64,000 nt of DNA, from the NCBI GenBank assembly GCA_001791305.1, contig MGEI01000005.1, positions 340,208-404,207 of the forward strand. Direction: 5' to 3'. The notes under the pieces were generated by a model. It saw only the letters and a list, made by a program, of their open reading frames with translations, was not told the origin of the DNA and ran no database searches. Within the stretch, counting starts at the first letter, position 1. The number at the start of each line of letters is the position of its first letter. This DNA is from Candidatus Uhrbacteria bacterium RIFCSPLOWO2_01_FULL_47_17 (GTDB lineage Bacteria; Patescibacteriota; Patescibacteriia; UBA9934; GWF2-40-263). Below, one piece after another: positions 1-64,000 of this stretch. The position numbers and the translations under genes are program-made.

Positions 1-294
1 CGTTCTTCAAACAGTGTTTGCGCGAGAAGTCGCCGAACGGAGGGAAGTGGATTCCCTGTGTCTTCCAACGCTTCTTTTGTGGCGATGAGATCATTCACGT
101 TCAAGTGAAAGACAAAGGTATGGGCTGTGCCAGCACAGACATTCTGTGTAAATTCATCCATCCAGGCGTGCATGATTCCTCCGTGTTGAGTTGTGAAAAG
201 GTGCGTTTTTTGTTGGGAAAATACTGATTTCCGAACCGGAAAACTTACGTGTTTTCCGTAGTTTTGTCAAGTCTTTTCGCTGTTCGATCACTTT

Positions 295-323
295 TTGACA
301 TCCAAGAGATTTGTTCGTATCAT
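295..323 (+). promoter_or_regulatory. sigma70-type promoter for khpA-trmD
   Basis: TTGACA (295-300), 17 nt spacer, TATCAT (318-323). Confidence 0.65.
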
Positions 324-427
324 TGAGGTATTCGTTTTCCGCTTCTGGCATGCATCCATGCTTGCATAGGTCGACAGCTAAAGCAGAGACGAACATTCAA
401 GAACTGTAACAAATGAAAGAACTTGCT

Positions 428-784
428 ATGGCAGAAAAAGAATTCGACCAGACGTTTGTTGAATACGTTATTCGCGCGATTGTAAACAATCCAGATGACG
501 TGAAAACGGAACGTATTGTAGACGAACGTGGAGTACTCATTACGCTTCATATCAATCAAGCAGACATGGGATACGTCATCGGTCGCCAAGGTCAAACCGC
601 TCGCGCTGTACGAACCCTTCTTAAAATCGTCGGAGCAAAGGCAAACGCTCGCGTGAACCTGAAAATCTACGAACCAGAAGGATCTCGCCAACAACACATG
701 TCATCCCGCCAAGAGGCGATGGGTGGAAGCGTTGGAACAGACACACATGAGGACACATCAAGCGTGGACGACCTCGGAATCTAG
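428..784 (+). CDS. khpA: KH-domain RNA-binding protein (KhpA/YlqC family)
   Basis: DMGYVIGRQGQTARAVRTLL KH GxxG motif; next to trmD; alternative start at 413. Confidence 0.88.
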   Translation: MAEKEFDQTFVEYVIRAIVNNPDDVKTERIVDERGVLITLHINQADMGYVIGRQGQTARAVRTLLKIVGAKANARVNLKIYEPEGSRQQHMSSRQEAMGGSVGTDTHEDTSSVDDLGI

Positions 785-830
785 AATAAAAATCAAAAAT
801 CAGCTACGATAATCGCAGCTGATTTTTATT

Positions 831-1493
831 ATGAAAAAATTGCAATTCGACATTCTCACGATTTTTCCGGATATGATCGATTCTTACGCGAAAGAATCGA
901 TTCTTGGTCGTGCGCAAAAAGCGAAGTTGATCGATGTGCGTGCGCATGATCTTCGCGCATTCACAACCGACAAACATCACAAAGTTGATGACACACCGTA
1001 CGGCGGGGGGCCGGGAATGATCATGAAGGTCGAGCCGTTCGATCTCGCGCTCAAGAAAATAAAAAAAGGAAAAAAGGCGCGTGTGATTTTTACAGCCGCA
1101 AACGGAAAAACATTTTCGCAAGCGGATGCGCGACGACTCGCAAAATATGATCAAGTGATTTTTCTCTGTGGACGCTATGAGGGAATCGATCAACGTGTCG
1201 AGGATAATCTTGTCGACGAAACATTCTCGATTGGAAATTATGTTCTCACCGGTGGGGAACTGCCCGCGCTCGTAATGACAGACGCGATCGCAAGAAACAT
1301 TCCGGGTGTGCTCGGCGCAGAAGCATCGCTCGACAAAGAGTCACACACGGAAGAGGGCTATCTCGAGTACCCACAATATACAAAGCCGGAGAAATATAAA
1401 AAGTGGAGCGTGCCGGAAATTTTATTGTCGGGGGATCATAAGAAGATCGAAACATGGCGCGAGGAACAAAGCAAAAAAAAGAAGCGAGAGTGA
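831..1493 (+). CDS. trmD: tRNA (guanine37-N1)-methyltransferase
   Basis: VDDTPYGGGPGM, CGRYEGID, SIGNYVLTGGE, LEYPQYT, LLSGDH motifs. Confidence 0.97.
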   Translation: MKKLQFDILTIFPDMIDSYAKESILGRAQKAKLIDVRAHDLRAFTTDKHHKVDDTPYGGGPGMIMKVEPFDLALKKIKKGKKARVIFTAANGKTFSQADARRLAKYDQVIFLCGRYEGIDQRVEDNLVDETFSIGNYVLTGGELPALVMTDAIARNIPGVLGAEASLDKESHTEEGYLEYPQYTKPEKYKKWSVPEILLSGDHKKIETWREEQSKKKKRE

Positions 1494-1506
1494 TCTCGCT
1501 TTTACG

Positions 1507-1902
1507 TTACGGAGAATTTTCCGGATGATCCGGGTCGTAGGTACTCGGCGGTTGGCGCAGTTCGTGCGCGCGCGCGTCGTGGAGCATTTCTGCGGTGACC
1601 TTGCTTGAAGGCACTTCTGGTTTTGTGTCCGGTGTTTGGGTGGAAACGAGTTCCAGTTGTTTCACCTGACGAACCGTTTTCGCTTTCGCCTGACTGCGTC
1701 GCGTCATCTCATTCATGATGGCTCGGTACATGCGCGAGCGTTCCGCGTCTTTGTAGCCGTGATTGTCGAGCGCACGAAAAACCGCAAGGGGGAGTCTGTC
1801 GAATTTTGGTTTGAGAAGCAAAGCTTCATCCGTCAATTTTTTGAGGGTTTGCATTTCTGCCTCACGTCGTGCTCCTTCAGGGTTTCCGCGTTCGAGTACC
1901 AT
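1507..1902 (-). CDS. hypothetical protein
   Basis: 131 aa ORF convergent with trmD; shared hairpin at about 1482-1503. Confidence 0.5.
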   Translation of the reverse strand: MVLERGNPEGARREAEMQTLKKLTDEALLLKPKFDRLPLAVFRALDNHGYKDAERSRMYRAIMNEMTRRSQAKAKTVRQVKQLELVSTQTPDTKPEVPSSKVTAEMLHDARAHELRQPPSTYDPDHPENSP

Positions 1903-2005
1903 ACGTAGGGAAGGATAGCATGGGAAAGGCTTGAGAGGCTAGAGAGGCTTGAGTGGCCGAAAAGAAAGATAAAAAAATCGAGAACGGGTGTTCTCGATGA
2001 GGGGG

Positions 2006-3856
2006 CTAGTAGCCTGTGACTCCTTGAGCTGTGAGATCGCGGAGTTCTTGTGCCCATTTCTTGCGATCGCTATCTGCGTTTTCCGGATCCGGAAGCAGCG
2101 AGCGACGCGTGGTGTTCATGTAGGCCTGAAGGGTCTGAAAGCGACGCGTGGTTGCAATGTCTGCAGGGAGCTGATCATGAATCACCGCGAGTGCATCCTG
2201 AAGCGTTGCATCTTTCTTGCGAATGATGAGCGCTTCGAGTTCTGAGCCAAGCAATTGGAATGCTCCAGCCGAATAGCCTTTCAAAGCATCTTGCACCTGT
2301 TTCCATTCTTCCCCTTCCCGATTTGGGATGAGGTGTTTGATGGGGCGAAGCGTGAGCTCGATGAAATCATCGTAATCTTCTGCGATCGGATCATCCATCG
2401 GAATCACAATACTGAGACGCCCGGGCCTGCGCATGTCGGGCGAGAGCATGTGAAAGCGTGCGGTCATGAGGAGCCACACCACTTTTCCGCGCAAGCGCGG
2501 ATCCGCCATCCATCCCTGAATCGTGCCTGTCAGACGGCGTTCGGATTCGTGGGCGTTTGGTCCGACGCCACCGAAAACCGTATCCGCTTCATCAACGAGA
2601 ACCATCACTTTCGCAAGCGACTTCAGGACGCGATACAACTTTTCGATGATCACGTCTGTTTGTCCGAACCATTGCGAGCGGATATTTTTGAGGACAAGAA
2701 CCGGCATGCCGACTTGTGCCGCAAGCCCTTCAAAGACGAAAGACTTTCCGCCACCGATAGGTCCTGCAACACCCATGCCCGTTACCGCATCTTTGCCAGT
2801 TGATTGGATGCGACAGATGAGCTCATCCACAAACAATGCTTTGATCTTTCGACAACCGACCACATCCGCAAGCGAATGCATGGGTTGTTTGAACTCGACA
2901 ACGTCTTCACCAAGCTGGGACTTGATGTAGATTTCCACCCGCTTGATCACATCTTTCAACGTGACGGGGGACTTGTCATGAATCGCGCCTTTCAAGAGCT
3001 GACCGAGTGCCTGCAAGTTGAGGCCGGCCGTGTACGTCGCGAGTGTCTCTTTCGTGCTCCAAAGCGGCAACATACCGCTCACCTTCGCCGCTTCAAACCA
3101 CTCAATGAAATGCATGCGCGCGGTTTCATCCGGCGCCGGAACTTCCACTTTCATGACTTGCGGGAGTGATGTGAGACGACTGTTCATGAGGCCGATCGAT
3201 TCCGTGAGCAATACGACGGCATTGCGACCATGCGTGAAACTCGGATCTGAGAACCAATCCTGACAGATGGACAAACGCAGTCGATCGATTTCGGACAGAC
3301 GCGAGATTTCCGCTTCGGGAAGAAGCATGTCCGCCCATTCGATGATGATGATCAGCCGACTTGGCTTGACCACGTTGTTGTCATCCGTATCTTTGAACGT
3401 GATCGGAATTTGGCAGAAGGACCGCAGCAGCTGAAGTGCATAGGCGGGCCGTTCCAAACTCGTTTTCATCGAAAGATCGAAAGAGGTACCTGGCTCATCG
3501 AGCTTTTTGCGATCTGTATCCGTTGCCGTGAGTTGCATGAGGGAAAGCATACTTGCATCCATCCCCATTTTTGCCGCAGCCCAAGCATCGCGTACACGTT
3601 TTTTGTCTCCCTCGTTTACGAATCGAATTTGACGATTGGGTTCGTACACGATCGGAATGATGTCCGGACGGTCCCCCCACTTTTTCGTGAGATATTCCGT
3701 GAGGCTGATGTACTTACCATTTTTCCCTTCCGTCTTTTCAGGGAGAAAAAACAGGTCATGCACATTGCCGGAGAGTACAACAGAGCTCGATTGCCCTGAG
3801 TTCAAAATGCGATTGATCTGTGAACGGAACGGATGGTCGAATGTCTGATCGATCAT
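2006..3856 (-). CDS. AAA+ ATPase (degenerate N-terminal AAA plus active C-terminal AAA domain)
   Basis: Walker A GPIGGGKS, pore loop SQWFGQT, Walker B VLVDEAD, Arg finger RRPGR. Confidence 0.85.
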   Translation of the reverse strand: MIDQTFDHPFRSQINRILNSGQSSSVVLSGNVHDLFFLPEKTEGKNGKYISLTEYLTKKWGDRPDIIPIVYEPNRQIRFVNEGDKKRVRDAWAAAKMGMDASMLSLMQLTATDTDRKKLDEPGTSFDLSMKTSLERPAYALQLLRSFCQIPITFKDTDDNNVVKPSRLIIIIEWADMLLPEAEISRLSEIDRLRLSICQDWFSDPSFTHGRNAVVLLTESIGLMNSRLTSLPQVMKVEVPAPDETARMHFIEWFEAAKVSGMLPLWSTKETLATYTAGLNLQALGQLLKGAIHDKSPVTLKDVIKRVEIYIKSQLGEDVVEFKQPMHSLADVVGCRKIKALFVDELICRIQSTGKDAVTGMGVAGPIGGGKSFVFEGLAAQVGMPVLVLKNIRSQWFGQTDVIIEKLYRVLKSLAKVMVLVDEADTVFGGVGPNAHESERRLTGTIQGWMADPRLRGKVVWLLMTARFHMLSPDMRRPGRLSIVIPMDDPIAEDYDDFIELTLRPIKHLIPNREGEEWKQVQDALKGYSAGAFQLLGSELEALIIRKKDATLQDALAVIHDQLPADIATTRRFQTLQAYMNTTRRSLLPDPENADSDRKKWAQELRDLTAQGVTGY

Positions 3857-4776
3857 TGCGAGACTCCTTGTTGTTGCCAGTATTGGCAGTAGGTTTTGGG
3901 ATCAAGCACACTATCTTTCGTCCCCTCCTTTTCTTCCTTCGAAGGAAACACGACCGCTCGCAATTCATCCGCTTGCAGCATGATGCTGCCTGCGGAATCT
4001 TTGTCTGCATGTGCGAATACGGGACACGCTTTGTCGTACACCGTTGTTGCGCCGGGGAAGGATGTGTGTCCTTGTTCTCTCCAATTCCAGTACTTCGAAA
4101 GTCCGATCACACGATCTCCGATACTCACCGCTTCTTCAAGCGAGTGGGTGATCATGAGAACGGTGACCTTCGAGCGAAGATCACGCAGAATTTGTCGAGC
4201 ATCCCCGCGCGTTTCTTCATCGAGTGCACCAAACGGTTCGTCGAGAAGAAGAATTTGCGGTTCCATGATGAGTGCTCGCGCAATCGCAACGCGCTGCTGC
4301 ATGCCACCCGAAAGTTGGGAGGGATAGCGATGAAGGGCGTCACCGAGGCCGAGCCTCACGAGGAGTGCTTCTGCTTTCTCAAGATGTTCCTGGCGTTTGT
4401 GTGACCAAGAACCACTTACTCTTCCAACGGCACGTCCCGGAATGGTTGTTTCATTCACCATCGGTCCGAAGGCGACGTTTTGAATGGCAGTGAGATGCGT
4501 AAACAAGGAATATTTTTGATACACCATGCCACGATCACGACCATGTCCATCCACTTCGCGTTCCGCTCCAGAAGTGGAGATGAGCACACGTCCCGCTGAG
4601 GGAGGAAGGGAACCGACAATGATGTTGAGGAGGGTGGACTTTCCGCATCCGCTTGAACCAACAATGCCGACGATTTGACCATGCTCGATTTCGATGTCGA
4701 GCGGGGCGAGAACTTTGGTAGGTCCAAAGTGTCGCGACATCGCTTCACATCTGAGAATGATGTCTCGTTTGCTCAT
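3853..4776 (-). CDS. ABC transporter ATP-binding protein (TauB/SsuB type)
   Basis: GSSGCGKST, LSGGMQQR, LLLDEPFGALD, ITH. Confidence 0.95.
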   Translation of the reverse strand: MSKRDIILRCEAMSRHFGPTKVLAPLDIEIEHGQIVGIVGSSGCGKSTLLNIIVGSLPPSAGRVLISTSGAEREVDGHGRDRGMVYQKYSLFTHLTAIQNVAFGPMVNETTIPGRAVGRVSGSWSHKRQEHLEKAEALLVRLGLGDALHRYPSQLSGGMQQRVAIARALIMEPQILLLDEPFGALDEETRGDARQILRDLRSKVTVLMITHSLEEAVSIGDRVIGLSKYWNWREQGHTSFPGATTVYDKACPVFAHADKDSAGSIMLQADELRAVVFPSKEEKEGTKDSVLDPKTYCQYWQQQGVSQ

Positions 4777-5705
4777 GAGGCGGTCTCCTTTTTGCGTTCG
4801 TGACGCATGAGAGTTTGGATGTTGTTTTTCATCCGCGCCAAAAATCGATCCACGAAATCCGGCGGCGTCTCGTTTTCATGCCATGGGCATGAGACGCGTT
4901 GGATCTTTCGAAACGCGTATGAAATGAAGAGGCCGATGAGGCCAAGCGCCATCACATACGGAAAGGTCATGAATGCTCGTGGCGAACGATTGAGCTGCAT
5001 GAACCGGTGACCGATGCCATCGGAACCAACGATCCACTCCGTACCCATGAGAAACACGATGGCAGGAGAGATGGATTGGCGAACCGCTTCGATGATCTGC
5101 GGAATGATTTGTGGAAACACTACATACCACGTGACTTCCTGCTCAGACGCGCCGAGCGTTTTTGCCGTGAACACGTGTTCATCGGAAACGGATTTGGAAG
5201 CGAGGTAGACGTTTTTCGTGATCCCGACACAAATGCCAAACGCCATCACCCCCCAAAAGAGGGGATTCGACGTATGGAAAAGCGCGAGGAAGAAAATCAT
5301 CATGCCGTTTGCGGGAATGTGTTCCACAATCTCCATGATCGGCAAACACATTCTGCGCAGAAAATCGTAGAGACCCATATAGATCCCGACTGTGACGCAC
5401 AGCAGACTCGTTCCGCCGACGGCAATCAAGAGACGCGGTCCGGACACAAGAAAATCTTTCCAAAAAATGTAATCCCCTGATTGCGGATCAAGAAAGACGA
5501 GGAGTTTCAATCCCTCATAAAGACGATCGAACTTTGGCACGAGAGGAAATCTCGGCATGGGGGGAATGGTGTCTGTCTCGGCATAGGCGAGCGCTGTGTA
5601 GGCAAGAATCAGAAGCGCGATGCCGAGCACCGAGAAAAACATTCCAAGTTTTGGAGTCAAAGGCTTTCGTTGTGTAAAGATCAGCTTCAGTGTTTTTTGA
5701 AACAC
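4773..5705 (-). CDS. ABC transporter permease (TauC/SsuC type)
   Basis: multiple TM helices, EAA-like loop TAKTLGASEQE, GTG start after GGAGGTGA. Confidence 0.85.
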   Translation of the reverse strand: MFQKTLKLIFTQRKPLTPKLGMFFSVLGIALLILAYTALAYAETDTIPPMPRFPLVPKFDRLYEGLKLLVFLDPQSGDYIFWKDFLVSGPRLLIAVGGTSLLCVTVGIYMGLYDFLRRMCLPIMEIVEHIPANGMMIFFLALFHTSNPLFWGVMAFGICVGITKNVYLASKSVSDEHVFTAKTLGASEQEVTWYVVFPQIIPQIIEAVRQSISPAIVFLMGTEWIVGSDGIGHRFMQLNRSPRAFMTFPYVMALGLIGLFISYAFRKIQRVSCPWHENETPPDFVDRFLARMKNNIQTLMRHERKKETAS

Positions 5706-5724
5706 GTATCACCTCCATTGCAGA

Positions 5725-5787
5725 TTTTCAGTTCATCAGTCTTTCTGATGCGCTGAAAAAAAGAGCCAAGAGAGCGAGTCTCTTGGC
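5725..5787 (-). promoter_or_regulatory. hairpin + U-tract + second hairpin intergenic element
   Basis: minus strand GCCAAGAGA-ctcgc-TCTCTTGGC, T-run, TCAG-cg-CATCAG..CTGATG-aa-CTGAAAA. Confidence 0.55.
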
Positions 5788-5820
5788 AGAATGTCCGAAT
5801 CGTTCGCTCGCAAGAGGCGA

Positions 5821-7047
5821 TTACGGATTGGCACCCACGGTCGGGTTCGTGACGTAGCTCGCGTCGAAACGCAGGACGGCCGAAGGCGCTTCCGCCTTGG
5901 TGCCGAACGCCGTCACGACAGGACCGGAAATGGTCTTCGTAACCGACTTCGCGAACTCGGTCGTGAGCGGAATGGTCTTCTTGAAGTCCTCGGAGCCAAA
6001 CACGGCTTGCGCCTGGTCGGGCTTGATCGCGAGGGTCAGCGTCAGCGCGAGCTTGATCGTGTCGGCCGGCGTGTCCGAGAAGTTCTTCGACACAGCCGCG
6101 AGGGTCGCGGCCTGCGTCGTCGTGTTCTCCGCGCGGTTCACCATGGTGGTGTACGCTTCGGCGAGAGCCTTCACGGCTTCCTTGCCACCGGCGCGGTCGA
6201 GGGCGGACTGGCCGACCACGAACATGTCGGTGATTTCGTACTTGCCGAGCTTCGACGAGTTGAACAGGTCGTTGACATCCGGACGCGCCGCTGCAACCTT
6301 CAGGGTCTCCGGGCTCCAACCACCGAACGCGCGCATTTCGGGATTCGAATTCGCTGCGAACTGGTTGCTGCCGTCGACCGGATTCAGGTTCTGGAACGGG
6401 TAGTCCTTCACGTCGGTCTTGTTGATCGCGCAGCCACGCCAGTGCAGGTACCGCGTGACCGACATTTCGTCACCGAACACGGGCACACCCTTCAGCTGGG
6501 CCCAGTTCTTGATGTCGGGGTTGGTCTGGATCTTGTCCGCACCTTCCGAGACACTCGTCGCGAACGCGGCAACGGACGAATCCTTCACCGTGTCGAAACG
6601 CGCCTGAGCAACGGACAAGGCATCCGTATTCGTGATCACGACCGAGTCCACGATGCCACCCTGGTATTGCTCCATGGTCTTGCCGTAGTCCGCCTTGACG
6701 AGGACGATGTCCACGCCGTACTTGCGCTCAAGCTCACCGTGCTTGCCTTCGGCGGCATCGATGAGACCGACATCCTTTGCGGTGACGAGCAGCGACCACG
6801 TCGTGTACTCGCTCCACGCGAGGGTGAACTTCGGCAGATTCGCCGGAGCGGCTTCGGGCGCGGGGTTTGCGACCGCGGTCGGCGCGGGATTCGCGGCGGC
6901 GGCGGGCGGGGTCTCGGCCACGGGGGCCTTTTCGGCGACGACGGGTTCGTCCTTCACGGGCGTCTGCGGAGCCTCGCTCTTGCCGCACGCGGTGATCGCG
7001 AGGGCCGAGGCGAGGGCCATGATGTACTGAATGTTGCGCTTCAACAT
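5821..7047 (-). CDS. ABC-type solute-binding lipoprotein (NMT1/SsuA-like)
   Basis: AGGAG RBS, lipobox AITAC, Pro/Ala linker, FTLAWSEY and SEGADKI motifs of type II binding proteins. Confidence 0.75.
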   Translation of the reverse strand: MLKRNIQYIMALASALAITACGKSEAPQTPVKDEPVVAEKAPVAETPPAAAANPAPTAVANPAPEAAPANLPKFTLAWSEYTTWSLLVTAKDVGLIDAAEGKHGELERKYGVDIVLVKADYGKTMEQYQGGIVDSVVITNTDALSVAQARFDTVKDSSVAAFATSVSEGADKIQTNPDIKNWAQLKGVPVFGDEMSVTRYLHWRGCAINKTDVKDYPFQNLNPVDGSNQFAANSNPEMRAFGGWSPETLKVAAARPDVNDLFNSSKLGKYEITDMFVVGQSALDRAGGKEAVKALAEAYTTMVNRAENTTTQAATLAAVSKNFSDTPADTIKLALTLTLAIKPDQAQAVFGSEDFKKTIPLTTEFAKSVTKTISGPVVTAFGTKAEAPSAVLRFDASYVTNPTVGANP

Positions 7048-7161
7048 GTTGAGGAACTCCTGTACCTCGATGTGCTCGAGGTGTCTGTGTGTTGAAAGAT
7101 CACGGCCCGATCTTTGTAGGCTCCGTGTGTCGGCTTGTCCGACGCACGGATGGGAACAGTT

Positions 7162-7239
7162 CTTTCCCACGAATGTCGATTCAATCGGCACTCGTGTAAA
7201 AGGGTGATTGAGAATCAATCACCAGAGGGTTCAAAGAAC
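7162..7239 (-). promoter_or_regulatory. boxA-like + hairpin + CTTTT + hairpin + GAAAG element
   Basis: minus strand GTTCTTTGAA, GGTGATTGA-ttc-TCAATCACC, CTTTT, CACGAGTG..CATTCGTG, GGAAAG. Confidence 0.6.
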
Positions 7240-8120
7240 TAGTTGAGCACACCGGTTTCGGTCGTAGCAACGGGCTTGTCGACCGTTGCCTTGGCTGCGT
7301 CTTCTGCACGCCTGGCACCGAAGAGCATACCTTCGAGCTCGTTGTCTGAGGTGTGACTTTCCGCGAGGGCGATGAGTTCTGCTTCACGCATGTCGGCATT
7401 GGTGCCGGCGATTTCCGCGACAACTTCCGACTTTGCGACGAGCTGATTGACCGCGCCTTCGATGTTGGCTTGGAGTTCGCCTGTCTTGTCGGACTGCAGA
7501 CCAGCGATGATCGACTGAGCGCGAATGGCGCTCTGGGCCGCTGCAGCCTTTGCCGCAAGCGTACCGCGCTTTTCAACCGTCTCCTTCAGATCGCGTTGCA
7601 TCCCTTCCAGGCTGAACATGAGCTTCTTCTTTTCTGCTTCTCCACGCGTGATTTCTGCCTGCAGTTCATTGCAACGCTTTTGCCGACTCTCCAGAATGCC
7701 GCCAGCATCGCTGTAGGCCTTCATCAGGCGAGTGTATTCGATGTCGGCGGTGATTTCCGCTTCGGTCTTGCCGGCGGCGAGTTGCTTTTGACCGTACTGC
7801 ATGTACTCGATTTTCGCACCAGCGCGAAGTTTCGTCGCACGCTCCAGTTTGACATCTGCCTCAGCCTTGCTCGTCTCGCTCGTGGTCAGATTGGCTTTGA
7901 CGGTGGAGATTGCGTTGATCATTTCATCGACGCCCTTTTGCTTCGACTTGATGACTTCATCCATACCGGCCCGAACAACGTTCGGATCCGTGTACATCTT
8001 GTTGGTCGCGTTTTGAATCGCGCCAGCCGCCTGGTAATCTTTGACGCCGAGCCAACGCATGAGAGCTGAAAACCACTTCATGATGTCTTTCTCCGTGTCC
8101 CGGTTGTTGATTTGGGACAT
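7239..8120 (-). CDS. PspA/IM30-like coiled-coil protein
   Basis: amphipathic N-terminus (MKWFSALMRWLG), DP motif, long coiled coil; alternative start about 8081. Confidence 0.65.
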   Translation of the reverse strand: MSQINNRDTEKDIMKWFSALMRWLGVKDYQAAGAIQNATNKMYTDPNVVRAGMDEVIKSKQKGVDEMINAISTVKANLTTSETSKAEADVKLERATKLRAGAKIEYMQYGQKQLAAGKTEAEITADIEYTRLMKAYSDAGGILESRQKRCNELQAEITRGEAEKKKLMFSLEGMQRDLKETVEKRGTLAAKAAAAQSAIRAQSIIAGLQSDKTGELQANIEGAVNQLVAKSEVVAEIAGTNADMREAELIALAESHTSDNELEGMLFGARRAEDAAKATVDKPVATTETGVLN

Positions 8121-8156
8121 TCTGGGTTTGATCGCGTTTTTTAAGCCCGCAATCGT

Positions 8157-8972
8157 TTAGCTTTGACTCAGTTTGGCATACCTTGCCAACTGAGCCTCTT
8201 CCTCTTTATCACTCGCACCACTCAGAAGCTGTTGGCGGAAATCTTCTGCGCTTTTGGCTGTCGTGAGCAGTGCTTCCATTTCCTTGATGTTATCTCGGAC
8301 ATTCGACTGATCAACGGTTGCACCGATCAATCGTTTGATGCTGAGCTTGTTCACCATCGCAAGATATTTTCCAAGCTCTTCGATGGCGTTTTGAACATCA
8401 TCAAGCTCGCTTTCGGCGGTCTGAAGAAGTTCTGCCTTGCCTTCGCCACGAATACTTTTCGCTGTTTGTCGCAGTTTGAAGGATCGCTCGAGTTTTGCAA
8501 TGCATGCATTAAACGTGCTGTCGACGCGTTCGAGCATTCCAACGGAAAGTGATTCAGGAACGTTTTCCACCCATGTGCGATCAGATCTGAATGCGTCTGC
8601 GATGCTGCGCAGATCGTAAAGCAGATTTTCGTCACGTCTTTCCTCATCAGATGCAAGCAATCGATGGAAGTCATCGAGCTCTTGATTTCGCTTGTCCGCA
8701 ATCGCGTTGCGTTCTGCTTCGAATTTCGCTCGTGCTTTTGCGACTTCCGTTTCGATGAGCTTGTCTCGCCTTACGAGGATCCCGTAAAAAAATCCACCAA
8801 TACTTCCAATCAGGCAGGCCACTCCGCCAAAGACCGGAAGTTTCCAGTCGTCAGCAAGGAGCAATCCATACCCGAAGGGAACGGCGGCTCCGACAAGTGG
8901 ACCAAGAACACTCCAGTGACCGAACACTTGGGCACGGACACTTTTCTGAATGGCTTTTTTGTCGAAAGGCAT
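8157..8972 (-). CDS. membrane protein, two N-terminal TM helices plus helical cytoplasmic domain (XpaC-like architecture)
   Basis: two hydrophobic segments then coiled coil; directly upstream of PspA-like gene. Confidence 0.6.
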   Translation of the reverse strand: MPFDKKAIQKSVRAQVFGHWSVLGPLVGAAVPFGYGLLLADDWKLPVFGGVACLIGSIGGFFYGILVRRDKLIETEVAKARAKFEAERNAIADKRNQELDDFHRLLASDEERRDENLLYDLRSIADAFRSDRTWVENVPESLSVGMLERVDSTFNACIAKLERSFKLRQTAKSIRGEGKAELLQTAESELDDVQNAIEELGKYLAMVNKLSIKRLIGATVDQSNVRDNIKEMEALLTTAKSAEDFRQQLLSGASDKEEEAQLARYAKLSQS

Positions 8973-8982
8973 CCGAGCCCCC

Positions 8983-10527
8983 TTAGTAGGGACGTTGGGA
9001 GAGTTGGAACGTCACGCTTTGTGCGCTCCCGCTCTGGGTTTGTGAAGGTTCTGCGGTCGCTCGCACACGTGTGGGAGCGACACCGATCGAAACGAGTTCA
9101 TCGACCACGCTTTTTGCGCGCGCTTTTGCGAGCGCAAGATTTGCGGCCGGATCACCGTCGCCACGTGCGTGACCAATCACCGTGAGGTAATACGTTGGCC
9201 AAGCCTTGAGGCGTTCCGCAACGTCTTTCACGTCGCGCGTTCCTTGAATCTCGAGTGTGGCTCTGCCGCGCCCGAAACTGATTGTGTGTGCATCCATGTC
9301 GCCAACGGTCATGAGCGTTTTCCACTCGGCGTCCGTAAGCGCAGGGAGTGCCGCGACACCGCGCACCACTTCGTCCTGACCTTCGCCTGGATGAAAGTTT
9401 GCGGTTTGCATCGCGAGCAGAATCTTGTTGTCAAACAGTGCAGACTCTTTTCCATCCGTCGGATTGGTTTTGAGTTTGCCAGTCTTCACCAAGAATGCCG
9501 AGATCGATGCGATCATTTCGCGCATGGTCGGAAGGCCGTGGAGATCTGCGGCAGTCAGGAGTCCCATCTGCGCGTAGTTTTCCATGGTGTTCTTCCACTG
9601 AATGCCGTTCGCGATTTTCTTCGCCTGCTCTTCGGTGAGCGTGTCGCCGTTCAACTTTGCATCATCCATCACAAGCTTCGCCATTCCACCCGGTGCATTC
9701 TGATACGAGTGCAGCGCGCGGAAGTAGGCTTCCTCCACCGAACGCACCACCTTGGGTTGCTCGATGAGGAACTTGCGATTCACGACGAGAACGTCGACGA
9801 TTGTCCCAGACACCTTGGAGGTGTCATAGACCAGAATGACGTCGGGCAACGCAAGTGCTTTTGACAGTGCAGGTTCCCAAAGGAAATACACGGCCGGATC
9901 ACTTTTGTTTGCCTTCTTCAATCGATCAAGAACATCGTCTGCATCTTTCGCGGCCACGAGCCAGTCTTCTGAGGCAAGCGCGGGCAGCATGTTGGCGATT
10001 AAATGACGGGCAAGTGTTTCACTCGGCGAGTCCGCGGTGGCAACAATCTTCGCATCACGTCGGTTCAGCGCGGACACATTCGGAACGGCTTGCTTGTAGG
10101 CAACACCGCCGTCTGCGCCGTGTGATTCGTCGATGATGAGGGTGATTGCCCCCGGGAAAATGTCGAAGTCCGCGCCAGCCGCGATGTTCGTGTCGATCGT
10201 GAAGACCGCTATGTCGAGCTCGCCTTTCGCGAGCGCTTTCATGCGATCCGGATAATTCGCTTTGTCATCGATCGTACGCACGCCAATTTCACTTCGACCA
10301 AGTTGGTCTCGGAAATTCGGCGAACGGATGACCGCGTAGCCCGCGAACGAATCGAGGCCAATGCGGACATTGGTCTTGAATTTCGTCTCGGAACTCGTTT
10401 GGGTCACGAGGTCAGCTTGGAGCTTCGGAAGGATCAACACCTTGATGGCGAAGAAAATTACGAAGATGATTCCGATCGCCACAAAGGCGGTGATGATAAG
10501 ACGAATGGCTCTCGTGGTTGGGTCCAT
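8983..10527 (-). CDS. membrane-anchored solute-binding protein fused to OmpA-like domain
   Basis: AAGGAGG RBS, N-terminal TM, DESHGADG binding-protein motif, C-terminal IGHARGDGDPAANLALAKARAKSV. Confidence 0.82.
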   Translation of the reverse strand: MDPTTRAIRLIITAFVAIGIIFVIFFAIKVLILPKLQADLVTQTSSETKFKTNVRIGLDSFAGYAVIRSPNFRDQLGRSEIGVRTIDDKANYPDRMKALAKGELDIAVFTIDTNIAAGADFDIFPGAITLIIDESHGADGGVAYKQAVPNVSALNRRDAKIVATADSPSETLARHLIANMLPALASEDWLVAAKDADDVLDRLKKANKSDPAVYFLWEPALSKALALPDVILVYDTSKVSGTIVDVLVVNRKFLIEQPKVVRSVEEAYFRALHSYQNAPGGMAKLVMDDAKLNGDTLTEEQAKKIANGIQWKNTMENYAQMGLLTAADLHGLPTMREMIASISAFLVKTGKLKTNPTDGKESALFDNKILLAMQTANFHPGEGQDEVVRGVAALPALTDAEWKTLMTVGDMDAHTISFGRGRATLEIQGTRDVKDVAERLKAWPTYYLTVIGHARGDGDPAANLALAKARAKSVVDELVSIGVAPTRVRATAEPSQTQSGSAQSVTFQLSQRPY

Positions 10528-10562
10528 TACTGTTTCCTCCTTGTTGAAATAGGTCAGTTCGA

Positions 10563-10637
10563 CTTTCGAACTTAGGTCACGTCCGACATTCGGATATGAA
10601 CTAAGAGAAAAGGTCGTTTTTTTTAAGGTGAAACGAC
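10563..10637 (-). promoter_or_regulatory. hairpin + CTTTTC + hairpin + GAAAG intergenic element
   Basis: minus strand GTCGTTT..AAACGAC, CTTTTC, CTTAG..TCCGA-atg-TCGGA..CTAAG, TTCGAAAG. Confidence 0.55.
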
Positions 10638-11632
10638 TAGGTTCGTACGCGCACTCGCTGTGAGGATCGACGCGTGATGAGAAGAGCGATGAGGCACAGG
10701 GTGAGAAGACTTGTCGGAACAGGATTGACTCCCGTTTCCGACGCACTGCATCCCTTTTGCCGACCTTGATTTGCTTCCGGTGCGGGTTGCTGATCCGGTG
10801 GCTGATTGCTCTTTGCATTCGGATCGGCATTCTGCACGGTTGCGGGTGGTGGCGGTTCCGGCTTCTGTTCGCCGATGGGCCAGTTCGCAAGGTCCATGTT
10901 GGTGACCTCGCCAAGCCAAGCTTTCGCCACATCATCCGGCACACCCTTCAGCAGATCGTAATCCGCTTGGGCCGCATCGGCATTTGTAGTTTCTACTTGG
11001 ACAGCGGTCGCGAGCGCCTTGTTGAGAGCGATCTCATCATTCGCGCCCCAGTACTTTTGTGCCGTTTGGGAAAGCATGTGCTTGCCCGGCATTCCAATTC
11101 CGATGACATTGAGTTCGATGCGACGATTTGGACTCACAACTTCTTGTGCATACGTTTGCATCTTGGCTTTTTCATCGTCCGGTGTCGCTTCACCATCGGT
11201 GACGACGAGGAGTTTGTAATTGCCACGGTTGAACTGACGCTTTCGAACTTCGAGAAGTGCGTCCGCAGCCATCTTGATGGACGTCCCAAGCGGAGTTCCA
11301 CCATTTGGCTGGATCGCATCGATCGATGCTTTGATTGAATCCTTGTTCATCGGACCAATGGGCGTGAGCCAATCGATCGTCATCTTTCCCCAGTTGTCAC
11401 TCACGAACAGCAGAATGCCGACGTGGGTGCTTTGTGGGATTTGATCGATCACCTTCTTGAGCGCGGTCTTTGCGACCGTGATCTTGCTATCGTTACTTCC
11501 GTCGGAAATGGACTCCTTCATGGAGCCAGATCCATCGAACACGATCACGAGGTTGTCATGCGTCACCTCCTCCGCAAACGCGAGGGAGGGAATGATCAGA
11601 GCTGCAAGCACGAGTGCGAGAATCGTTTTCAT
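10637..11632 (-). CDS. secreted vWA-domain protein with C-terminal sorting signal
   Basis: AGGAGGT RBS, signal peptide, MIDAS DGSGSM, GGTPL, VTDGE; C-terminal GCS..TM..RR. Confidence 0.85.
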   Translation of the reverse strand: MKTILALVLAALIIPSLAFAEEVTHDNLVIVFDGSGSMKESISDGSNDSKITVAKTALKKVIDQIPQSTHVGILLFVSDNWGKMTIDWLTPIGPMNKDSIKASIDAIQPNGGTPLGTSIKMAADALLEVRKRQFNRGNYKLLVVTDGEATPDDEKAKMQTYAQEVVSPNRRIELNVIGIGMPGKHMLSQTAQKYWGANDEIALNKALATAVQVETTNADAAQADYDLLKGVPDDVAKAWLGEVTNMDLANWPIGEQKPEPPPPATVQNADPNAKSNQPPDQQPAPEANQGRQKGCSASETGVNPVPTSLLTLCLIALLITRRSSQRVRVRT

Positions 11633-11645
11633 GTGGCACCTCCTC

Positions 11646-13610
11646 TTACAGTTCGTAGTCGGAAGCGGTGGCAGCCTCGGCCGAAACTCGGACGATGCTG
11701 AACTCCACACGACGATTCTTTGCGGCTTCATCCGGACTCCGAGGCTTCACGATGAACGGGTCGCTTGCGCCCGCACCGACGACGGTGATCTGGCTCTCAT
11801 CGAGCTTCGCACCCTTCTTCGCCGCGTATGCAATCAGCGACTGCCGTACCTGATTTGCGCGATCGCGCGAGAGCGCGGTCGCAGCCTCCGCAACGCGCGA
11901 AGGACTTGCCGCACGACGCGACGGATCCGGATCGTCCCGCGTATCGTCGATACCGGGCTGATGCACGAGCGCGAGCACTTGCTTCGCGTTTGCGAGATCG
12001 AGCGGCTTGCCGTCGATCGAGTAGCTGAAGTTGCCGGGCGTTCCGGCTTGCTTCACAAGGCCTGTCGCCATGCCCTTCTTCAGGATCATAGAAACGAGCA
12101 GCGTCGTGTCCGTGTGACCACGGATGACGATCGGTGCGCGCGTATACTTGGCCGCAAGCTTGATGACGTCATCGAACTGCGCGCCGTACTGACCTTCGTT
12201 GAACTCCACTTGGTTTTCCAAGAAGTAGGCGACAAACGAGAGCATGGTGTTTTCCCCAATCGCGCCCGTCTGATTCAACTTCTCGATGTCTGCCTGAACG
12301 GCTTCTGCGTTGAAACGCGCGGTGCGCTTCACGTTGCCGGAGGCAAAACCGTTGAACACACTGTGTGCCCAGTCGATCTTCGCACTTGGAACATCGACGC
12401 GCACGGTTGTGACACCGAGGGCTGCGGCGAGGTCGTTCGTGAGATCGGAGAAGTACTTGTGACCGGTCGGGTTTGCGGGGTCATCCCACTCCACGTTTCC
12501 GGCAATGCCGACAAAGGATGCGTCGAGCAGAAGACCGAACGTATCGGTTTCCGACGGACATCCACCCTTCCAAACGTCATTCACTCCCATCGCAAACGCG
12601 AGGAGGGCACGCATTTCTTCCGAGCCCTTGTTTTCGTAGTCGTGGCGAAGCGCCGTGACCTGTTCGACCGACTTCGTGTACGCGGCCGCGAATTTCGTGA
12701 CCGTGTCGCGATTGGTCGTGTTGAACTTGTGACTGACAAAGTAGACATCCGGAATCGACTTGCGCCGATCCGCCGTGGACACGAGTACGTGAGCGCCCTT
12801 CACAGAGCCTTCCGCACCCGAGCCCTTGCTCGTGAGACCGCCCGTGAGCGCTGCCATGTCCGGAGACACCGCAAACGCACAGTCCACTTTCGCGTTGTCG
12901 CGAAGATGATTCGGTGGGTCGTCTTTCTTCGGGTCATTGCTGATGCCGTTTGCCCAAACGATGGTCACGTCCGACATCTTCAAGTTCACGTCCCGAAGGA
13001 TGTCGAACAAGAAGCTTTCGTGCGGACCTGCCTTCTGGATCGACACTGTTGCGCCTTTCAATTGCTTGATGTCCGTGATCTTGTCGCGGCAAACCAAGTG
13101 ATCGCCCGCCGACAGCGTGAGCACGAATGCCTTTTCCGGACACAGATCTGCATTCGGGGTGGGGCACAGCTCCGCGAGGTAGCGGTTGATGGTTGGAAAG
13201 GTCATGCGCAGGAACGGTGTTTCGCCGCTCTTGTACTTTGCAATCTGTGCGGCCGTGTCGTCTGCCGGAAACAGCTTGAAGTTCAAACCGTACTCGGCAA
13301 AGATGGTGCCGACATGCGTCTGCAATCCGCCAAGACCCCAGAAAAGAGGAATCTCAGCACCCCAGAAGATGTACCCGAGGTTGATCGGTTCTCCTGGAAG
13401 GACGTCGCCGCCAGGCAGCTTTGCCTGGACGGGAGCGGCAGCAGCGGGTTCCACTTGCGCGGGTGTTGCTTCCTGTCGCTGTCCTTGCGCGGGCGCGCCT
13501 TGCGCCGCTTGGTTGCCGTTCTGTGCCGGCTCTTCTTTCTTTTCACATCCGCCAATCACACTCGCGAGCGCGAGGGTCATGGCAAACAGAATCATGCGAG
13601 AATTTCGCAT
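11646..13610 (-). CDS. solute-binding lipoprotein fused to OmpA-like domain
   Basis: lipobox IGGC, binding-protein body, IRGHTD, LSRDRANQV, NRRVEF. Confidence 0.85.
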   Translation of the reverse strand: MRNSRMILFAMTLALASVIGGCEKKEEPAQNGNQAAQGAPAQGQRQEATPAQVEPAAAAPVQAKLPGGDVLPGEPINLGYIFWGAEIPLFWGLGGLQTHVGTIFAEYGLNFKLFPADDTAAQIAKYKSGETPFLRMTFPTINRYLAELCPTPNADLCPEKAFVLTLSAGDHLVCRDKITDIKQLKGATVSIQKAGPHESFLFDILRDVNLKMSDVTIVWANGISNDPKKDDPPNHLRDNAKVDCAFAVSPDMAALTGGLTSKGSGAEGSVKGAHVLVSTADRRKSIPDVYFVSHKFNTTNRDTVTKFAAAYTKSVEQVTALRHDYENKGSEEMRALLAFAMGVNDVWKGGCPSETDTFGLLLDASFVGIAGNVEWDDPANPTGHKYFSDLTNDLAAALGVTTVRVDVPSAKIDWAHSVFNGFASGNVKRTARFNAEAVQADIEKLNQTGAIGENTMLSFVAYFLENQVEFNEGQYGAQFDDVIKLAAKYTRAPIVIRGHTDTTLLVSMILKKGMATGLVKQAGTPGNFSYSIDGKPLDLANAKQVLALVHQPGIDDTRDDPDPSRRAASPSRVAEAATALSRDRANQVRQSLIAYAAKKGAKLDESQITVVGAGASDPFIVKPRSPDEAAKNRRVEFSIVRVSAEAATASDYEL

Positions 13611-13711
13611 CTTCCTTCTCCTTATCCTGCCGTTGAATAGGAAACGAATCGTGACAGGCCGACCCATTTTTGTCATTCGACAACTGACTCCGGAATTTTT
13701 CCGAAGTCAAG

Positions 13712-13740
13712 AACTTACCCGAAAATCCAAAAAATGTCAA
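13712..13740 (-). promoter_or_regulatory. probable promoter of the PspA/ABC/AAA operon
   Basis: minus strand TTGACA, 17 nt, TAAGTT; the same layout occurs at 242-270 on the minus strand. Confidence 0.5.
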
Positions 13741-13881
13741 GCGCTTTTTGCAGAATTCGCGTTGCGGCTTTGTCTAATCAAACTCGATGGGAAAATGGCT
13801 TTGTTTTGTGTTTGCTCTATGGAAATGTCAGAGAAAGCTGACAAAAAAACACCACGATATTTTGTCGTGGTGTTTTTAGGA

Positions 13882-14355
13882 TTATTCTGCGGGTGTTTCT
13901 GTTGGCGCTGGAGCTTCTGCTGGTTTTTCTGCCTCAGCCTTTGCGGCCTCAGCTTCTGCCTTTGCAGCTTCAGCAGCGGCTTTCTTTGCTTCTTCTTCCG
14001 CAAGTTTAGCAGCTTCTGCCTTTGCTTTCGCTGCGTCTTCTTTGGCCTTTTTATCAGCTAAATCCTTCTCCAAGTCCGCTTTTTTGCGGTCACTAATGTG
14101 AGATTTTGCGATTTTCTTTCCTTCTACGAATTTATGGTCGAGAAAGAGGTTCCAAACGGTCGGGGAGCATTGTGCGCCTTTTTCCAGCCAATGTTTGACC
14201 TGATCTGCAGCCACAACCAATGCTTTGGTTCGTGGGTTGTAGTGACCAAGGATTTCAATGGATTTTGCCCATGGATCGCGTGTTTTTGGTTGAACAATCA
14301 CACGAAAAAGAGGCGCTTTTTTCTTTCCAACGCGGGAAAGGCGAATAGTGAGCAT
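13882..14355 (-). CDS. rpsP: 30S ribosomal protein S16 with Ala/Lys/Glu-rich tail
   Basis: MLTIRLSRVGKKKAPLFRVIV, IEILGHYNP, WLEKGAQ. Confidence 0.95.
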   Translation of the reverse strand: MLTIRLSRVGKKKAPLFRVIVQPKTRDPWAKSIEILGHYNPRTKALVVAADQVKHWLEKGAQCSPTVWNLFLDHKFVEGKKIAKSHISDRKKADLEKDLADKKAKEDAAKAKAEAAKLAEEEAKKAAAEAAKAEAEAAKAEAEKPAEAPAPTETPAE

Positions 14356-14466
14356 AGGGGAGGGGAAAGTGAAAGAGTGAAAAAGTGGAAGAGTGATGGA
14401 AGGGGCTTTGCTTTATATAAAAAGACAAATACCTTCACTTTTTGACTCTTTGACTTTTTGACTTTG
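14356..14466. repeat. octamer-periodic imperfect inverted repeat (AAGAGTGA / TCACTCTT type)
   Basis: AAAGTGAAAGAGTGAAAAAGTGGAAGAGTGA, AT-rich spacer, TCACTTTTTGACTCTTTGACTTTTTGACT. Confidence 0.7.
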
Positions 14467-14619
14467 TTTTAAATTCTTCAAAACGGCTAGATACACCATT
14501 TCTTCGAGGTCTCAGGTCATTTTTGAGCGTGATGACGTTGTCGGAAGAATAAGGGAACGAGAGTGAAAAGTCAAGGATTCAAATAGTGCCCATTTTAGGC
14601 TATTTTTTAGCTAAAACCC

Positions 14620-14648
14620 TTGACAAAAAGTCCAAAATGTGATATATT
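14620..14648 (+). promoter_or_regulatory. strong sigma70 promoter at the head of the accessory array
   Basis: TTGACA (14620-25), 17 nt, TG-a-TATATT extended -10 (14640-48). Confidence 0.75.
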
Positions 14649-15015
14649 AAGGACGTAAAAATCTTTACAATTATGGGGAGAGAGCTGCGCTATCCAGTCC
14701 CATTTTGATAGCAAATTCAAGGTATTGCCCGAGTCACATCGTGGCCGTATTTTTGAGAACCAATGATTGGGTATTTCTCTCGTTTGAAATAAGTAATCAT
14801 TGGTTTTTTTGTTCATCACCATTCGGGAGGCAGCGTGCACAAGCTCATTCTGGATCTGAAGAAGTTCTGGTTCCTGTGGAACAAGGTCCAGCCGGATTGC
14901 CGGTCGACCCTCCTCGAGGAGTTCCTGTTCAACCCTCGTCGATTCGAAATGCGGTTCCAAGCGGAACTCAACTTCCAACTCGAATACAGCCGTCGTTGGC
15001 GGTAAGGAGAGCGAC

Positions 15016-15129
15016 ATGACGTTCAAGCAAACGCTGTTCGTGAACGTCGGTCTCGCGGTTCTCATGATGGGTGCGCTCGCGTATGCGGCCATCAATCCGT
15101 GCCGGGAGCCGTCGACGTCGAGGAAGTAA
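15016..15129 (+). CDS. 37-aa single-TM small protein (not in ORF track)
   Basis: TAAGGAG RBS; MTFKQTLFVNVGLAVLMMGALAYAAINPCREPSTSRK. Confidence 0.6.
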   Translation: MTFKQTLFVNVGLAVLMMGALAYAAINPCREPSTSRK

Positions 15130-15178
15130 CCCCACAAAAACAACGCTCGGCGAATTCGCGGAGCAAGAGGAAAAGGAA

Positions 15179-15418
15179 ATGTCTCAACGGAAAGATGAGC
15201 AGCGTGCGTATGTAGAACGGAAAGCGTTCGCAGAAACCTTGACACGGCAATTTGCCGGTAAAAAGGTACTGAAGATTCGTTTCGATGATATGCAGCAATG
15301 CACGATTGTATTCGATGACGGATCAACGCTGAAGATCGCAAGCAGCCTGTCTTCGTATGACGGTCACCACGAACTGGAAGTCCAAGACCAAAATATCCGT
15401 TACGATTATTGGGAATAG
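15179..15418 (+). CDS. hypothetical protein (79 aa)
   Basis: GAGGAAAAGGA RBS before MSQRKDEQ. Confidence 0.65.
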   Translation: MSQRKDEQRAYVERKAFAETLTRQFAGKKVLKIRFDDMQQCTIVFDDGSTLKIASSLSSYDGHHELEVQDQNIRYDYWE

Positions 15419-15619
15419 GTCAACATCCTCTCACTTAGCCTCGCGCGAATGAGAGACCTGCTCTTTGAAACATTTTCGATCTGCCCGCAGCTGCTTCACA
15501 GCTGCGGGACTCGACTCTGAACATCACTTTGCGTCTCTCGCGAATGTGGTGGTCGGACTGAGTCTGGTTAGTGAGTTTTTTCAACAACATGATCGGCATG
15601 TCCGGTCGGAGGTTCTTTC

Positions 15620-16786
15620 ATGAAGTACAGCATCCTGTTCCTGGTGTCCTTGTTCCTTCTCGGTGCGTGCGGGACGTTCGAAGAATCGAATGCTCCGGCG
15701 CCTGCGACCGAAGAGGATTTGGAAATGGCCGAGTTTCTCGACTGCTCGGAAGTCGGTGACTGTGACGATTCGTTTCCGGACATCAACATCACGATCGAAC
15801 TCGATTGCGAGTCGGTCGATTCGAAGAAAAAAGGCGACATCTGCGTGTCGGTCTGCAACGAGTGCCAGAGCGGCTCCGACTGCATCGACACGGATGCCGA
15901 CTGGTATCCGGACACGTGCGTGACGCCCGTCGAAGCTCCGCCTGCGCGTGAACCGCCGCCGGTTTTGGTGGCTTGCGGTGGGACATTTTTTCCGCTCGGT
16001 GAACTGTGCAGTGGTGCATCCGGTGTGTGTCAGGAAAACGGCACACGCGAATGTTTCGAAGGCAAGCTCATCTGCTCGACGGATCCAAAGGGAAGCGCAT
16101 CGCTCGCGACCAATGAAGTCTGCGACGGTAAGGACAACGATTGCGACGGAGAGACGGATGAAGGTACGTCGCTCGTTTGGTACTTTCCGGACGTGGACGG
16201 TGATGGCTACGGCACAAGCGGCAATGCGCTTCTGAAGCCGGTCGAAGTCTGCACGAATGGATTGATTCCATCCGGCTACGTCTACAAAAGCGGTGACTGC
16301 GATGACAGCTACGATACAATCTACCCTGGCAAGAATTGTCCGTTTCCTGACAGTAACAGTGCATCCAAGTTGATCGTGATCCTCAAGTCATCGAAGAAGA
16401 CAAATATGGTTGGGTACGAAGATGACCCTACAACGTTCTACTTCAAGATTGCAAAGACTCTCGAGGAAGTCGCCGGCAAGTGGAGCAGTGATTATTTTCA
16501 GTTCGATACAGAAAGCGGATTCGCCGAGCTTGCTTTGAACGCGACGGATAAGTATGTCCGGTTCAACACGATCGACGCACCTGGGTGGTGGTCGACGTGC
16601 GGTGGGGCGTTCAACGCATTCAACGCAATTGATGGGGGATTCGCGCTCAATCCTAAGCTCAAGGTTTATCAGCTCAAGAACGGAGCATGGATCAACATGA
16701 CGAGCAAGGTGGAGATGTACGAGCAACCCAACGACGCAAGCAAGACCGACAGCGGTGACCTGTGCTCGGCTCTGCTCAAGCTTTAG
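15620..16786 (+). CDS. Cys-rich lipoprotein with putative metal-binding repeats (MopE-related CDGxDNDCDG type)
   Basis: lipobox LLGAC, EVCDGKDNDCDGETDE, DVDGDGYG, GDCDD..IYPG. Confidence 0.82.
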   Translation: MKYSILFLVSLFLLGACGTFEESNAPAPATEEDLEMAEFLDCSEVGDCDDSFPDINITIELDCESVDSKKKGDICVSVCNECQSGSDCIDTDADWYPDTCVTPVEAPPAREPPPVLVACGGTFFPLGELCSGASGVCQENGTRECFEGKLICSTDPKGSASLATNEVCDGKDNDCDGETDEGTSLVWYFPDVDGDGYGTSGNALLKPVEVCTNGLIPSGYVYKSGDCDDSYDTIYPGKNCPFPDSNSASKLIVILKSSKKTNMVGYEDDPTTFYFKIAKTLEEVAGKWSSDYFQFDTESGFAELALNATDKYVRFNTIDAPGWWSTCGGAFNAFNAIDGGFALNPKLKVYQLKNGAWINMTSKVEMYEQPNDASKTDSGDLCSALLKL

Positions 16787-16799
16787 TTCCTTTCAACTC

Positions 16800-16881
16800 G
16801 TTCGACCAACTTCGGAAATTCCGAAGCTGGTCGAACCTTTTTCAGAGACATCAATCAAAGTGATTGAGTGATCTGAGAAAG
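16800..16881 (+). repeat. two-hairpin intergenic element, copy A
   Basis: GTTCGACCA..TGGTCGAAC, CTTTTT, CAGAGA..GATCTG, AGAAAG. Confidence 0.85.
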
Positions 16882-16894
16882 TTTCTGGGTTCCT

Positions 16895-16921
16895 GTTATA
16901 GGCGGGGTCCCTTGACCCCGC
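16895..16921 (+). repeat. REP-like palindrome, copy 1
   Basis: GTTATAGGCGGGGTCCCTTGACCCCGC; near-identical at 22607 and 24106. Confidence 0.75.
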
Positions 16922-16934
16922 GGAGGTGTTTTCC

Positions 16935-18275
16935 ATGAAGTACGGAATTTCGTTTCTGGTGTCCTTGTTCCTGCTCGCGGCGTGCGAGACGACCAATGTG
17001 TACCCGACCGAGGTGGTCGAGGTACCGAAGGCGGAAACCGCGGTGAGTTGCAGTGCGGTCGATCCGACTCAGATCGAGATCAAACTCGACTGTGCGTCGG
17101 TCGGCGCGTTCCAGCACGGCGATTCTTGCATCAGCAACTGTACGCTCTGCAGCTCGCAAGAGATCTGCATCGATACGGACGGCGACAAGTGGAAGGACAC
17201 GTGCGTGCAAGGTGAGACGCCTCTTGAAACCCCGCCGGCTCACGAGCCGACGGCGACAACGGAAGCTCCGCCCGCTCGCGAACCGCCCGTCGAAGTTCAG
17301 TGCGGCGGTACGTTCGGCATGATCGGAACTCCGTGCAGTGGCGCGTTCGGCGCATGTGCGGAAAACGGCGTACTCGAGTGTGCTGACGGCGAATGGGAAT
17401 GTTCGACGGACGTGAAGGGAAGTGAATCTCTTGCGACTGTCGAACTGTGCGACGGCAAGGACAACGATTGCGACGGGGAGACGGATGAAGACTACACGTC
17501 TGACCTTGGCAAGCAGTGCTTCGGCCTGAATCAGTGCGGTCTTGGCCCGGGCGTCGTGGTTTGCAACAAGAAAGGAGAAATCGCGCAGTTGTCCTGCACG
17601 GTCGGAACCCCGTCGACGGCATATGCAACTCTGGATTCGCCGGAGCTCTGCGATGACATCGACAACAACTGCGACGGAAAGATCGACGAAGGCTGCGCGC
17701 TGAAAGTCGATCCATCCGAAGAAGACAATGACAAGGACAGTTACATGGCTCTGAATGACTGCGACGACAACGACGCGTTGATCCATCCCGGTCTCGACAA
17801 CTGCCCGACATTCCAAGGTCTGACCAAGGACAGTTACAAGCTGGTTCTGGTCTGGGGCGGAGCGGAAAACAGTCCGTACACCGCCAACGCGTATTTCAAG
17901 TTCGGAAAGAGTGCGGTCGAGTTGCAGTTCAGCTCGAAAGTGTTCTTCGACAACACGTGGGAAGTGAAAAGTTTCCCGCAATACAATTACACGGCGACGG
18001 ATCTGGAAAAGCAGTCGTCGCACGTCGCGTTCAACGTGTTCGGATATCCGGGTTACTGGTATCTGTGTTCGGGGAACGTCGTCGATACGATTTCATTCGC
18101 GCTCTCGAAGGAGCTTCCGAAGGTGTACCTCATCTCGGGCGGCGTCTGGAAGGAGGTGGGCAGCAAGCTTGAAGTGCTCGCAGCAAATGATCTCGAGGTC
18201 GTCAAAGGACCGATTTACGGCGGCGACTACAACAAGAGCAAGCCGGCCTACTGTGCAGCCATGCTGCAACTGTAA
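16935..18275 (+). CDS. Cys-rich lipoprotein, paralog of 15620..16786
   Basis: GGAGGTG RBS, lipobox LLAAC, two CDxxDNxCDG repeats, shared EAPPAREPP. Confidence 0.82.
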   Translation: MKYGISFLVSLFLLAACETTNVYPTEVVEVPKAETAVSCSAVDPTQIEIKLDCASVGAFQHGDSCISNCTLCSSQEICIDTDGDKWKDTCVQGETPLETPPAHEPTATTEAPPAREPPVEVQCGGTFGMIGTPCSGAFGACAENGVLECADGEWECSTDVKGSESLATVELCDGKDNDCDGETDEDYTSDLGKQCFGLNQCGLGPGVVVCNKKGEIAQLSCTVGTPSTAYATLDSPELCDDIDNNCDGKIDEGCALKVDPSEEDNDKDSYMALNDCDDNDALIHPGLDNCPTFQGLTKDSYKLVLVWGGAENSPYTANAYFKFGKSAVELQFSSKVFFDNTWEVKSFPQYNYTATDLEKQSSHVAFNVFGYPGYWYLCSGNVVDTISFALSKELPKVYLISGGVWKEVGSKLEVLAANDLEVVKGPIYGGDYNKSKPAYCAAMLQL

Positions 18276-18290
18276 GCTCCTTCATCAACT

Positions 18291-18377
18291 GTTCGACCCG
18301 CTTCCTGGAAGTTCCAGAAGTCGGTCGAACCTTTTCCAGAGATCCCGATCGAAGGTCGATCGAGGGATCTGAGAATG
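18291..18377 (+). repeat. two-hairpin intergenic element, copy B
   Basis: GTTCGACC..GGTCGAAC CTTTTC CAGAGATCCCGATCGA-agg-TCGATCGAGGGATCTG AGAATG. Confidence 0.88.
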
Positions 18378-18403
18378 TTTTGTTCAACAAAGGAGGGTGT
18401 CCC

Positions 18404-18850
18404 ATGGGTTCAACGGCAACGTCGGCGGTTGTGGTTCAACTGGAACATGAGATCGAGACCACAAAAGATCACCTTGACCAACTCAATGAGCGTTTGCGCG
18501 AGCAGACGACGGTCGGGTGGCTGGCGATCGTCAATTTCATGTTCGGCGGCAGGATTCAGTACGTCCGTATTTCGGATCGGGCCAACAATCCGTTCGATCA
18601 CTTCGACTCCTCGTCGAAACCTCACCGACAGCGCAGCTATGTGAAGGGCTGTTCCGACATTGATCAGGTGCGGGTGCTCTTTAGCGGTTGGAACGAACCT
18701 GAGTTTGAGATGAAGCTCGAAGACGGCCGCTCGCGGATTCCGGGATCGTTTGTTTTCCTAACCAACACGAACTTGGATGCGCTGACCCGGAAGGCTGAAG
18801 CTGTCCTTTCGAGTGAACGGCGCAACAAGAGTTCTGCGCTCGGTCAATAA
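18404..18850 (+). CDS. hypothetical protein (148 aa)
   Basis: AAGGAGG RBS; lies between repeats B and C. Confidence 0.7.
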   Translation: MGSTATSAVVVQLEHEIETTKDHLDQLNERLREQTTVGWLAIVNFMFGGRIQYVRISDRANNPFDHFDSSSKPHRQRSYVKGCSDIDQVRVLFSGWNEPEFEMKLEDGRSRIPGSFVFLTNTNLDALTRKAEAVLSSERRNKSSALGQ

Positions 18851-18853
18851 TCT

Positions 18854-18940
18854 GTTCGACCCGCTTCCTGGAAGTTTCAGAAGTTGGTCGAACCTTTTCC
18901 AGAGATCCCGATCGAAGGTCGATCGAGGGATCTGCGAAAG
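18854..18940 (+). repeat. two-hairpin intergenic element, copy C
   Basis: near-identical to copy B, ends CGAAAG. Confidence 0.88.
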
Positions 18941-18982
18941 GTAATAGTGCCCGCGCAGGAATGCGTCGGCTTGGAGAGGAAG

Positions 18983-19339
18983 ATGATGACCATGCAAGAC
19001 AAAGCGGCGATGGCTGCGTTCGAGACGATTGTCGCGCGCGGGCTTGTGGGGCGTGAGGAACTGAAGCGGTGGATCGTCGATACGCACCTGGATTGGCGCA
19101 AGACTCACTTCAAGATCTTGTTTCGGAACGCCAACAACTCGCGGCGCATCGAGTGCGAAGTGCTCAACCGGCTCGAACCGCTTTCGGATGGTGGTGTGAA
19201 GATGTCGGTCGAGATCACGATGATCACGGCCGGCGCAAGCTCGCAGGTTCCGGAAAGTCCGTGGACCGATGTGCTCTTCGACGCGGACAGGCCGCGCACG
19301 GTTCGAATGAGCAGCATGCTTCGTAAGCGTGCGGCGTAA
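18983..19339 (+). CDS. hypothetical protein (about 118 aa)
   Basis: GGAGAGGA RBS before MMTMQDKA. Confidence 0.65.
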   Translation: MMTMQDKAAMAAFETIVARGLVGREELKRWIVDTHLDWRKTHFKILFRNANNSRRIECEVLNRLEPLSDGGVKMSVEITMITAGASSQVPESPWTDVLFDADRPRTVRMSSMLRKRAA

Positions 19340-19352
19340 AACAAGGAGTTCC

Positions 19353-19559
19353 GTGGAGACTGTCATCAAATGGTTTCCCGCTGCGTGTTTCTTCTTGCTT
19401 GTGCTCGTGATGCTCTTCATCACGGCGCATGTGGGAATGTGGATGTGGCCTGGCATGATCAAAACGTGGCATGGTGTCGCGTATGTGGTCACGCATCCGG
19501 CGGAAGTTGTGGTGGGCTTGCTCATCGCATTCTGTCTGCTCGCAAACGCACTCAAGTAG
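19353..19559 (+). CDS. small two-TM membrane protein
   Basis: AAGGAG RBS, GTG start, two hydrophobic segments. Confidence 0.6.
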   Translation: METVIKWFPAACFFLLVLVMLFITAHVGMWMWPGMIKTWHGVAYVVTHPAEVVVGLLIAFCLLANALK

Positions 19560-19577
19560 TTTGAATACAGGAGGAAC

Positions 19578-19787
19578 ATGCAGATTCAGTTTCGACTGAT
19601 CAACGGACACATCGTTCGCGCGTCCTTCGAAAACAAACCTGAACTCGCCGGATTCGGCGATACGGAGGGGCAAGCGATTGCGGCACTTCTGAAAAAGGAA
19701 AAGGCTCGCAACCTTGAGCTCCAAGCGCTTTACTTCTTGTTACGCAGTTTGCTCGGTTCACATCAGGACGGGTTCCTGGTGAACTGA
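19578..19787 (+). CDS. small hypothetical protein
   Basis: AGGAGG RBS; GDTEGQAIAAL weakly HicB-like (inference). Confidence 0.6.
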   Translation: MQIQFRLINGHIVRASFENKPELAGFGDTEGQAIAALLKKEKARNLELQALYFLLRSLLGSHQDGFLVN

Positions 19788-19809
19788 GATTCGTTCTTTT
19801 CACAACTTT

Positions 19810-19880
19810 CCACGTCGTCTCGAAACGACGTGGCTTTTCCAGAGACTCGCATCGACAGGCGATGCGGTGATCTGCGAAAG
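19810..19880 (+). repeat. two-hairpin intergenic element, copy D
   Basis: different hairpin 1 (CCACGTCGT..ACGACGTGG), CTTTTC CAGAGACTCGCATCG-acagg-CGATGCGGTGATCTG CGAAAG. Confidence 0.85.
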
Positions 19881-19939
19881 TGTTCTGGTGTCTGCACATT
19901 CAATTGCCCACACTAAAACGTGTCGGCTTGGAGATAGGC

Positions 19940-20227
19940 ATGTTGTTTTTCTTTTTGTTCGATCTGGTGTGTCTCTACATCACGGGCAATACGACCATCG
20001 ATCTTTGGGCTGCCAAACTGGTTGTCGTGTTTGGTGGAACCAACCAGGTGGTGAGCATCAACTTCTTGTTCGGTTCGGTGAACATCACAGAGGAAAATTT
20101 GACGCTGTGGATGTGGATCTCAACCGCAATTACCGCTTGGATCCTTTGGGATTTGTTCAAACAGGCGCGTCACTTTTGGCGATGGTTGATGAAACAATCA
20201 CGCGACGAAGCTCAAGTAAAATCGTAG
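19940..20227 (+). CDS. small membrane protein
   Basis: GGAGA RBS, hydrophobic. Confidence 0.55.
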   Translation: MLFFFLFDLVCLYITGNTTIDLWAAKLVVVFGGTNQVVSINFLFGSVNITEENLTLWMWISTAITAWILWDLFKQARHFWRWLMKQSRDEAQVKS

Positions 20228-20237
20228 ACCTCAACTT

Positions 20238-20323
20238 GTTCGACCTGCTTCGGAAATTCCGGAGCCGGTCGAACCTTTTCCAGAGACTCGCATCGAACAG
20301 GTTGATGTGGTGATCTGCGAACG
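20238..20323 (+). repeat. two-hairpin intergenic element, copy E
   Basis: GTTCGACC..GGTCGAAC CTTTTC CAGAGACTCGCATCGA..TTGATGTGGTGATCTG CGAACG. Confidence 0.88.
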
Positions 20324-20345
20324 TTTCTCGTAAGGAGGTTTATAC

Positions 20346-20708
20346 ATGGGAATGACCTTCTGGTTTTTCTTCAGCCTGACCGCCCTTTCGGGTCTTTCGT
20401 TGTTTGTCGACGAATGGCAAAACAATGATCGACTTCGGGCGTTTTTCATCAAAGAGTGGAAGGCGTTTGTTTATTCCTCGTTCTTTCACAAATGTGCGTT
20501 TGCCCTAACAGTGGCTCTCGCCATTGATCACTACAACGAAGTGTTGCCCGTGATCTCGCTCACAAGTTACGTTTGGTCCAGCTGGTTCGTTTCTCGGATC
20601 TTGAATCCAGAACTTGGCGATGACGCAACACAAGACATGTACTCGTCATACACACCCTCACTTCCAGATCCGCTTTCAAACAACCCCCATCCTCATCATT
20701 GGAGTTGA
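20346..20708 (+). CDS. small membrane protein
   Basis: TAAGGAGGT RBS, hydrophobic segments. Confidence 0.65.
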   Translation: MGMTFWFFFSLTALSGLSLFVDEWQNNDRLRAFFIKEWKAFVYSSFFHKCAFALTVALAIDHYNEVLPVISLTSYVWSSWFVSRILNPELGDDATQDMYSSYTPSLPDPLSNNPHPHHWS

Positions 20709-20736
20709 TGCGGTTGCGTAGCGGTTCACATTCCCT

Positions 20737-20800
20737 GGCGATGTCTCATCGCCCTTTTCCAGAGACTCGCATCGATAGGCGATGCGGAGATCTGCGGAAG
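20737..20800 (+). repeat. two-hairpin intergenic element, copy F
   Basis: third hairpin-1 variant GGCGATG-tct-CATCGCC, CTTTTC CAGAGACTCGCATCG-atagg-CGATGCGGAGATCTG CGGAAG. Confidence 0.85.
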
Positions 20801-20816
20801 AAACAGGAGGTAGGAT

Positions 20817-21137
20817 ATGCCCGTTCCAAACGTTTGGGATCTCATTCGGTACATCATGTGCGGACTCTTGATGGGTCTTTTCATAGTCGGCTGCAAAAGG
20901 CCTGTGGAAGAGTCTGCGGGAAAACCTGCGTACATTGCGCAGACGACTTGCTTCAAGCCTCTCAACTTCAAGGAGACCGGGAACCGCGATAATTCGCAAT
21001 GGTGCGAATACATCATTGTGGATCATCCTGAGATTCCGCCCATTTGCTGGGCAGTGGAATATCCCGATTCAACTTCCTCAACCCGGTTCGACATCTCGTG
21101 TGCCGTATTCGAAAAGGTGCAGAAGTTGAGCAAGTAA
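20817..21137 (+). CDS. small putative lipoprotein
   Basis: AGGAGGT RBS, hydrophobic stretch ending IVGC, several Cys. Confidence 0.62.
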   Translation: MPVPNVWDLIRYIMCGLLMGLFIVGCKRPVEESAGKPAYIAQTTCFKPLNFKETGNRDNSQWCEYIIVDHPEIPPICWAVEYPDSTSSTRFDISCAVFEKVQKLSK

Positions 21138-21160
21138 CGTTCACCAACTGGAGGTCTGAC

Positions 21161-21658
21161 ATGTATTGGTTTCTTCTCGGCTATCTCGTTCTCACGTTCT
21201 TCCTGAACCACATCTGTGCGCAAGTGCATCACGCTCGAGCGTGTGAGCATCCGGTTCGGAAGTCGAACATCGTGCTCGATGTCGTGACGTTCATTGCCGT
21301 TCTGTTACGTCTGCCGTTCTACGCGCTCGGCGTCGTGCTCTACAACGCTTGTTGCCTGGGTACGGTTGTCGCAGCGATGACGGACGTGATTCCAGAACAC
21401 GCAACCACGCTCTGGATCTACGTACTCGCCGATAACCTCGGCTACGCGTCTTATGCGATGCGCGAGTTCCTCGTGCTTCAATTCACGTTTCTCTCCCAGT
21501 ACGCAAAGAGCGACTGGTCGTTCACCTATTACGACTACCGCCTCGGCAACGGCAAACTGTTCAGCTTCTACGCGCAGCCGCAACACGGCCATCGCGAGCA
21601 CTACGTCGTAGGTTCGCTTTATGGGCGAATCAAAGAGGAAGAGCAGAGGCATGAATAA
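21161..21658 (+). CDS. membrane protein (165 aa)
   Basis: GGAGGT RBS, multiple hydrophobic segments. Confidence 0.65.
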   Translation: MYWFLLGYLVLTFFLNHICAQVHHARACEHPVRKSNIVLDVVTFIAVLLRLPFYALGVVLYNACCLGTVVAAMTDVIPEHATTLWIYVLADNLGYASYAMREFLVLQFTFLSQYAKSDWSFTYYDYRLGNGKLFSFYAQPQHGHREHYVVGSLYGRIKEEEQRHE

Positions 21659-21666
21659 TTTTTCTT

Positions 21667-21696
21667 ACCAGACGTAAAATGTCTGGTCTTTTTTTT
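21667..21696 (+). terminator. intrinsic terminator ending the array
   Basis: ACCAGAC-gtaaaat-GTCTGGT then C and T8. Confidence 0.75.
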
Positions 21697-21712
21697 GTGG
21701 TAACGCGCTCTG

Positions 21713-21810
21713 AACCTCCCCCAGCCCCTCCTTGGCAGGAGGGGTGAACGAGCTCTGTAACGTTTCGGAAAACGTTTACCTCCCCTGCCAAGGGGAGGCC
21801 GGGAGGGGTT
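21713..21810. repeat. MITE/REP-like element with two internal hairpins
   Basis: AACCTCCCCCAGCCCCTCCTTGGCAGGAGGGG..CCTCCCCTGCCAAGGGGAGGCCGGGAGGGGTT; related half copy at about 63690-63722. Confidence 0.65.
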
Positions 21811-21811
21811 C

Positions 21812-24103
21812 TTACCGTCTCGCCGTTCCGCCACTCGCCATCTCTTCGAGCTTCACGCTCAACAAATTACTGATGCCGTCATCTCCCATTGTCACGCCGT
21901 ACAAGATGTCCGCCTTTTCCATGGTTGCACGGTTGTGAGTCACAACAATGAACTGTGAGTTCTTCGACAAGTCATCGAGGATAGATGCAAATCGAAGCGT
22001 GTTTGATTCGTCGAGCGCCGCGTCAACCTCGTCGAGCACCACGAACGGCGCTGGATTCACGGCCATGATCGCGGAGAGAAGAGCGATCGAGGTAAGTGCG
22101 CGTTCTCCACCAGAGAGCAAGTTCAACGATTTTAATTTTTTTCCAGGTGGCGTTGCTTGAATATCAATTCCGACGACGCCGTCGTCGTACGCAGCGATGC
22201 GTTCGCGGATCGCATCCGTTTTATCACGCTCCGCTTCGCCCGTGTCTTCGAAGACGCGTTCCGGTGTGACTTCCGTCTCCTCATCGGCTTTCAAATCTTC
22301 TTTCGATAATTTGATGAGCGAACAGGATCCACCGTTGAACAGAATTTTGAAATATTTTTCGAACTCTTTGTTGATCAGAGCAAAGACTTTTTTGGATTGC
22401 GTAGCAATATCTTCGTCGAGTTCGATGACAATCTTCTCTGTCGCGTTGATCGCACTTCGTAAATCTTTTAACTGCTCATCGAGGAACTCGAAACGTTTCT
22501 TCGTATCTTCAAACTCGACCACAATCTCCGGATCGATTCCGCCGATGAGTTCGATTTTGTATCGCAAGCGCTGAATTTCAGGGTAGAGCACATCGGTATC
22601 TATCTTGTTATGGGTGGGGTCCCCAGACCCCGCCAGTGTCTGCCTGTTTGTCCTGGCTTTCACAGCAAAATTCCCCATCGCTTCATCCATTTCACGATTC
22701 AAATTTTTTTGTCGTTCATCAATGCGCGCTGCTTCGATTTGGATCGAGTTGCGTTGATTTTCGAGCAAGTGAATTTGCGTTTGCTTCTCGCGCAACTCGC
22801 GTTGCATATCGATGAGCTCGGTGCGCACTTCTTTTTCTTTTTGTGCGTACGCATCGATCTCGCGCTCTTGCTCGACGAGTTCTGCTTTGATGCGTTGTTC
22901 CTCAATCGCGAGCGAAGCTTTTTTCTCGAGGAGCGCAGGATCTGGTTTGATGTCTTCCGGATTTGGTTTGCGCAAACGTTTGTTGAGTCCGACGACTTTG
23001 TCGAGCACGCCGTCGATTGCGGTGTGAAGTGCGTCGATATCTTTCAGTGATTTTAAATTCTTAAGAAGGACATCCAGTCCGTCGATTTCCTCGACAATCT
23101 TCAACAAGGGAAGTGGCGCCCAGTTTGATTGCGCGCGCACCTTTGTCAGTTCGATTTCTTTTTCAACCTGAAACTGCGCCTGACGACACGCGTCACGCTC
23201 ACGTTGTTTCTCGCGGTACACTTTTTGCAAAGCTGCGAGTCCTGCATCTTCTCCCGTCTCCGAATTCTCAACCGCTTTCGTTCGAGTCTCGATCACCTCG
23301 AGTTCGGAGCGCTTCTCGAGAATGCGCGCATCGATTTCTGTGAACTGTGATTTGATGCCTGCGAGTTCGTCGATCAATTTCCACCAAAGTGTTCCGTAGT
23401 ACGACGTTTCCATTCCGCGCAACTCTCTTTCGACCTCCTCACGTTCCGAGAGTCTCGAAACTTGTCGCTTGAGCGAACGGAGGCGCGGTTCAATTTCCTG
23501 TACGAGCATTTCTACGTCCGTTAAATTTTCGAGTGTGCGCTTCAATTTCAAAATCGCTTCATGGCGTTTGAGCTGAAGCGGCTTTACTCCCGTCGCATCG
23601 TCGAAGAAACTTTTGCGTTCTTCGGGAGTCGACACGAGAATGTGATCGATCATCCCTTGGCCGATCACAGAGTAGGAACGTTGACCAACGTTTGCTTGTG
23701 CGAGGAGGAGTTGAATGTCCGCGAGGCGGGCACTTCCGTCGTTTAAAAGATATTCCGAGTTTCCGTCACGATAGAGGCGTCGGGTGATGGTGACCTCCGA
23801 ATAATCGATTGGCATCATCTTGTCCGAGTTGTCGAGTGTGATCGAAACTTCCGCGAAGCCACTTCGACCTCGACCTTCCGAGCCAGAAAAAATCACATCC
23901 TCGGATTTTTTTCCGCGAAGAAGTTTCATGCTTTGCTCACCCAAGACCCAGCGAATGGCGTCCGCAAGGTTGGATTTCCCCGAACCGTTTGGACCAACGA
24001 TCGATGTTAAAGGATAGCGATCCGCGGCTGGAGGAAGAAAGGATAGCGAGGTTTTTTTTGCAAAGGTTTTGAATCCTTGGACGGAGAGTTTCGACAGGTA
24101 CAT
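21812..24103 (-). CDS. smc: SMC-family chromosome segregation ATPase (short, 763 aa)
   Basis: GFKTF, IVGPNGSGKSN, IGQG, LSGGE, VVLDEVDAALD, VVTH. Confidence 0.9.
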   Translation of the reverse strand: MYLSKLSVQGFKTFAKKTSLSFLPPAADRYPLTSIVGPNGSGKSNLADAIRWVLGEQSMKLLRGKKSEDVIFSGSEGRGRSGFAEVSITLDNSDKMMPIDYSEVTITRRLYRDGNSEYLLNDGSARLADIQLLLAQANVGQRSYSVIGQGMIDHILVSTPEERKSFFDDATGVKPLQLKRHEAILKLKRTLENLTDVEMLVQEIEPRLRSLKRQVSRLSEREEVERELRGMETSYYGTLWWKLIDELAGIKSQFTEIDARILEKRSELEVIETRTKAVENSETGEDAGLAALQKVYREKQRERDACRQAQFQVEKEIELTKVRAQSNWAPLPLLKIVEEIDGLDVLLKNLKSLKDIDALHTAIDGVLDKVVGLNKRLRKPNPEDIKPDPALLEKKASLAIEEQRIKAELVEQEREIDAYAQKEKEVRTELIDMQRELREKQTQIHLLENQRNSIQIEAARIDERQKNLNREMDEAMGNFAVKARTNRQTLAGSGDPTHNKIDTDVLYPEIQRLRYKIELIGGIDPEIVVEFEDTKKRFEFLDEQLKDLRSAINATEKIVIELDEDIATQSKKVFALINKEFEKYFKILFNGGSCSLIKLSKEDLKADEETEVTPERVFEDTGEAERDKTDAIRERIAAYDDGVVGIDIQATPPGKKLKSLNLLSGGERALTSIALLSAIMAVNPAPFVVLDEVDAALDESNTLRFASILDDLSKNSQFIVVTHNRATMEKADILYGVTMGDDGISNLLSVKLEEMASGGTARR
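22607..22633 (+). repeat. REP-like palindrome, copy 2, inside smc coding sequence
   Basis: GTTATGGGTGGGGTCCCCAGACCCCGC. Confidence 0.7.
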
Positions 24104-24105
24104 AC

Positions 24106-24132
24106 GTTATAGGCGGGGTCCCCTGACCTCGC
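24106..24132 (+). repeat. REP-like palindrome, copy 3
   Basis: GTTATAGGCGGGGTCCCCTGACCTCGC immediately upstream of the smc start. Confidence 0.75.
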
Positions 24133-24196
24133 GCGAATTGGAGATATTAGTCGGAAATAATTATAGCATGGTTGACCAGCGGCTCAGGATTGGATA

Positions 24197-25228
24197 GTGT
24201 ATGGAATTCCTATGGAGTTATTGACCCACAAACGTATTCACGATCTTCTTCTCTCCGCGCAGAACCCTGTGCTTGTTTCGGACGTTCGTCTCGACGGCGA
24301 TTCTCTTGGTTCTGTGATGGCGATGTATCATTTTTTGCGTGAGCATGGGAAGTCTTCGAGAGTCTATGTGGCAGAAGCGGTGCCAGAACAATATCGATTT
24401 TTACCAGACGTTCATGTCTGTTCAACAAATGCAACGATCTTCGATGATTCGACGATAGACCTTGTGGTGGTGTTTGATTGTTCGGAAGCGGCTTTCGTCG
24501 AGAGTCTTGTTGAACGTATTGATGGAAACCCGACGGTCATCAACATGGATCACCACAAAACGAATCCTCGCTATGGACACGTGAATCAAGTTTTGGTCGA
24601 CGCACCCGCGACGGCCGAGGTTGTGTTTCGATTTCTCGAAGCGAATCATGTGGTGATCACGAAGCACGTTTCGACCTGTCTTCTTGCAGGTTTGTGTTTC
24701 GACACAAACATGTTTTCAAACTCCGCAACGAACGAGCGGGCTCTCGACACAGCCTCGCACTTGATTCTGCACGGCGCCCGCGTGCAAGATGTTATCCGCA
24801 CCATGTTTCAAAATCGTTCTGTCGGCGCGCTCAAAGTCTGGGGCGCCGCACTCGAGCGTTTAACCGACCACCCCGAGATTCGCGTCATGACAACCGTGCT
24901 TACGCGCAAAGACATCGAGACGCATCAAGTGACCGACGATGAAATTGACGGCCTCTCGAACTTTTTGAATCTTGTTGCGGATACAGATACCTTGTTTGTG
25001 CTGCGAGAAACCAAAGAAGGCGGAGTGAAAGTTTCTGGACGCTCACGCACGCAAGATGTCTCGAAGATCGCAAGCGCACACGGCGGGGGAGGGCATGCAA
25101 AAGCGGCGGGCTTCACCCTCGTAAACGCGTGCATCGTCGAAAAGGATACTGTGTGGTGTGTCTCGAGAAACAACGAAACACATCCGATCGCGCATGCATT
25201 ACGATTTGAAGAATTCTTTCGGGTATAA
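24197..25228 (+). CDS. DHH/DHHA1 phosphoesterase (NrnA-like)
   Basis: [27 protein letters not shown]; start may be about 15 nt later. Confidence 0.9.
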
Positions 25229-25286
25229 CCTTTCAAACATTTCCGACCTTTCCGACTTTTCAAACCAATGTTACTATCCACCTACT

Positions 25287-25904
25287 ATGAATCACAAAAT
25301 CACTTCCAAATTCCAGACCATCGAGGACAACTACCTCATTCCAACGGTTATTGAAAAAAACAGCATGGGGGAGCGTGCGTATGATATTTATTCGCGTTTG
25401 CTCAAGGATCGCATTATTTTTCTTGGAACCGAGATTGATGACACAGTTGCAAACTTGGTTATTGCACAGCTTTTGTTTCTTGAGAGCCAAGACAAGACCA
25501 AAGAGATCAAACTTTACATTAACTCTCCAGGTGGATCCGTTACGTCAGGGCTCGCGATTTATGATGCGATGCAGTACGTGAAACCAGATGTCTCGACCAT
25601 CTGCGTTGGAATGGCGGCGTCCATGGCGGCCGTACTTCTCGCATCCGGTGCAAAGGGAAAGCGCTTTTGTCTACCAAACTCAGAAGTCATGATTCATCAA
25701 GTTTTGGGTGGAGTTTCTGGGCAAGCAACGGACATTAAAATCCACGCGGAACGCATCATGAAGACTAAAGATCAGTTGAATACGATTCTTTCCAAGCACA
25801 CCGGAAAAAAGAAATCTCAAGTCGAACAAGACACCGAACGGGACTATTTTCTTGATCCATCCGAGGCGCTCGCTTACGGATTAGTCGATAAGGTGATAAA
25901 ATAA
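25287..25904 (+). CDS. clpP: ATP-dependent Clp protease proteolytic subunit
   Basis: [34 protein letters not shown]. Confidence 0.97.
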
Positions 25905-25912
25905 AGAGGTCA

Positions 25913-25940
25913 AAAAACGAGCCGGAGATTGGCTCGTTTT
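25913..25940. terminator. bidirectional terminator-like hairpin
   Basis: AAAAACGAGCC-ggagatt-GGCTCGTTTT. Confidence 0.65.
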
Positions 25941-26360
25941 TAAATCAGTTTCAGAGAAAGGAAACAAGTTTTTTGGGTTTTTCTTTTGATTTGGCTCGAT
26001 TCTGCATTTCTGTGTCAGCATCTGGCTTACAAAATAGAGTACACTAATGCTTGACAGGAGGTGCCCACACTGATAAACTCCTCTCTTCCGCTATGGAAGC
26101 ACTGATTTCCCTGTAACTGACTCGTTTCATTATGGTGGTACCTTATCGCGACTGACCTGCAGGCACGACAAGCATGGGATTTCAAAAAATGGTTACATCA
26201 GGTCGCAAGACTCGATCTATCCATTTGTGAAATTTCTTGCCTGCAGCTTAGTCACGAGAAGTTTTCTGAAAAAGATCGTTCGCATCATGCGCGCGATTTT
26301 TTTGTTCCTGAATTGATCTTACTCGTCTTGAAATTTCATGCAAGAAATTCTGTGGATAGG

Positions 26361-28211
26361 TTAAGGGGTTGGTGTTTCTGGATTCGTGATTGCTATTAGA
26401 GGATCTATTCCAACTAAACAAATTTTTGGAAGCGGGCGATAGTGTGAAGCAAAGATTTTGTCGATCTTTGTTCCGTCCGGATTTTCTATTGTATAGGTAA
26501 AAGATGCATCTGCCCCCTTGTGTGCTTCCTGACATTTTTCTTCTCCTGGTTTTAAGTTTGTTGAAGTTTGCACGATTTTTTCTCCGTAAGGAATCCATCG
26601 TGTGACAACAGGGGGTGTATAAGAACCTTTTCTTCCGTCAGATGTACCCCAGAATGTGAATTTTAATTCTTGTTTTGCGATGATATTTTCTGCCTGGAAG
26701 AGAATGTACTGTTCTGTGTTGTTTGTGAATTTAAAGTCTGGTGCCGGGTTGAAGATGGTGGCATCTGTTCCTGGGTTGTTGTTTGCAGGGTCGTTGTAGT
26801 AGGAAACAACGAGCGAGTGGTTTTGTCGTGTGACAATCGGGAGCCCGGAATGCATGGCGGCTCGAAAGGTAGTGGTTCCAATCTGACAAAGCCCCCCGCC
26901 AATATCCGGTTCAATTTTTGTTCCTTTGATTACGAGTTCTGGAAAATATCCATTTGCAAGCGTGAAAGGCTTGAGGGAATCAAGAAGGGAAAATGTTTCT
27001 CCTGGAGCAATCAATAATCCATTTAAGAGATTGACACCATTTTGAATATTTAGTTTTCGGTTCTTTGGGCTGTTTTTATAATTGGATATTCCGTACCCAA
27101 GAATTTCTGTGATGCCAATATTGTTAACATCCGCGGTTTTTACACTTGGTTTTTCTATGATGGTTGCGATTTCAATGGGGTTTGTGGATCCTTGGGTGAT
27201 TTGTGCAAGGGTGTCTTGAAAAAGTTTGTCTTGATCAATGATGTGTCCATCTTTGCTTTCCGCAAATTTTTCTGCGCGACTTCCTTTGATTTCAAATCGG
27301 GCATTTTGTGCAGGGACGTTTACGTCTTTCATGATGGGCTCAAGGAATTTGTTGAATGCAACCTTGTCCATGCTCACTGTTCCTTCTGGTGTTGGAATCA
27401 ATAAGGTCGCAAGAACGTGGGCGCTTAATTTCCATGAGTCCACCGTTCCGTCTTCCTGTTTATAGACAAGGCGATAGGGAGCTGCCATTAAAATAGCGCG
27501 TACGATGGGAACTTCTTGTCGCGCGACTTCTTCGGACACGAGCGGTTTACGCTCGGTGCGAATGAGATCAACGGGATCCGTACTGAGTGTTTCAAATGCT
27601 TTTGAGAGGGATTTTGCAAAGATTTCCTCATCCATCTGATCACCAGAGACTCCAGGTTTTACATCAATATCCCAATCCGTTCCTGCGGGTTTGATGAGAA
27701 AGGATGTTTCGGAAGCAAGGTGTTCTTCTGAGGCAAAAAGCGCATGCAGAGATTGATTCAATTCCCGTGTTTGAATCGTAAAACGCATGGCAGTACGGAA
27801 TGGACGGATGAGTGCGTACAAAATTTTACTCGTGTTGATAATAGGGTTTGCATCATGACGAACAAATTCGGTTGTCTTAAGTGTTTGGTCTAAATCGAAA
27901 TTCACGTACTCGATAAGATCAGAACCAATCAAGGTTGAAAGAGGAAGATTTTTTGTTTCGCCATTAAAGCGTATATTGACGCCGTGAGTGAGCAACTCAT
28001 CTGTGCGTTTTTGCAAAATTTCTCTGGCTTGTTCAGGAGTTTTGCGTCCAATATCAAGCGCGCCAATAAAAACATTCGGAGCAATCACTCCGTTATATTT
28101 TTCCGCATACGTCCATGCTCCCCAGCCGAGTCCGGTAAGGATAAGAACACTCGCCGCAACTCCACCCGCGACGTATTTCAAGAAGTGTCTTTGTTTTTGT
28201 TCCTCGTTCAT
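26361..28211 (-). CDS. VanW-family protein with N-terminal TM and peptidoglycan-binding region
   Basis: IAPGETFS, GGGLCQIGTTTFRAA, RQNHS, GTDATI, FKFTNNT. Confidence 0.9.
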   Translation of the reverse strand: MNEEQKQRHFLKYVAGGVAASVLILTGLGWGAWTYAEKYNGVIAPNVFIGALDIGRKTPEQAREILQKRTDELLTHGVNIRFNGETKNLPLSTLIGSDLIEYVNFDLDQTLKTTEFVRHDANPIINTSKILYALIRPFRTAMRFTIQTRELNQSLHALFASEEHLASETSFLIKPAGTDWDIDVKPGVSGDQMDEEIFAKSLSKAFETLSTDPVDLIRTERKPLVSEEVARQEVPIVRAILMAAPYRLVYKQEDGTVDSWKLSAHVLATLLIPTPEGTVSMDKVAFNKFLEPIMKDVNVPAQNARFEIKGSRAEKFAESKDGHIIDQDKLFQDTLAQITQGSTNPIEIATIIEKPSVKTADVNNIGITEILGYGISNYKNSPKNRKLNIQNGVNLLNGLLIAPGETFSLLDSLKPFTLANGYFPELVIKGTKIEPDIGGGLCQIGTTTFRAAMHSGLPIVTRQNHSLVVSYYNDPANNNPGTDATIFNPAPDFKFTNNTEQYILFQAENIIAKQELKFTFWGTSDGRKGSYTPPVVTRWIPYGEKIVQTSTNLKPGEEKCQEAHKGADASFTYTIENPDGTKIDKIFASHYRPLPKICLVGIDPLIAITNPETPTP

Positions 28212-28213
28212 AG

Positions 28214-28612
28214 TTATAAATCATCCAAATCTAAAATGCTTATTGGTTTATCTTGTTCTATTTTTTTGAGGCGGATGAGGAGGACGCCTTTTTTCAGAAC
28301 GGCGTCGACGGAATTTGGATCCACGTGACTCGGGAGAATGATGGAGCGCGAAAACGCACCCCAGTGACATTCTTGCACGTGTGTTTTTCCGCGTGCGAAT
28401 TCCGAAATTTCATGTGCACGCGTCCCGCGGATGGTGAGTGTATCTTCGTGAAGCGTAATGTCAAGATCTTCTGCGTTTACGCCTGCAATTGCGGATCGCA
28501 CAACAATTTCGCGCGCAGTTTCCATCACATCAACCGAAAGCTGGCCTTCATTTTGGGCAAACCAAGAAGCATCGGTGAAATCATTTTGGATGTGCTCACG
28601 AAGCGGTGACAT
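28214..28612 (-). CDS. Hsp20/alpha-crystallin small heat-shock protein
   Basis: LSVDVMET, IAGV, ECHWGAFSRSIILP, A.LKKGVLLIRL. Confidence 0.92.
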   Translation of the reverse strand: MSPLREHIQNDFTDASWFAQNEGQLSVDVMETAREIVVRSAIAGVNAEDLDITLHEDTLTIRGTRAHEISEFARGKTHVQECHWGAFSRSIILPSHVDPNSVDAVLKKGVLLIRLKKIEQDKPISILDLDDL

Positions 28613-28625
28613 AGATAACTCTATT

Positions 28626-29417
28626 TTACCCGTTTTTTTTCTCTTGCGCCAGCGTTTCCATCTTTCCCGAAACCGACCAAAGCAGTTCGAAGATTTGTTC
28701 GATCATCTCGCGAATGGTTTTGCTTGTGATCATCACGTGCGAGCCTTCGGATTTAGTCGAGAAAATGGCGACCGTGTCGTCCCAGAAGAGGATTGAGGCT
28801 TGGAATGAGAGGTCGGCGGGAAGAAATCGAGCTTCACGTAATTCTCGAGCATGCGTTGCGGAGCTGTACTGTTTAATTTCCTGTGATCGCACACGCAAAC
28901 TTTTCAATTTAATTCCTTTTTGTACACGTCGCTTCGAATAATGGAATTTTTCTCCAATAACATCTTGAAATTCTTTTGCCGAGACAATCTCATAAACGAT
29001 TTTCGATTTTGCGTTCAAGGATTCATTGAGAATATCCGTCACACGTTCGCGCTCGAAAATCTTAATGCGAGCCTGTTCGAGCGTTTCTGTTTTGAGTGAT
29101 GCAAGGAGGGGTAAAATTCCCGCAACAGATTTGGCCTGTTCGGTCAGAAGCGTTTTGAAGACGTCTGGGTGGTGTGCTTGAAACACGCTGCGTGATTTAT
29201 TTTTTGTGACATCAACTACGCCTTTCTTTACGAGGCGCTGCATTGTGGACTGGATTGTAGTGACAGGCAGGGAGAGTTTTCGAGAAAGGGGAGTGAGTGT
29301 CGTGGAACCCATCTCGAGGAGCGCAAGGTAAACATACTCATCTTTTGGATTGAATCCAAAGCTGGTAAGAACCTCGGTGATTTCTTGTTTTTGTTTGGAA
29401 GTGAATGTGTTTGGCAT
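28626..29417 (-). CDS. TrmB-family transcriptional regulator
   Basis: VYLALLEMG wHTH, LVKKGVV, C-terminal sensor (SILFWDDTVAIFS). Confidence 0.85.
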   Translation of the reverse strand: MPNTFTSKQKQEITEVLTSFGFNPKDEYVYLALLEMGSTTLTPLSRKLSLPVTTIQSTMQRLVKKGVVDVTKNKSRSVFQAHHPDVFKTLLTEQAKSVAGILPLLASLKTETLEQARIKIFERERVTDILNESLNAKSKIVYEIVSAKEFQDVIGEKFHYSKRRVQKGIKLKSLRVRSQEIKQYSSATHARELREARFLPADLSFQASILFWDDTVAIFSTKSEGSHVMITSKTIREMIEQIFELLWSVSGKMETLAQEKKNG

Positions 29418-29611
29418 ATGAAAATACTAATTACGAAAAAAATCGTAACAAATTTTTGCATCTTCGTCAACCAATTTAGCAAAATTTTGTTGAATACAAA
29501 ATAAAACTGCGAATTTTTATCGCGTAAAGCGTTCACCTCGATTATTCTGTCGTTGTGAGTGATCGAACGCGGTCGCCCACACGGAATTGTTCCTTACAAC
29601 AGAGGTGAATC

Positions 29612-29872
29612 ATGAAAGTTTTGCGAAAGGGCCGGCCGCAAAGCGGTTGGGCTTCGGAGTTCGAGTGTACGGGCAAGGGCAATGGTGGCGGCGGGTGCCG
29701 TGCGAAGCTGCTTGTTGAGTTCTCGGATCTCTACAAGACATATCATGAGTCTTATGACGGCAGTCGTGAAACATACGTGACATTTCAATGTCCCGAATGC
29801 CATATTCAAACGGATATTGATTACCGTGGACCGGGTTACAGCCTGATTCCAGATCGTCGGAGGGTGTCGTGA
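29612..29872 (+). CDS. small zinc-ribbon protein, paralog 1
   Basis: GAGGTGA RBS; ECTG..GC..LLVEFSDL..FQCPEC. Confidence 0.72.
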   Translation: MKVLRKGRPQSGWASEFECTGKGNGGGGCRAKLLVEFSDLYKTYHESYDGSRETYVTFQCPECHIQTDIDYRGPGYSLIPDRRRVS

Positions 29873-30117
29873 AGTTGCTCAAGAAAGGCTCCAAGTTATG
29901 GAAGTCTGAATGTGTTTGTAAGGGGTGTGGCTCAAGACTCCTGGTCGAGTTTTCCGATCTGAAGCGTTTGACGTATGTCGGTGAGGATGAAGATTTTGTG
30001 AGTTGTTCCCAAACGTTTACCGAAATCTTTTTCATCTGTTCTGAATGTTCGCACAGGAATCTCATCAAGGTTGATCTGAATCCTTCGGACATTCCGCGCG
30101 TAAAAGGATCTTTATGA
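29869..30117 (+). CDS. small zinc-ribbon protein, paralog 2
   Basis: GTGA overlap; CKGC..LLVEFSDL..CSEC. Confidence 0.72.
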   Translation: MKLLKKGSKLWKSECVCKGCGSRLLVEFSDLKRLTYVGEDEDFVSCSQTFTEIFFICSECSHRNLIKVDLNPSDIPRVKGSL

Positions 30118-30551
30118 TTCTCACCGTCGACATTCTGGTCACGATCGCACAAAAAGACGTTCTTCTCATTCGCCGTGCAAAGCACCCATTCGAAGACAGA
30201 CTTGTGATGCCGGGCGGACACGTTGAAGACGGAGAAGAACTCTGTGAGGCGGCGGCGCGGGAGCTTGAAGAAGAAACACGACTGACCGTTTCTTCGAAAG
30301 ACCTCTCGCCGCTCCTCGTCCTTAATGCGATCGATCGCGATCCTCGTCCTGGCCGTCGCGTTTCCTATGTGTTCTGGATCGACCTTGTTGATCGGACATT
30401 GGTTGAGACGTGTCGCGCCGAGAGTGATGCGAGAGAGATTGTGATTCGATCAATCGATTCGCTTGTCGAGTCGGAGATCGGGTTCGATCACTGGCTCGCG
30501 CTCGAAAAAATGAAAGAGGAGATTGCGCATGAAAGTGCTCGAGTATCCTGA
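30114..30551 (+). CDS. NUDIX hydrolase
   Basis: PGGHVEDGEELCEAAARELEEET Nudix box; RDPR and GFDH. Confidence 0.92.
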   Translation: MILTVDILVTIAQKDVLLIRRAKHPFEDRLVMPGGHVEDGEELCEAAARELEEETRLTVSSKDLSPLLVLNAIDRDPRPGRRVSYVFWIDLVDRTLVETCRAESDAREIVIRSIDSLVESEIGFDHWLALEKMKEEIAHESARVS

Positions 30552-30780
30552 CATGACTTGGACAGAAGAAGTGGTATGCAAAAAATGCACTTCGCGGCTT
30601 CTCGTAGAGATACCAGACATTCTGCGTGAGAAATACCAACCTTTTCGATTCTACGCGAACTGTCCTGTCTGTCATGAATCCGTCTTCGCCGTGAAACCAC
30701 TTCCTTGGTACGTCGAGGCACACGCGCGAGGAAATCATGTTGGTTGGCCACCAGGAAAACACCCAAAACCACGAAACTAA
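30529..30780 (+). CDS. small zinc-ribbon protein, paralog 3
   Basis: GAGGAG RBS; CKKC..LLVEIPDI..CPVC. Confidence 0.7.
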   Translation: MKVLEYPDMTWTEEVVCKKCTSRLLVEIPDILREKYQPFRFYANCPVCHESVFAVKPLPWYVEAHARGNHVGWPPGKHPKPRN

Positions 30781-30859
30781 ACCCGAGAGGTTCACTCTCG
30801 GGTTCTTTTTTTTGACGGCTCATGCGCTTCATGATACAGTCGCACGTACGGAGGTTCCT

Positions 30860-31579
30860 ATGAACGCACCTTTGACGAGCGAAACGTTTCGAACAATTCT
30901 TCGAACGTTCAGTGAAGACTGTTCGTTCATGAGTCTCTCGCACATGTGGCGAAAAAAACCAGAGTTTGCCGAATTGCTTGCATGGGCTCAGAAAAATAAA
31001 CCATCGAGTCTTACGATCTTGTTTGAAGAAATCGAAGCCTGTGGATGGCAAGCACTCGATTTGATTCATGCTTTGCTTGGTGAAAAGCATGAAGTCTTGT
31101 CGGAAACGTTTAGCATGCAGAATAATTACGATCAGAAAGTTTTGCGTTTATATCGTTTCGCCATGCGACAAGGATACAACACACCAAAGATTTTTACCGC
31201 GTATAGTATTCTTCATCAGAAGTTGAAGGTTGAACGTGAAATGGAACGAGTGATTGCGGATTTGGATTATCGTCGAGCAAATCGCACGTGGAAAAATTTG
31301 GATTGGATTCGTGTGCGTAAAAAATTCATGCGCATCGCCAAAAAATACCCCGCTCGATTTTTTGACTGCGCGTTGAATCACCACTTGCTTTTGAGAGGAT
31401 TCCGTTCAGTAGAACCGGATGCGGAATTGGTTCAACTTCTTTCTGATGTGATGGCGACGATCATTCCTGCGCCACCGAAACTTGCGCGGGCAAAAACCCC
31501 CGCAGAAATCTACTACGCGTGGTTTCGACGAAACAGTCATGACGACGAAGGAAATTACACCGGCTTCACCAAGAACTGA
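30860..31579 (+). CDS. hypothetical protein
   Basis: GGAGGT RBS, 239 aa. Confidence 0.65.
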   Translation: MNAPLTSETFRTILRTFSEDCSFMSLSHMWRKKPEFAELLAWAQKNKPSSLTILFEEIEACGWQALDLIHALLGEKHEVLSETFSMQNNYDQKVLRLYRFAMRQGYNTPKIFTAYSILHQKLKVEREMERVIADLDYRRANRTWKNLDWIRVRKKFMRIAKKYPARFFDCALNHHLLLRGFRSVEPDAELVQLLSDVMATIIPAPPKLARAKTPAEIYYAWFRRNSHDDEGNYTGFTKN

Positions 31580-31629
31580 ACACATCAGTTCTTTTTTCAT
31601 TTCAAAACCTCGAGATTACCCCGAGGTTT

Positions 31630-32031
31630 TTAAATGGCGAATTTGAGGAATTTTTTGTCTGACGCGCGAATTCCTGCAATGATGTCGTGCTTCAGGTCTA
31701 AGAATTTGGCGTCCAGTCGATCTGTAAAATGTATAAACTGATCTTTGGTCGCCATTTCACAGCGAATGTCGTGGATGGTTTGATCAAATTCTGTTTTTGT
31801 AACCGCGGTTTCAACCATGAATTCAAATCGTTCTTGTATTTCACTGAATTGTTCATTTGTTTCTGATCGAAAATCATTGAATTCAGAACGAAAATCAGTC
31901 ATTTCTGATTTGATACCAGTGATCTCCGACTTCATTCCGGTCATTTCAGTTTTCATGGATTGCAAAACATCCAAAATTTGGACATTAGTTTGTTCGAGTC
32001 GATCAAGTTTTGTATTGAGGATGTTGTCCAT
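31630..32031 (-). CDS. heptad-repeat coiled-coil protein
   Basis: MKTEMTG-MKSEITG-IKSEMTD-FRSEFND 7-aa repeats. Confidence 0.7.
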   Translation of the reverse strand: MDNILNTKLDRLEQTNVQILDVLQSMKTEMTGMKSEITGIKSEMTDFRSEFNDFRSETNEQFSEIQERFEFMVETAVTKTEFDQTIHDIRCEMATKDQFIHFTDRLDAKFLDLKHDIIAGIRASDKKFLKFAI

Positions 32032-32097
32032 AAATTTTATGTCGAAATGTTTTTCTTCACCTCTTCATTTCAACAAAAAAATTTGCGTTTGTCAATG

Positions 32098-32117
32098 CCT
32101 GCCTGCCGGCAGGCAGG
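32098..32117. repeat. perfect 20-bp palindrome
   Basis: CCTGCCTGCCGGCAGGCAGG. Confidence 0.8.
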
Positions 32118-32130
32118 GATATCTTGTGGA

Positions 32131-32823
32131 TTATTTTATCGAATATCGTCTCAGCCATTCGTACATGGGACCGATCGTAAATCCGACGACACCGGCCCAT
32201 AAAATTTCTTCAAGCGGGATGCCACCAAGGATAAACTTTGAGAGGGTTTCCCATTCCCAATAGTTTGTAGCGATGTTTGGGAACAATCGAATAAAAAATA
32301 ATTGTTCGACGATGAAAATAAGGGCAGCGGTCATGAGTCCAGAAAGCAGCGCATCAACAAGAAGATCGTTTCGACTTGCAATGATGTACACGCCTATCAT
32401 TGCACCTCCAAAGAGGATGGCTTGAATCGGAGCGATTGAAAATAAAACGATTGCTCCAAGTGACAGACAGATCCAAGCGCCGAGCGCAAGAATCAGATGC
32501 GCCATCCAATGGGCGACCGGATTTTTTAAGCGCAGACGATCGCCTTTAAATGTGTGAACATGCTTTCCGAGAAGCACATGATAAATAATGGACGCGATTC
32601 CAAAAAGGGAAAAACTAAACAACAAATCTTCAATGCCAAACGTGAGCGGCTGATCGGGAACAATCGCACGATAACTTGAACCTGCAATGAGCAAAAGGGC
32701 AGGGGCGAGCACGAGTCCAACGATACTCATGATCGTTTGTTCTTTGCGTGTTTCTTTTGAGACGAATAAAAATAGGAGCCAGACAAGAAACAAAATAAGA
32801 GAAGAAAAAAAGAATGGGGTCAT
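32131..32823 (-). CDS. lycopene cyclase domain-containing membrane protein
   Basis: two repeats ending GIEDLLFSF and GIPLEEILW; multiple TM. Confidence 0.7.
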   Translation of the reverse strand: MTPFFFSSLILFLVWLLFLFVSKETRKEQTIMSIVGLVLAPALLLIAGSSYRAIVPDQPLTFGIEDLLFSFSLFGIASIIYHVLLGKHVHTFKGDRLRLKNPVAHWMAHLILALGAWICLSLGAIVLFSIAPIQAILFGGAMIGVYIIASRNDLLVDALLSGLMTAALIFIVEQLFFIRLFPNIATNYWEWETLSKFILGGIPLEEILWAGVVGFTIGPMYEWLRRYSIK

Positions 32824-32935
32824 AGATGATTATAGTATAGAGGAGATGGCGACTTTTTCCAATGTGTTTTTTAACAAAAAAACAGGACAAGAGCAAAATC
32901 TGCTTCTTCGTTGAATTACGAAGTGAGAGGGAGTC

Positions 32936-33913
32936 ATGCCGCTTGTTATGCATGTGAATCCAGAAGCATTTCCGATCACATGGGATCAGTTTTGCGAGAG
33001 CACTCCGCCATACTCCATCGCTCTTGATGGATATGTGAGCGACGTCTCTTTGTTTGATGCCTCTGCACCTCGCGCAAACTTCGATCATCACAGTTTGAAC
33101 AAGAATGATTCAACGAAACGGGATTTTCCCGGAAAACGAATCGATCGGCTCATCACGCGCGCGACGTGCGGACAGCTGCTCATCGCGATTCGGACAGGAT
33201 TGCTTCAATGTTTTCGCGATGAAAGCGGAGTGCGTGCGGAATTGTATGTGCTTGATGGAGATCAAGATGTTTGTACCTCTTGGCACCTTGTGAAACATTC
33301 TGAGCAAATCGAACGGGAATACAATCCTCGTCTCAATCGACTTGTGTCGCTTGAGGACACGCTCGATTGTTTCGGTGGTGCCTATCCACTCCCGATCGAT
33401 CTTCCGGATCTGCAAGAGCTCGCATGGGTTTTTGAACCGTATACGAATTTTCGATTGTCTGGAGGGGTTGATCGAAAGAATGGAAATGAATTTGTTTCCA
33501 TGATTCAAGAAACCGAACAGCGCATTTGTTTGTACGTGAAGGAAGAAGGATCTTCGATTCCGCTTCAGACCAAGTACGACATTATTTCCAGTGGAATTGG
33601 TTGGTACATGGTGCATGAAGAAGGAGCTCAGGCCCGTACGGCGATGGTGGCAGACGGTATTCGGGCGTTCATTTCTGTGCGAGAGCGTGGAGATGGACGT
33701 TATACATATACGGTTGCACGCACCGCTCCATTTGTTCGATTCTCTGTTCCTACCATCCTGGACGCGCTCAATGCGGCCGAAGGGTGCACGCTCGATCGTT
33801 GGGGTGGATCCGACACGATCGGTGGAAGCCCGCACGTTGCGGGGAGCAAGCTGAATCCGGAAGAAGTCAAAGACATCGTCGATCACGTCCTTTCGCTTTG
33901 CAGATATCCTTAG
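32936..33913 (+). CDS. hypothetical DHH-like hydrolase
   Basis: SIALDGYV, NFDHH, DGDQD, C-terminal WGGSDTIGGSP. Confidence 0.65.
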   Translation: MPLVMHVNPEAFPITWDQFCESTPPYSIALDGYVSDVSLFDASAPRANFDHHSLNKNDSTKRDFPGKRIDRLITRATCGQLLIAIRTGLLQCFRDESGVRAELYVLDGDQDVCTSWHLVKHSEQIEREYNPRLNRLVSLEDTLDCFGGAYPLPIDLPDLQELAWVFEPYTNFRLSGGVDRKNGNEFVSMIQETEQRICLYVKEEGSSIPLQTKYDIISSGIGWYMVHEEGAQARTAMVADGIRAFISVRERGDGRYTYTVARTAPFVRFSVPTILDALNAAEGCTLDRWGGSDTIGGSPHVAGSKLNPEEVKDIVDHVLSLCRYP

Positions 33914-33967
33914 ACCCGAACCTCGGGTCTTTTTTCTTTTTCGGTTTTCTGCTTTACTACCTTTACT

Positions 33968-34582
33968 ATGTTCACCGGAATCATCAAAGGCAAATTTCCC
34001 GTTGTTTCGATTGCGGATCGCGAAGGATTGCGATCGTTTATTGTTCAATTATCGCCTGAGCTTGTCGAAGGCCTTTCGACAGGCGCATCTGTTGCGATCG
34101 ACGGCGTTTGTTTTACGGTGACGCAGATCGATGGCACACGCGTCTCGTTCGATGCGATGGAAGAGACGTTGCGAAAAACGACGATCGGTTCGCTCAAAGA
34201 AAACGATCACGTAAACATCGAACGCTCGGCGCGCATAGGAGATGAAATTGGTGGACATGTGATGTCGGGGCATGTCTCGACCATGGCGGAGATTGTTGCG
34301 GTGAACGAAACAGAAAATAATAAAGCGGTGACGTTCAAGGTGTCACCCGAGTGGATGCGATTTATTTTCTCGAAAGGATTTATTTCTCTCGACGGTGCAT
34401 CACTCACGGTTGTCGATGCAGACAAGATAAACGGAACATTTCAAGTCTGGTTTATTCCCGAGACATTACGAATCACAAAATTTGGAGAGAAGGGAATTGG
34501 AGATCGTGTAAATCTCGAAATCGATCCACAGACGCAAGTCATCGTCGAGACCGTTGAGAATTACTTGAGACAACAGCGATAA
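33968..34582 (+). CDS. ribE: riboflavin synthase (alpha chain)
   Basis: MFTGII, GASVAIDGVCFTV, GGHVMSGHV, IPETL. Confidence 0.95.
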   Translation: MFTGIIKGKFPVVSIADREGLRSFIVQLSPELVEGLSTGASVAIDGVCFTVTQIDGTRVSFDAMEETLRKTTIGSLKENDHVNIERSARIGDEIGGHVMSGHVSTMAEIVAVNETENNKAVTFKVSPEWMRFIFSKGFISLDGASLTVVDADKINGTFQVWFIPETLRITKFGEKGIGDRVNLEIDPQTQVIVETVENYLRQQR

Positions 34583-34599
34583 AAATAAAAAAAGATCCC

Positions 34600-34643
34600 C
34601 CTTCACTCACTCTTCCACTCCATCACTCTTTCACTTTTCCCTT
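34600..34643. repeat. octamer-periodic repeat (half element)
   Basis: TCACTCACTCTTCCACTCCATCACTCTTTCACT. Confidence 0.6.
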
Positions 34644-35045
34644 ATGTCCCACCGCATCGCTCTCGTCCTCGGATCATTTCACAAAAAAGAAGCAGACGAC
34701 ATGTTGGTCGTGGCTCATGAAACAGCGCTCGAGAATCATCTCGAAATTGTCGAGATCGTTTGGGTTCCAGGTTCCATGGAAGCGCCGCTCGCACTCAAGC
34801 GCTTGCTGATGCGCGACGACATCGACGCAGCTGTCGCGCTCGGCATTATCGAGCGCGGAGAAACCAAGCACGGGCTCGTGATGGGAGAAGTTGTGTATGA
34901 CGCAATCATTCGCCTTCAACTCGAGTTCATGAAACCAATCGGCTTCGGAATTCTCGGACCGGAAATTTTGCCGGAGCAGATCGAGAAGCGTGTAAAACCG
35001 TACGCACGCGCTGCGGTTGAGGCGGCGGCGAAAATGCTTGCATAA
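34644..35045 (+). CDS. ribH: 6,7-dimethyl-8-ribityllumazine synthase
   Basis: WVPGSMEAPLA, ALGIIERGETKH, KPIGFGILG. Confidence 0.92.
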   Translation: MSHRIALVLGSFHKKEADDMLVVAHETALENHLEIVEIVWVPGSMEAPLALKRLLMRDDIDAAVALGIIERGETKHGLVMGEVVYDAIIRLQLEFMKPIGFGILGPEILPEQIEKRVKPYARAAVEAAAKMLA

Positions 35046-35153
35046 CTATTGACAAAATCACAAAAAGCCGATACGCTCGCGGAAGTTCTTTTTCGCGGGT
35101 GTTTTGTTTTCGATGGTCGAAAATGAATTACGCGCATTGTGTGTGAGGCGAAC

Positions 35154-36260
35154 ATGTCTTCTTCATATCCGAGACTCATGAGCGTTGATGGTCTGTCGAT
35201 TGGTGTCAATCTTCCGTACAGGCAGATGCATGGCGGACGGGGACTTGCCGCGTTTGCACCGCACATGGTTCACAACGTGGCAGACTTCAAGGAGTCGCCG
35301 CAAGGGTGGCCGCGCGCAGTCGGAGAAAAAGAAGCTTCGTACTTTACGGGCGTGATGGATGACCGCGAGATGTGGTTTGACTTCAAAGCCATGAATCAGC
35401 ATCCGCATTTCGTTGCGATCGCCGTGATTGTGCAGCGCGTGAATGCGGTGAGCGGTCGCAAGGCGGAGCATGTCTACCTTGAACAGTACAAGACCACGTG
35501 TCCGAATCACGACATCGCGTTTGAGTCGGAACGCTACTGCCCGGAATGCAAATTCAAGTGGCCGGCTCAGAACTACGTGACGAATGTGGTTGGAGGTGGT
35601 GAGTTCTGGCTCGACGGTTGGCGCAGCCAGGATGGCGAGATTCGTCAGTTCGTGTTTGCGGATGTCGAGGCTGGTCTCGGTGTCGCACAGCAACTGATCG
35701 GCGAGGAACGCACGGCAGACATTCGATTCGCAGTCTTCCTTTCGAAGAACCCGAAGCCGGTTTCGCCGCGTATGGATGTGTTGCGTCGAGGGATCGGGAG
35801 TCCGATCGTCACCGCACATCAGCAGCACTATGGCACTCTTGGCGGACACGATCTCGAATCGTTTGGTTCACAAACGAAGGGTGGTTTCGAAGTTCACACC
35901 ATGCTTTACAACAGTCCCGCTGTTGCCATGGGAACGCGTTCCATGGATCCCGCATCGGTGACCCTTGGTGGTGGTGAGGAGAGGGGGATCCCGTTTTGCG
36001 ACGATCTCGCAGAATCGGTCGGTACCATGCGTCGCATTGGCGCTCCGGTGAAGCAAGAGGTTTCGTTCGGTCGCGCGGTGGATCAGAAGATTCACGCGGA
36101 TCCGAACGACATCGACTTCTGGCAGTCGGAACCTGCCGCGGTCATCATGCTCACGCCCGCACCTGCGGATTGGGTGGCAACGGTCACGCGCAACGGCGCT
36201 ACCGTTGATCGCACGAAAGGCGGCATGGGTCCGCTTGCGGGAATCAAAGGCGTTGGCTAA
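35154..36260 (+). CDS. conserved-type hypothetical protein with inserted Zn finger
   Basis: QNYV..WLDGW..IRQFVF motif; CPNH..CPEC. Confidence 0.7.
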   Translation: MSSSYPRLMSVDGLSIGVNLPYRQMHGGRGLAAFAPHMVHNVADFKESPQGWPRAVGEKEASYFTGVMDDREMWFDFKAMNQHPHFVAIAVIVQRVNAVSGRKAEHVYLEQYKTTCPNHDIAFESERYCPECKFKWPAQNYVTNVVGGGEFWLDGWRSQDGEIRQFVFADVEAGLGVAQQLIGEERTADIRFAVFLSKNPKPVSPRMDVLRRGIGSPIVTAHQQHYGTLGGHDLESFGSQTKGGFEVHTMLYNSPAVAMGTRSMDPASVTLGGGEERGIPFCDDLAESVGTMRRIGAPVKQEVSFGRAVDQKIHADPNDIDFWQSEPAAVIMLTPAPADWVATVTRNGATVDRTKGGMGPLAGIKGVG

Positions 36261-36302
36261 GACACGACTTCTTGAAAGCTGAAAGGCTTTCTTTTTTTGT
36301 TC

Positions 36303-36340
36303 TTGACAATTCTGTAGTATGTGTACATACTACACTATGT
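36303..36340 (+). promoter_or_regulatory. promoter with palindromic operator, copy 1
   Basis: TTGACA..AGTATGTGTA-CATA-CTACACTATGT (GTGTA-N5-TACAC). Confidence 0.6.
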
Positions 36341-36513
36341 GACAGGTGTTGCCTGGAAAATAGACAAGAAACCCTTGACGAATTCCAAATACGCGGCTAG
36401 TCTGCTGTATTGGTGAGCGGCTTTTAGGAGATTCACTCGAGTCTCTTGAAAGCCGTTCGTCAACAAACGCTGTGTTTGCCTCGTCGTTCGGTGTTTCAGC
36501 TAGGAGAAGTTCC

Positions 36514-37773
36514 ATGGCAAAGCCCAAGGCGCCCGTCGCCCCCGAAGTCGCTGTTTCCGGCGAAATCCCCGCTCCCGCAAGTGCGAAGTGGACCGACAAG
36601 GTCAAGGCGTTCGCCGAGACCTGCGAACTCGAAGCAGCGGATGTCGAAGCGAAGTTCGTCGGTCTCGTCGGAAAAGCGTCCGACAAGGCCGCGGATCGTC
36701 TCGGTAACGAGAAGTTGTCGCCCTACGAAGATCTGAGCGCGCTGTTCCCCGATGTCCCGAAGGCTGTGCTGCGTGAAGCAGTGAACGGTCTGCGTGACAT
36801 CCAGGTGACGGCGGCTCCGGTTGCAACCCATGAGGGTGCCAGTGATGGTGCGGAAGAAGCTCCGTTCGTTTCTCTGCTCCCCACGGTTCCTGACGATACC
36901 AATCTGCTCGCCTCCCTCGGAACGTTCCAGGGTGCGCAGATCGATCCGATCGACGTGATTGCGGCCATGCGCGTGAAGCTCATGCAGCAGTTGTCTCTTT
37001 CGGACATCGAGTCGCGTATCGCCGACGCCATCGAAGAGCGTGCGGTCAACGCGGGCGAACAGTGCCCGCCGATCTGGGATGAAATCGAGATGCAACGCAA
37101 GCGGTTTGCGCATGCGGAAGTCCTGAAGGCGCTCGGCAAGCCGGGCGATCTCATCTCGGCAGCTCGCAAGAAAGAATTGCTCGCTCGCGTGAGCGACATC
37201 TTCGAACGTGTGCATGACTACAAGCTCGTGCTCGACGCCTACCGTGAAGAGTACGATCGTCGTACCAACAATCCTGCGCACATGATGACAGCGATCACGC
37301 AAGCGCTCGGTCGTGCGAGCTCGGGTCGTGGTCGGCGTTTGAGCGAAGCTCCGAGCCCCAACAACGTGGTGGCGGCAACGGAAGCACTCATCCAGTCTTT
37401 CAACGCGATGTTTGCTGGTAATGGCCGCGCGGTTGCGCGTGGCATGGCTGCAGACGCGATCGCGACGAAGGCCATCCTCGATCGTACGGATTTGCCCGCC
37501 GCGCTCGGTGCGGCGAGTCGAGTTCAGATGATCAAGGATCTCAAGCTCGGTGTCGAATCGGATCTCATCAATGCCGAGAAGGACATCCAGCAGTTCATTT
37601 TGGGCGCGATGCAGCTCCTGCAGGTTCCGACGAACCAGTTGCCGGACTACATCGTTGACCTGAGCGAACTCGGCTGCGTCATCCCGTGGCCTCGCCTCGG
37701 TGTTCGCGGTACGGTTCCCGGCAACGGCGCCGCTCGTCCGCTTCCCGGCGCTGGCAATCGCTCTTTCGGCTAG
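36514..37773 (+). CDS. hypothetical helical protein (419 aa)
   Basis: AGGAG RBS, long GC-biased ORF. Confidence 0.75.
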   Translation: MAKPKAPVAPEVAVSGEIPAPASAKWTDKVKAFAETCELEAADVEAKFVGLVGKASDKAADRLGNEKLSPYEDLSALFPDVPKAVLREAVNGLRDIQVTAAPVATHEGASDGAEEAPFVSLLPTVPDDTNLLASLGTFQGAQIDPIDVIAAMRVKLMQQLSLSDIESRIADAIEERAVNAGEQCPPIWDEIEMQRKRFAHAEVLKALGKPGDLISAARKKELLARVSDIFERVHDYKLVLDAYREEYDRRTNNPAHMMTAITQALGRASSGRGRRLSEAPSPNNVVAATEALIQSFNAMFAGNGRAVARGMAADAIATKAILDRTDLPAALGAASRVQMIKDLKLGVESDLINAEKDIQQFILGAMQLLQVPTNQLPDYIVDLSELGCVIPWPRLGVRGTVPGNGAARPLPGAGNRSFG

Positions 37774-37823
37774 TCCGAACTTTCCGTCTCAGAACGTCCC
37801 AAAAAGACGTTCTTTTTTATTAC

Positions 37824-37861
37824 TTGACAGTTTGTAAGTATGTGTATAATCTACACTATGT
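37824..37861 (+). promoter_or_regulatory. promoter with palindromic operator, copy 2
   Basis: TTGACA..AGTATGTGTA-TAAT-CTACACTATGT. Confidence 0.62.
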
Positions 37862-37951
37862 AAGACAGATCGCTCAGGAATCATTGACTCCTGACGCATT
37901 TTGTCTTACTGTTCGCCCTCGTTCTTTCAAAACGAGAAGGAGATCCTGAAC

Positions 37952-39571
37952 ATGCAAACGTTGCCGGATATTCGTACGCTTCCACTTCCGTCCAAGTTCA
38001 CCACGGCGCTTCTCAAACTCGCGATTCGCACGCTTGAAATGGCCGAATCGAACGAGACGGGGAATCTCCTCGTCGCTGCTCGACTCTGCACTGCGACGGT
38101 TGGATCACGTACAACCTTTGGTCAGCTCTCGATTCCGTCCATCTCGGACTGGAACAATGCGATCATGATTGAAGGGATTGCGGCTCCTAGTGTTCGCATT
38201 CACGAACTTGTGGATCTTTTGAAGATGATCGATCCGACAACGCCTGTGTGCGATGCATGCGGCGAATTCGCGATCAATCAGATCGGCGGAAAGTTCATGT
38301 CGCTCGCACCGAGCGAAGTCTGTCCGTTCTGTCTCACGGGACATGTGCACATCGTGCCGATGATTCTGCGCACCGTGAACTGGGTAACCGGTGAACTGGT
38401 CGCGCCGAACATTGAGTACGATTCGCGCTCGCATGTCGGTGTCGGCATTCCACTGACCGACGAAGCGATCATGGATTGGGCGAAAGAGATTCATCCATCA
38501 CTCACGAAATCTCTTGAGAAGTACGGCGTGTCGATTCACGGATTTCTTGCATATGCTTTTTTGTATGCGCATGCATTTTCTTCGATCGAAGAAGCACCCG
38601 AGTTCCTCGCGCACGCGCCGTTTCATAGCACAGTGAATGCAACAGACCTTGCTGTAAAAGCAGCTTGGTTCATGGATGATCGCGAGATCACGAATCTTCC
38701 GCACAAGAAGTTTCTCTCCGACGGTCGTCGTCGCGATGAGTTTCAACCTGTCGTGATTGGCGGTCGATTGTATTTGATTGATCGACACATCGGCACGGGT
38801 GATAAGAGCGATGTGTTTCTTGCACGCACCGATGATGAAACGCCCGAGCGTCTCGTGCTCAAGCGTTTGCGTGAAACGGCCGACGGCGATTTGCACGATC
38901 ATGAAATTGACGTGCTGAATCGATTGGCGAAAAGTGTTGTGCGCGGTTCCGTGCACTTCAGTCAGTTCGTTCCGCAAATCGCGTTTTCGCAGAACAGCAA
39001 AACGGAAAAGCCGGTGATCGCCTTTCGTGAACGTGGAACATTCCATTTCACGGTTGCGGACGTTATGCGTGAATATCCAGAAGGAGCGGATTTCAAAACC
39101 GCGGTCTGGATTTGGAAGCGCATGCTCATGATTCTTGATTGGGTGCACGCGAACCGTTTGGTTCACGGCGCAATCCTTCCGGATCATATCTTGCTCGACG
39201 TGCCGAATCACAACGCACGACTCTTGGATTGGGGATACGCCGAATTGTTTGGTGGATCTCTTAAAGCCTTCAGTGAATCAAATCGTGCATTCTATCCCGC
39301 AGAAGTTTTGGGTGGTTCGCCACTTGATCCACGTCTGGACATTGCGATGATGACACGATGTGTCATCGCCCTTCTTGGCGGAGATCCCGTCCGGAAAATC
39401 CTTCCTTCTTCTGTGCCGGATGCGTTCCGTGTGTGGATGTTGGAAGAAGCAGGATACGACTCGTTGCGGACGGTCTGCGACAATGCGTATGCACTGCACG
39501 AGCGTGTGAGTGCGACGGCCAAACAAGTGTATGGTCCGCCGTCATTTCACGCGCTTTCCATGCCGCGCTAA
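37952..39571 (+). CDS. Ser/Thr kinase-like protein (degenerate catalytic loop) with N-terminal Zn finger
   Basis: IGTGDKSDVF, VLK, LVHGAILPDHILL, LLDWG; CDAC..CPFC. Confidence 0.75.
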   Translation: MQTLPDIRTLPLPSKFTTALLKLAIRTLEMAESNETGNLLVAARLCTATVGSRTTFGQLSIPSISDWNNAIMIEGIAAPSVRIHELVDLLKMIDPTTPVCDACGEFAINQIGGKFMSLAPSEVCPFCLTGHVHIVPMILRTVNWVTGELVAPNIEYDSRSHVGVGIPLTDEAIMDWAKEIHPSLTKSLEKYGVSIHGFLAYAFLYAHAFSSIEEAPEFLAHAPFHSTVNATDLAVKAAWFMDDREITNLPHKKFLSDGRRRDEFQPVVIGGRLYLIDRHIGTGDKSDVFLARTDDETPERLVLKRLRETADGDLHDHEIDVLNRLAKSVVRGSVHFSQFVPQIAFSQNSKTEKPVIAFRERGTFHFTVADVMREYPEGADFKTAVWIWKRMLMILDWVHANRLVHGAILPDHILLDVPNHNARLLDWGYAELFGGSLKAFSESNRAFYPAEVLGGSPLDPRLDIAMMTRCVIALLGGDPVRKILPSSVPDAFRVWMLEEAGYDSLRTVCDNAYALHERVSATAKQVYGPPSFHALSMPR

Positions 39572-39594
39572 CAGCGGCGATTCAGGAGTTCCCC

Positions 39595-40557
39595 ATGGGG
39601 TACGGTCGTAGTGATCACGACGCGCATGTGGCGCGTTCGGCAGTTCGGGCATCTCTTCCGCGTGAAGAGGTGTTCAAGCAACGTGTCCTCAATCCGGAAA
39701 TGGATCCGCGCGGACTCACGGTTCGCGAAAGTCGCGACAGTGCGGAACATCCGAACTCGCTCGGCGTCATGTTCTGGATCGATGAGACGGGTTCCATGTG
39801 CGAAATTCCGGAAAACCTCGCGAAGCACACACTCCCGCATTTCGTTGGCGACCTCATGAAGGTCGAGCCGGATGCGCAAGTGTTCTTCGGAGCGATCGGC
39901 GACGCAACGACGGGTGAAGCGTCTCCGCTTCAAGTGGGCCAGTTCGAAAGTTCGGACGAACTCATGGACAAGTGGCTGACCGCGGTTCACCTCGTCCGTG
40001 GCGGTGGTGGCAACGCGGGTGAGAGTTACGATCTCGCCATGTACGTCGCCGCGCGCCATACGGCCATGGACTGCTTCGAGAAGCGTGGTCGCAAGGGCTA
40101 CTTCTTCTTGTGCGGTGACGAACCGCATCTCGGCAGCGTGAAGAAGCGCGAGATCAAGCAGTTGATCGGCACGGACATCCCGAAGGATATCCCGATTGTG
40201 GAGATTGTTCGGGAACTGAAGCGCACGTTCCATCCGTTCTTCTTGATTCCGGATCCGGATCGGGCGCACCGTGTGGAGCGCATCTGGCGCGAGTTGTTTG
40301 GCGACAACGTCATCACGCTCGCGGTGCCGGAAGATACTGGTGTCGTCTCCGCGATTCTCATCGGTCTCACCGAAGGGCATCTTGCGGACATGCAGTCGGT
40401 GAAGGCCAAGCTTGAAAGCGACTTCGGCCGCAAAGGTCAGGAACGCGATCGCGTCTTGCGCGCAGTCGAAGCCTATGCGGTTTCGATCGGTCGTGCGGGA
40501 CAAGGCGAACGTCCGTCGAGCACAAACTCGCGTCCGTACGGCAACTCGCGTCCGTAA
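39595..40557 (+). CDS. vWA-domain protein
   Basis: DETGSM MIDAS, GAIGDA, QVGQFES, GGGNAGESY, GDE. Confidence 0.82.
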   Translation: MGYGRSDHDAHVARSAVRASLPREEVFKQRVLNPEMDPRGLTVRESRDSAEHPNSLGVMFWIDETGSMCEIPENLAKHTLPHFVGDLMKVEPDAQVFFGAIGDATTGEASPLQVGQFESSDELMDKWLTAVHLVRGGGGNAGESYDLAMYVAARHTAMDCFEKRGRKGYFFLCGDEPHLGSVKKREIKQLIGTDIPKDIPIVEIVRELKRTFHPFFLIPDPDRAHRVERIWRELFGDNVITLAVPEDTGVVSAILIGLTEGHLADMQSVKAKLESDFGRKGQERDRVLRAVEAYAVSIGRAGQGERPSSTNSRPYGNSRP

Positions 40558-40649
40558 GTTCTTTCCATCTTGAGGTTCAACGCGAACCTCTTTTTTTACA
40601 AGCAATGATCAACAGGATGATTGCTGGTAGAAAAACAAACGGAGGTTTC

Positions 40650-42035
40650 ATGAATCAACATGCTCACATTGTCATCGACCTTGGATTCGGTGATTGTGGA
40701 AAAGGCACGATCGTTGATGCACTCGTGCGTAAACACAAAGCCCATTCCGTGTTTCGTTTCAATGGTGGTGCGCAAGCCGCACACAATGTTGTGACGTCGG
40801 ACGGAAGGCATCACACATTTCAACAGTTTGGTTCTGGAACATTTGTTCCGGGCGTACGAACGATTCTTTCTGAATTCATGCTCGTACAGCCATGGATCTT
40901 GTCTTCAGAAGAAGCACTGCTTCAGCAAGTTGGTGTGACTGATGCGTTTGATCGACTGTTCATTCATGAGCGCGCACTCATTACGACTCCTTTTCATCGT
41001 GCGGCAAACCAAATGCGCGAACGCGCTCGAGGGGACGGTCGCCACGGGAGTTGTGGAATAGGCGTTGGTGAAACAGCGAAGGATGCGACGGAGTGCGGAG
41101 AAGAGTTGATTCTTCGTATGGGCGACCTTTGCGATCGCGAAACGTTTGTGACGAAAATGCATCGTGTACGCAAGTACAAGCATAATCAAATGCGTTTGTT
41201 CATTGCGGCGCAACGTCGTGATCCAGATGCGGAAGCAAATATTCTTGCATTCGAGGATCCGGATGAAGTGATGTACTGGGTTGATCAACTCTACACATCG
41301 ATCGAACGATTTCATATTGTTGACGACGCGTTTGTTGCATCGATCTTGGAAGAAGATGGTCACGTTGTTTTCGAAGGCGCACAAGGCGTGCTCATCGACG
41401 AATGGCGCGGATTCCATCCGTACACCACATGGTCCACATGCACATTCAAAAACGCGCTCGAACTGCTCGAGCGCGCAAATTATGCAGGTGAAGTTCATCG
41501 GATCGGGGTTGTACGTGCGTACGCAACGCGGCATGGCGCGGGACCGTTTCCAACGGAAGATGCAGGACTCACGGAACGCATTCCAGACACGCACAACCAA
41601 ATGGAAACATGGCAACGCGAATTTCGCGTTGGCCACTTCGATTGTGTCTCCACGCGTTACGCGATCAATGCCTGTGGCGGCATCGACTCGCTTGCGATCA
41701 CGTGTCTCGATCGCTTGCGCGATGAACATGTATGGAATGTCTGCACGCATTACGAGCTCGCGGCGGAAGATCAAGATTCCGCGTTGTTCGACCAAGACGA
41801 TGTTTCGGAACATCTCGTGACGGACATAAGACTCGGAACCTTTCAAGATCTCGCACATCAAGAGCGACTCACGAACGCACTTCTTCGCGCAAAGCCTGTG
41901 TTGCGCATTACGGCATCATCCGGCACGTTCAGCGAAAGTGTCGAAGATCACGTCCATCGAATCTCGCGCGAACTCGACGTTCCGGTCTCGATCCTCTCAT
42001 TTGGTCCCACGGCCGAAGACAAGAAATTTCTCTGA
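40650..42035 (+). CDS. adenylosuccinate synthetase-like protein (divergent PurA family)
   Basis: DLGFGDCGKG, RFNGGAQAAHNV, HGSCGIG, FEGAQGVLID, TRHGAGPFPTE, LSFGPT. Confidence 0.85.
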   Translation: MNQHAHIVIDLGFGDCGKGTIVDALVRKHKAHSVFRFNGGAQAAHNVVTSDGRHHTFQQFGSGTFVPGVRTILSEFMLVQPWILSSEEALLQQVGVTDAFDRLFIHERALITTPFHRAANQMRERARGDGRHGSCGIGVGETAKDATECGEELILRMGDLCDRETFVTKMHRVRKYKHNQMRLFIAAQRRDPDAEANILAFEDPDEVMYWVDQLYTSIERFHIVDDAFVASILEEDGHVVFEGAQGVLIDEWRGFHPYTTWSTCTFKNALELLERANYAGEVHRIGVVRAYATRHGAGPFPTEDAGLTERIPDTHNQMETWQREFRVGHFDCVSTRYAINACGGIDSLAITCLDRLRDEHVWNVCTHYELAAEDQDSALFDQDDVSEHLVTDIRLGTFQDLAHQERLTNALLRAKPVLRITASSGTFSESVEDHVHRISRELDVPVSILSFGPTAEDKKFL

Positions 42036-42159
42036 TGCGATTCACTTCGCATCTTTTTTGTTTCCTAACCTTGACATAAGCGAGTTCATTTGATAGGCTT
42101 TCGCTCGTTGTGTACAGATGGTCTGCACGCAATTTGTTCCTCAAACACAAAGGAAAGCC

Positions 42160-43080
42160 ATGTCGAAGAAGATCGGTGCAGAACTCGCGGCGGCCATTTT
42201 GGCCATGTTCAAGGATCCCTCCAAGCTCGCGGTTGAGCTCAAGGTTCACATCTTTCCGTGTCCGCACGGCGATGAAAAATCCCATTCGCATTTCAAGGTG
42301 ACGTCCCCGTTCGTTGGGGAAAACGCGCCCAGTCCGAAGCTCGAAAGTGATCTGATGATCCAAGCGTCCATGCAGCCTTTCACGCCCGTCAACGGCAATT
42401 ACATCTTCCGTCAGAGTCTGCTCGAGGGCACCAAGTGCACGAATGCGGAAGGGGCGGATGAGGCAACGGTCGAGTTCTTGCTCCAAAACGGCGTGACCAA
42501 GGCCCTGTTCGATCTGAGTTGTTTCCTGAACGAAGCGCTCGCCGAGTGGCCGACCGAAGTTGTGACTGAGCACGCGCTCGCACGTGCGTATTCGGAAAAC
42601 CTGCGCCGCAAGGTCTGGCATGGCAGTGATACGAATCCGATCGATGTCGAGGTGATCGGTGCGGTGGAAGATGCCCATCAGGCAACTCTCATCAAGCTCA
42701 ACTCCGTACTCTCCGGCCTGTTCGGTCGCCCTCCGCGGCCGCCACAGAATGACAAGATCGTTCTCGTTGCGTTCAGTGACAACAATCCGTGTGCACCCGT
42801 GGTCCGCAAGGTCTATGCTGCGTACGCAACCGAGATCCTGAACACGAAGATCGAACCCGAGATCGCTCCCAAGATCGTGGAGCGCGTGCAGCTCGCTCTC
42901 GACACGCTCGCAACGCGCCTCGCAAAGCAGCAGGCTCCGAAGACGGAAGCAATCACCAACGCTCCGACAGCAACGTCCGGCGCGGTCGAGGGTGACTCGA
43001 CCAAGAACAACAGTTCGTCGATCGGCGAAACCTCGGAAGACACCGAAGGCCACAGTTCCTCGATCGGCGCCACGGCGTAG
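42160..43080 (+). CDS. hypothetical protein
   Basis: AAGGA RBS, 306 aa, upstream TTGACA..TAGGCT. Confidence 0.7.
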   Translation: MSKKIGAELAAAILAMFKDPSKLAVELKVHIFPCPHGDEKSHSHFKVTSPFVGENAPSPKLESDLMIQASMQPFTPVNGNYIFRQSLLEGTKCTNAEGADEATVEFLLQNGVTKALFDLSCFLNEALAEWPTEVVTEHALARAYSENLRRKVWHGSDTNPIDVEVIGAVEDAHQATLIKLNSVLSGLFGRPPRPPQNDKIVLVAFSDNNPCAPVVRKVYAAYATEILNTKIEPEIAPKIVERVQLALDTLATRLAKQQAPKTEAITNAPTATSGAVEGDSTKNNSSSIGETSEDTEGHSSSIGATA

Positions 43081-43254
43081 GTCGATCCAGTCTCACACTC
43101 TCCCTCGCGAGAGTGTTTTTTTATTTTGTTCGACAAAATAATCCCTCGAAGCCTTCTGCTTACTGGAGGATATTATCGAAGATGACGGCGAAGTGGGATG
43201 TGTTATGTAAAGATTTCGTCGTATACAAAATAAAAAGAGGATCAAGATTGATCC

Positions 43255-43809
43255 TCAAGCCGCGATCGCTTCCGGAATGAGACCGATCGCCATGCGTCCG
43301 GCCTGATGTTGCGCGAGTGTGTCCTGCATAGCCTTCTCTCCGGCCATGATGGAAAACGCGTGTTCGTGGAATTCCTCTTGGGGAAGAATGCGGCCGAAGA
43401 CGGCGCGCACGTCTGCGGGGGCGGACGTGTCTGCGACGATCGCGCGAATGCGCTCGAGGCGCATGTGCTCCGCGTGCGCCGCAACCGCCGCGCCCGTCTC
43501 GAACGACTCGATGCCACCGAGCGTCTTGTCCCAGTAGCGTTCTTCTTTGGCGAGAACTTCCGGCGTGATGCCTCGCGCGGTCAGCAGTTCGCCAACCCAC
43601 GCAGCGTGCGTGCGCTCTTGGTCTGCAATCGTGAGCAGTACGCGCTCTGCACGGCTGTCTTGCTGCACATACCGTTTTGCGAATGCTTCGATCCGCTCAG
43701 CTGCGGTGACTTCGCCATGATACTGCTTCATGAGCCAGTCCGTGAACCGCGCCTCGTCGATCTTGATTGCGTTCCACCACGCACTCGAACTTCGTTCAAG
43801 GTTACGCAT
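43255..43809 (-). CDS. ferritin-like domain protein
   Basis: AAGGAG RBS; QYHGE, QERTH, HAE, QEEFH di-iron ExxH pattern. Confidence 0.78.
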   Translation of the reverse strand: MRNLERSSSAWWNAIKIDEARFTDWLMKQYHGEVTAAERIEAFAKRYVQQDSRAERVLLTIADQERTHAAWVGELLTARGITPEVLAKEERYWDKTLGGIESFETGAAVAAHAEHMRLERIRAIVADTSAPADVRAVFGRILPQEEFHEHAFSIMAGEKAMQDTLAQHQAGRMAIGLIPEAIAA

Positions 43810-43964
43810 GACACACTCCTTGGGTTGTGATTCTCTCTCTCCCTGGTGACAGACTAACGCGCAGAGCGGAATGTGTGAATACGTGTTTATAATCGTTATT
43901 GACAACGCCTGCTTTTCTTCTAAAATAAGCGTATCGTGTTTTTCAAATTCATTTTAAAACCTTT

Positions 43965-44732
43965 ATGAAAAATCCCGAATCATTTTTGCAAAGTCTCGGA
44001 CTCACCCAGACAGAATCCACGGTGTATCTCGCAGGACTTTCACACAACGGAACAAACGCGCAGGCGCTCGCAAAACAAACGGGCATCAAACGCCCGACCG
44101 TTTATTATGCGCTTGAGACGCTTATGCAAAAAGGATTGGTAACAAAAAAGGGCGTGGGGAATCGCCGTGTGTATTCCATGACGTCGCCCGAGAATCTGAA
44201 GACATTTGTGGATGCGCAGATTTCGGAAATGCAAACCAAAAAACAATCCCTCGACGGATTTGTCGAAACACTTTTGAAACAACAGGGTGTGGTCACGCCA
44301 ACATCGAGTGTCTCGCACTATGAGGGGATCGAAGGCGTGAAGCTTGTTGTCGAAGAAGCGCTGTACTGCAAGTCGCGTCACTGGGATATTCTCGCACCAA
44401 AGAAAAATTTCTTTTCCGAGTTTGATGCCGAATACGCAAAGTACTACCTCGATGCACGCAAGCGTCGACGTATCACATCACGTTCGCTTTGGGAGAAAGT
44501 AGGAGGGAAGTCGTCTGTGTCTCGTGAAGTGATCGCCGAGCGCCAGCCAAGATACTTGCCAGAGGTGATGTCTGGTCGATTTCAGTCTGTGATGATTCTG
44601 TTTGACGATAGGGTTCTGTTTATCTCGTCGTACAAGTCATTGTCCGCGATTCTCATCCAGTCCGACGAAATGCATCAGTTTCTCCTCGCGATGTTCGATG
44701 GTTTGTGGGCGGGGGCGGAGAAGATTGGATAA
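43965..44732 (+). CDS. TrmB-family transcriptional regulator
   Basis: LGLTQTESTVYLA, IKRPTVYYALETLMQKGLV, YEGIEG. Confidence 0.88.
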   Translation: MKNPESFLQSLGLTQTESTVYLAGLSHNGTNAQALAKQTGIKRPTVYYALETLMQKGLVTKKGVGNRRVYSMTSPENLKTFVDAQISEMQTKKQSLDGFVETLLKQQGVVTPTSSVSHYEGIEGVKLVVEEALYCKSRHWDILAPKKNFFSEFDAEYAKYYLDARKRRRITSRSLWEKVGGKSSVSREVIAERQPRYLPEVMSGRFQSVMILFDDRVLFISSYKSLSAILIQSDEMHQFLLAMFDGLWAGAEKIG

Positions 44733-44760
44733 ACCTTTGATTTTTCTTAAAAGATCGATC

Positions 44761-44789
44761 TTGACGTTTCGAAGGAAATTGCTTATTAT
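44761..44789 (+). promoter_or_regulatory. tRNA promoter
   Basis: TTGACG, 17 nt, TATTAT. Confidence 0.65.
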
Positions 44790-44833
44790 ACCGCCACTGA
44801 AACAGGCGCTTATTCGCCCATTTCTGCGGCTAC

Positions 44834-44908
44834 GGCCCCATCGTCTAATGGTTAGGACATCAGGTTTTCATCCTGGTAACAGGGGTTCAATTCCCCTTGG
44901 GGTCACCA
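44834..44908 (+). tRNA. tRNA-Glu (TTC)
   Basis: GGCCCCA/TGGGGTC acceptor stem, anticodon arm CAGG-TTTTCAT-CCTG, GGTTCAATTCC T-loop, encoded CCA. Confidence 0.96.
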
Positions 44909-45036
44909 CAAAACTTCCAAAAACAAAAAGAATTTTGCACAAACAAAAATACGTATCCGAGTGACTTTTTCGCTACCGGTCACAGAAGATGCGTATTTTT
45001 GTTTGGTTTTGAGCGTCATGTTAAACTATCCCCACT

Positions 45037-45939
45037 ATGAAACACCAAACACACGTCTCGTTTATTGGGGCAGGGGAGATCGGTTCGGCTTTGGTGACAC
45101 TTGTTTCACGATCCGACGCACATATTGAACAGTGGGATGTTGACGCATCGAAAGTCCCGAAGCAAAAGCCTCTTGAGGACGTCGTGTCCTCAGCCGACAT
45201 CCTTTTTTTCTGCGTGCCGTCTTGGATTTTGCGGGTCGCGGTAAAACCAATCATTCCACACCTCAAAAAGAAAACGATTTGCGTGTTTGTTTCAAAGGGA
45301 ATCGAAGCAAAGACGAAATTGTGCATCGACGGCCTCGCAAAAGACATTTTGCCAAAAGGTCAGCCGATTGTGTTACTATCTGGACCCATGCTTGCAGAGG
45401 AGCTGATCGACGGACATGGAGGCGCGGCGTGTGTGGGAACAAAATCGCTTGCCGATTTTAAGCGCATCGACGCAATTTTTTCTGAACAAGATTTGCACCT
45501 GACATTTGCATCAGACGTAAAGAGTGTTGCGATCGCCGGCGTGCTCAAAAACGTGTACGCGATTGCGTTTGGAATCGCGGCCGGTCTTGAGTGGGGCGAT
45601 AACCGAAAAGGTTGGCTCATTGCGCAATCGGTTCAAGAAATGATTACGATCATGGTCGCGCTGAAGGCTGACCCATCATACGCGCTGAGCCTTGCCGGAC
45701 TCGGAGATTTTATGGCGACCGGAATGAGCAAACACTCATCGAATCATTCCGTTGGTCGCGCGCTTGCAACGTCATCAACCTGTGACATAAAAAGCGAAGG
45801 GTGCGAAACGCTTCCATCGCTCGTAAAAATGCTCGGGGCAAAAACGGTGAAGACGCTGCCAATCATTCAGGCGCTTCGAGCCGTTCTCGAAAATCACGCA
45901 AACACAAAAGATACGTTTGAAGAATTATTTCACTGTTAA
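45037..45939 (+). CDS. gpsA: NAD(P)H-dependent glycerol-3-phosphate dehydrogenase
   Basis: IGAGEIG, SKGIE, LSGP, LKNVYAIAFG, AGLGD, SEG. Confidence 0.85.
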   Translation: MKHQTHVSFIGAGEIGSALVTLVSRSDAHIEQWDVDASKVPKQKPLEDVVSSADILFFCVPSWILRVAVKPIIPHLKKKTICVFVSKGIEAKTKLCIDGLAKDILPKGQPIVLLSGPMLAEELIDGHGGAACVGTKSLADFKRIDAIFSEQDLHLTFASDVKSVAIAGVLKNVYAIAFGIAAGLEWGDNRKGWLIAQSVQEMITIMVALKADPSYALSLAGLGDFMATGMSKHSSNHSVGRALATSSTCDIKSEGCETLPSLVKMLGAKTVKTLPIIQALRAVLENHANTKDTFEELFHC

Positions 45940-45941
45940 GT

Positions 45942-47069
45942 ATGCGCATTTTAGGAATCGAATCAAGCTGTGACGAAACCGCGATGGCGCTTGTTTCGGA
46001 AAACGAAGGCGGCATTGTGATTGAAAAAAGTTTGGTCGCATCACAAATCGATCTTCACAAAATTTACGGTGGCGTTGTGCCAGAAGTTGCGGCGCGTGAA
46101 CACGTGAGTGCTATTTTTCCAATGCTCCTCGAGATGGGTATTTCACGCGATGGTCATGAGATCGACGCTATTGCCGTGACGGCGGGCCCCGGACTTGTTG
46201 CTGCGCTCCGCATCGGCGTCGAACTCGCAAAAACACTTGCATGGATGTGGAACAAGCCGCTTGTTGCGGCGAATCACCTTGAGGGGCACGTGTATTCGGT
46301 GTGGGGGCAGGGGAGCAAGAGTGAAAGAGTGATGGAGTGTAAGAGTGAAGGTAAGGGGAAATTCTTTGATTTTATTAACAAACAAAAAAAGGTTTTTCTT
46401 CCATCACTCAACCACTCCATCACTCAACCACTCTGTCTCCCTCCCCAATTTCCCGCCCTGTGTCTCCTCGTCTCCGGTGGTCATACGGAACTTTTTCTCA
46501 TGCGTGATCATGGACAATACGAACTCATTGGTATGACGCGTGATGATGCGGCGGGGGAAGCGTTTGATAAAGTTGCGAAGCTTCTTGGACTTGGATATCC
46601 AGGCGGACCCGCTATCTCGAAGATCGCGCTCGAAGGGAACCCAAACGCGATTGCGTTTCCGCGTCCAATGATTGAAAGCGGAGATTCTGATTTTAGTTTT
46701 TCAGGATTAAAGACGGCTGTGCGAGTGTATCTCGAAGCGCATCCGGAAGCATCCGTCGCAGATGTTGCCGCGTCATTCCAACAAGCTGTCGTCGAGATTC
46801 TTACGATCAAAACGCTTGCGGCCGTCAATCAATTTTCACCTAAATCTGTTATTTTATCCGGTGGCGTCTCTGCAAATCGCGCGCTGCGAGATTTACTCTC
46901 GAGCGAACTCACGAAACAATTTCCGGATGTGACGTTTCATGCTCCAGATCTTTCACTCTCTGGCGATAACGCCGCAATGATCGCGATTGCAGGACTCTTC
47001 CGCGCAAAGCAAAAAGATTTTACAGACCCGCTTTCACTCGAAGCCCAGCCGAATCTTCGGCTGGTATAG
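45942..47069 (+). CDS. tsaD: tRNA threonylcarbamoyltransferase with an ~40 aa insertion
   Basis: ILGIESSCDET, NHLEGH, VSGGHT, DDAAGEAFDK, FSFSGLKT, GGVSAN, DNAAMI. Confidence 0.96.
   Translation: MRILGIESSCDETAMALVSENEGGIVIEKSLVASQIDLHKIYGGVVPEVAAREHVSAIFPMLLEMGISRDGHEIDAIAVTAGPGLVAALRIGVELAKTLAWMWNKPLVAANHLEGHVYSVWGQGSKSERVMECKSEGKGKFFDFINKQKKVFLPSLNHSITQPLCLPPQFPALCLLVSGGHTELFLMRDHGQYELIGMTRDDAAGEAFDKVAKLLGLGYPGGPAISKIALEGNPNAIAFPRPMIESGDSDFSFSGLKTAVRVYLEAHPEASVADVAASFQQAVVEILTIKTLAAVNQFSPKSVILSGGVSANRALRDLLSSELTKQFPDVTFHAPDLSLSGDNAAMIAIAGLFRAKQKDFTDPLSLEAQPNLRLV
46303..46446. repeat. octamer-periodic inverted repeat inserted in frame in tsaD
   Basis: AAGAGTGAAAGAGTGATGGAGTGTAAGAGTGA..CCATCACTCAACCACTCCATCACTCAACCACTC. 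Confidence 0.8.
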
Positions 47070-47094
47070 GTCCTATTGGTCCTATACGACTTAT

Positions 47095-47520
47095 ATGATT
47101 TCAAATTCCCTTGAACAAACAAAAAAACTTGCCCATGACTTTGCCGCCACACTTCGTGGTGGCGATGTTGTGTTCCTTGAAGGCGACCTTGGAGCGGGGA
47201 AGACGAGTTTTGTGCAGGGCGTTCTTGAAGCGCTCGGTTATACAGAACCCGTTCGTTCCCCCACATTTTCGATTTTGAACACCTATCCAATTGCGAATCA
47301 TCCAACAATGGCTCGTGTGATCCACTTAGATTTTTATCGCTTCGAAACACCAAAAGAAGTTCAATCGCTTGGACTCGAAGAAATGATGCAAGACACAAAA
47401 AATATTTTTTTGATCGAGTGGCCCGAAAAAGGAATTGAAAGCGCGTCGCCGATTCGGTATACTAAACGTATTCAGTTTCGCACGATGGATGAACAGACGC
47501 GAGACATAACCATTTCCTGA
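47095..47520 (+). CDS. tsaE: t6A biosynthesis ATPase
   Basis: LEGDLGAGKT, VRSPTF, HLDFYR, LIEWPE. Confidence 0.95.
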   Translation: MISNSLEQTKKLAHDFAATLRGGDVVFLEGDLGAGKTSFVQGVLEALGYTEPVRSPTFSILNTYPIANHPTMARVIHLDFYRFETPKEVQSLGLEEMMQDTKNIFLIEWPEKGIESASPIRYTKRIQFRTMDEQTRDITIS

Positions 47521-47521
47521 T

Positions 47522-48631
47522 ATGACATTTGCAGAAGTTGGAGGCTATCGAGCGGGTGGTGCGCCCCCTCGAGCGACCGTGTCAAAGTTTGACGTCATCT
47601 ACCCCGCAAGTGGAGATTCCGAGGCTGCTGCGTTGTATTTGCGCGAGGTGTATCGCGGACTTGATGGTCAGCCAAAGATCGATGAATTTACAAGAGTCCC
47701 GCTCTCAAAGCGTGAGGCAGATAAAAAGTTGGAGCGCGAGCTTGGAAAGGAATATCGTGGATCCGGAACAGAAGAAGGGGTTGTGCTCGAGCAATTTTTG
47801 ATTCAGGAAGTGGATCGCAATGACTGGCTCGGAGGTGCGGCGTTTCGTACAACCAGGTTTGATGATTTGAAGGGGATTGATACGGTCCTCGAATGGGATG
47901 AAGCGGGTCGATTCGGTCGATATCCTCGATTGCTTGTTGATTACACAACTTCACAACTTCCAGAACGCGTAGCGGAGAAAAAAGAAAAACTGGTGAGGGG
48001 AGGAGATGTTATTTATTATCGTTCGCCGTTTGAAACGGATGAAGCAGGAGAAGAAAAACAGCTGTCTTTGTATGGCATGCCGGTTGTGATTTTAGGGATT
48101 GATAAGTCGTTCATGCCGCGCATTGCCGGAATGGCAAAACAAAATGAAAAACCTCGCACGATGCGTGATGGCATGCTGAGTAAAAACATTAGCCCTATCA
48201 CGTATAAGGATCATCCGTTGCAGGTTTTATTGCTCGAACAAGCGCTCGCGCAAGTGGATGTACAAGTGCGTGCGGCTGCAGCGCGATTGTTGAACTTGGA
48301 GAAAACCATCGGAGATCGAGGTGCGGCAGATACGCTGGATGCCCTGCGATTCAAAATTGGAAGTGGCCGCATCACGCCCGAGGAAATGATTAAAATGCTG
48401 AAAGGAATTGAACCTGCCTTGCGTGTGTATCAAGAAAAAAATAAAGGGAACACGGCTGTTATAAGTAATGTCCTTGCGATTCCGAAATGGGAAAATCTTG
48501 CGGCGGTGTATCAGTTGCTTTCAGAAAAAATGGCGGAAGTTCAAGCAAATAAAAATGCCGACCAATTGATGGCGGCACGAGCTTGGAAGACGGCATCCAC
48601 AACCCATAAACTTCTTATGAAGGCTGCGTAG
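47522..48631 (+). CDS. hypothetical protein
   Basis: 369 aa ORF abutting tsaE; FDDLKGID..VDYT could be PD-(D/E)XK-like (inference). Confidence 0.7.
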   Translation: MTFAEVGGYRAGGAPPRATVSKFDVIYPASGDSEAAALYLREVYRGLDGQPKIDEFTRVPLSKREADKKLERELGKEYRGSGTEEGVVLEQFLIQEVDRNDWLGGAAFRTTRFDDLKGIDTVLEWDEAGRFGRYPRLLVDYTTSQLPERVAEKKEKLVRGGDVIYYRSPFETDEAGEEKQLSLYGMPVVILGIDKSFMPRIAGMAKQNEKPRTMRDGMLSKNISPITYKDHPLQVLLLEQALAQVDVQVRAAAARLLNLEKTIGDRGAADTLDALRFKIGSGRITPEEMIKMLKGIEPALRVYQEKNKGNTAVISNVLAIPKWENLAAVYQLLSEKMAEVQANKNADQLMAARAWKTASTTHKLLMKAA

Positions 48632-48842
48632 ATGATTTGATTGTATCTCCAAAGTACTGATCGAACAGTTCTCCAAGCGAGGGGATTTCTGTTGCGCCAT
48701 TTCGAACGAGTTCTGTCTGCCGTTCGAGAAGCGCACGTTGAACTTCCATCGCATCGATCACATTTGGATCGGTTCCCTCAAGACGTATACGCAAGTTTGG
48801 AGGGAGCCGTTTGATGAGAAGCAGGTATTGCTTCCGAGTCAT
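48615..48842 (-). CDS. small hypothetical protein
   Basis: GGAGG RBS, 75 aa. Confidence 0.55.
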   Translation of the reverse strand: MTRKQYLLLIKRLPPNLRIRLEGTDPNVIDAMEVQRALLERQTELVRNGATEIPSLGELFDQYFGDTIKSSTQPS

Positions 48843-48960
48843 GGTTCCTCCATCCTCACGTGTTGCGAGGGAGGACAGAATCTACCATGTCGGTTGCGGT
48901 GCGTCAAGAAATTTATCGAGAAACAAGAAAAAAACAAGGCTTTTAAGCCTTGTTTTTCGA

Positions 48961-50700
48961 TTATGCACTTTCTCCCGCAACACGGAGAATCTCGTCGACG
49001 GTTGTAAGGCCGTCGAGAACTTTGAGAATTCCATCTTGTTGCATGGTGGTCATGCCTTGTTTTTTGGCGAGTTCGCGAACTTGATATTCCGAAATTTGTT
49101 CAGACATGCTTGCTTTGATTTCGTCACTCATCGTGAGGATTTCGTAAATTCCGAGTCGCCCTTTGTAACCAGATTTGTTGCACGCATCGCATCCTTTTCC
49201 TTTAAAAAATTTCCATTCAGTTTCTGCTGCAACAACCTCGCCGGATTCAGGAGGAATTGTGCTCGCAACTTTTTTTACAAATTCAAGTTGCTCAGGAGTG
49301 AGTTGAACTTGTTCTTTACAGTTCGTACAAATTTTTCGGGTAAGGCGCTGTCCAATGATCGCGTTTAAGGCTGGGGCGAGGAGGAAGGGTTTGACACCCA
49401 TCGAGATAAAGCGGGGGATCGCTCCTGCAGCGTCATTCGTGTGGAGTGTCGAGAGAAGCAAGTGTCCCGTAAGCGCGGCGTTGATCGCGACATCAGCGGT
49501 CTCGAGATCGCGGATTTCCCCGACCATCACAACGTCTGGATCTTGGCGCAAGATGGATCGAAGTCCTCCGGCGAACGTATAATTCTTTGCGTGATCAATT
49601 TGGGACTGGTTGATTCCTTCGAGCTTGTACTCGACTGGATCTTCGAGCGTAATGATTTTCACGCCTGGTGTATTCAGTTTACGAAGAATGGCGTACAGCG
49701 TCGTTGTTTTTCCGGAACCGGTTGGTCCCGTTGTCATGACCATACCGTGAGGCTTTTCGATCTCTTTGAGCAATCGTTTTTCTGCGAGTGGGCGATATCC
49801 GAGCTGTGAAAACTCCACGTTAATGGCACTCGGTTTCAAAATACGCATAACGACAGACTCTCCGTACGCTGTTGGGATCGTTGAGACACGCACGTCCGTG
49901 TCGCCTGATTTCAGAAAAATTGTGAAGCGTCCGTCTTGTGGGCGATCGATGACGTTAATCTTCAATCCAGAAATAAGTTTGATGCGCGCAATGATTTTTT
50001 TCCAAAGGTCGGCGTCCAGTGATGCGACCTCTTGGAGAATGCCGTCGATACGCAAGCGGATAATAATTTTCTTTTCCTCTGCTTCAACGTGAATGTCAGA
50101 TGTTCCAAATTGGAGAGCGGCTGCGATAACAATGGTGATGATGTCTGTAATGGACGCCGCGCCGATTACGCCCTGAACGTCGCCGTAGGATTTCATTTTG
50201 GATTGGAAGATTTGGAGTTCTTCATCGGTGATTTTTACTCCTTTGATAATGGCTTTAATGATGGGGAGCGTGTCATACGCCTTAATGGCAATACGCAAGC
50301 TTTCTTCTGAAATTTGATACACCCCTCCGTTTGCTTTTGTGCGCTCACCAATTTGGTACACCAATTCTTTTACGGCCGGACTTTTTGGATCAACCGCTGC
50401 GAGCCGCACTTCTGTTCCGGTGTACAAAAAACAGATCGCTTTCAGCGTTTCAGCTTGTTCTTTTGGAACCTGTCGCAAGGCATCTGGTGAGATGGGAAAT
50501 CCTTTTATGTTCACATACGGAATTCCTGCTTTTTTGGCAAGCTCTGCGGTTTCCGCTTCTTTTTCTTTGAGGCGAACATCATGCATTTTATCGGTGAGGG
50601 CATTGATGGCAGAAGGGGATCCCGCGGGAGCAGCCGCACTTTTTGCCCCTACATGTTGCAACAGGTCTTCGATGCTTTGGGTATCGTTCGACATAAACAA
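48961..50700 (-). CDS. pilB: type IV pilus assembly ATPase (PilB/GspE family)
   Basis: SDIHVE, RLRIDG, PQDGR, TGPTGSGKTTTLY, LRQDPD, GEIRD, two CxxC. Confidence 0.9.
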   Translation of the reverse strand: MFMSNDTQSIEDLLQHVGAKSAAAPAGSPSAINALTDKMHDVRLKEKEAETAELAKKAGIPYVNIKGFPISPDALRQVPKEQAETLKAICFLYTGTEVRLAAVDPKSPAVKELVYQIGERTKANGGVYQISEESLRIAIKAYDTLPIIKAIIKGVKITDEELQIFQSKMKSYGDVQGVIGAASITDIITIVIAAALQFGTSDIHVEAEEKKIIIRLRIDGILQEVASLDADLWKKIIARIKLISGLKINVIDRPQDGRFTIFLKSGDTDVRVSTIPTAYGESVVMRILKPSAINVEFSQLGYRPLAEKRLLKEIEKPHGMVMTTGPTGSGKTTTLYAILRKLNTPGVKIITLEDPVEYKLEGINQSQIDHAKNYTFAGGLRSILRQDPDVVMVGEIRDLETADVAINAALTGHLLLSTLHTNDAAGAIPRFISMGVKPFLLAPALNAIIGQRLTRKICTNCKEQVQLTPEQLEFVKKVASTIPPESGEVVAAETEWKFFKGKGCDACNKSGYKGRLGIYEILTMSDEIKASMSEQISEYQVRELAKKQGMTTMQQDGILKVLDGLTTVDEILRVAGESA

Positions 50701-50752
50701 AAAACTGAAGATAATTCTTCTTCAGTTTACTTGTTTTTTTGGATCGCCGCAA

Positions 50753-51742
50753 TTAGGCGCGTTTGAACATTCGGAGGATTTTTGCGATGGGGAGTTTTGA
50801 GTGTGAACGGTGTTCTGTACGCTTATAAAAAAGGTACCATGCGCTGTATTGGAAGGTCACCATCGCCCCACCAAAGGCAAAGACAATCAGAAGCGCAAAT
50901 ATTCCGTAAAGGACGTTTGTGAGGACAAAAATGACAAAGGATCCCGTGAGAAGGGAGGCTGTATAAAGAAGGCCGTAAGGAATACTGAGGGCGATGACGA
51001 GTCCGAGTAAGACAAAACAAGCAAGACTCATGAGACAAAAAAGGATGAAGGCGTATTCAAGTGTTGCGAGCCAGTGAGTTTTGAAAATAGTCCAAGCGGT
51101 TGTAATCGCTTCCGAAACCGTTGATTCCGTTTCAATGACGTGAATGACAGACAAGATGGAAAGAATGCTTACGATCAATACCGCTGGGAAAAAGACAAGG
51201 GTTTGAACAAAGGCGATGGTAAAACTGTAAGAGGAGTGTTGGACGTAGTACCAAAGCATCGGAAGGGTTGTGAGAGAAACAAGGATTGCACCAAGGATTT
51301 TTGTAAGGGCATCAATGGTGAAGATGCGAAAAAGGTGGTCGTGCGCACGCTTGCGAACAATGTTTGGGTGTTCATGCGTTGGGGCTTTGATGCCATGAAT
51401 GAGCGCGGTTTGCGAGAGGACAGCAAGAAATAACAAGCCGATAAAGATAAGGGTCATGCAAATAATCATGGCACCGAGTCTGAAGGAGCCGAATGCTTGC
51501 ATTTGGCCTATGTATTTTCCCATGAGTGCGTACCCAGAAAAGGACGTATCAAGTAACTGATGCATGAACGAACCCCCGCGTTGAACGCGGCGCATGCTGG
51601 TTGTTGCAATGTCCATGACACCTCCCGTTGAGATAAATGCCGCGAAGATACCAAAAATCCACAGCGTTTTACGTTGCCAGGTGAGGCGAAAGGCCTCACG
51701 CAAAAGCGTACGATAAATCGCTGTGGAATTTTTGATGTTCAT
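50753..51742 (-). CDS. multi-pass membrane protein
   Basis: several TM helices, LWIFGIFA N-terminus. Confidence 0.72.
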   Translation of the reverse strand: MNIKNSTAIYRTLLREAFRLTWQRKTLWIFGIFAAFISTGGVMDIATTSMRRVQRGGSFMHQLLDTSFSGYALMGKYIGQMQAFGSFRLGAMIICMTLIFIGLLFLAVLSQTALIHGIKAPTHEHPNIVRKRAHDHLFRIFTIDALTKILGAILVSLTTLPMLWYYVQHSSYSFTIAFVQTLVFFPAVLIVSILSILSVIHVIETESTVSEAITTAWTIFKTHWLATLEYAFILFCLMSLACFVLLGLVIALSIPYGLLYTASLLTGSFVIFVLTNVLYGIFALLIVFAFGGAMVTFQYSAWYLFYKRTEHRSHSKLPIAKILRMFKRA

Positions 51743-51754
51743 ATCTCCGATAAG

Positions 51755-53602
51755 TTATGCGGTGTACGTATTAGGTTGTACCGCATTGCTGCCTGCAAAG
51801 AGTGCATCGAATTCTTCTTTTTCAAGAACTTCTTTTTCAAGAAGCGCTTTTGCAATCTTATCCAGGTGCATTTTTTCTTTTCGGATTATACCACGAGTTG
51901 TTTCAAGGGCGCCATTGACGAGCTTTTCAACTTCAAGGTCAATGAGCTCTGCGGTTTTTTCAGAATAGTTACGTTGTTCATGGATGTCTCGTCCAAGAAA
52001 GACCATTTCTTGATGCTCTCCAAACACACGAGGTCCAAGCGTTTCGCTCATTCCGTAACGTGTGACGAGTTCACGCGCAAGACGTGTGCACTTTCGAAGG
52101 TCATCGGACGCTCCGGTTGTTACATCTCCAAATGTTTCTTTTTCCGCAACGAATCCTCCAAGCATAACTGCGAGGTCTGCAAGGAATTCTCCGCGCTTGT
52201 GAAGACGCTTGTCTTCACCGGGAACTTTCATGGTGTAACCACCAGCGCTCCCGCGAGGAATAATGGAAACTTTGTGAACAGGGTCTGAATTTGGAAGGAT
52301 ATGCGCAATGATCGCGTGTCCCGCTTCATGATACGCCGTCACCTTCTTTTCTTCTTTGCTCATGACAGAACTTCGGCGCTCAGGTCCAAGCATGACTTTT
52401 TCAATCGAATCAAGAACGTCTTCTTGAGTAATTTTTGTATCATTGCGACGAGCCGCGCGAATGGCAGCTTCGTTTAAAAGATTCATGAGATCCGCTCCGG
52501 CCATTCCGGCTGTGCGTTCTGCCACGCGACGCAAATTGATTTCGGGGACGAGCGGTTTGTTTTTTGCATAGATCGTGAGAATGGCCTCACGTTCGTTGAT
52601 GTCTGGAAGATCAAGGATTACGCGGCGGTCGAATCGACCTGGGCGCAAAAGCGCTGGGTCGAGAACATCCGGACGGTTTGTGGCCGCAATGACGATGACG
52701 CCAAGGTTTGCTTCAAATCCATCCATCTCAACCAAGATTTGGTTGAGTGTCTGTTCACGTTCGTCATGAGATCCGCCCATTCCGGAACCGCGTTGGCGAC
52801 CAACGGCGTCAATTTCATCAATGAAGATGATACATGGTGCGGATTTTTTTGCGCGGGCAAAGAGGTCGCGCACACGTGATGCTCCGACCCCCACAAACAT
52901 TTCTACAAACTCCGATCCGCTCATGTGGAAGAAGGGAACACCGGCTTCTCCTGCAACCGCACGCGCAAGCAAGGTTTTTCCGGTTCCAGGACGTCCCATG
53001 AGGAGAACTCCTTTTGGAATTTTTGCGCCAAGATCGGAAAACTTTTTTGGATTCTTTAAGAATTCAACCACTTCCTGTAATTCTTCCTTAGACTCTTTTG
53101 CCCCTGCAACGTCTGCAAAGGTGACTTTTAGTTTTTGTTCTTTGTTGAATTCTTTGGCGTTTGAATTACCAAATTGCATCGCTTTGCTGTTTGCCCCTTG
53201 CATTTGGCGAAGCATGAACCAAAACACAAGCATGAGAAGAAGGAGCGGAAGTAACGACGGCAGAATCACGCCAAGAATATACGAGCGCGTTGAACGATCT
53301 TTGACCGTGATGTTTGCGCCACGTAATTGTTCTGCGGTCACACCATAATCGATAAAGACTTCCGGAAGCGACACGCTTGATTCTTTGCGTGTGGTTTGTT
53401 TGGTCCCATCTTTAAGGGTGATCGCAATATCTGTTCCTTCAATATCTATTGCTTGCACGCTTCCATTTTGGATTTCTTCAACCACTTTCGCGATGTTCAC
53501 GTCAATCGGTTTCTCTTTTTTGAAGGTGTAGTTTGAGAAGATGATCGCAATAACCAAAACGGTTAAAATGGCGACAATCACGTTTTTTGAAAGTGGTTTC
53601 AT
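51755..53602 (-). CDS. ftsH: ATP-dependent zinc metalloprotease FtsH
   Basis: two [31 protein letters not shown]. Confidence 0.97.
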
Positions 53603-53605
53603 AGA

Positions 53606-54715
53606 TTATTCAACTGCTTGTTCTACAGTTGCTGGTTCACTTTTGGTTTTAAGTGAAAGGCCAAGGCGGTGTTCTTTTGGTTCAATGGAAACAATCTTAA
53701 AGCTCATGACGTCTCCTGGTTTTGCAATTTGGGTTACGTCTGTTACAGGCTTGTCAGACAATTCAGAGACGTGGGCAAGACCATGGATTTCTGCATCCAA
53801 TTCCACAAACAATCCAAATGGATTTACTTTGAGCACGGTTCCTTCAACCATTTCTCCAATTCTGTATTTTTCCGCAACGCCTGCCCATGGGTCTTGAATG
53901 AGTTTCTTCATGGACAAGAAGATCTTGCTTCCTTCAATGCCAATAATTTCGGCTTTGACGGTTTGGCCGATCTTAAGTAAATCGCGTGGATGATCAATTC
54001 GTTGCCATGCGATCTCGGAAATGTGCACAAGACCCTCGAGTGAATCAAATTTTACGAACGCTCCGAAGTCGGCAACCGCCGTTACTTCTCCTTCAATCAC
54101 ATCACCAACACCAAACTTTGAGATGACATTCTTTTGTGTGTCTTCCCAAACTGTTTTTTCGGAAACAATCATTTTTTCTTCGCCTTCTGATACGTCAATG
54201 ACACGTACGTTCATTTTTGAACCAACGTAAGAGCGAAGTTTCTCGAGAATTTTATTTTTGTCTCCACCGCTTACGCGTGGGTAGTGTTCTGGAGAGAGTT
54301 GAGAAACAGGCAAGAATCCTGTGATGTTCTGAACCGCCACAATAAGACCACCTTTGTTTGCTTCCAAAATTTTGACGTCGAATGTTTCGCCTGTGGTGAA
54401 CAAACGGCGCAATTCTTCCCAAGCTTTCTTTTGACCCGCAAAGCGGAACGAAAGTTCCATTTCTCCGTTTTCGTTTTCAAGTTCAATCACGGTTGCTTCA
54501 ACGTCGCTTCCGGCCTTCATGTCTCCTACTTCTGTGCCGCCCGTGAAAAGCTCACGGCCACGCACAACTCCTGTGGCGATTCCGTTCAAGTCGATACGGA
54601 TTTCACGGCGTCCGGATCCAACGATTTTTCCGGTTACAACGTCGCCCACCTTTGGGATATTTAAATATTGTCCTTCCTCCATCAGTTTCTGAAATTCTGT
54701 TTGTGTGTCTTTCAT
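53606..54715 (-). CDS. rpsA: 30S ribosomal protein S1 (four S1 domains)
   Basis: NKGGL..GFLPVSQL, DFGAFV..EGLVHISE, FGLFV..GLAHVSE. Confidence 0.9.
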   Translation of the reverse strand: MKDTQTEFQKLMEEGQYLNIPKVGDVVTGKIVGSGRREIRIDLNGIATGVVRGRELFTGGTEVGDMKAGSDVEATVIELENENGEMELSFRFAGQKKAWEELRRLFTTGETFDVKILEANKGGLIVAVQNITGFLPVSQLSPEHYPRVSGGDKNKILEKLRSYVGSKMNVRVIDVSEGEEKMIVSEKTVWEDTQKNVISKFGVGDVIEGEVTAVADFGAFVKFDSLEGLVHISEIAWQRIDHPRDLLKIGQTVKAEIIGIEGSKIFLSMKKLIQDPWAGVAEKYRIGEMVEGTVLKVNPFGLFVELDAEIHGLAHVSELSDKPVTDVTQIAKPGDVMSFKIVSIEPKEHRLGLSLKTKSEPATVEQAVE

Positions 54716-54865
54716 ACAAAAATATTCCGCCAGACGGTTCGCTCGAAAAAGCTCGAGAACGGTCCAACGGGGCTAGGATTAATAAGTGGTGAAAGCTTAA
54801 TAGATCTGGGGATTTTTGGCAAGGGCGATGATCGTACATAGAAAAAACTCGACCTTGTGGTCGAG

Positions 54866-55405
54866 CTAGAGAACAATCTTCATGATGAAAGCGAACACGG
54901 CGGTGTTCAGAATGAGAAGACCGATGGTTGAGTTGAGGGTGATTAAGGTGTTTTGTGCGCGCCATCCTGTGTTTTCCGGCGTTGGATCGTATGGGCCTGT
55001 AGCGAGGGTGATGATTGCCGCTACGGCAAGGCAAGACCATCCATCCCAGGAAATAGGTTCGAAGACGAGTGCGCCTTCTAAGTTTTCAAGGAAGCTATAG
55101 AGGAATATCGCCGAAAACATGAAGATAAGTCCGAGAAGAAAGACAAGCTCTGTAAAAAACACGCAAAAAATACAGCTCATGAATCGAACGTCTGTGCGCA
55201 CGAATCCAAGCGAGGCGAGTGTGGCGACGAATGCAGTGAGTTGGCCCGCATAGACGGCCGCTGCCGGTACGTTTTTTGACCCAAGCAGGATCAAGGCGAA
55301 GAGCGCGAACCCGAGAATGGACATGCCACAGCGAAAGGTCAGGTACCTCGTGATGGGCGAAAGATTCTTGTGCCAGTTGAGCACATTCGAAAGTGCATCG
55401 ACCAT
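54866..55405 (-). CDS. membrane protein
   Basis: GAGGAGG RBS, multiple TM. Confidence 0.65.
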   Translation of the reverse strand: MVDALSNVLNWHKNLSPITRYLTFRCGMSILGFALFALILLGSKNVPAAAVYAGQLTAFVATLASLGFVRTDVRFMSCIFCVFFTELVFLLGLIFMFSAIFLYSFLENLEGALVFEPISWDGWSCLAVAAIITLATGPYDPTPENTGWRAQNTLITLNSTIGLLILNTAVFAFIMKIVL

Positions 55406-55419
55406 TCGTTCCTCCTCAA

Positions 55420-55644
55420 CTACCGCGCGGGCAGTCGTTCCTGAAGGGTTTGATTCAATCGGTTGATCGCTTCTGTTTGCGCTTGAACCGCAGCGGACAG
55501 TTTTTGTGTTTCGCCAAGTTTTTGGTTCATTTCCGTTCTCGTGTCATCGATCTTGCGTTCGAGGGAGTCGTTGGATGTATTGCACATCATCGAACAAAAT
55601 AGAAAGAAAACCATGAACCAAATGAGATCAATATCTTGCTTCAT
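55420..55644 (-). CDS. small TM plus coiled-coil protein
   Basis: AAGGAGG RBS before MKQDIDL. Confidence 0.6.
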   Translation of the reverse strand: MKQDIDLIWFMVFFLFCSMMCNTSNDSLERKIDDTRTEMNQKLGETQKLSAAVQAQTEAINRLNQTLQERLPAR

Positions 55645-55770
55645 CGAAGTTCCTCCTTTTTTCCGTCGGCCTGTTTTGTTGGTCGACACATGAGAATAGG
55701 CAGATTTCCACGAATTGTCAATATGACGGGGGTCTTGTACCATGAGGGGAGAAAATTGGATTAATCTTAA

Positions 55771-55890
55771 GAAGTGAATGAGTGACTGAGTGAAAGAGTG
55801 TTGGACGGTGCGATTTATTTATTTCAAATAAATAAAAAGTTGTCTCTTTTCCTTCACTTTACCACTCCATCACTCAACCACTTTGCCGCC
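55771..55890. repeat. octamer-periodic inverted repeat
   Basis: GAGTGACTGAGTGAAAGAGTG..ACCACTCCATCACTCAACCACT, sharing sequence with the tsaD insertion. Confidence 0.75.
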
Positions 55891-55897
55891 CTCTCCT

Positions 55898-56578
55898 ATG
55901 TCCCATCCACAAAAAGCTCTTCTTGATGAGTTTCAGTACGCCATTCATCATTTCGTCCCAACGCTTCCAGATGAAATCAAAGTTGAGGCACAGAAGGTGC
56001 ACGATGATTTGCTCGCCGACAAAACTGTTGACGAGGCGATTATTCGTCGTACGTTTCATGATGTTGGGGTGAAAGAGTATCCGTATCGCCATGCATATGA
56101 CGAACTCATCCATACAAAGGAAGAAGGGAAGATGAATCAGTTAGTTCTCGAACATGTGGATGATGCGGTTCGCAAAGTGATCGAACCACATTTGAATGCT
56201 GGAGTGCACCTCGACGAACTTGTGCGCAGCGATTTGCTTACGGAATCTCTGACGCCAGAACAAATCTATCAAGTGGTTGATGGAATTGCGGTTGCAAAGT
56301 CGAAATTGGGTGAAGCAATCAAGTCGCATGTAAGTGCAGATACGGCTGCGTATGATGCTTTGCTTCAAAAATGGAATGATCACGTCAAAATGATTGAAGG
56401 CAAACTCGCAGAACTTCTTGAACTTGCAAAACAAGGCGATGAAGGACAAGCGTCTGAAATTAAAGGCAAAGTGCAAATGTACAAAGAAGGATTTTTGGTC
56501 ACAGAACCAGATCCAGATGTAAAAGAAATCGACGAAGAAATTGCCTACTGGAAAGAAGCGTTTGCCGAGGAAGCTTAG
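55898..56578 (+). CDS. hypothetical helical protein
   Basis: 226 aa acidic ORF. Confidence 0.72.
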   Translation: MSHPQKALLDEFQYAIHHFVPTLPDEIKVEAQKVHDDLLADKTVDEAIIRRTFHDVGVKEYPYRHAYDELIHTKEEGKMNQLVLEHVDDAVRKVIEPHLNAGVHLDELVRSDLLTESLTPEQIYQVVDGIAVAKSKLGEAIKSHVSADTAAYDALLQKWNDHVKMIEGKLAELLELAKQGDEGQASEIKGKVQMYKEGFLVTEPDPDVKEIDEEIAYWKEAFAEEA

Positions 56579-56604
56579 GATGAATGTGCTATAATCTCCC
56601 ACGT

Positions 56605-57255
56605 ATGCAAATTATCTGGAACGGACTTTCGTGTTTTGAGATCATTACGAATACTTCAGAAGGGGAGGTCACACTTGTTGTGGATCCTTATGATAATGCA
56701 ACTGGACTGCGTTTTCCTCGTACGCTTGAGGCGAACGTTGTTTTGGTTTCGCATGATGAAGAGGACGCAAATAATCTCGCGGCCATTGCAGGAACACCAC
56801 AAGTCATTGATATGCCTGGCGAGTTTGAGGTGCGACAAGTGTTCATGTATGGCGTGGATGCTCCGCTTAAGCGCGAAGTAAAAGGGGTGCATGTGGCAAA
56901 CAATTTGTTTCGCATTGAGTGCGAGGGAATGCATATTGCGCATTTGGGATCCCTCGACCGCGCGCTTTCTGATAAAGAACTCCAAGAACTTGAGAACATC
57001 GACATCTTAATGGTACCTGTTGGAGGTGGACGCGTGCTTACACCAAAACTTGCCGCAGAAGTCATTGCACAAATTGAACCACGCGTTGTTATTCCAATGA
57101 CATATGAGCTTCCGAACCTGAAAGAATCTCTGCAGCCATTAAGTGCGTTTATGAAAGAAATGGCCGGTGCAAAGAAAGAAGAAATGAACAAGTATAAAGT
57201 GGCACGCAAAGATTTGCCGGAAGAAGATTTGTTGATCGTTACCCTCTCGAAGTAA
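56605..57255 (+). CDS. MBL-fold metallo-hydrolase-like protein (degenerate metal site)
   Basis: MQIIWNGLSCF, VDPY, PGEFEV, HLG, DILMVPVGG, IEPRVVIPM; HxHxDH replaced by SHDEEDA. Confidence 0.8.
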   Translation: MQIIWNGLSCFEIITNTSEGEVTLVVDPYDNATGLRFPRTLEANVVLVSHDEEDANNLAAIAGTPQVIDMPGEFEVRQVFMYGVDAPLKREVKGVHVANNLFRIECEGMHIAHLGSLDRALSDKELQELENIDILMVPVGGGRVLTPKLAAEVIAQIEPRVVIPMTYELPNLKESLQPLSAFMKEMAGAKKEEMNKYKVARKDLPEEDLLIVTLSK

Positions 57256-57265
57256 ACCTTCGACT

Positions 57266-57619
57266 ATGCCACGTACCAAACCTCGTTCTCTTCGACCCAT
57301 GACGAAAGAGCAGAAGCTTTGGCTCGTGCTCACCATCCTTTTGTTTGTGGTGTTTATGGCGGTCGGTTGGTATTTCACGGTTGCGCAAGCACTAAAGCGA
57401 TCCATTCAGGATTCCAAGCAGACAATCTCTCTTGAACTTGGCGAGACGAAACAACAAGTGATTGGAGATGAAGATGTTGGAAAGAAAACACAAGAAACAA
57501 TTGATAAAATGAAGGACTTTTTTGGAAACATCAAACAGTATTTAGAAAATAAACAACAAGCCGAACAAGCGATTTTAGAAAATGTGAAAGAGGAATTGAA
57601 ACAATCTTCCACGCAATGA
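57266..57619 (+). CDS. single-TM hypothetical protein
   Basis: one TM plus coiled coil. Confidence 0.65.
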
Positions 57620-57620
57620 T

Positions 57621-60125
57621 ATGGCACAAAAAAAACAACATTCTGAACCGGAAGAACCCGTTCAAGATATCACGACAAATGGGATTGGACGCATTGAGCG
57701 CCGAAACATTGCCGATGAAATGCAAACCGCATATCTCGACTACGCCATGTCCGTCATTGTTGGTCGTGCGCTTCCGGATATTCGCGATGGACTGAAACCA
57801 GTTCACCGCCGCATTTTGTATTCCATGTGGCAGACGGGACTCCGATCAAGTGCAAAGTTCAAAAAGTGTGCGTCTGTGGTTGGAGATGTACTCGGAAAGT
57901 ATCACCCACACGGAGATTCCGCTGTGTATGACTCGCTCGTGCGTATGGCGCAAGATTTTTCGATGCGCTATCCACTGATCCGCGGACAAGGGAACTTTGG
58001 ATCTCTCGATGGCGACCCGGCTGCGGCGTATCGATATACAGAAGCAAAGCTTGAAACCATTTCGGAAGAATTGCTTGTTGATATCGAGAAGGAGACGGTC
58101 GACTTCATTCCAAACTTTGATGGCACACACAAAGAACCAAAAGTGTTGCCTGCAAAACTTCCAAACTTGCTCATCAACGGAACAGTTGGAATCGCGGTTG
58201 GAATGGCGTCGAATATCCCTCCGCACAACCTCGGAGAAGTTTGTGATGCGGTACTCGCATTGATTCGCGACAAGGATACATCGATCGAGGATCTGTCAGA
58301 GATCGTTAAGGGTCCAGATTTTCCAACGGGTGGAATTGCGTACAGTAATGCGGACATCAAAACCGCCCTCGCAACCGGTCGTGGGGGGGTGGTCGTTCGA
58401 GGCAAAACGGATATTGTGGAAGATAAGAAAGGCAATTTCGCCATTATCATCACAGAAATTCCGTACCAAGTGAACAAAGCAAACTTGCTTATTCGCATTG
58501 CACAGAATGTTCGCGATAAGAAGATCGAAGGGATTAAAGATTTGCGCGACGAATCAACATCCGCCGGTGTTCGTGTTGTTGTTGAGTTAAAAAAAGATGC
58601 GTATCCAAAGAAAGTGTTGAATCGTTTGTATCAAACAACACAACTTCAGGAATCCACACACTACAACATGCTCGCACTTGTGGAGGGTGGAATTTTGCCG
58701 CGCGTACTCAACCTCAAGATGATTCTTGAGGAGTATCTCAAACATCGCCAAGAAGTGGTGAAGCGCCGCACACAGTTTGAACTTACGCGCGCGCTTGATC
58801 GTGCACATATCCTCGAAGGATTGCGCATTGCGCTCGCGCAGATCGACAAGATTATTGCGTGTATCAAGAAATCAAAAGACAAAGAAGAAGCGCGATTGAA
58901 CTTGATCAAACAATTTAAACTTTCCGAGAGACAAGCGGTCGCGATTCTCGACATGCGTTTGCAACAGCTTGCGAACCTAGAGACGTTGCGCATCGAACAA
59001 GAATATGCGGAAAAGATGGCGCTCATCAAAGAGCTTGAGTCTATTCTTGCAAGCGCAAAAAAGATGATGATGGTGATTGCGGAAGAAGTGGAAGGATTGA
59101 AACTCAAGTACGCGTCCCCTCGAAGAACTCAAATCATCAAGTCGGGAATTAAAGAATTCTCGATCGAAGACGTCGTTCCAGACACGGAAACGGTCGTAAT
59201 GATCACAAAAGCCGGATACATCAAGCGCATCGACCCAGACACATTCCGCACACAAAAGCGTGGAGGGAAGGGGGTCGTCGGCATGGCGTCCAAAGATGAG
59301 GATGAGGTCGAGCAAGTATTCTCGACAACCACACACAAAGATCTTCTGTTCTTCACGAGTAGAGGTCGTGTGTTCCAACTTAAAGCTTACGATGTTCCAG
59401 AGGCGTCGCGCATTGCGAAAGGCCAAGCGCTCGTAAACTTCCTCCAACTCGCGCCAGGTGAATCGGTATCCGCGTCGTTGTCGATGGACGAGCTCGCGGA
59501 CTCGAAATATCTTCTCATGGTGACAAACAAGGGAACGATCAAGAAAACAGATTTGTCCGAGTATGATTCCGTTCGCAAGTCGGGGTTGATCTCGATCAAA
59601 CTCCGAGACGGCGACAACCTCCAATGGGTTCGTCCAACGTCCGGAAAAGATCAGATCATGCTCGTGACATCCGGTGGACAAGCGGTTCGCTTCGAAGAAA
59701 AAGGCGTGCGCCCAATGGGTCGTGTCGCCTCTGGTGTTCGAGGAATCAAGCTCAAGGGTGATGATTCTGTGGTTGGAATGGGAATCATTCCAGGCTCCTC
59801 ATCGAAGAAACCGGGAGAGAAAGAGATTTTGGTTGTGATGGAAAACGGATACGGAAAACGCTCGGACCTTATCGAGTATAAGGTCCAAGGACGTGGCGGA
59901 TCCGGAATTAAAACCGCAAATATCAGCAAAAAGACAGGAAAAATCGTCGCGGCGCATATCGTCGATACGAAAGACGAGCGTGATATGTTCATTATTTCCG
60001 GCGCGGGTCAGGTGATCCGATCTGAACTGAAGTCCGTCTCTGTCCTCGGTCGCGCAACCCAAGGAGTTCGCATTATGCGATTCAAGAAGCCAGATGACAC
60101 GGTCGCGAGTGCTGCCCTCATTTAG
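57621..60125 (+). CDS. gyrA: DNA gyrase subunit A
   Basis: [30 protein letters not shown], GyrA box QKRGGKG. Confidence 0.97.
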
Positions 60126-60163
60126 CCAAAAAGACTGTGGTTTTTGCCACAGTCTTTTGATTT
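60123..60163 (+). repeat. 41-bp direct repeat, left copy (terminator-like hairpin)
   Basis: TAGCCAAAAAGACTGTGGTTTTTGCCACAGTCTTTTGATTT identical to 63349..63389. Confidence 0.92.
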
Positions 60164-60176
60164 TTCTAACAAATCA

Positions 60177-60205
60177 TTGACATTTTTGGGATTTTATGTT
60201 ATTAT
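60177..60205 (+). promoter_or_regulatory. promoter of the DGR target gene
   Basis: TTGACA, 17 nt, TG-t-TATTAT. Confidence 0.7.
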
Positions 60206-60333
60206 CTTCCGTCATTTGAATTTCGCACAAGGTGATTTTCGGTGACATGCAGTGTCTACTTTTTGTTCGCTCCGAGCCTCGCGACGGAATTTCCGTCACA
60301 ACCGCTTGATCGGAACAAAATGCGGAGGAAGAT

Positions 60334-60993
60334 ATGGCAAAGCAGTCTTGGAGAATCAAGCTCGAGCAATGGCTCGCGGCAAATGGTGATGAAGGCATGT
60401 CCGGAGTAGTGGATCATCTTGCGATTTTGACTCGCGCGACGAGTCTTGTTCGTAAGCCCGGATTCAAAAAAGCTCTGGAGAAATTTTTGGACGAATGGGC
60501 CGGTCTTCCCGAACAAAAGGCCGATCCGATCCTCCGTCGCCTCTTTGAAGACGAAACGATCACCATCGCTCCGTGCGACGGTTCCCGGTACGTCGCCAAA
60601 GAAAAAGGCGTGTTCAAAGCGTACATCGAAGGTCTCTTCGCAAGTTGGGGTCTCGACAAGCCTGGACAGTCCACGGTTGCCGCGAATGTCTCCGTCTACG
60701 AGATGATCCGGGACGCGACCTTCGCTCAGATGTTCGGCTCTCTCGGGCCAGATCTCGACAAACTGTGTCTCTCACAGCATCAGATCGTCGAGTTCTGCGA
60801 AACGCATTCGGCACGTCTTCGGCAAGAAGGCTACGCCACATTCTTTCTTTTTAAGGAAGGCGATCAGTTCTACGTTGCGGGCGTGCGTGTCCACGCGGGC
60901 GGCCTGAGCGTGTACGTCCGCCGTCTCGAGCGCGACGATGTCTGGTATGGCGAGTTTCGTCATCGTCTCGTAGTCCCGCAACTGACCGTTTGA
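60334..60993 (+). CDS. DGR target (variable) protein
   Basis: GGAGG RBS; C-terminal codons form the VR; ends RHRLVVP. Confidence 0.9.
   Translation: MAKQSWRIKLEQWLAANGDEGMSGVVDHLAILTRATSLVRKPGFKKALEKFLDEWAGLPEQKADPILRRLFEDETITIAPCDGSRYVAKEKGVFKAYIEGLFASWGLDKPGQSTVAANVSVYEMIRDATFAQMFGSLGPDLDKLCLSQHQIVEFCETHSARLRQEGYATFFLFKEGDQFYVAGVRVHAGGLSVYVRRLERDDVWYGEFRHRLVVPQLTV
60865..60978 (+). repeat. DGR variable repeat (VR)
   Basis: 114 nt ungapped match to TR, 16 mismatches, all at TR adenines. Confidence 0.95.
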
Positions 60994-61293
60994 AACTTAT
61001 TCGGATGACACTTTGTTTCTTTGTCCCTTTGACTCTTTTGAGTCCGGGGGATTTTTTTGTATAATGCATTTGCAATCGTGCGATATCTTGTGGCCAAGGC
61101 TACAAGGTCACGATTGTTTGGAATCGTTGTTGAGAATTTTGTTGGCTACGGCTTGCAAAAGAGTGATAATGATTCTGACAAACAAAAACTTTTCAGTTGG
61201 TGCGGTGCGCTTGTGGACTTCTTCGTCCCAAATAAAATTCAGCCGAATTTCTCGTGCACGATAAATCGGCAGTGATCTGGATGGCCCATCGTA

Positions 61294-61407
61294 CAATTCT
61301 ACGTTGCGAACGTGAATGTCAACGCGGACGGCCTGAACGTGAACGTCAACCGTCTCGAGAACGACAATGTCTGGAATGGCGAGTATCGTCATCGTCTCGT
61401 AGTCCCG
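61294..61407 (+). ncRNA. DGR template repeat (TR)
   Basis: AAC/AAT-rich copy of VR; candidate upstream promoter TTGAGT-16-TATAAT at 61038-61065. Confidence 0.92.
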
Positions 61408-61427
61408 AAAATGAAATGTTCTCCTCC

Positions 61428-61769
61428 CTATTGTTTGGGAGGAGTTTTCTTTTCAATATCTTTTTTCCATCCGCCAAGCATTCTTCCAATTTCATCTAAA
61501 TCAACGGAAAGCGCAGTATATTTATCATTCGGCAGGCATTTGTTTTCCCACGCAATTTGTAAAAAGAATTTCACTCCGTCCAGTTTTGAAATACAGATGG
61601 TGAGTCGATTCATTTTTTGCTCACCGGAAAGATATTGCGAAACAAAAATTTGCTCAAGCATTTCGAGAAAGTATCCCTCAATCTTTCCACCAAGATTATG
61701 ACGCGATGTTTTTGGAAAATCTGTAAGCAATTTAAACCAATTTGTATAGGCACTCCTCGTTTTTGTCAT
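61428..61769 (-). CDS. avd: Avd-like four-helix-bundle accessory protein
   Basis: FPKTSRHNLGGKIE, LDEIGRMLGGW; the true start may be upstream across a C10 tract. Confidence 0.85.
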   Translation of the reverse strand: MTKTRSAYTNWFKLLTDFPKTSRHNLGGKIEGYFLEMLEQIFVSQYLSGEQKMNRLTICISKLDGVKFFLQIAWENKCLPNDKYTALSVDLDEIGRMLGGWKKDIEKKTPPKQ

Positions 61770-61824
61770 GACCGAAGGAGTTCGGGGGGGGGGTGAGAAT
61801 ATTAGACATATTCATTGAGCGTTT

Positions 61825-62829
61825 ATGAAAAAATTTAACCGCCGTTACGATGATATTATAACACTCGATAATTTACTTCGTGCATGGGAACAGTTTTTAT
61901 CGGGGAAGAAAAATCGTACGGATGTTGTGGAATTTCAAAATCATCTCATGGATAATATTTGTGATCTACAGCGATCACTCGAAGATAAAACGTATGTGCA
62001 TGGTGCATATCACGCATTTAATATTTCCGATCCAAAACCAAGGAGTATTCATAAGGCAACCGTCCGCGATCGGTTGCTTCACCATCTGATACATTCAGAG
62101 TTGTATGAATACTTCGATCAGAAATTTATTTACGATTCTTATTCGTGCCGAATGGAGAAGGGGACGCATAAGGCTATGAATCGATTCAGAGACTTTGGCA
62201 GAATTGTTTCAAAAAATAATACACGCACCTGTTGGGTATTGAAATGCGATATTCGAAAGTTCTTTGCAAATATCGATCACACAATCTTGAAAGATATTTT
62301 GGCAAAGCATATTGAGGATCGTGATGTGTTGAATCTTCTCGGTAACATCATCGATAGTTTTTCGACGCTCGGAAGAAAAGAGGTTGGTCTCCCGCTTGGA
62401 AATCTCACTTCGCAACTTCTCGTAAACATCTACATGAACGAGTTTGATCAGTTTATGAAGCGAACGGTCAAAGCGGAATATTACATTCGGTATGCAGATG
62501 ATTTTGTGATTTTGCATGAGGATGAGGAATATCTAAAACAGCTCATTCCAAAGATTTCAAATTTCCTCCAGGATCAGCTGGGACTTTGTTTGCACCCGGA
62601 TAAGTTGTTTCTGAAGACGCTTGTGTCCGGCGTTGATTTTCTAGGATGGGTACACTTTCCGCATCATCGGACGTTACGTACGGCCACAAAACGACGGATG
62701 TTCATACGGATTCAGGATCACTCGACACAAGAAACAATTCAATCGTATTTGGGGCTTATGAGACATGGGAATACCCATCAGCTTCAAAAGAATCCTTTAT
62801 TTCTTGACGTAAAGATCAAAGATCGATAA
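61825..62829 (+). CDS. DGR reverse transcriptase
   Basis: KPRSI, RDRLLHH, LKCDIRKFF, GLPLGNLTSQ, YIRYADD, DFLGW. Confidence 0.95.
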   Translation: MKKFNRRYDDIITLDNLLRAWEQFLSGKKNRTDVVEFQNHLMDNICDLQRSLEDKTYVHGAYHAFNISDPKPRSIHKATVRDRLLHHLIHSELYEYFDQKFIYDSYSCRMEKGTHKAMNRFRDFGRIVSKNNTRTCWVLKCDIRKFFANIDHTILKDILAKHIEDRDVLNLLGNIIDSFSTLGRKEVGLPLGNLTSQLLVNIYMNEFDQFMKRTVKAEYYIRYADDFVILHEDEEYLKQLIPKISNFLQDQLGLCLHPDKLFLKTLVSGVDFLGWVHFPHHRTLRTATKRRMFIRIQDHSTQETIQSYLGLMRHGNTHQLQKNPLFLDVKIKDR

Positions 62830-62862
62830 AGTAGAAAAGTAAGAATGTAAGAAATAACTCCT

Positions 62863-63105
62863 ATGATCAATATTGTAAAAACGACGAGCAAAGGACAAGT
62901 CACATTGCCCATGCACTGGCGTAAAAAATTTCACACAAATCGCTATACAATGAAAGAGGTTAATGACACGCTTGTTATTTCTCCACTTGAGGTTGAGTCG
63001 CTCGAAGAAGAGAATTGGACAACAATTTTTGATGCGAAACGTGACAATGAAGGGAAGGGAATCCCGATCGATCAGCTTATTGATACATTGAAGCGCACAC
63101 TCTAG
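62863..63105 (+). CDS. AbrB/MazE-type antitoxin
   Basis: TSKGQVTLPMHWRKK; upstream of toxin. Confidence 0.8.
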   Translation: MINIVKTTSKGQVTLPMHWRKKFHTNRYTMKEVNDTLVISPLEVESLEEENWTTIFDAKRDNEGKGIPIDQLIDTLKRTL

Positions 63106-63111
63106 CTTTCT

Positions 63112-63351
63112 ATGGATAAAATCGAAAAGCTTTTACGTAAAGCAAAGAAAGCAGATCGTGAGCGGTTATTGGCAGTATTGGAGGCTGTTCGAGAGGGGAA
63201 ACTCGAGGGATTGCACGTAAAACGACTGACAAATTCCGCTTTTTATCGGGTTCGTGTTGGAGATTTCAGGATTATTTTCTCAATCGATCACGCAAATAAA
63301 CGTATTTTGATCGAATCTGTCTCATCTCGAGACGAGAATACATACAAATAG
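63112..63351 (+). CDS. RelE/ParE-family toxin
   Basis: VKRLT..YRVRVGDFRIIF..SRDENTY. Confidence 0.85.
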   Translation: MDKIEKLLRKAKKADRERLLAVLEAVREGKLEGLHVKRLTNSAFYRVRVGDFRIIFSIDHANKRILIESVSSRDENTYK

Positions 63352-63389
63352 CCAAAAAGACTGTGGTTTTTGCCACAGTCTTTTGATTT
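63349..63389 (+). repeat. 41-bp direct repeat, right copy
   Basis: identical to 60123..60163; begins with the toxin TAG stop. Confidence 0.92.
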
Positions 63390-63446
63390 CTTGACGCGAG
63401 GGCTGAAAAATGATAGTATTTGTGTATTAAATTCTGTTTATTTCCT

Positions 63447-63668
63447 ATGCCAGTACCAGCCCGTAAGAAATCCAATCCGTCCGGCAAACGCCGACGTTCC
63501 CATGACCATCTTACAAAGAAAGTCATTCCAGCCTGCCCACAGTGTGCCGCTCCTATAAAACCACATAACGCCTGCCTCACATGCGGTTTTTATGCTGGTC
63601 GTCAAGTTATTACGGTTGGAAAAGCCATTGCGAAAGCGGTAAAAAAAGTAGCAAAAAAGAAAGCTTAA
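63447..63668 (+). CDS. rpmF: 50S ribosomal protein L32
   Basis: MPVPARK..RRRSH, CPQC..PHNACLTCGFY. Confidence 0.93.
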   Translation: MPVPARKKSNPSGKRRRSHDHLTKKVIPACPQCAAPIKPHNACLTCGFYAGRQVITVGKAIAKAVKKVAKKKA

Positions 63669-63744
63669 TGCTTTCTTTTTTTTAAACGACCCCACCCAAC
63701 CTCCCCTTCATAAAGGGGAGGGGCTATAAATTCCGTTCTTTTTT

Positions 63745-64000
63745 ATGTCGAACCGTCACCTTTCACGAACCATCGCTATGCAATCCCTGTATCAATGGGA
63801 TTTTCTTGGAATGGAGGATGAAAAAATTGAAGAGATCATTGCGTTTAATCGCCAAGAGTTTGCGCCGAAGTTTGATGATCAGAAATTCGTGGAGGATTTA
63901 GTCCATGGCGTCATGGAGAAACGTGATGTCATTGATGAATTCATCACACGCTTCGCCCCAGACTGGCCACTCGAGTCGCTCACACTCATCGATCGAAATA
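63745..64000 (+). CDS. nusB: transcription antitermination factor NusB (5' part, runs off window)
   Basis: MSNRHLSRTIAMQSLYQWDF..LVHGV..ID..I..FAPDWPLESLTLIDRN. Confidence 0.9.
   Translation, partial: MSNRHLSRTIAMQSLYQWDFLGMEDEKIEEIIAFNRQEFAPKFDDQKFVEDLVHGVMEKRDVIDEFITRFAPDWPLESLTLIDRN

Follow-up and report, generated by a model that had tools for sequence, protein, structure and literature searches.

The gene array and its leader

The window, a stretch of 64,000 nucleotides from Candidatus Uhrbacteria bacterium RIFCSPLOWO2_01_FULL_47_17 (source genome, G000), contains an array of co-oriented, rapidly changing orphan genes that runs from a promoter and structured leader to an intrinsic terminator (Table 1). 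The promoter is retained in G001, G002, G006 and G007. The boxA-like motif behind it precedes 39 of the 43 rRNA genes of the lineage; its score is 10-12 in all three array leaders of G000 and 13 in G002, and it is weak in G001 and G006. The leader stem varies as GCUG/CAGU, CCAU/AUGG and GCCG/CGGU, and pseudoknot variants are listed for 14 copies. Pfam matches of the array proteins were confined to PF11617, in both lipoproteins, and to a weak match of the 79-aa ORF below the cut-off; NCBIfam (7 tested) and PHROGs (12 tested) gave none. The 79-aa ORF weakly resembles a gene of the array at C5:105980 (36% over 36 aa, pairwise E 3.5e-6), where at least six copies of the type II spacer are also present. 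The 122-aa ORF had nine database matches, one being its own record, and the sole named one comes from Ca. Uhrbacteria. The genome's reverse transcriptase was considered and set aside: it is part of a DGR-like locus, with no visible link to the array.

Table 1. Features of the array, in window coordinates
Feature	Position	Strand	Remarks
Sigma-70-type array promoter, TTGACA-17-TATATT, extended TG	14620..14648	+	11/12 matches
boxA-like motif, same as before the lineage's 16S/23S rRNA genes	14661..14674	+	motif scoring
Leader RNA, GGG-AGAGA-stem, loop pairs downstream (pseudoknot)	14676..14712	+	covariation
Terminator-like leader hairpin, U7 tail; UCUCU complementary to leader AGAGA	14755..14810	+	
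Orphan ORF, 37 aa	15016..15129	+	homolog near G002 array end
Orphan ORF, 79 aa	15179..15418	+	weak similarity to gene of C5:105980 array
Type II structured spacer with GCTCTTTGAAACA	15419..15600	+	one copy here
Cys-rich predicted lipoprotein, 388 aa	15620..16786	+	weak PF11617
Element A	16800..16881	+	hairpin 1 16800-16836, hairpin 2 16837-16881
Cys-rich predicted lipoprotein, 446 aa	16935..18275	+	PF11617; paralog of 388-aa lipoprotein
Element B	18291..18377	+	hairpin 1 18291-18330, hairpin 2 18331-18377
Orphan ORF, 148 aa	18404..18850	+	no family
Element C	18854..18940	+	hairpin 1 18854-18893, hairpin 2 18894-18940; near copy of element B
Three orphan ORFs, 122, 68 and 69 aa	18971..19787	+	no elements between
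Element D	19810..19880	+	hairpin 1 19810-19833, hairpin 2 19834-19880
Orphan ORF, 95 aa, hydrophobic	19940..20227	+	
Element E	20238..20323	+	hairpin 1 20238-20274, hairpin 2 20275-20323
Orphan ORF, 120 aa, hydrophobic	20346..20708	+	
Element F	20737..20800	+	hairpin 1 20737-20753, hairpin 2 20754-20800
Last two orphan ORFs, 106 and 165 aa	20817..21658	+	
Intrinsic terminator ending array, 9-bp stem, U8	21667..21696	+	faces convergent smc-like gene

Two stacked hairpins at the gene junctions

The original prediction, made from the letters of the window, described six copies of a two-hairpin element with hairpin 1 starting at 16800, 18291, 18854, 19810, 20238 and 20737, and all six are present there. 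They occupy 6 of the 11 junctions between array genes, and one further junction holds a different element, the type II spacer (15419-15600). The pattern CAGAGA-N15-40-GATCTG matched six times in the window, always on the + strand, compared to 0.22 +/- 0.48 times in shuffled sequence. Five of the six units folded with z = -2.9 to -6.8, and copy F was weak (z -1.3). In these copies the inner stem of hairpin 2 covaries and copy E carries two extra G.T pairs, both as predicted. The predicted GAAAG-like tail was also found, but its pairing partner had been missed: the CTTTT that immediately adjoins the end of hairpin 1 pairs with the tail, making hairpin 2 a single symmetric helix of ~22 bp.

Across all copies collected, this helix measured 18-23 bp in 65/65 and 21-23 bp in 57/65, was free of bulges, and was stacked on the sequence-variable hairpin 1. 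CAGA/UCUG forms base pairs 7-10 and the non-standard pairs form base pairs 11-12. The tandem G.A/A.G pairs had been proposed as an invariant, protein-recognised motif. They are constant in the six window copies, but only 35 of the 49 scored genus copies have them and they differ among relatives; the conserved part is instead CAGA/UCUG, which had likewise been called invariant and is nearly so across the genus. At least one non-standard pair at the two G.A/A.G positions was kept in 46 of the 49. A k-turn- or SECIS-like motif was rejected, the tandem G.A not being invariant and 19 of the 49 copies being able to form a 2-nt bulge instead.

The genus alignment, A3, comprised 47 of 50 copies, with one N-masked and two short aberrant copies excluded; L101 was excluded as a duplicate. 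Of the aligned cells 90.9% were paired, and both-side changes occurred in 69 cells compared to 24.5 after shuffling. In the element stems G.T outnumbered A.C by 119 to 42, and the strand bias of folding was larger with RNA than with DNA parameters (3.2 versus 0.8 kcal/mol). This G.U bias favours the mRNA strand as the one that folds. The strong covariation and the excess of G.T over A.C uphold the earlier claim of selection on a single-stranded structure.

Hairpin 1 has unrelated sequences yet always pairs, as had been noted: it reached -6 kcal/mol or lower in 66/66 copies compared to 30/70 control sites, and the gap to hairpin 2 was 0 nt in 51/66. In every one of the 66 copies four or five U come directly after it; the tail reads CUUUUCCA in 53, and the remainder have at most five U among eight bases. 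The 5' CUUUU is more conserved than its partner GAAAG, suggesting an added sequence role, such as pausing. The tract upstream of hairpin 1 is pyrimidine-rich and G-poor with a conserved G, and a boxA-like GYUCYUU was found there in 30/65 copies compared to 17/965 control windows. Scored against the lineage's own rRNA boxA profile, this motif had a mean equal to that of shuffles. The similarity of hairpin 1 follows the upstream gene (0.338 versus 0.246 +/- 0.026; 33 non-independent pairs, most from one gene family), and the association between a gene and its upstream element was not above background.

Distribution of the element and scrambling of gene order

The element was found in six of the seven other genomes of the genus (Candidatus Uhrbacteria) and in 0 of 65 genomes from other genera of the family. 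Members of the genus are ultra-small bacteria from groundwater and lakes. A looser pattern, searched in 162 genomes of the order, gave single matches in five genomes outside the genus. Single matches in other phyla scored 20-29 bits, below the 35-62 bits of array copies, and were put down to chance; one pattern match in viral contigs, weak under the model (21 bits), was dismissed. Rfam 15 gave no match at the gathering threshold, and only tRNA and sub-threshold noise at E<=10, consistent with the claim that this is no named family. We found no publication on the element in the open-access literature; the supplements of RNA-motif surveys could list it.

Further two-hairpin copies in the source genome lie at C3:96595-96660 (before dnaK) and at C5:338557 (minus), and the C4 array has copies with a larger hairpin 1. 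Like the six window copies, which share one orientation, the extra copies are all on the coding strand; they are all intercistronic, and one lies ~30 nt before dnaK. In G000 a gene plus element is inserted between grpE and dnaK; similar sequence precedes dnaK in G006 and G002, and five other genomes of the genus have a short gap without it. Copies between the genes of other operons, including the one before dnaK, make a strong terminator or dedicated recombination site less plausible.

Comparison with relatives revealed a scrambled gene order. Seven of the 15 shared gene pairs were swapped, a count that excludes the multi-copy families F1 and F3, and homology tracts often stopped at element borders. 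Since the elements are direct repeats of 60-100 nt, ordinary recombination between them could delete, duplicate and move units of a gene plus its trailing element, and may account for the scrambling in the absence of a dedicated integrase. Alternatively, the array may be an integron-like set of cassettes in which the elements themselves serve, as single-stranded DNA, as recombination sites for a trans-acting recombinase. The swapped pairs, the ends of the homology tracts and the insertion between grpE and dnaK are all consistent with such sites, but the two hairpins stand in tandem rather than as one nested attC hairpin, several genes may share one unit, no single crossover base was found, and the strand bias is the greater with RNA parameters. 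Moreover, the genome has just two tyrosine recombinases, at distances of 34 and 96 kb; the catalytic parts of these proteins (partial domains) score best to XerC/XerD/XerA models, above the integron integrase TIGR02249. We therefore consider this explanation highly improbable. Of the recombination role first offered, the shuffling of genes at elements stands, but a dedicated site does not, there being no attC anatomy and no integrase nearby.

Hairpin 2 as a putative RNase III substrate

RNase III substrates are described as 22-bp helices with a distal box at each end and, adjoining the cut, a proximal box of 4 bp (PMC3867540). In hairpin 2, CAGA/UCUG lies where the proximal box of a 22-bp substrate is expected and the G.A pairs lie at the predicted scissile step, with the register taken from the helix ends. 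The Aquifex enzyme, as described in PMC3074117, requires A-U/U-A at the second and fourth positions of the proximal box and G-C at the third, and disregards the distal box. In the lower half of hairpin 2, the corresponding pairs 8 and 10 are A-U in 48/49 and 49/49 genus copies and pair 9 is G-C in 49/49; the upper half-site is degenerate, with A-U/U-A at position 2 in 11/49 and G-C/C-G in 19/49. The E. coli enzyme prefers A-U at position 3 of the proximal box and, in the distal box, U-A/U-G; neither G-C pair 9 nor pairs 1-2 (C-G, U-A) follow this. With the Aquifex enzyme disregarding the distal box and preferring G-C, only an assignment of the E. coli type becomes less probable.

The 16S processing stalk of the family carries U-A/G-C/A-U in the same register (24, 28 and 27 of 28), and the 23S stalk of G000 reads AAGA-UC/GA-UCUU; this register was chosen after the fact, and the stalk cut sites are predicted ones. 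Generic genomic hairpins had a paired W-G-A at base pairs 7-9 in 10/360 and anywhere in 62/360. A search of 15 genomes gave no clear 23S stalk in most, and the 23S AGAUC core was limited to G000, G005, G006, G010 and G014. The host encodes an RNase III with the dsRBD glutamine motif (C5:404415-405182), and RNase J.

Collectively, these results suggest that the elements are, somewhat more probably than not, RNase III processing sites in which hairpin 1 would shield upstream 3' ends; of the three roles offered originally, processing is the one that gains specific support, from the helix length and the proximal-box position. The two stacked hairpins would mark the gene junctions of one long transcript, where RNase III would bind hairpin 2 with CAGA/UCUG as proximal box. 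It would cut the 3' arm at GA^UCUG, the 5' arm at CAGAGA^, or both. With the G.A mismatches, a nick in just one arm would be favoured; target-site mismatches are reported to permit single-strand cuts that leave stabilising 3' hairpins (PMC3867540). The upstream product would carry terminal hairpins that stop 3' exonucleases and the downstream one would typically begin 24-70 nt before the start codon, giving each gene or gene pair its own stability. Processing leaves the boxA-like GYUCYUU before hairpin 1 unexplained, which counts against it.

The sequence before hairpin 1 could also be read as the target of a single-strand endonuclease. RNase Y (or J) would cut the G-then-U-rich tract there, and the hairpins would shield the 5' end of the downstream mRNA from RNase J. 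According to PMC11780869, RNase Y cleaves AU-rich RNA behind a G where it is single-stranded, and structure further downstream stimulates the cut; the tract with its conserved G, the RNase J of the host and an RNase Y-like gene spotted by eye are in keeping with this. However, such cleavage does not call for an invariant sequence at the centre of hairpin 2, the pre-hairpin motif is present in under half of the copies, and hairpin 1 tracks the upstream rather than the downstream gene, making this reading very unlikely.

A further reading, compatible with RNase III processing, draws on Nus-type antitermination. Hairpin 1 and CUUUUY would serve as a pause site or a weak terminator, the boxA-like motif would reload NusB/NusE after each gene, hairpin 2 would form only on read-through, and the leader, with its boxA, pseudoknot and terminator, would be the master switch. 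The U residues directly after hairpin 1 in every copy point this way, as do the rRNA-type boxA in the array leaders, the resemblance of GYUCYUU to the first part of boxA (reference sequences UGCUCUUUAACA and AUGAUCUUUGAAA, as given in PMC13753749) and the nusB and nusG genes of the host. On the other hand, the at most five U among eight bases in all 66 copies are able to pair with GAAAG, whereas the leader and array end of G000 have U7-U8; in the intrinsic-terminator test the hairpin was present without a 7-8-nt U tract, and 0/6 units were called as terminators. The copy directly before dnaK weakens the strong terminator or attenuator role first proposed, the pre-hairpin motif fails to match the lineage rRNA boxA profile, no Rho and no NusG paralog were found in the host genome, and the fixed 22-bp length and the position of CAGA/UCUG are left unexplained. 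We regard this reading as unlikely, though worth weighing.

Discussion

The early mRNA of phage T7 carries RNase III hairpins (R1.1 and kin) between the genes of one transcript. The Uhrbacteria element shares with T7 and bacterial substrates a length of about two helical turns, the proximal-box preferences, and non-paired bases at the cut of the kind described as favouring single-strand cleavage and stabilising 3' hairpin remains (PMC3867540, PMC1540722, PMC3074117). Unlike the T7 sites, it is chromosomal, belongs to one sequence family repeated 3-15 times, is fused to a variable upstream hairpin with a boxA-like tract before it, and coincides with gene shuffling; its cleavage is a prediction.

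In rrn and lambda nut signals there is a parallel to both the array leader, whose boxA-like motif is placed as in the rRNA leaders of the lineage, and the order within each unit of boxA-like motif, hairpin and RNase III-like stem. The boxA of E. coli is described as lying near the 16S processing stem (PMC4807359). In contrast to these signals, hairpin 1 is without a conserved boxB-like loop, the unit motif is the first part of boxA only, and no N-like protein or Rho was found. Integron and CALIN arrays likewise have small orphan genes behind a single promoter, with structured repeats and a shuffled order; the present array differs in having no attC anatomy (a nested R''-L''...L'-R' hairpin with extrahelical bases), no integron integrase found, multi-gene units, a coding-strand pairing bias, and copies inside housekeeping operons. 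TIGR arrays, REP/BIME sequences and k-turn/SECIS motifs are comparable in their repeated hairpins, and in tandem G.A pairs in many copies. TIGR arrays differ in that here ORFs rather than spacers lie between repeats and no Nop-family protein was found (PF01798 was not detected in G000 with a model that may miss Tas proteins), REP/BIME in that the element keeps a single orientation, and k-turn/SECIS in that no 3-nt bulge adjoins the G.A pairs, which are not invariant.

A broader and distinctly speculative proposal, which we think has only a small chance of being correct, is that Uhrbacteria possess a cassette system that needs no integrase and relies on RNA punctuation. A leader akin to a riboswitch would drive the arrays, and a gene plus double hairpin would be the unit of both processing and movement. 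Such units would be shuffled within one array or between arrays and would enter housekeeping operons, for example that of dnaK, possibly via processed RNA.

Orphan genes are numerous in CPR bacteria, and their expression and turnover are, to our knowledge, almost unstudied. The element yields a precise prediction, a cut by the host RNase III at GA^UCUG, and ties a junction signal to the rRNA processing and boxA signals of the lineage. It suggests that a processed operon of the T7 kind can persist in a chromosome with its gene content and order scrambled at putative processing sites. If these sites also drive mobility, gene cassettes would have a way to evolve that needs no integrase.

An uncatalogued RNA family between orphan genes

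A search of the window for CAGAGA-N15-40-GATCTG gave six matches on the + strand against 0.22 expected, each with a hairpin 1 at its upstream side, confirming the six units originally described. Five of the six folded far better than shuffled sequences; copy F did not. No Rfam family matched the element, which had initially not been recognised as a named family, and no description of it was found in the open-access literature. It also failed the attC membership tests, the test for an intrinsic terminator and the tests for TIGR arrays set from PMC12045711. The element is a real, uncatalogued RNA family.

Features of the arrays and of other loci (window coordinates unless a contig of the source genome, G000, is named)
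Feature	Location	Number or strand	Remarks
Near-consensus promoter	14620-14648	one	5' bracket of 12 ORFs
U8 terminator	21667-21696	one	3' bracket of 12 ORFs
Element copies A-F (hairpin 1 starts)	16800, 18291, 18854, 19810, 20238, 20737	+	
Type II spacer	15419-15600 (single window copy); C5:106500-110400		hairpin, GCTCTTTGA(A/C)ACA, hairpin, GU-rich stem
Leaders of two other orphan arrays	C4:67256; C5:105980	-; +	same leader as window array
Orphan-gene pair (L212)	C3:95790-96686		between grpE and dnaK; perfect CAGAUC/GAUCUG hairpin before, full element after
Element copy	C3, ~30 nt before dnaK	coding strand	after the two inserted orphan genes
Element copy	between genes 1 and 2 of operon upstream of 16S gene	coding strand	
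Two element copies	C4 array	coding strand	larger hairpin 1
DGR-like target gene	60334-60993		variable repeat 60865-60985
DGR-like template repeat	61294-61414		85% identical to variable repeat
Avd-like ORF	61428-61769		DGR-like locus
Reverse transcriptase	61825-62829		DGR-like locus

Structure of the element

For comparison we used 50 copies from the genus (seven genomes; 49 copies scorable) plus 16 found on metagenome contigs. Hairpin 2 is a single symmetric helix, CUUUUY-CAGA-GA-...-loop-...-GA-UCUG-N-GAAAG, because CTTTT and GAAAG, first described as flanks, pair with each other inside it. The helix measures 18-23 bp, with 21-23 bp in 57 of 65 copies. In an alignment of 46 distinct rows, 90.9% of cells were paired, falling to 39-53% in slid registers, and both sides had changed in 69 cells compared with 24.5 +/- 4.7 in shuffles, which ignore kinship and use a structure derived from the same sequences. 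G.T outnumbered A.C (119 vs 42), and therefore it is the coding strand that folds. These results uphold the proposal that selection acts on single-stranded structure, probably RNA.

CAGA/UCUG, claimed to be invariant, is almost so, but the tandem G.A/A.G pairs occur in only 35 of 49 copies; a non-standard pair at one or both steps is kept in 46/49. The U run was present in all 56 CAGA...TCTG hairpins that a search not requiring it found in the arrays. Hairpin 1, described as always pairing despite unrelated sequences, was found in 66/66 copies and is sequence-variable; its length varies, it is doubled in some copies and it adjoins hairpin 2.

Distribution and gene turnover

Pattern and covariance-model searches detected the element in six of the seven other genomes of the genus (the one lacking a match is 56% complete) and in 0/65 genomes of other genera in the family. 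Of the records with multi-copy matches in public genomes, most bear the title Candidatus Uhrbacteria and two carry other labels. Arrays hold 3-15 copies, and those whose contigs extend far enough reach from the neighbourhood of an rpsP-like gene to a convergent smc-like gene, both names being assigned by eye. Extra copies in the source genome (1.07 Mb, 5 contigs) all lie on the coding strand between co-oriented genes. The orphan-gene pair between grpE and dnaK is missing from 5/7 other genus genomes, and five have gaps of 25-184 nt before dnaK without the element; by eye, a similar sequence was seen before dnaK in G006 and a degenerate one in G002, both under the covariance-model threshold.

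PF11617, matched by two lipoproteins, was the only family found among the array proteins, whose sole named homolog comes from Candidatus Uhrbacteria. Among single-copy families common to two arrays, 7/15 pairs had swapped order. Long tracts of homology often stop at element borders, and hairpin 1 was more similar across genomes after the same upstream gene (0.338 vs background 0.246 +/- 0.026; 33 non-independent pairs), whereas the similarity of a gene's upstream element was not above background. Together, these comparisons suggest that the moving unit looks like a gene plus its trailing element. Recombination between direct repeats would be enough to account for the shuffling. That the element is a site-specific recombination site is most improbable, as no integron integrase was found in the genome and no recombinase near the array.

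Several other features were also observed. A long GC-rich inverted repeat (21710-21815) lies 3' of the array terminator, and similar CCCCC...GGGGG hairpins, a REP-like dispersed repeat, follow several elements in two relatives (G003, G006). Just before the window lies an operon (C5:333937-340380, -) with genes, named by eye, for an AAA+-like ATPase and a ThiF-like protein, a small ubiquitin-like ORF and unknown genes; an element copy follows its first gene. An exact 41-nt direct repeat brackets the DGR-like locus (60123-63389), and ARAGORN called a tmRNA with an atypical tag peptide, possibly falsely, at C5:535030-535421.

Array leader

The leader (14655-14810) consists of a boxA-like motif, a covarying pseudoknot and a terminator, in that order, and its RNA had no match in Rfam. 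The motif also precedes 39/43 rRNA genes of the family and order and, set beside the boxA sequences UGCUCUUUAACA and AUGAUCUUUGAAA in PMC13753749, is probably the lineage's boxA. Terminator UCUCU could pair with leader AGAGA, both invariant, as a switch, making the leader a candidate riboswitch or attenuator. It is conserved at further loci (L187-L194, L198), and the pseudoknot leader is absent from one genus array (G007). One of the two other arrays in the source genome uses the type II spacer, whose motif is close to classical boxA; all 7 genome matches of that motif lie within this array and that of the window. A small hairpin, GGCGGGGTCCC-TGACCCCGC, shortly precedes the start of several array genes (16902-16922; G001; C5:107100). 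Flanking sequences of 16S genes from 28 genomes (L129-L157) show that the 16S processing-stalk core GTGATTGCAACG is sequence-conserved throughout the family; 16S genes and the unlinked 23S genes alike have a boxA-like ACAAYTGA motif in front of them.

Proposed RNase III processing

PMC3867540 gives the span of RNase III substrates as 22 bp, places a proximal box of 4 bp next to the cut and states that target-site mismatches permit single-strand cuts leaving stabilising 3' hairpins. One box set is enough (PMC1540722), and Aquifex RNase III ignores the distal box and requires A-U/U-A at proximal-box positions 2 and 4, with G-C at position 3 (PMC3074117). With the first pair of hairpin 2 numbered 1, CAGA/UCUG forms pairs 7-10 and G.A/A.G pairs 11-12, at the centre of a 22-bp helix, and the predicted cuts would fall at CAGAGA^ and GA^UCUG. 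In the 16S stalk of the family, the matching central register, which was chosen post hoc, holds U-A in 24/28, G-C in 28/28 and A-U in 27/28 cases, and the 23S stalk of the source genome reads AAGA-UC/GA-UCUU. Since that register was post hoc and the motif also occurs in generic hairpins (10/360 at that position, 62/360 anywhere), the likeness lends moderate support to RNase III processing.

Against this reading, hairpin 2 departs from the E. coli type in its distal box and at position 3, and its upper half-site is often G-C at position 2. CUUUU is also better conserved than its pairing partner. RNase III processing likewise leaves unexplained the boxA-like tract before hairpin 1, G-poor with GYUCYUU, seen in 30/65 copies vs 17/965 post-stop control windows. 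A pausing or antitermination signal, which would be compatible with RNase III processing, is possible though rather unlikely; Rho was not found in the host genome. A signal for a single-strand nuclease is a doubtful alternative.

Both RNase III and RNase J are present in the host, and we lean towards a role of the element in RNase III processing and 3' protection of mRNA. The fold, its strand, its distribution and the shuffling of genes are demonstrated; cutting, stabilisation and the route of recombination are inferences. RNase III hairpins are placed between genes in the T7 early mRNA, and the element would work like these intercistronic hairpins, with cleavage followed by stabilisation of the array transcripts.
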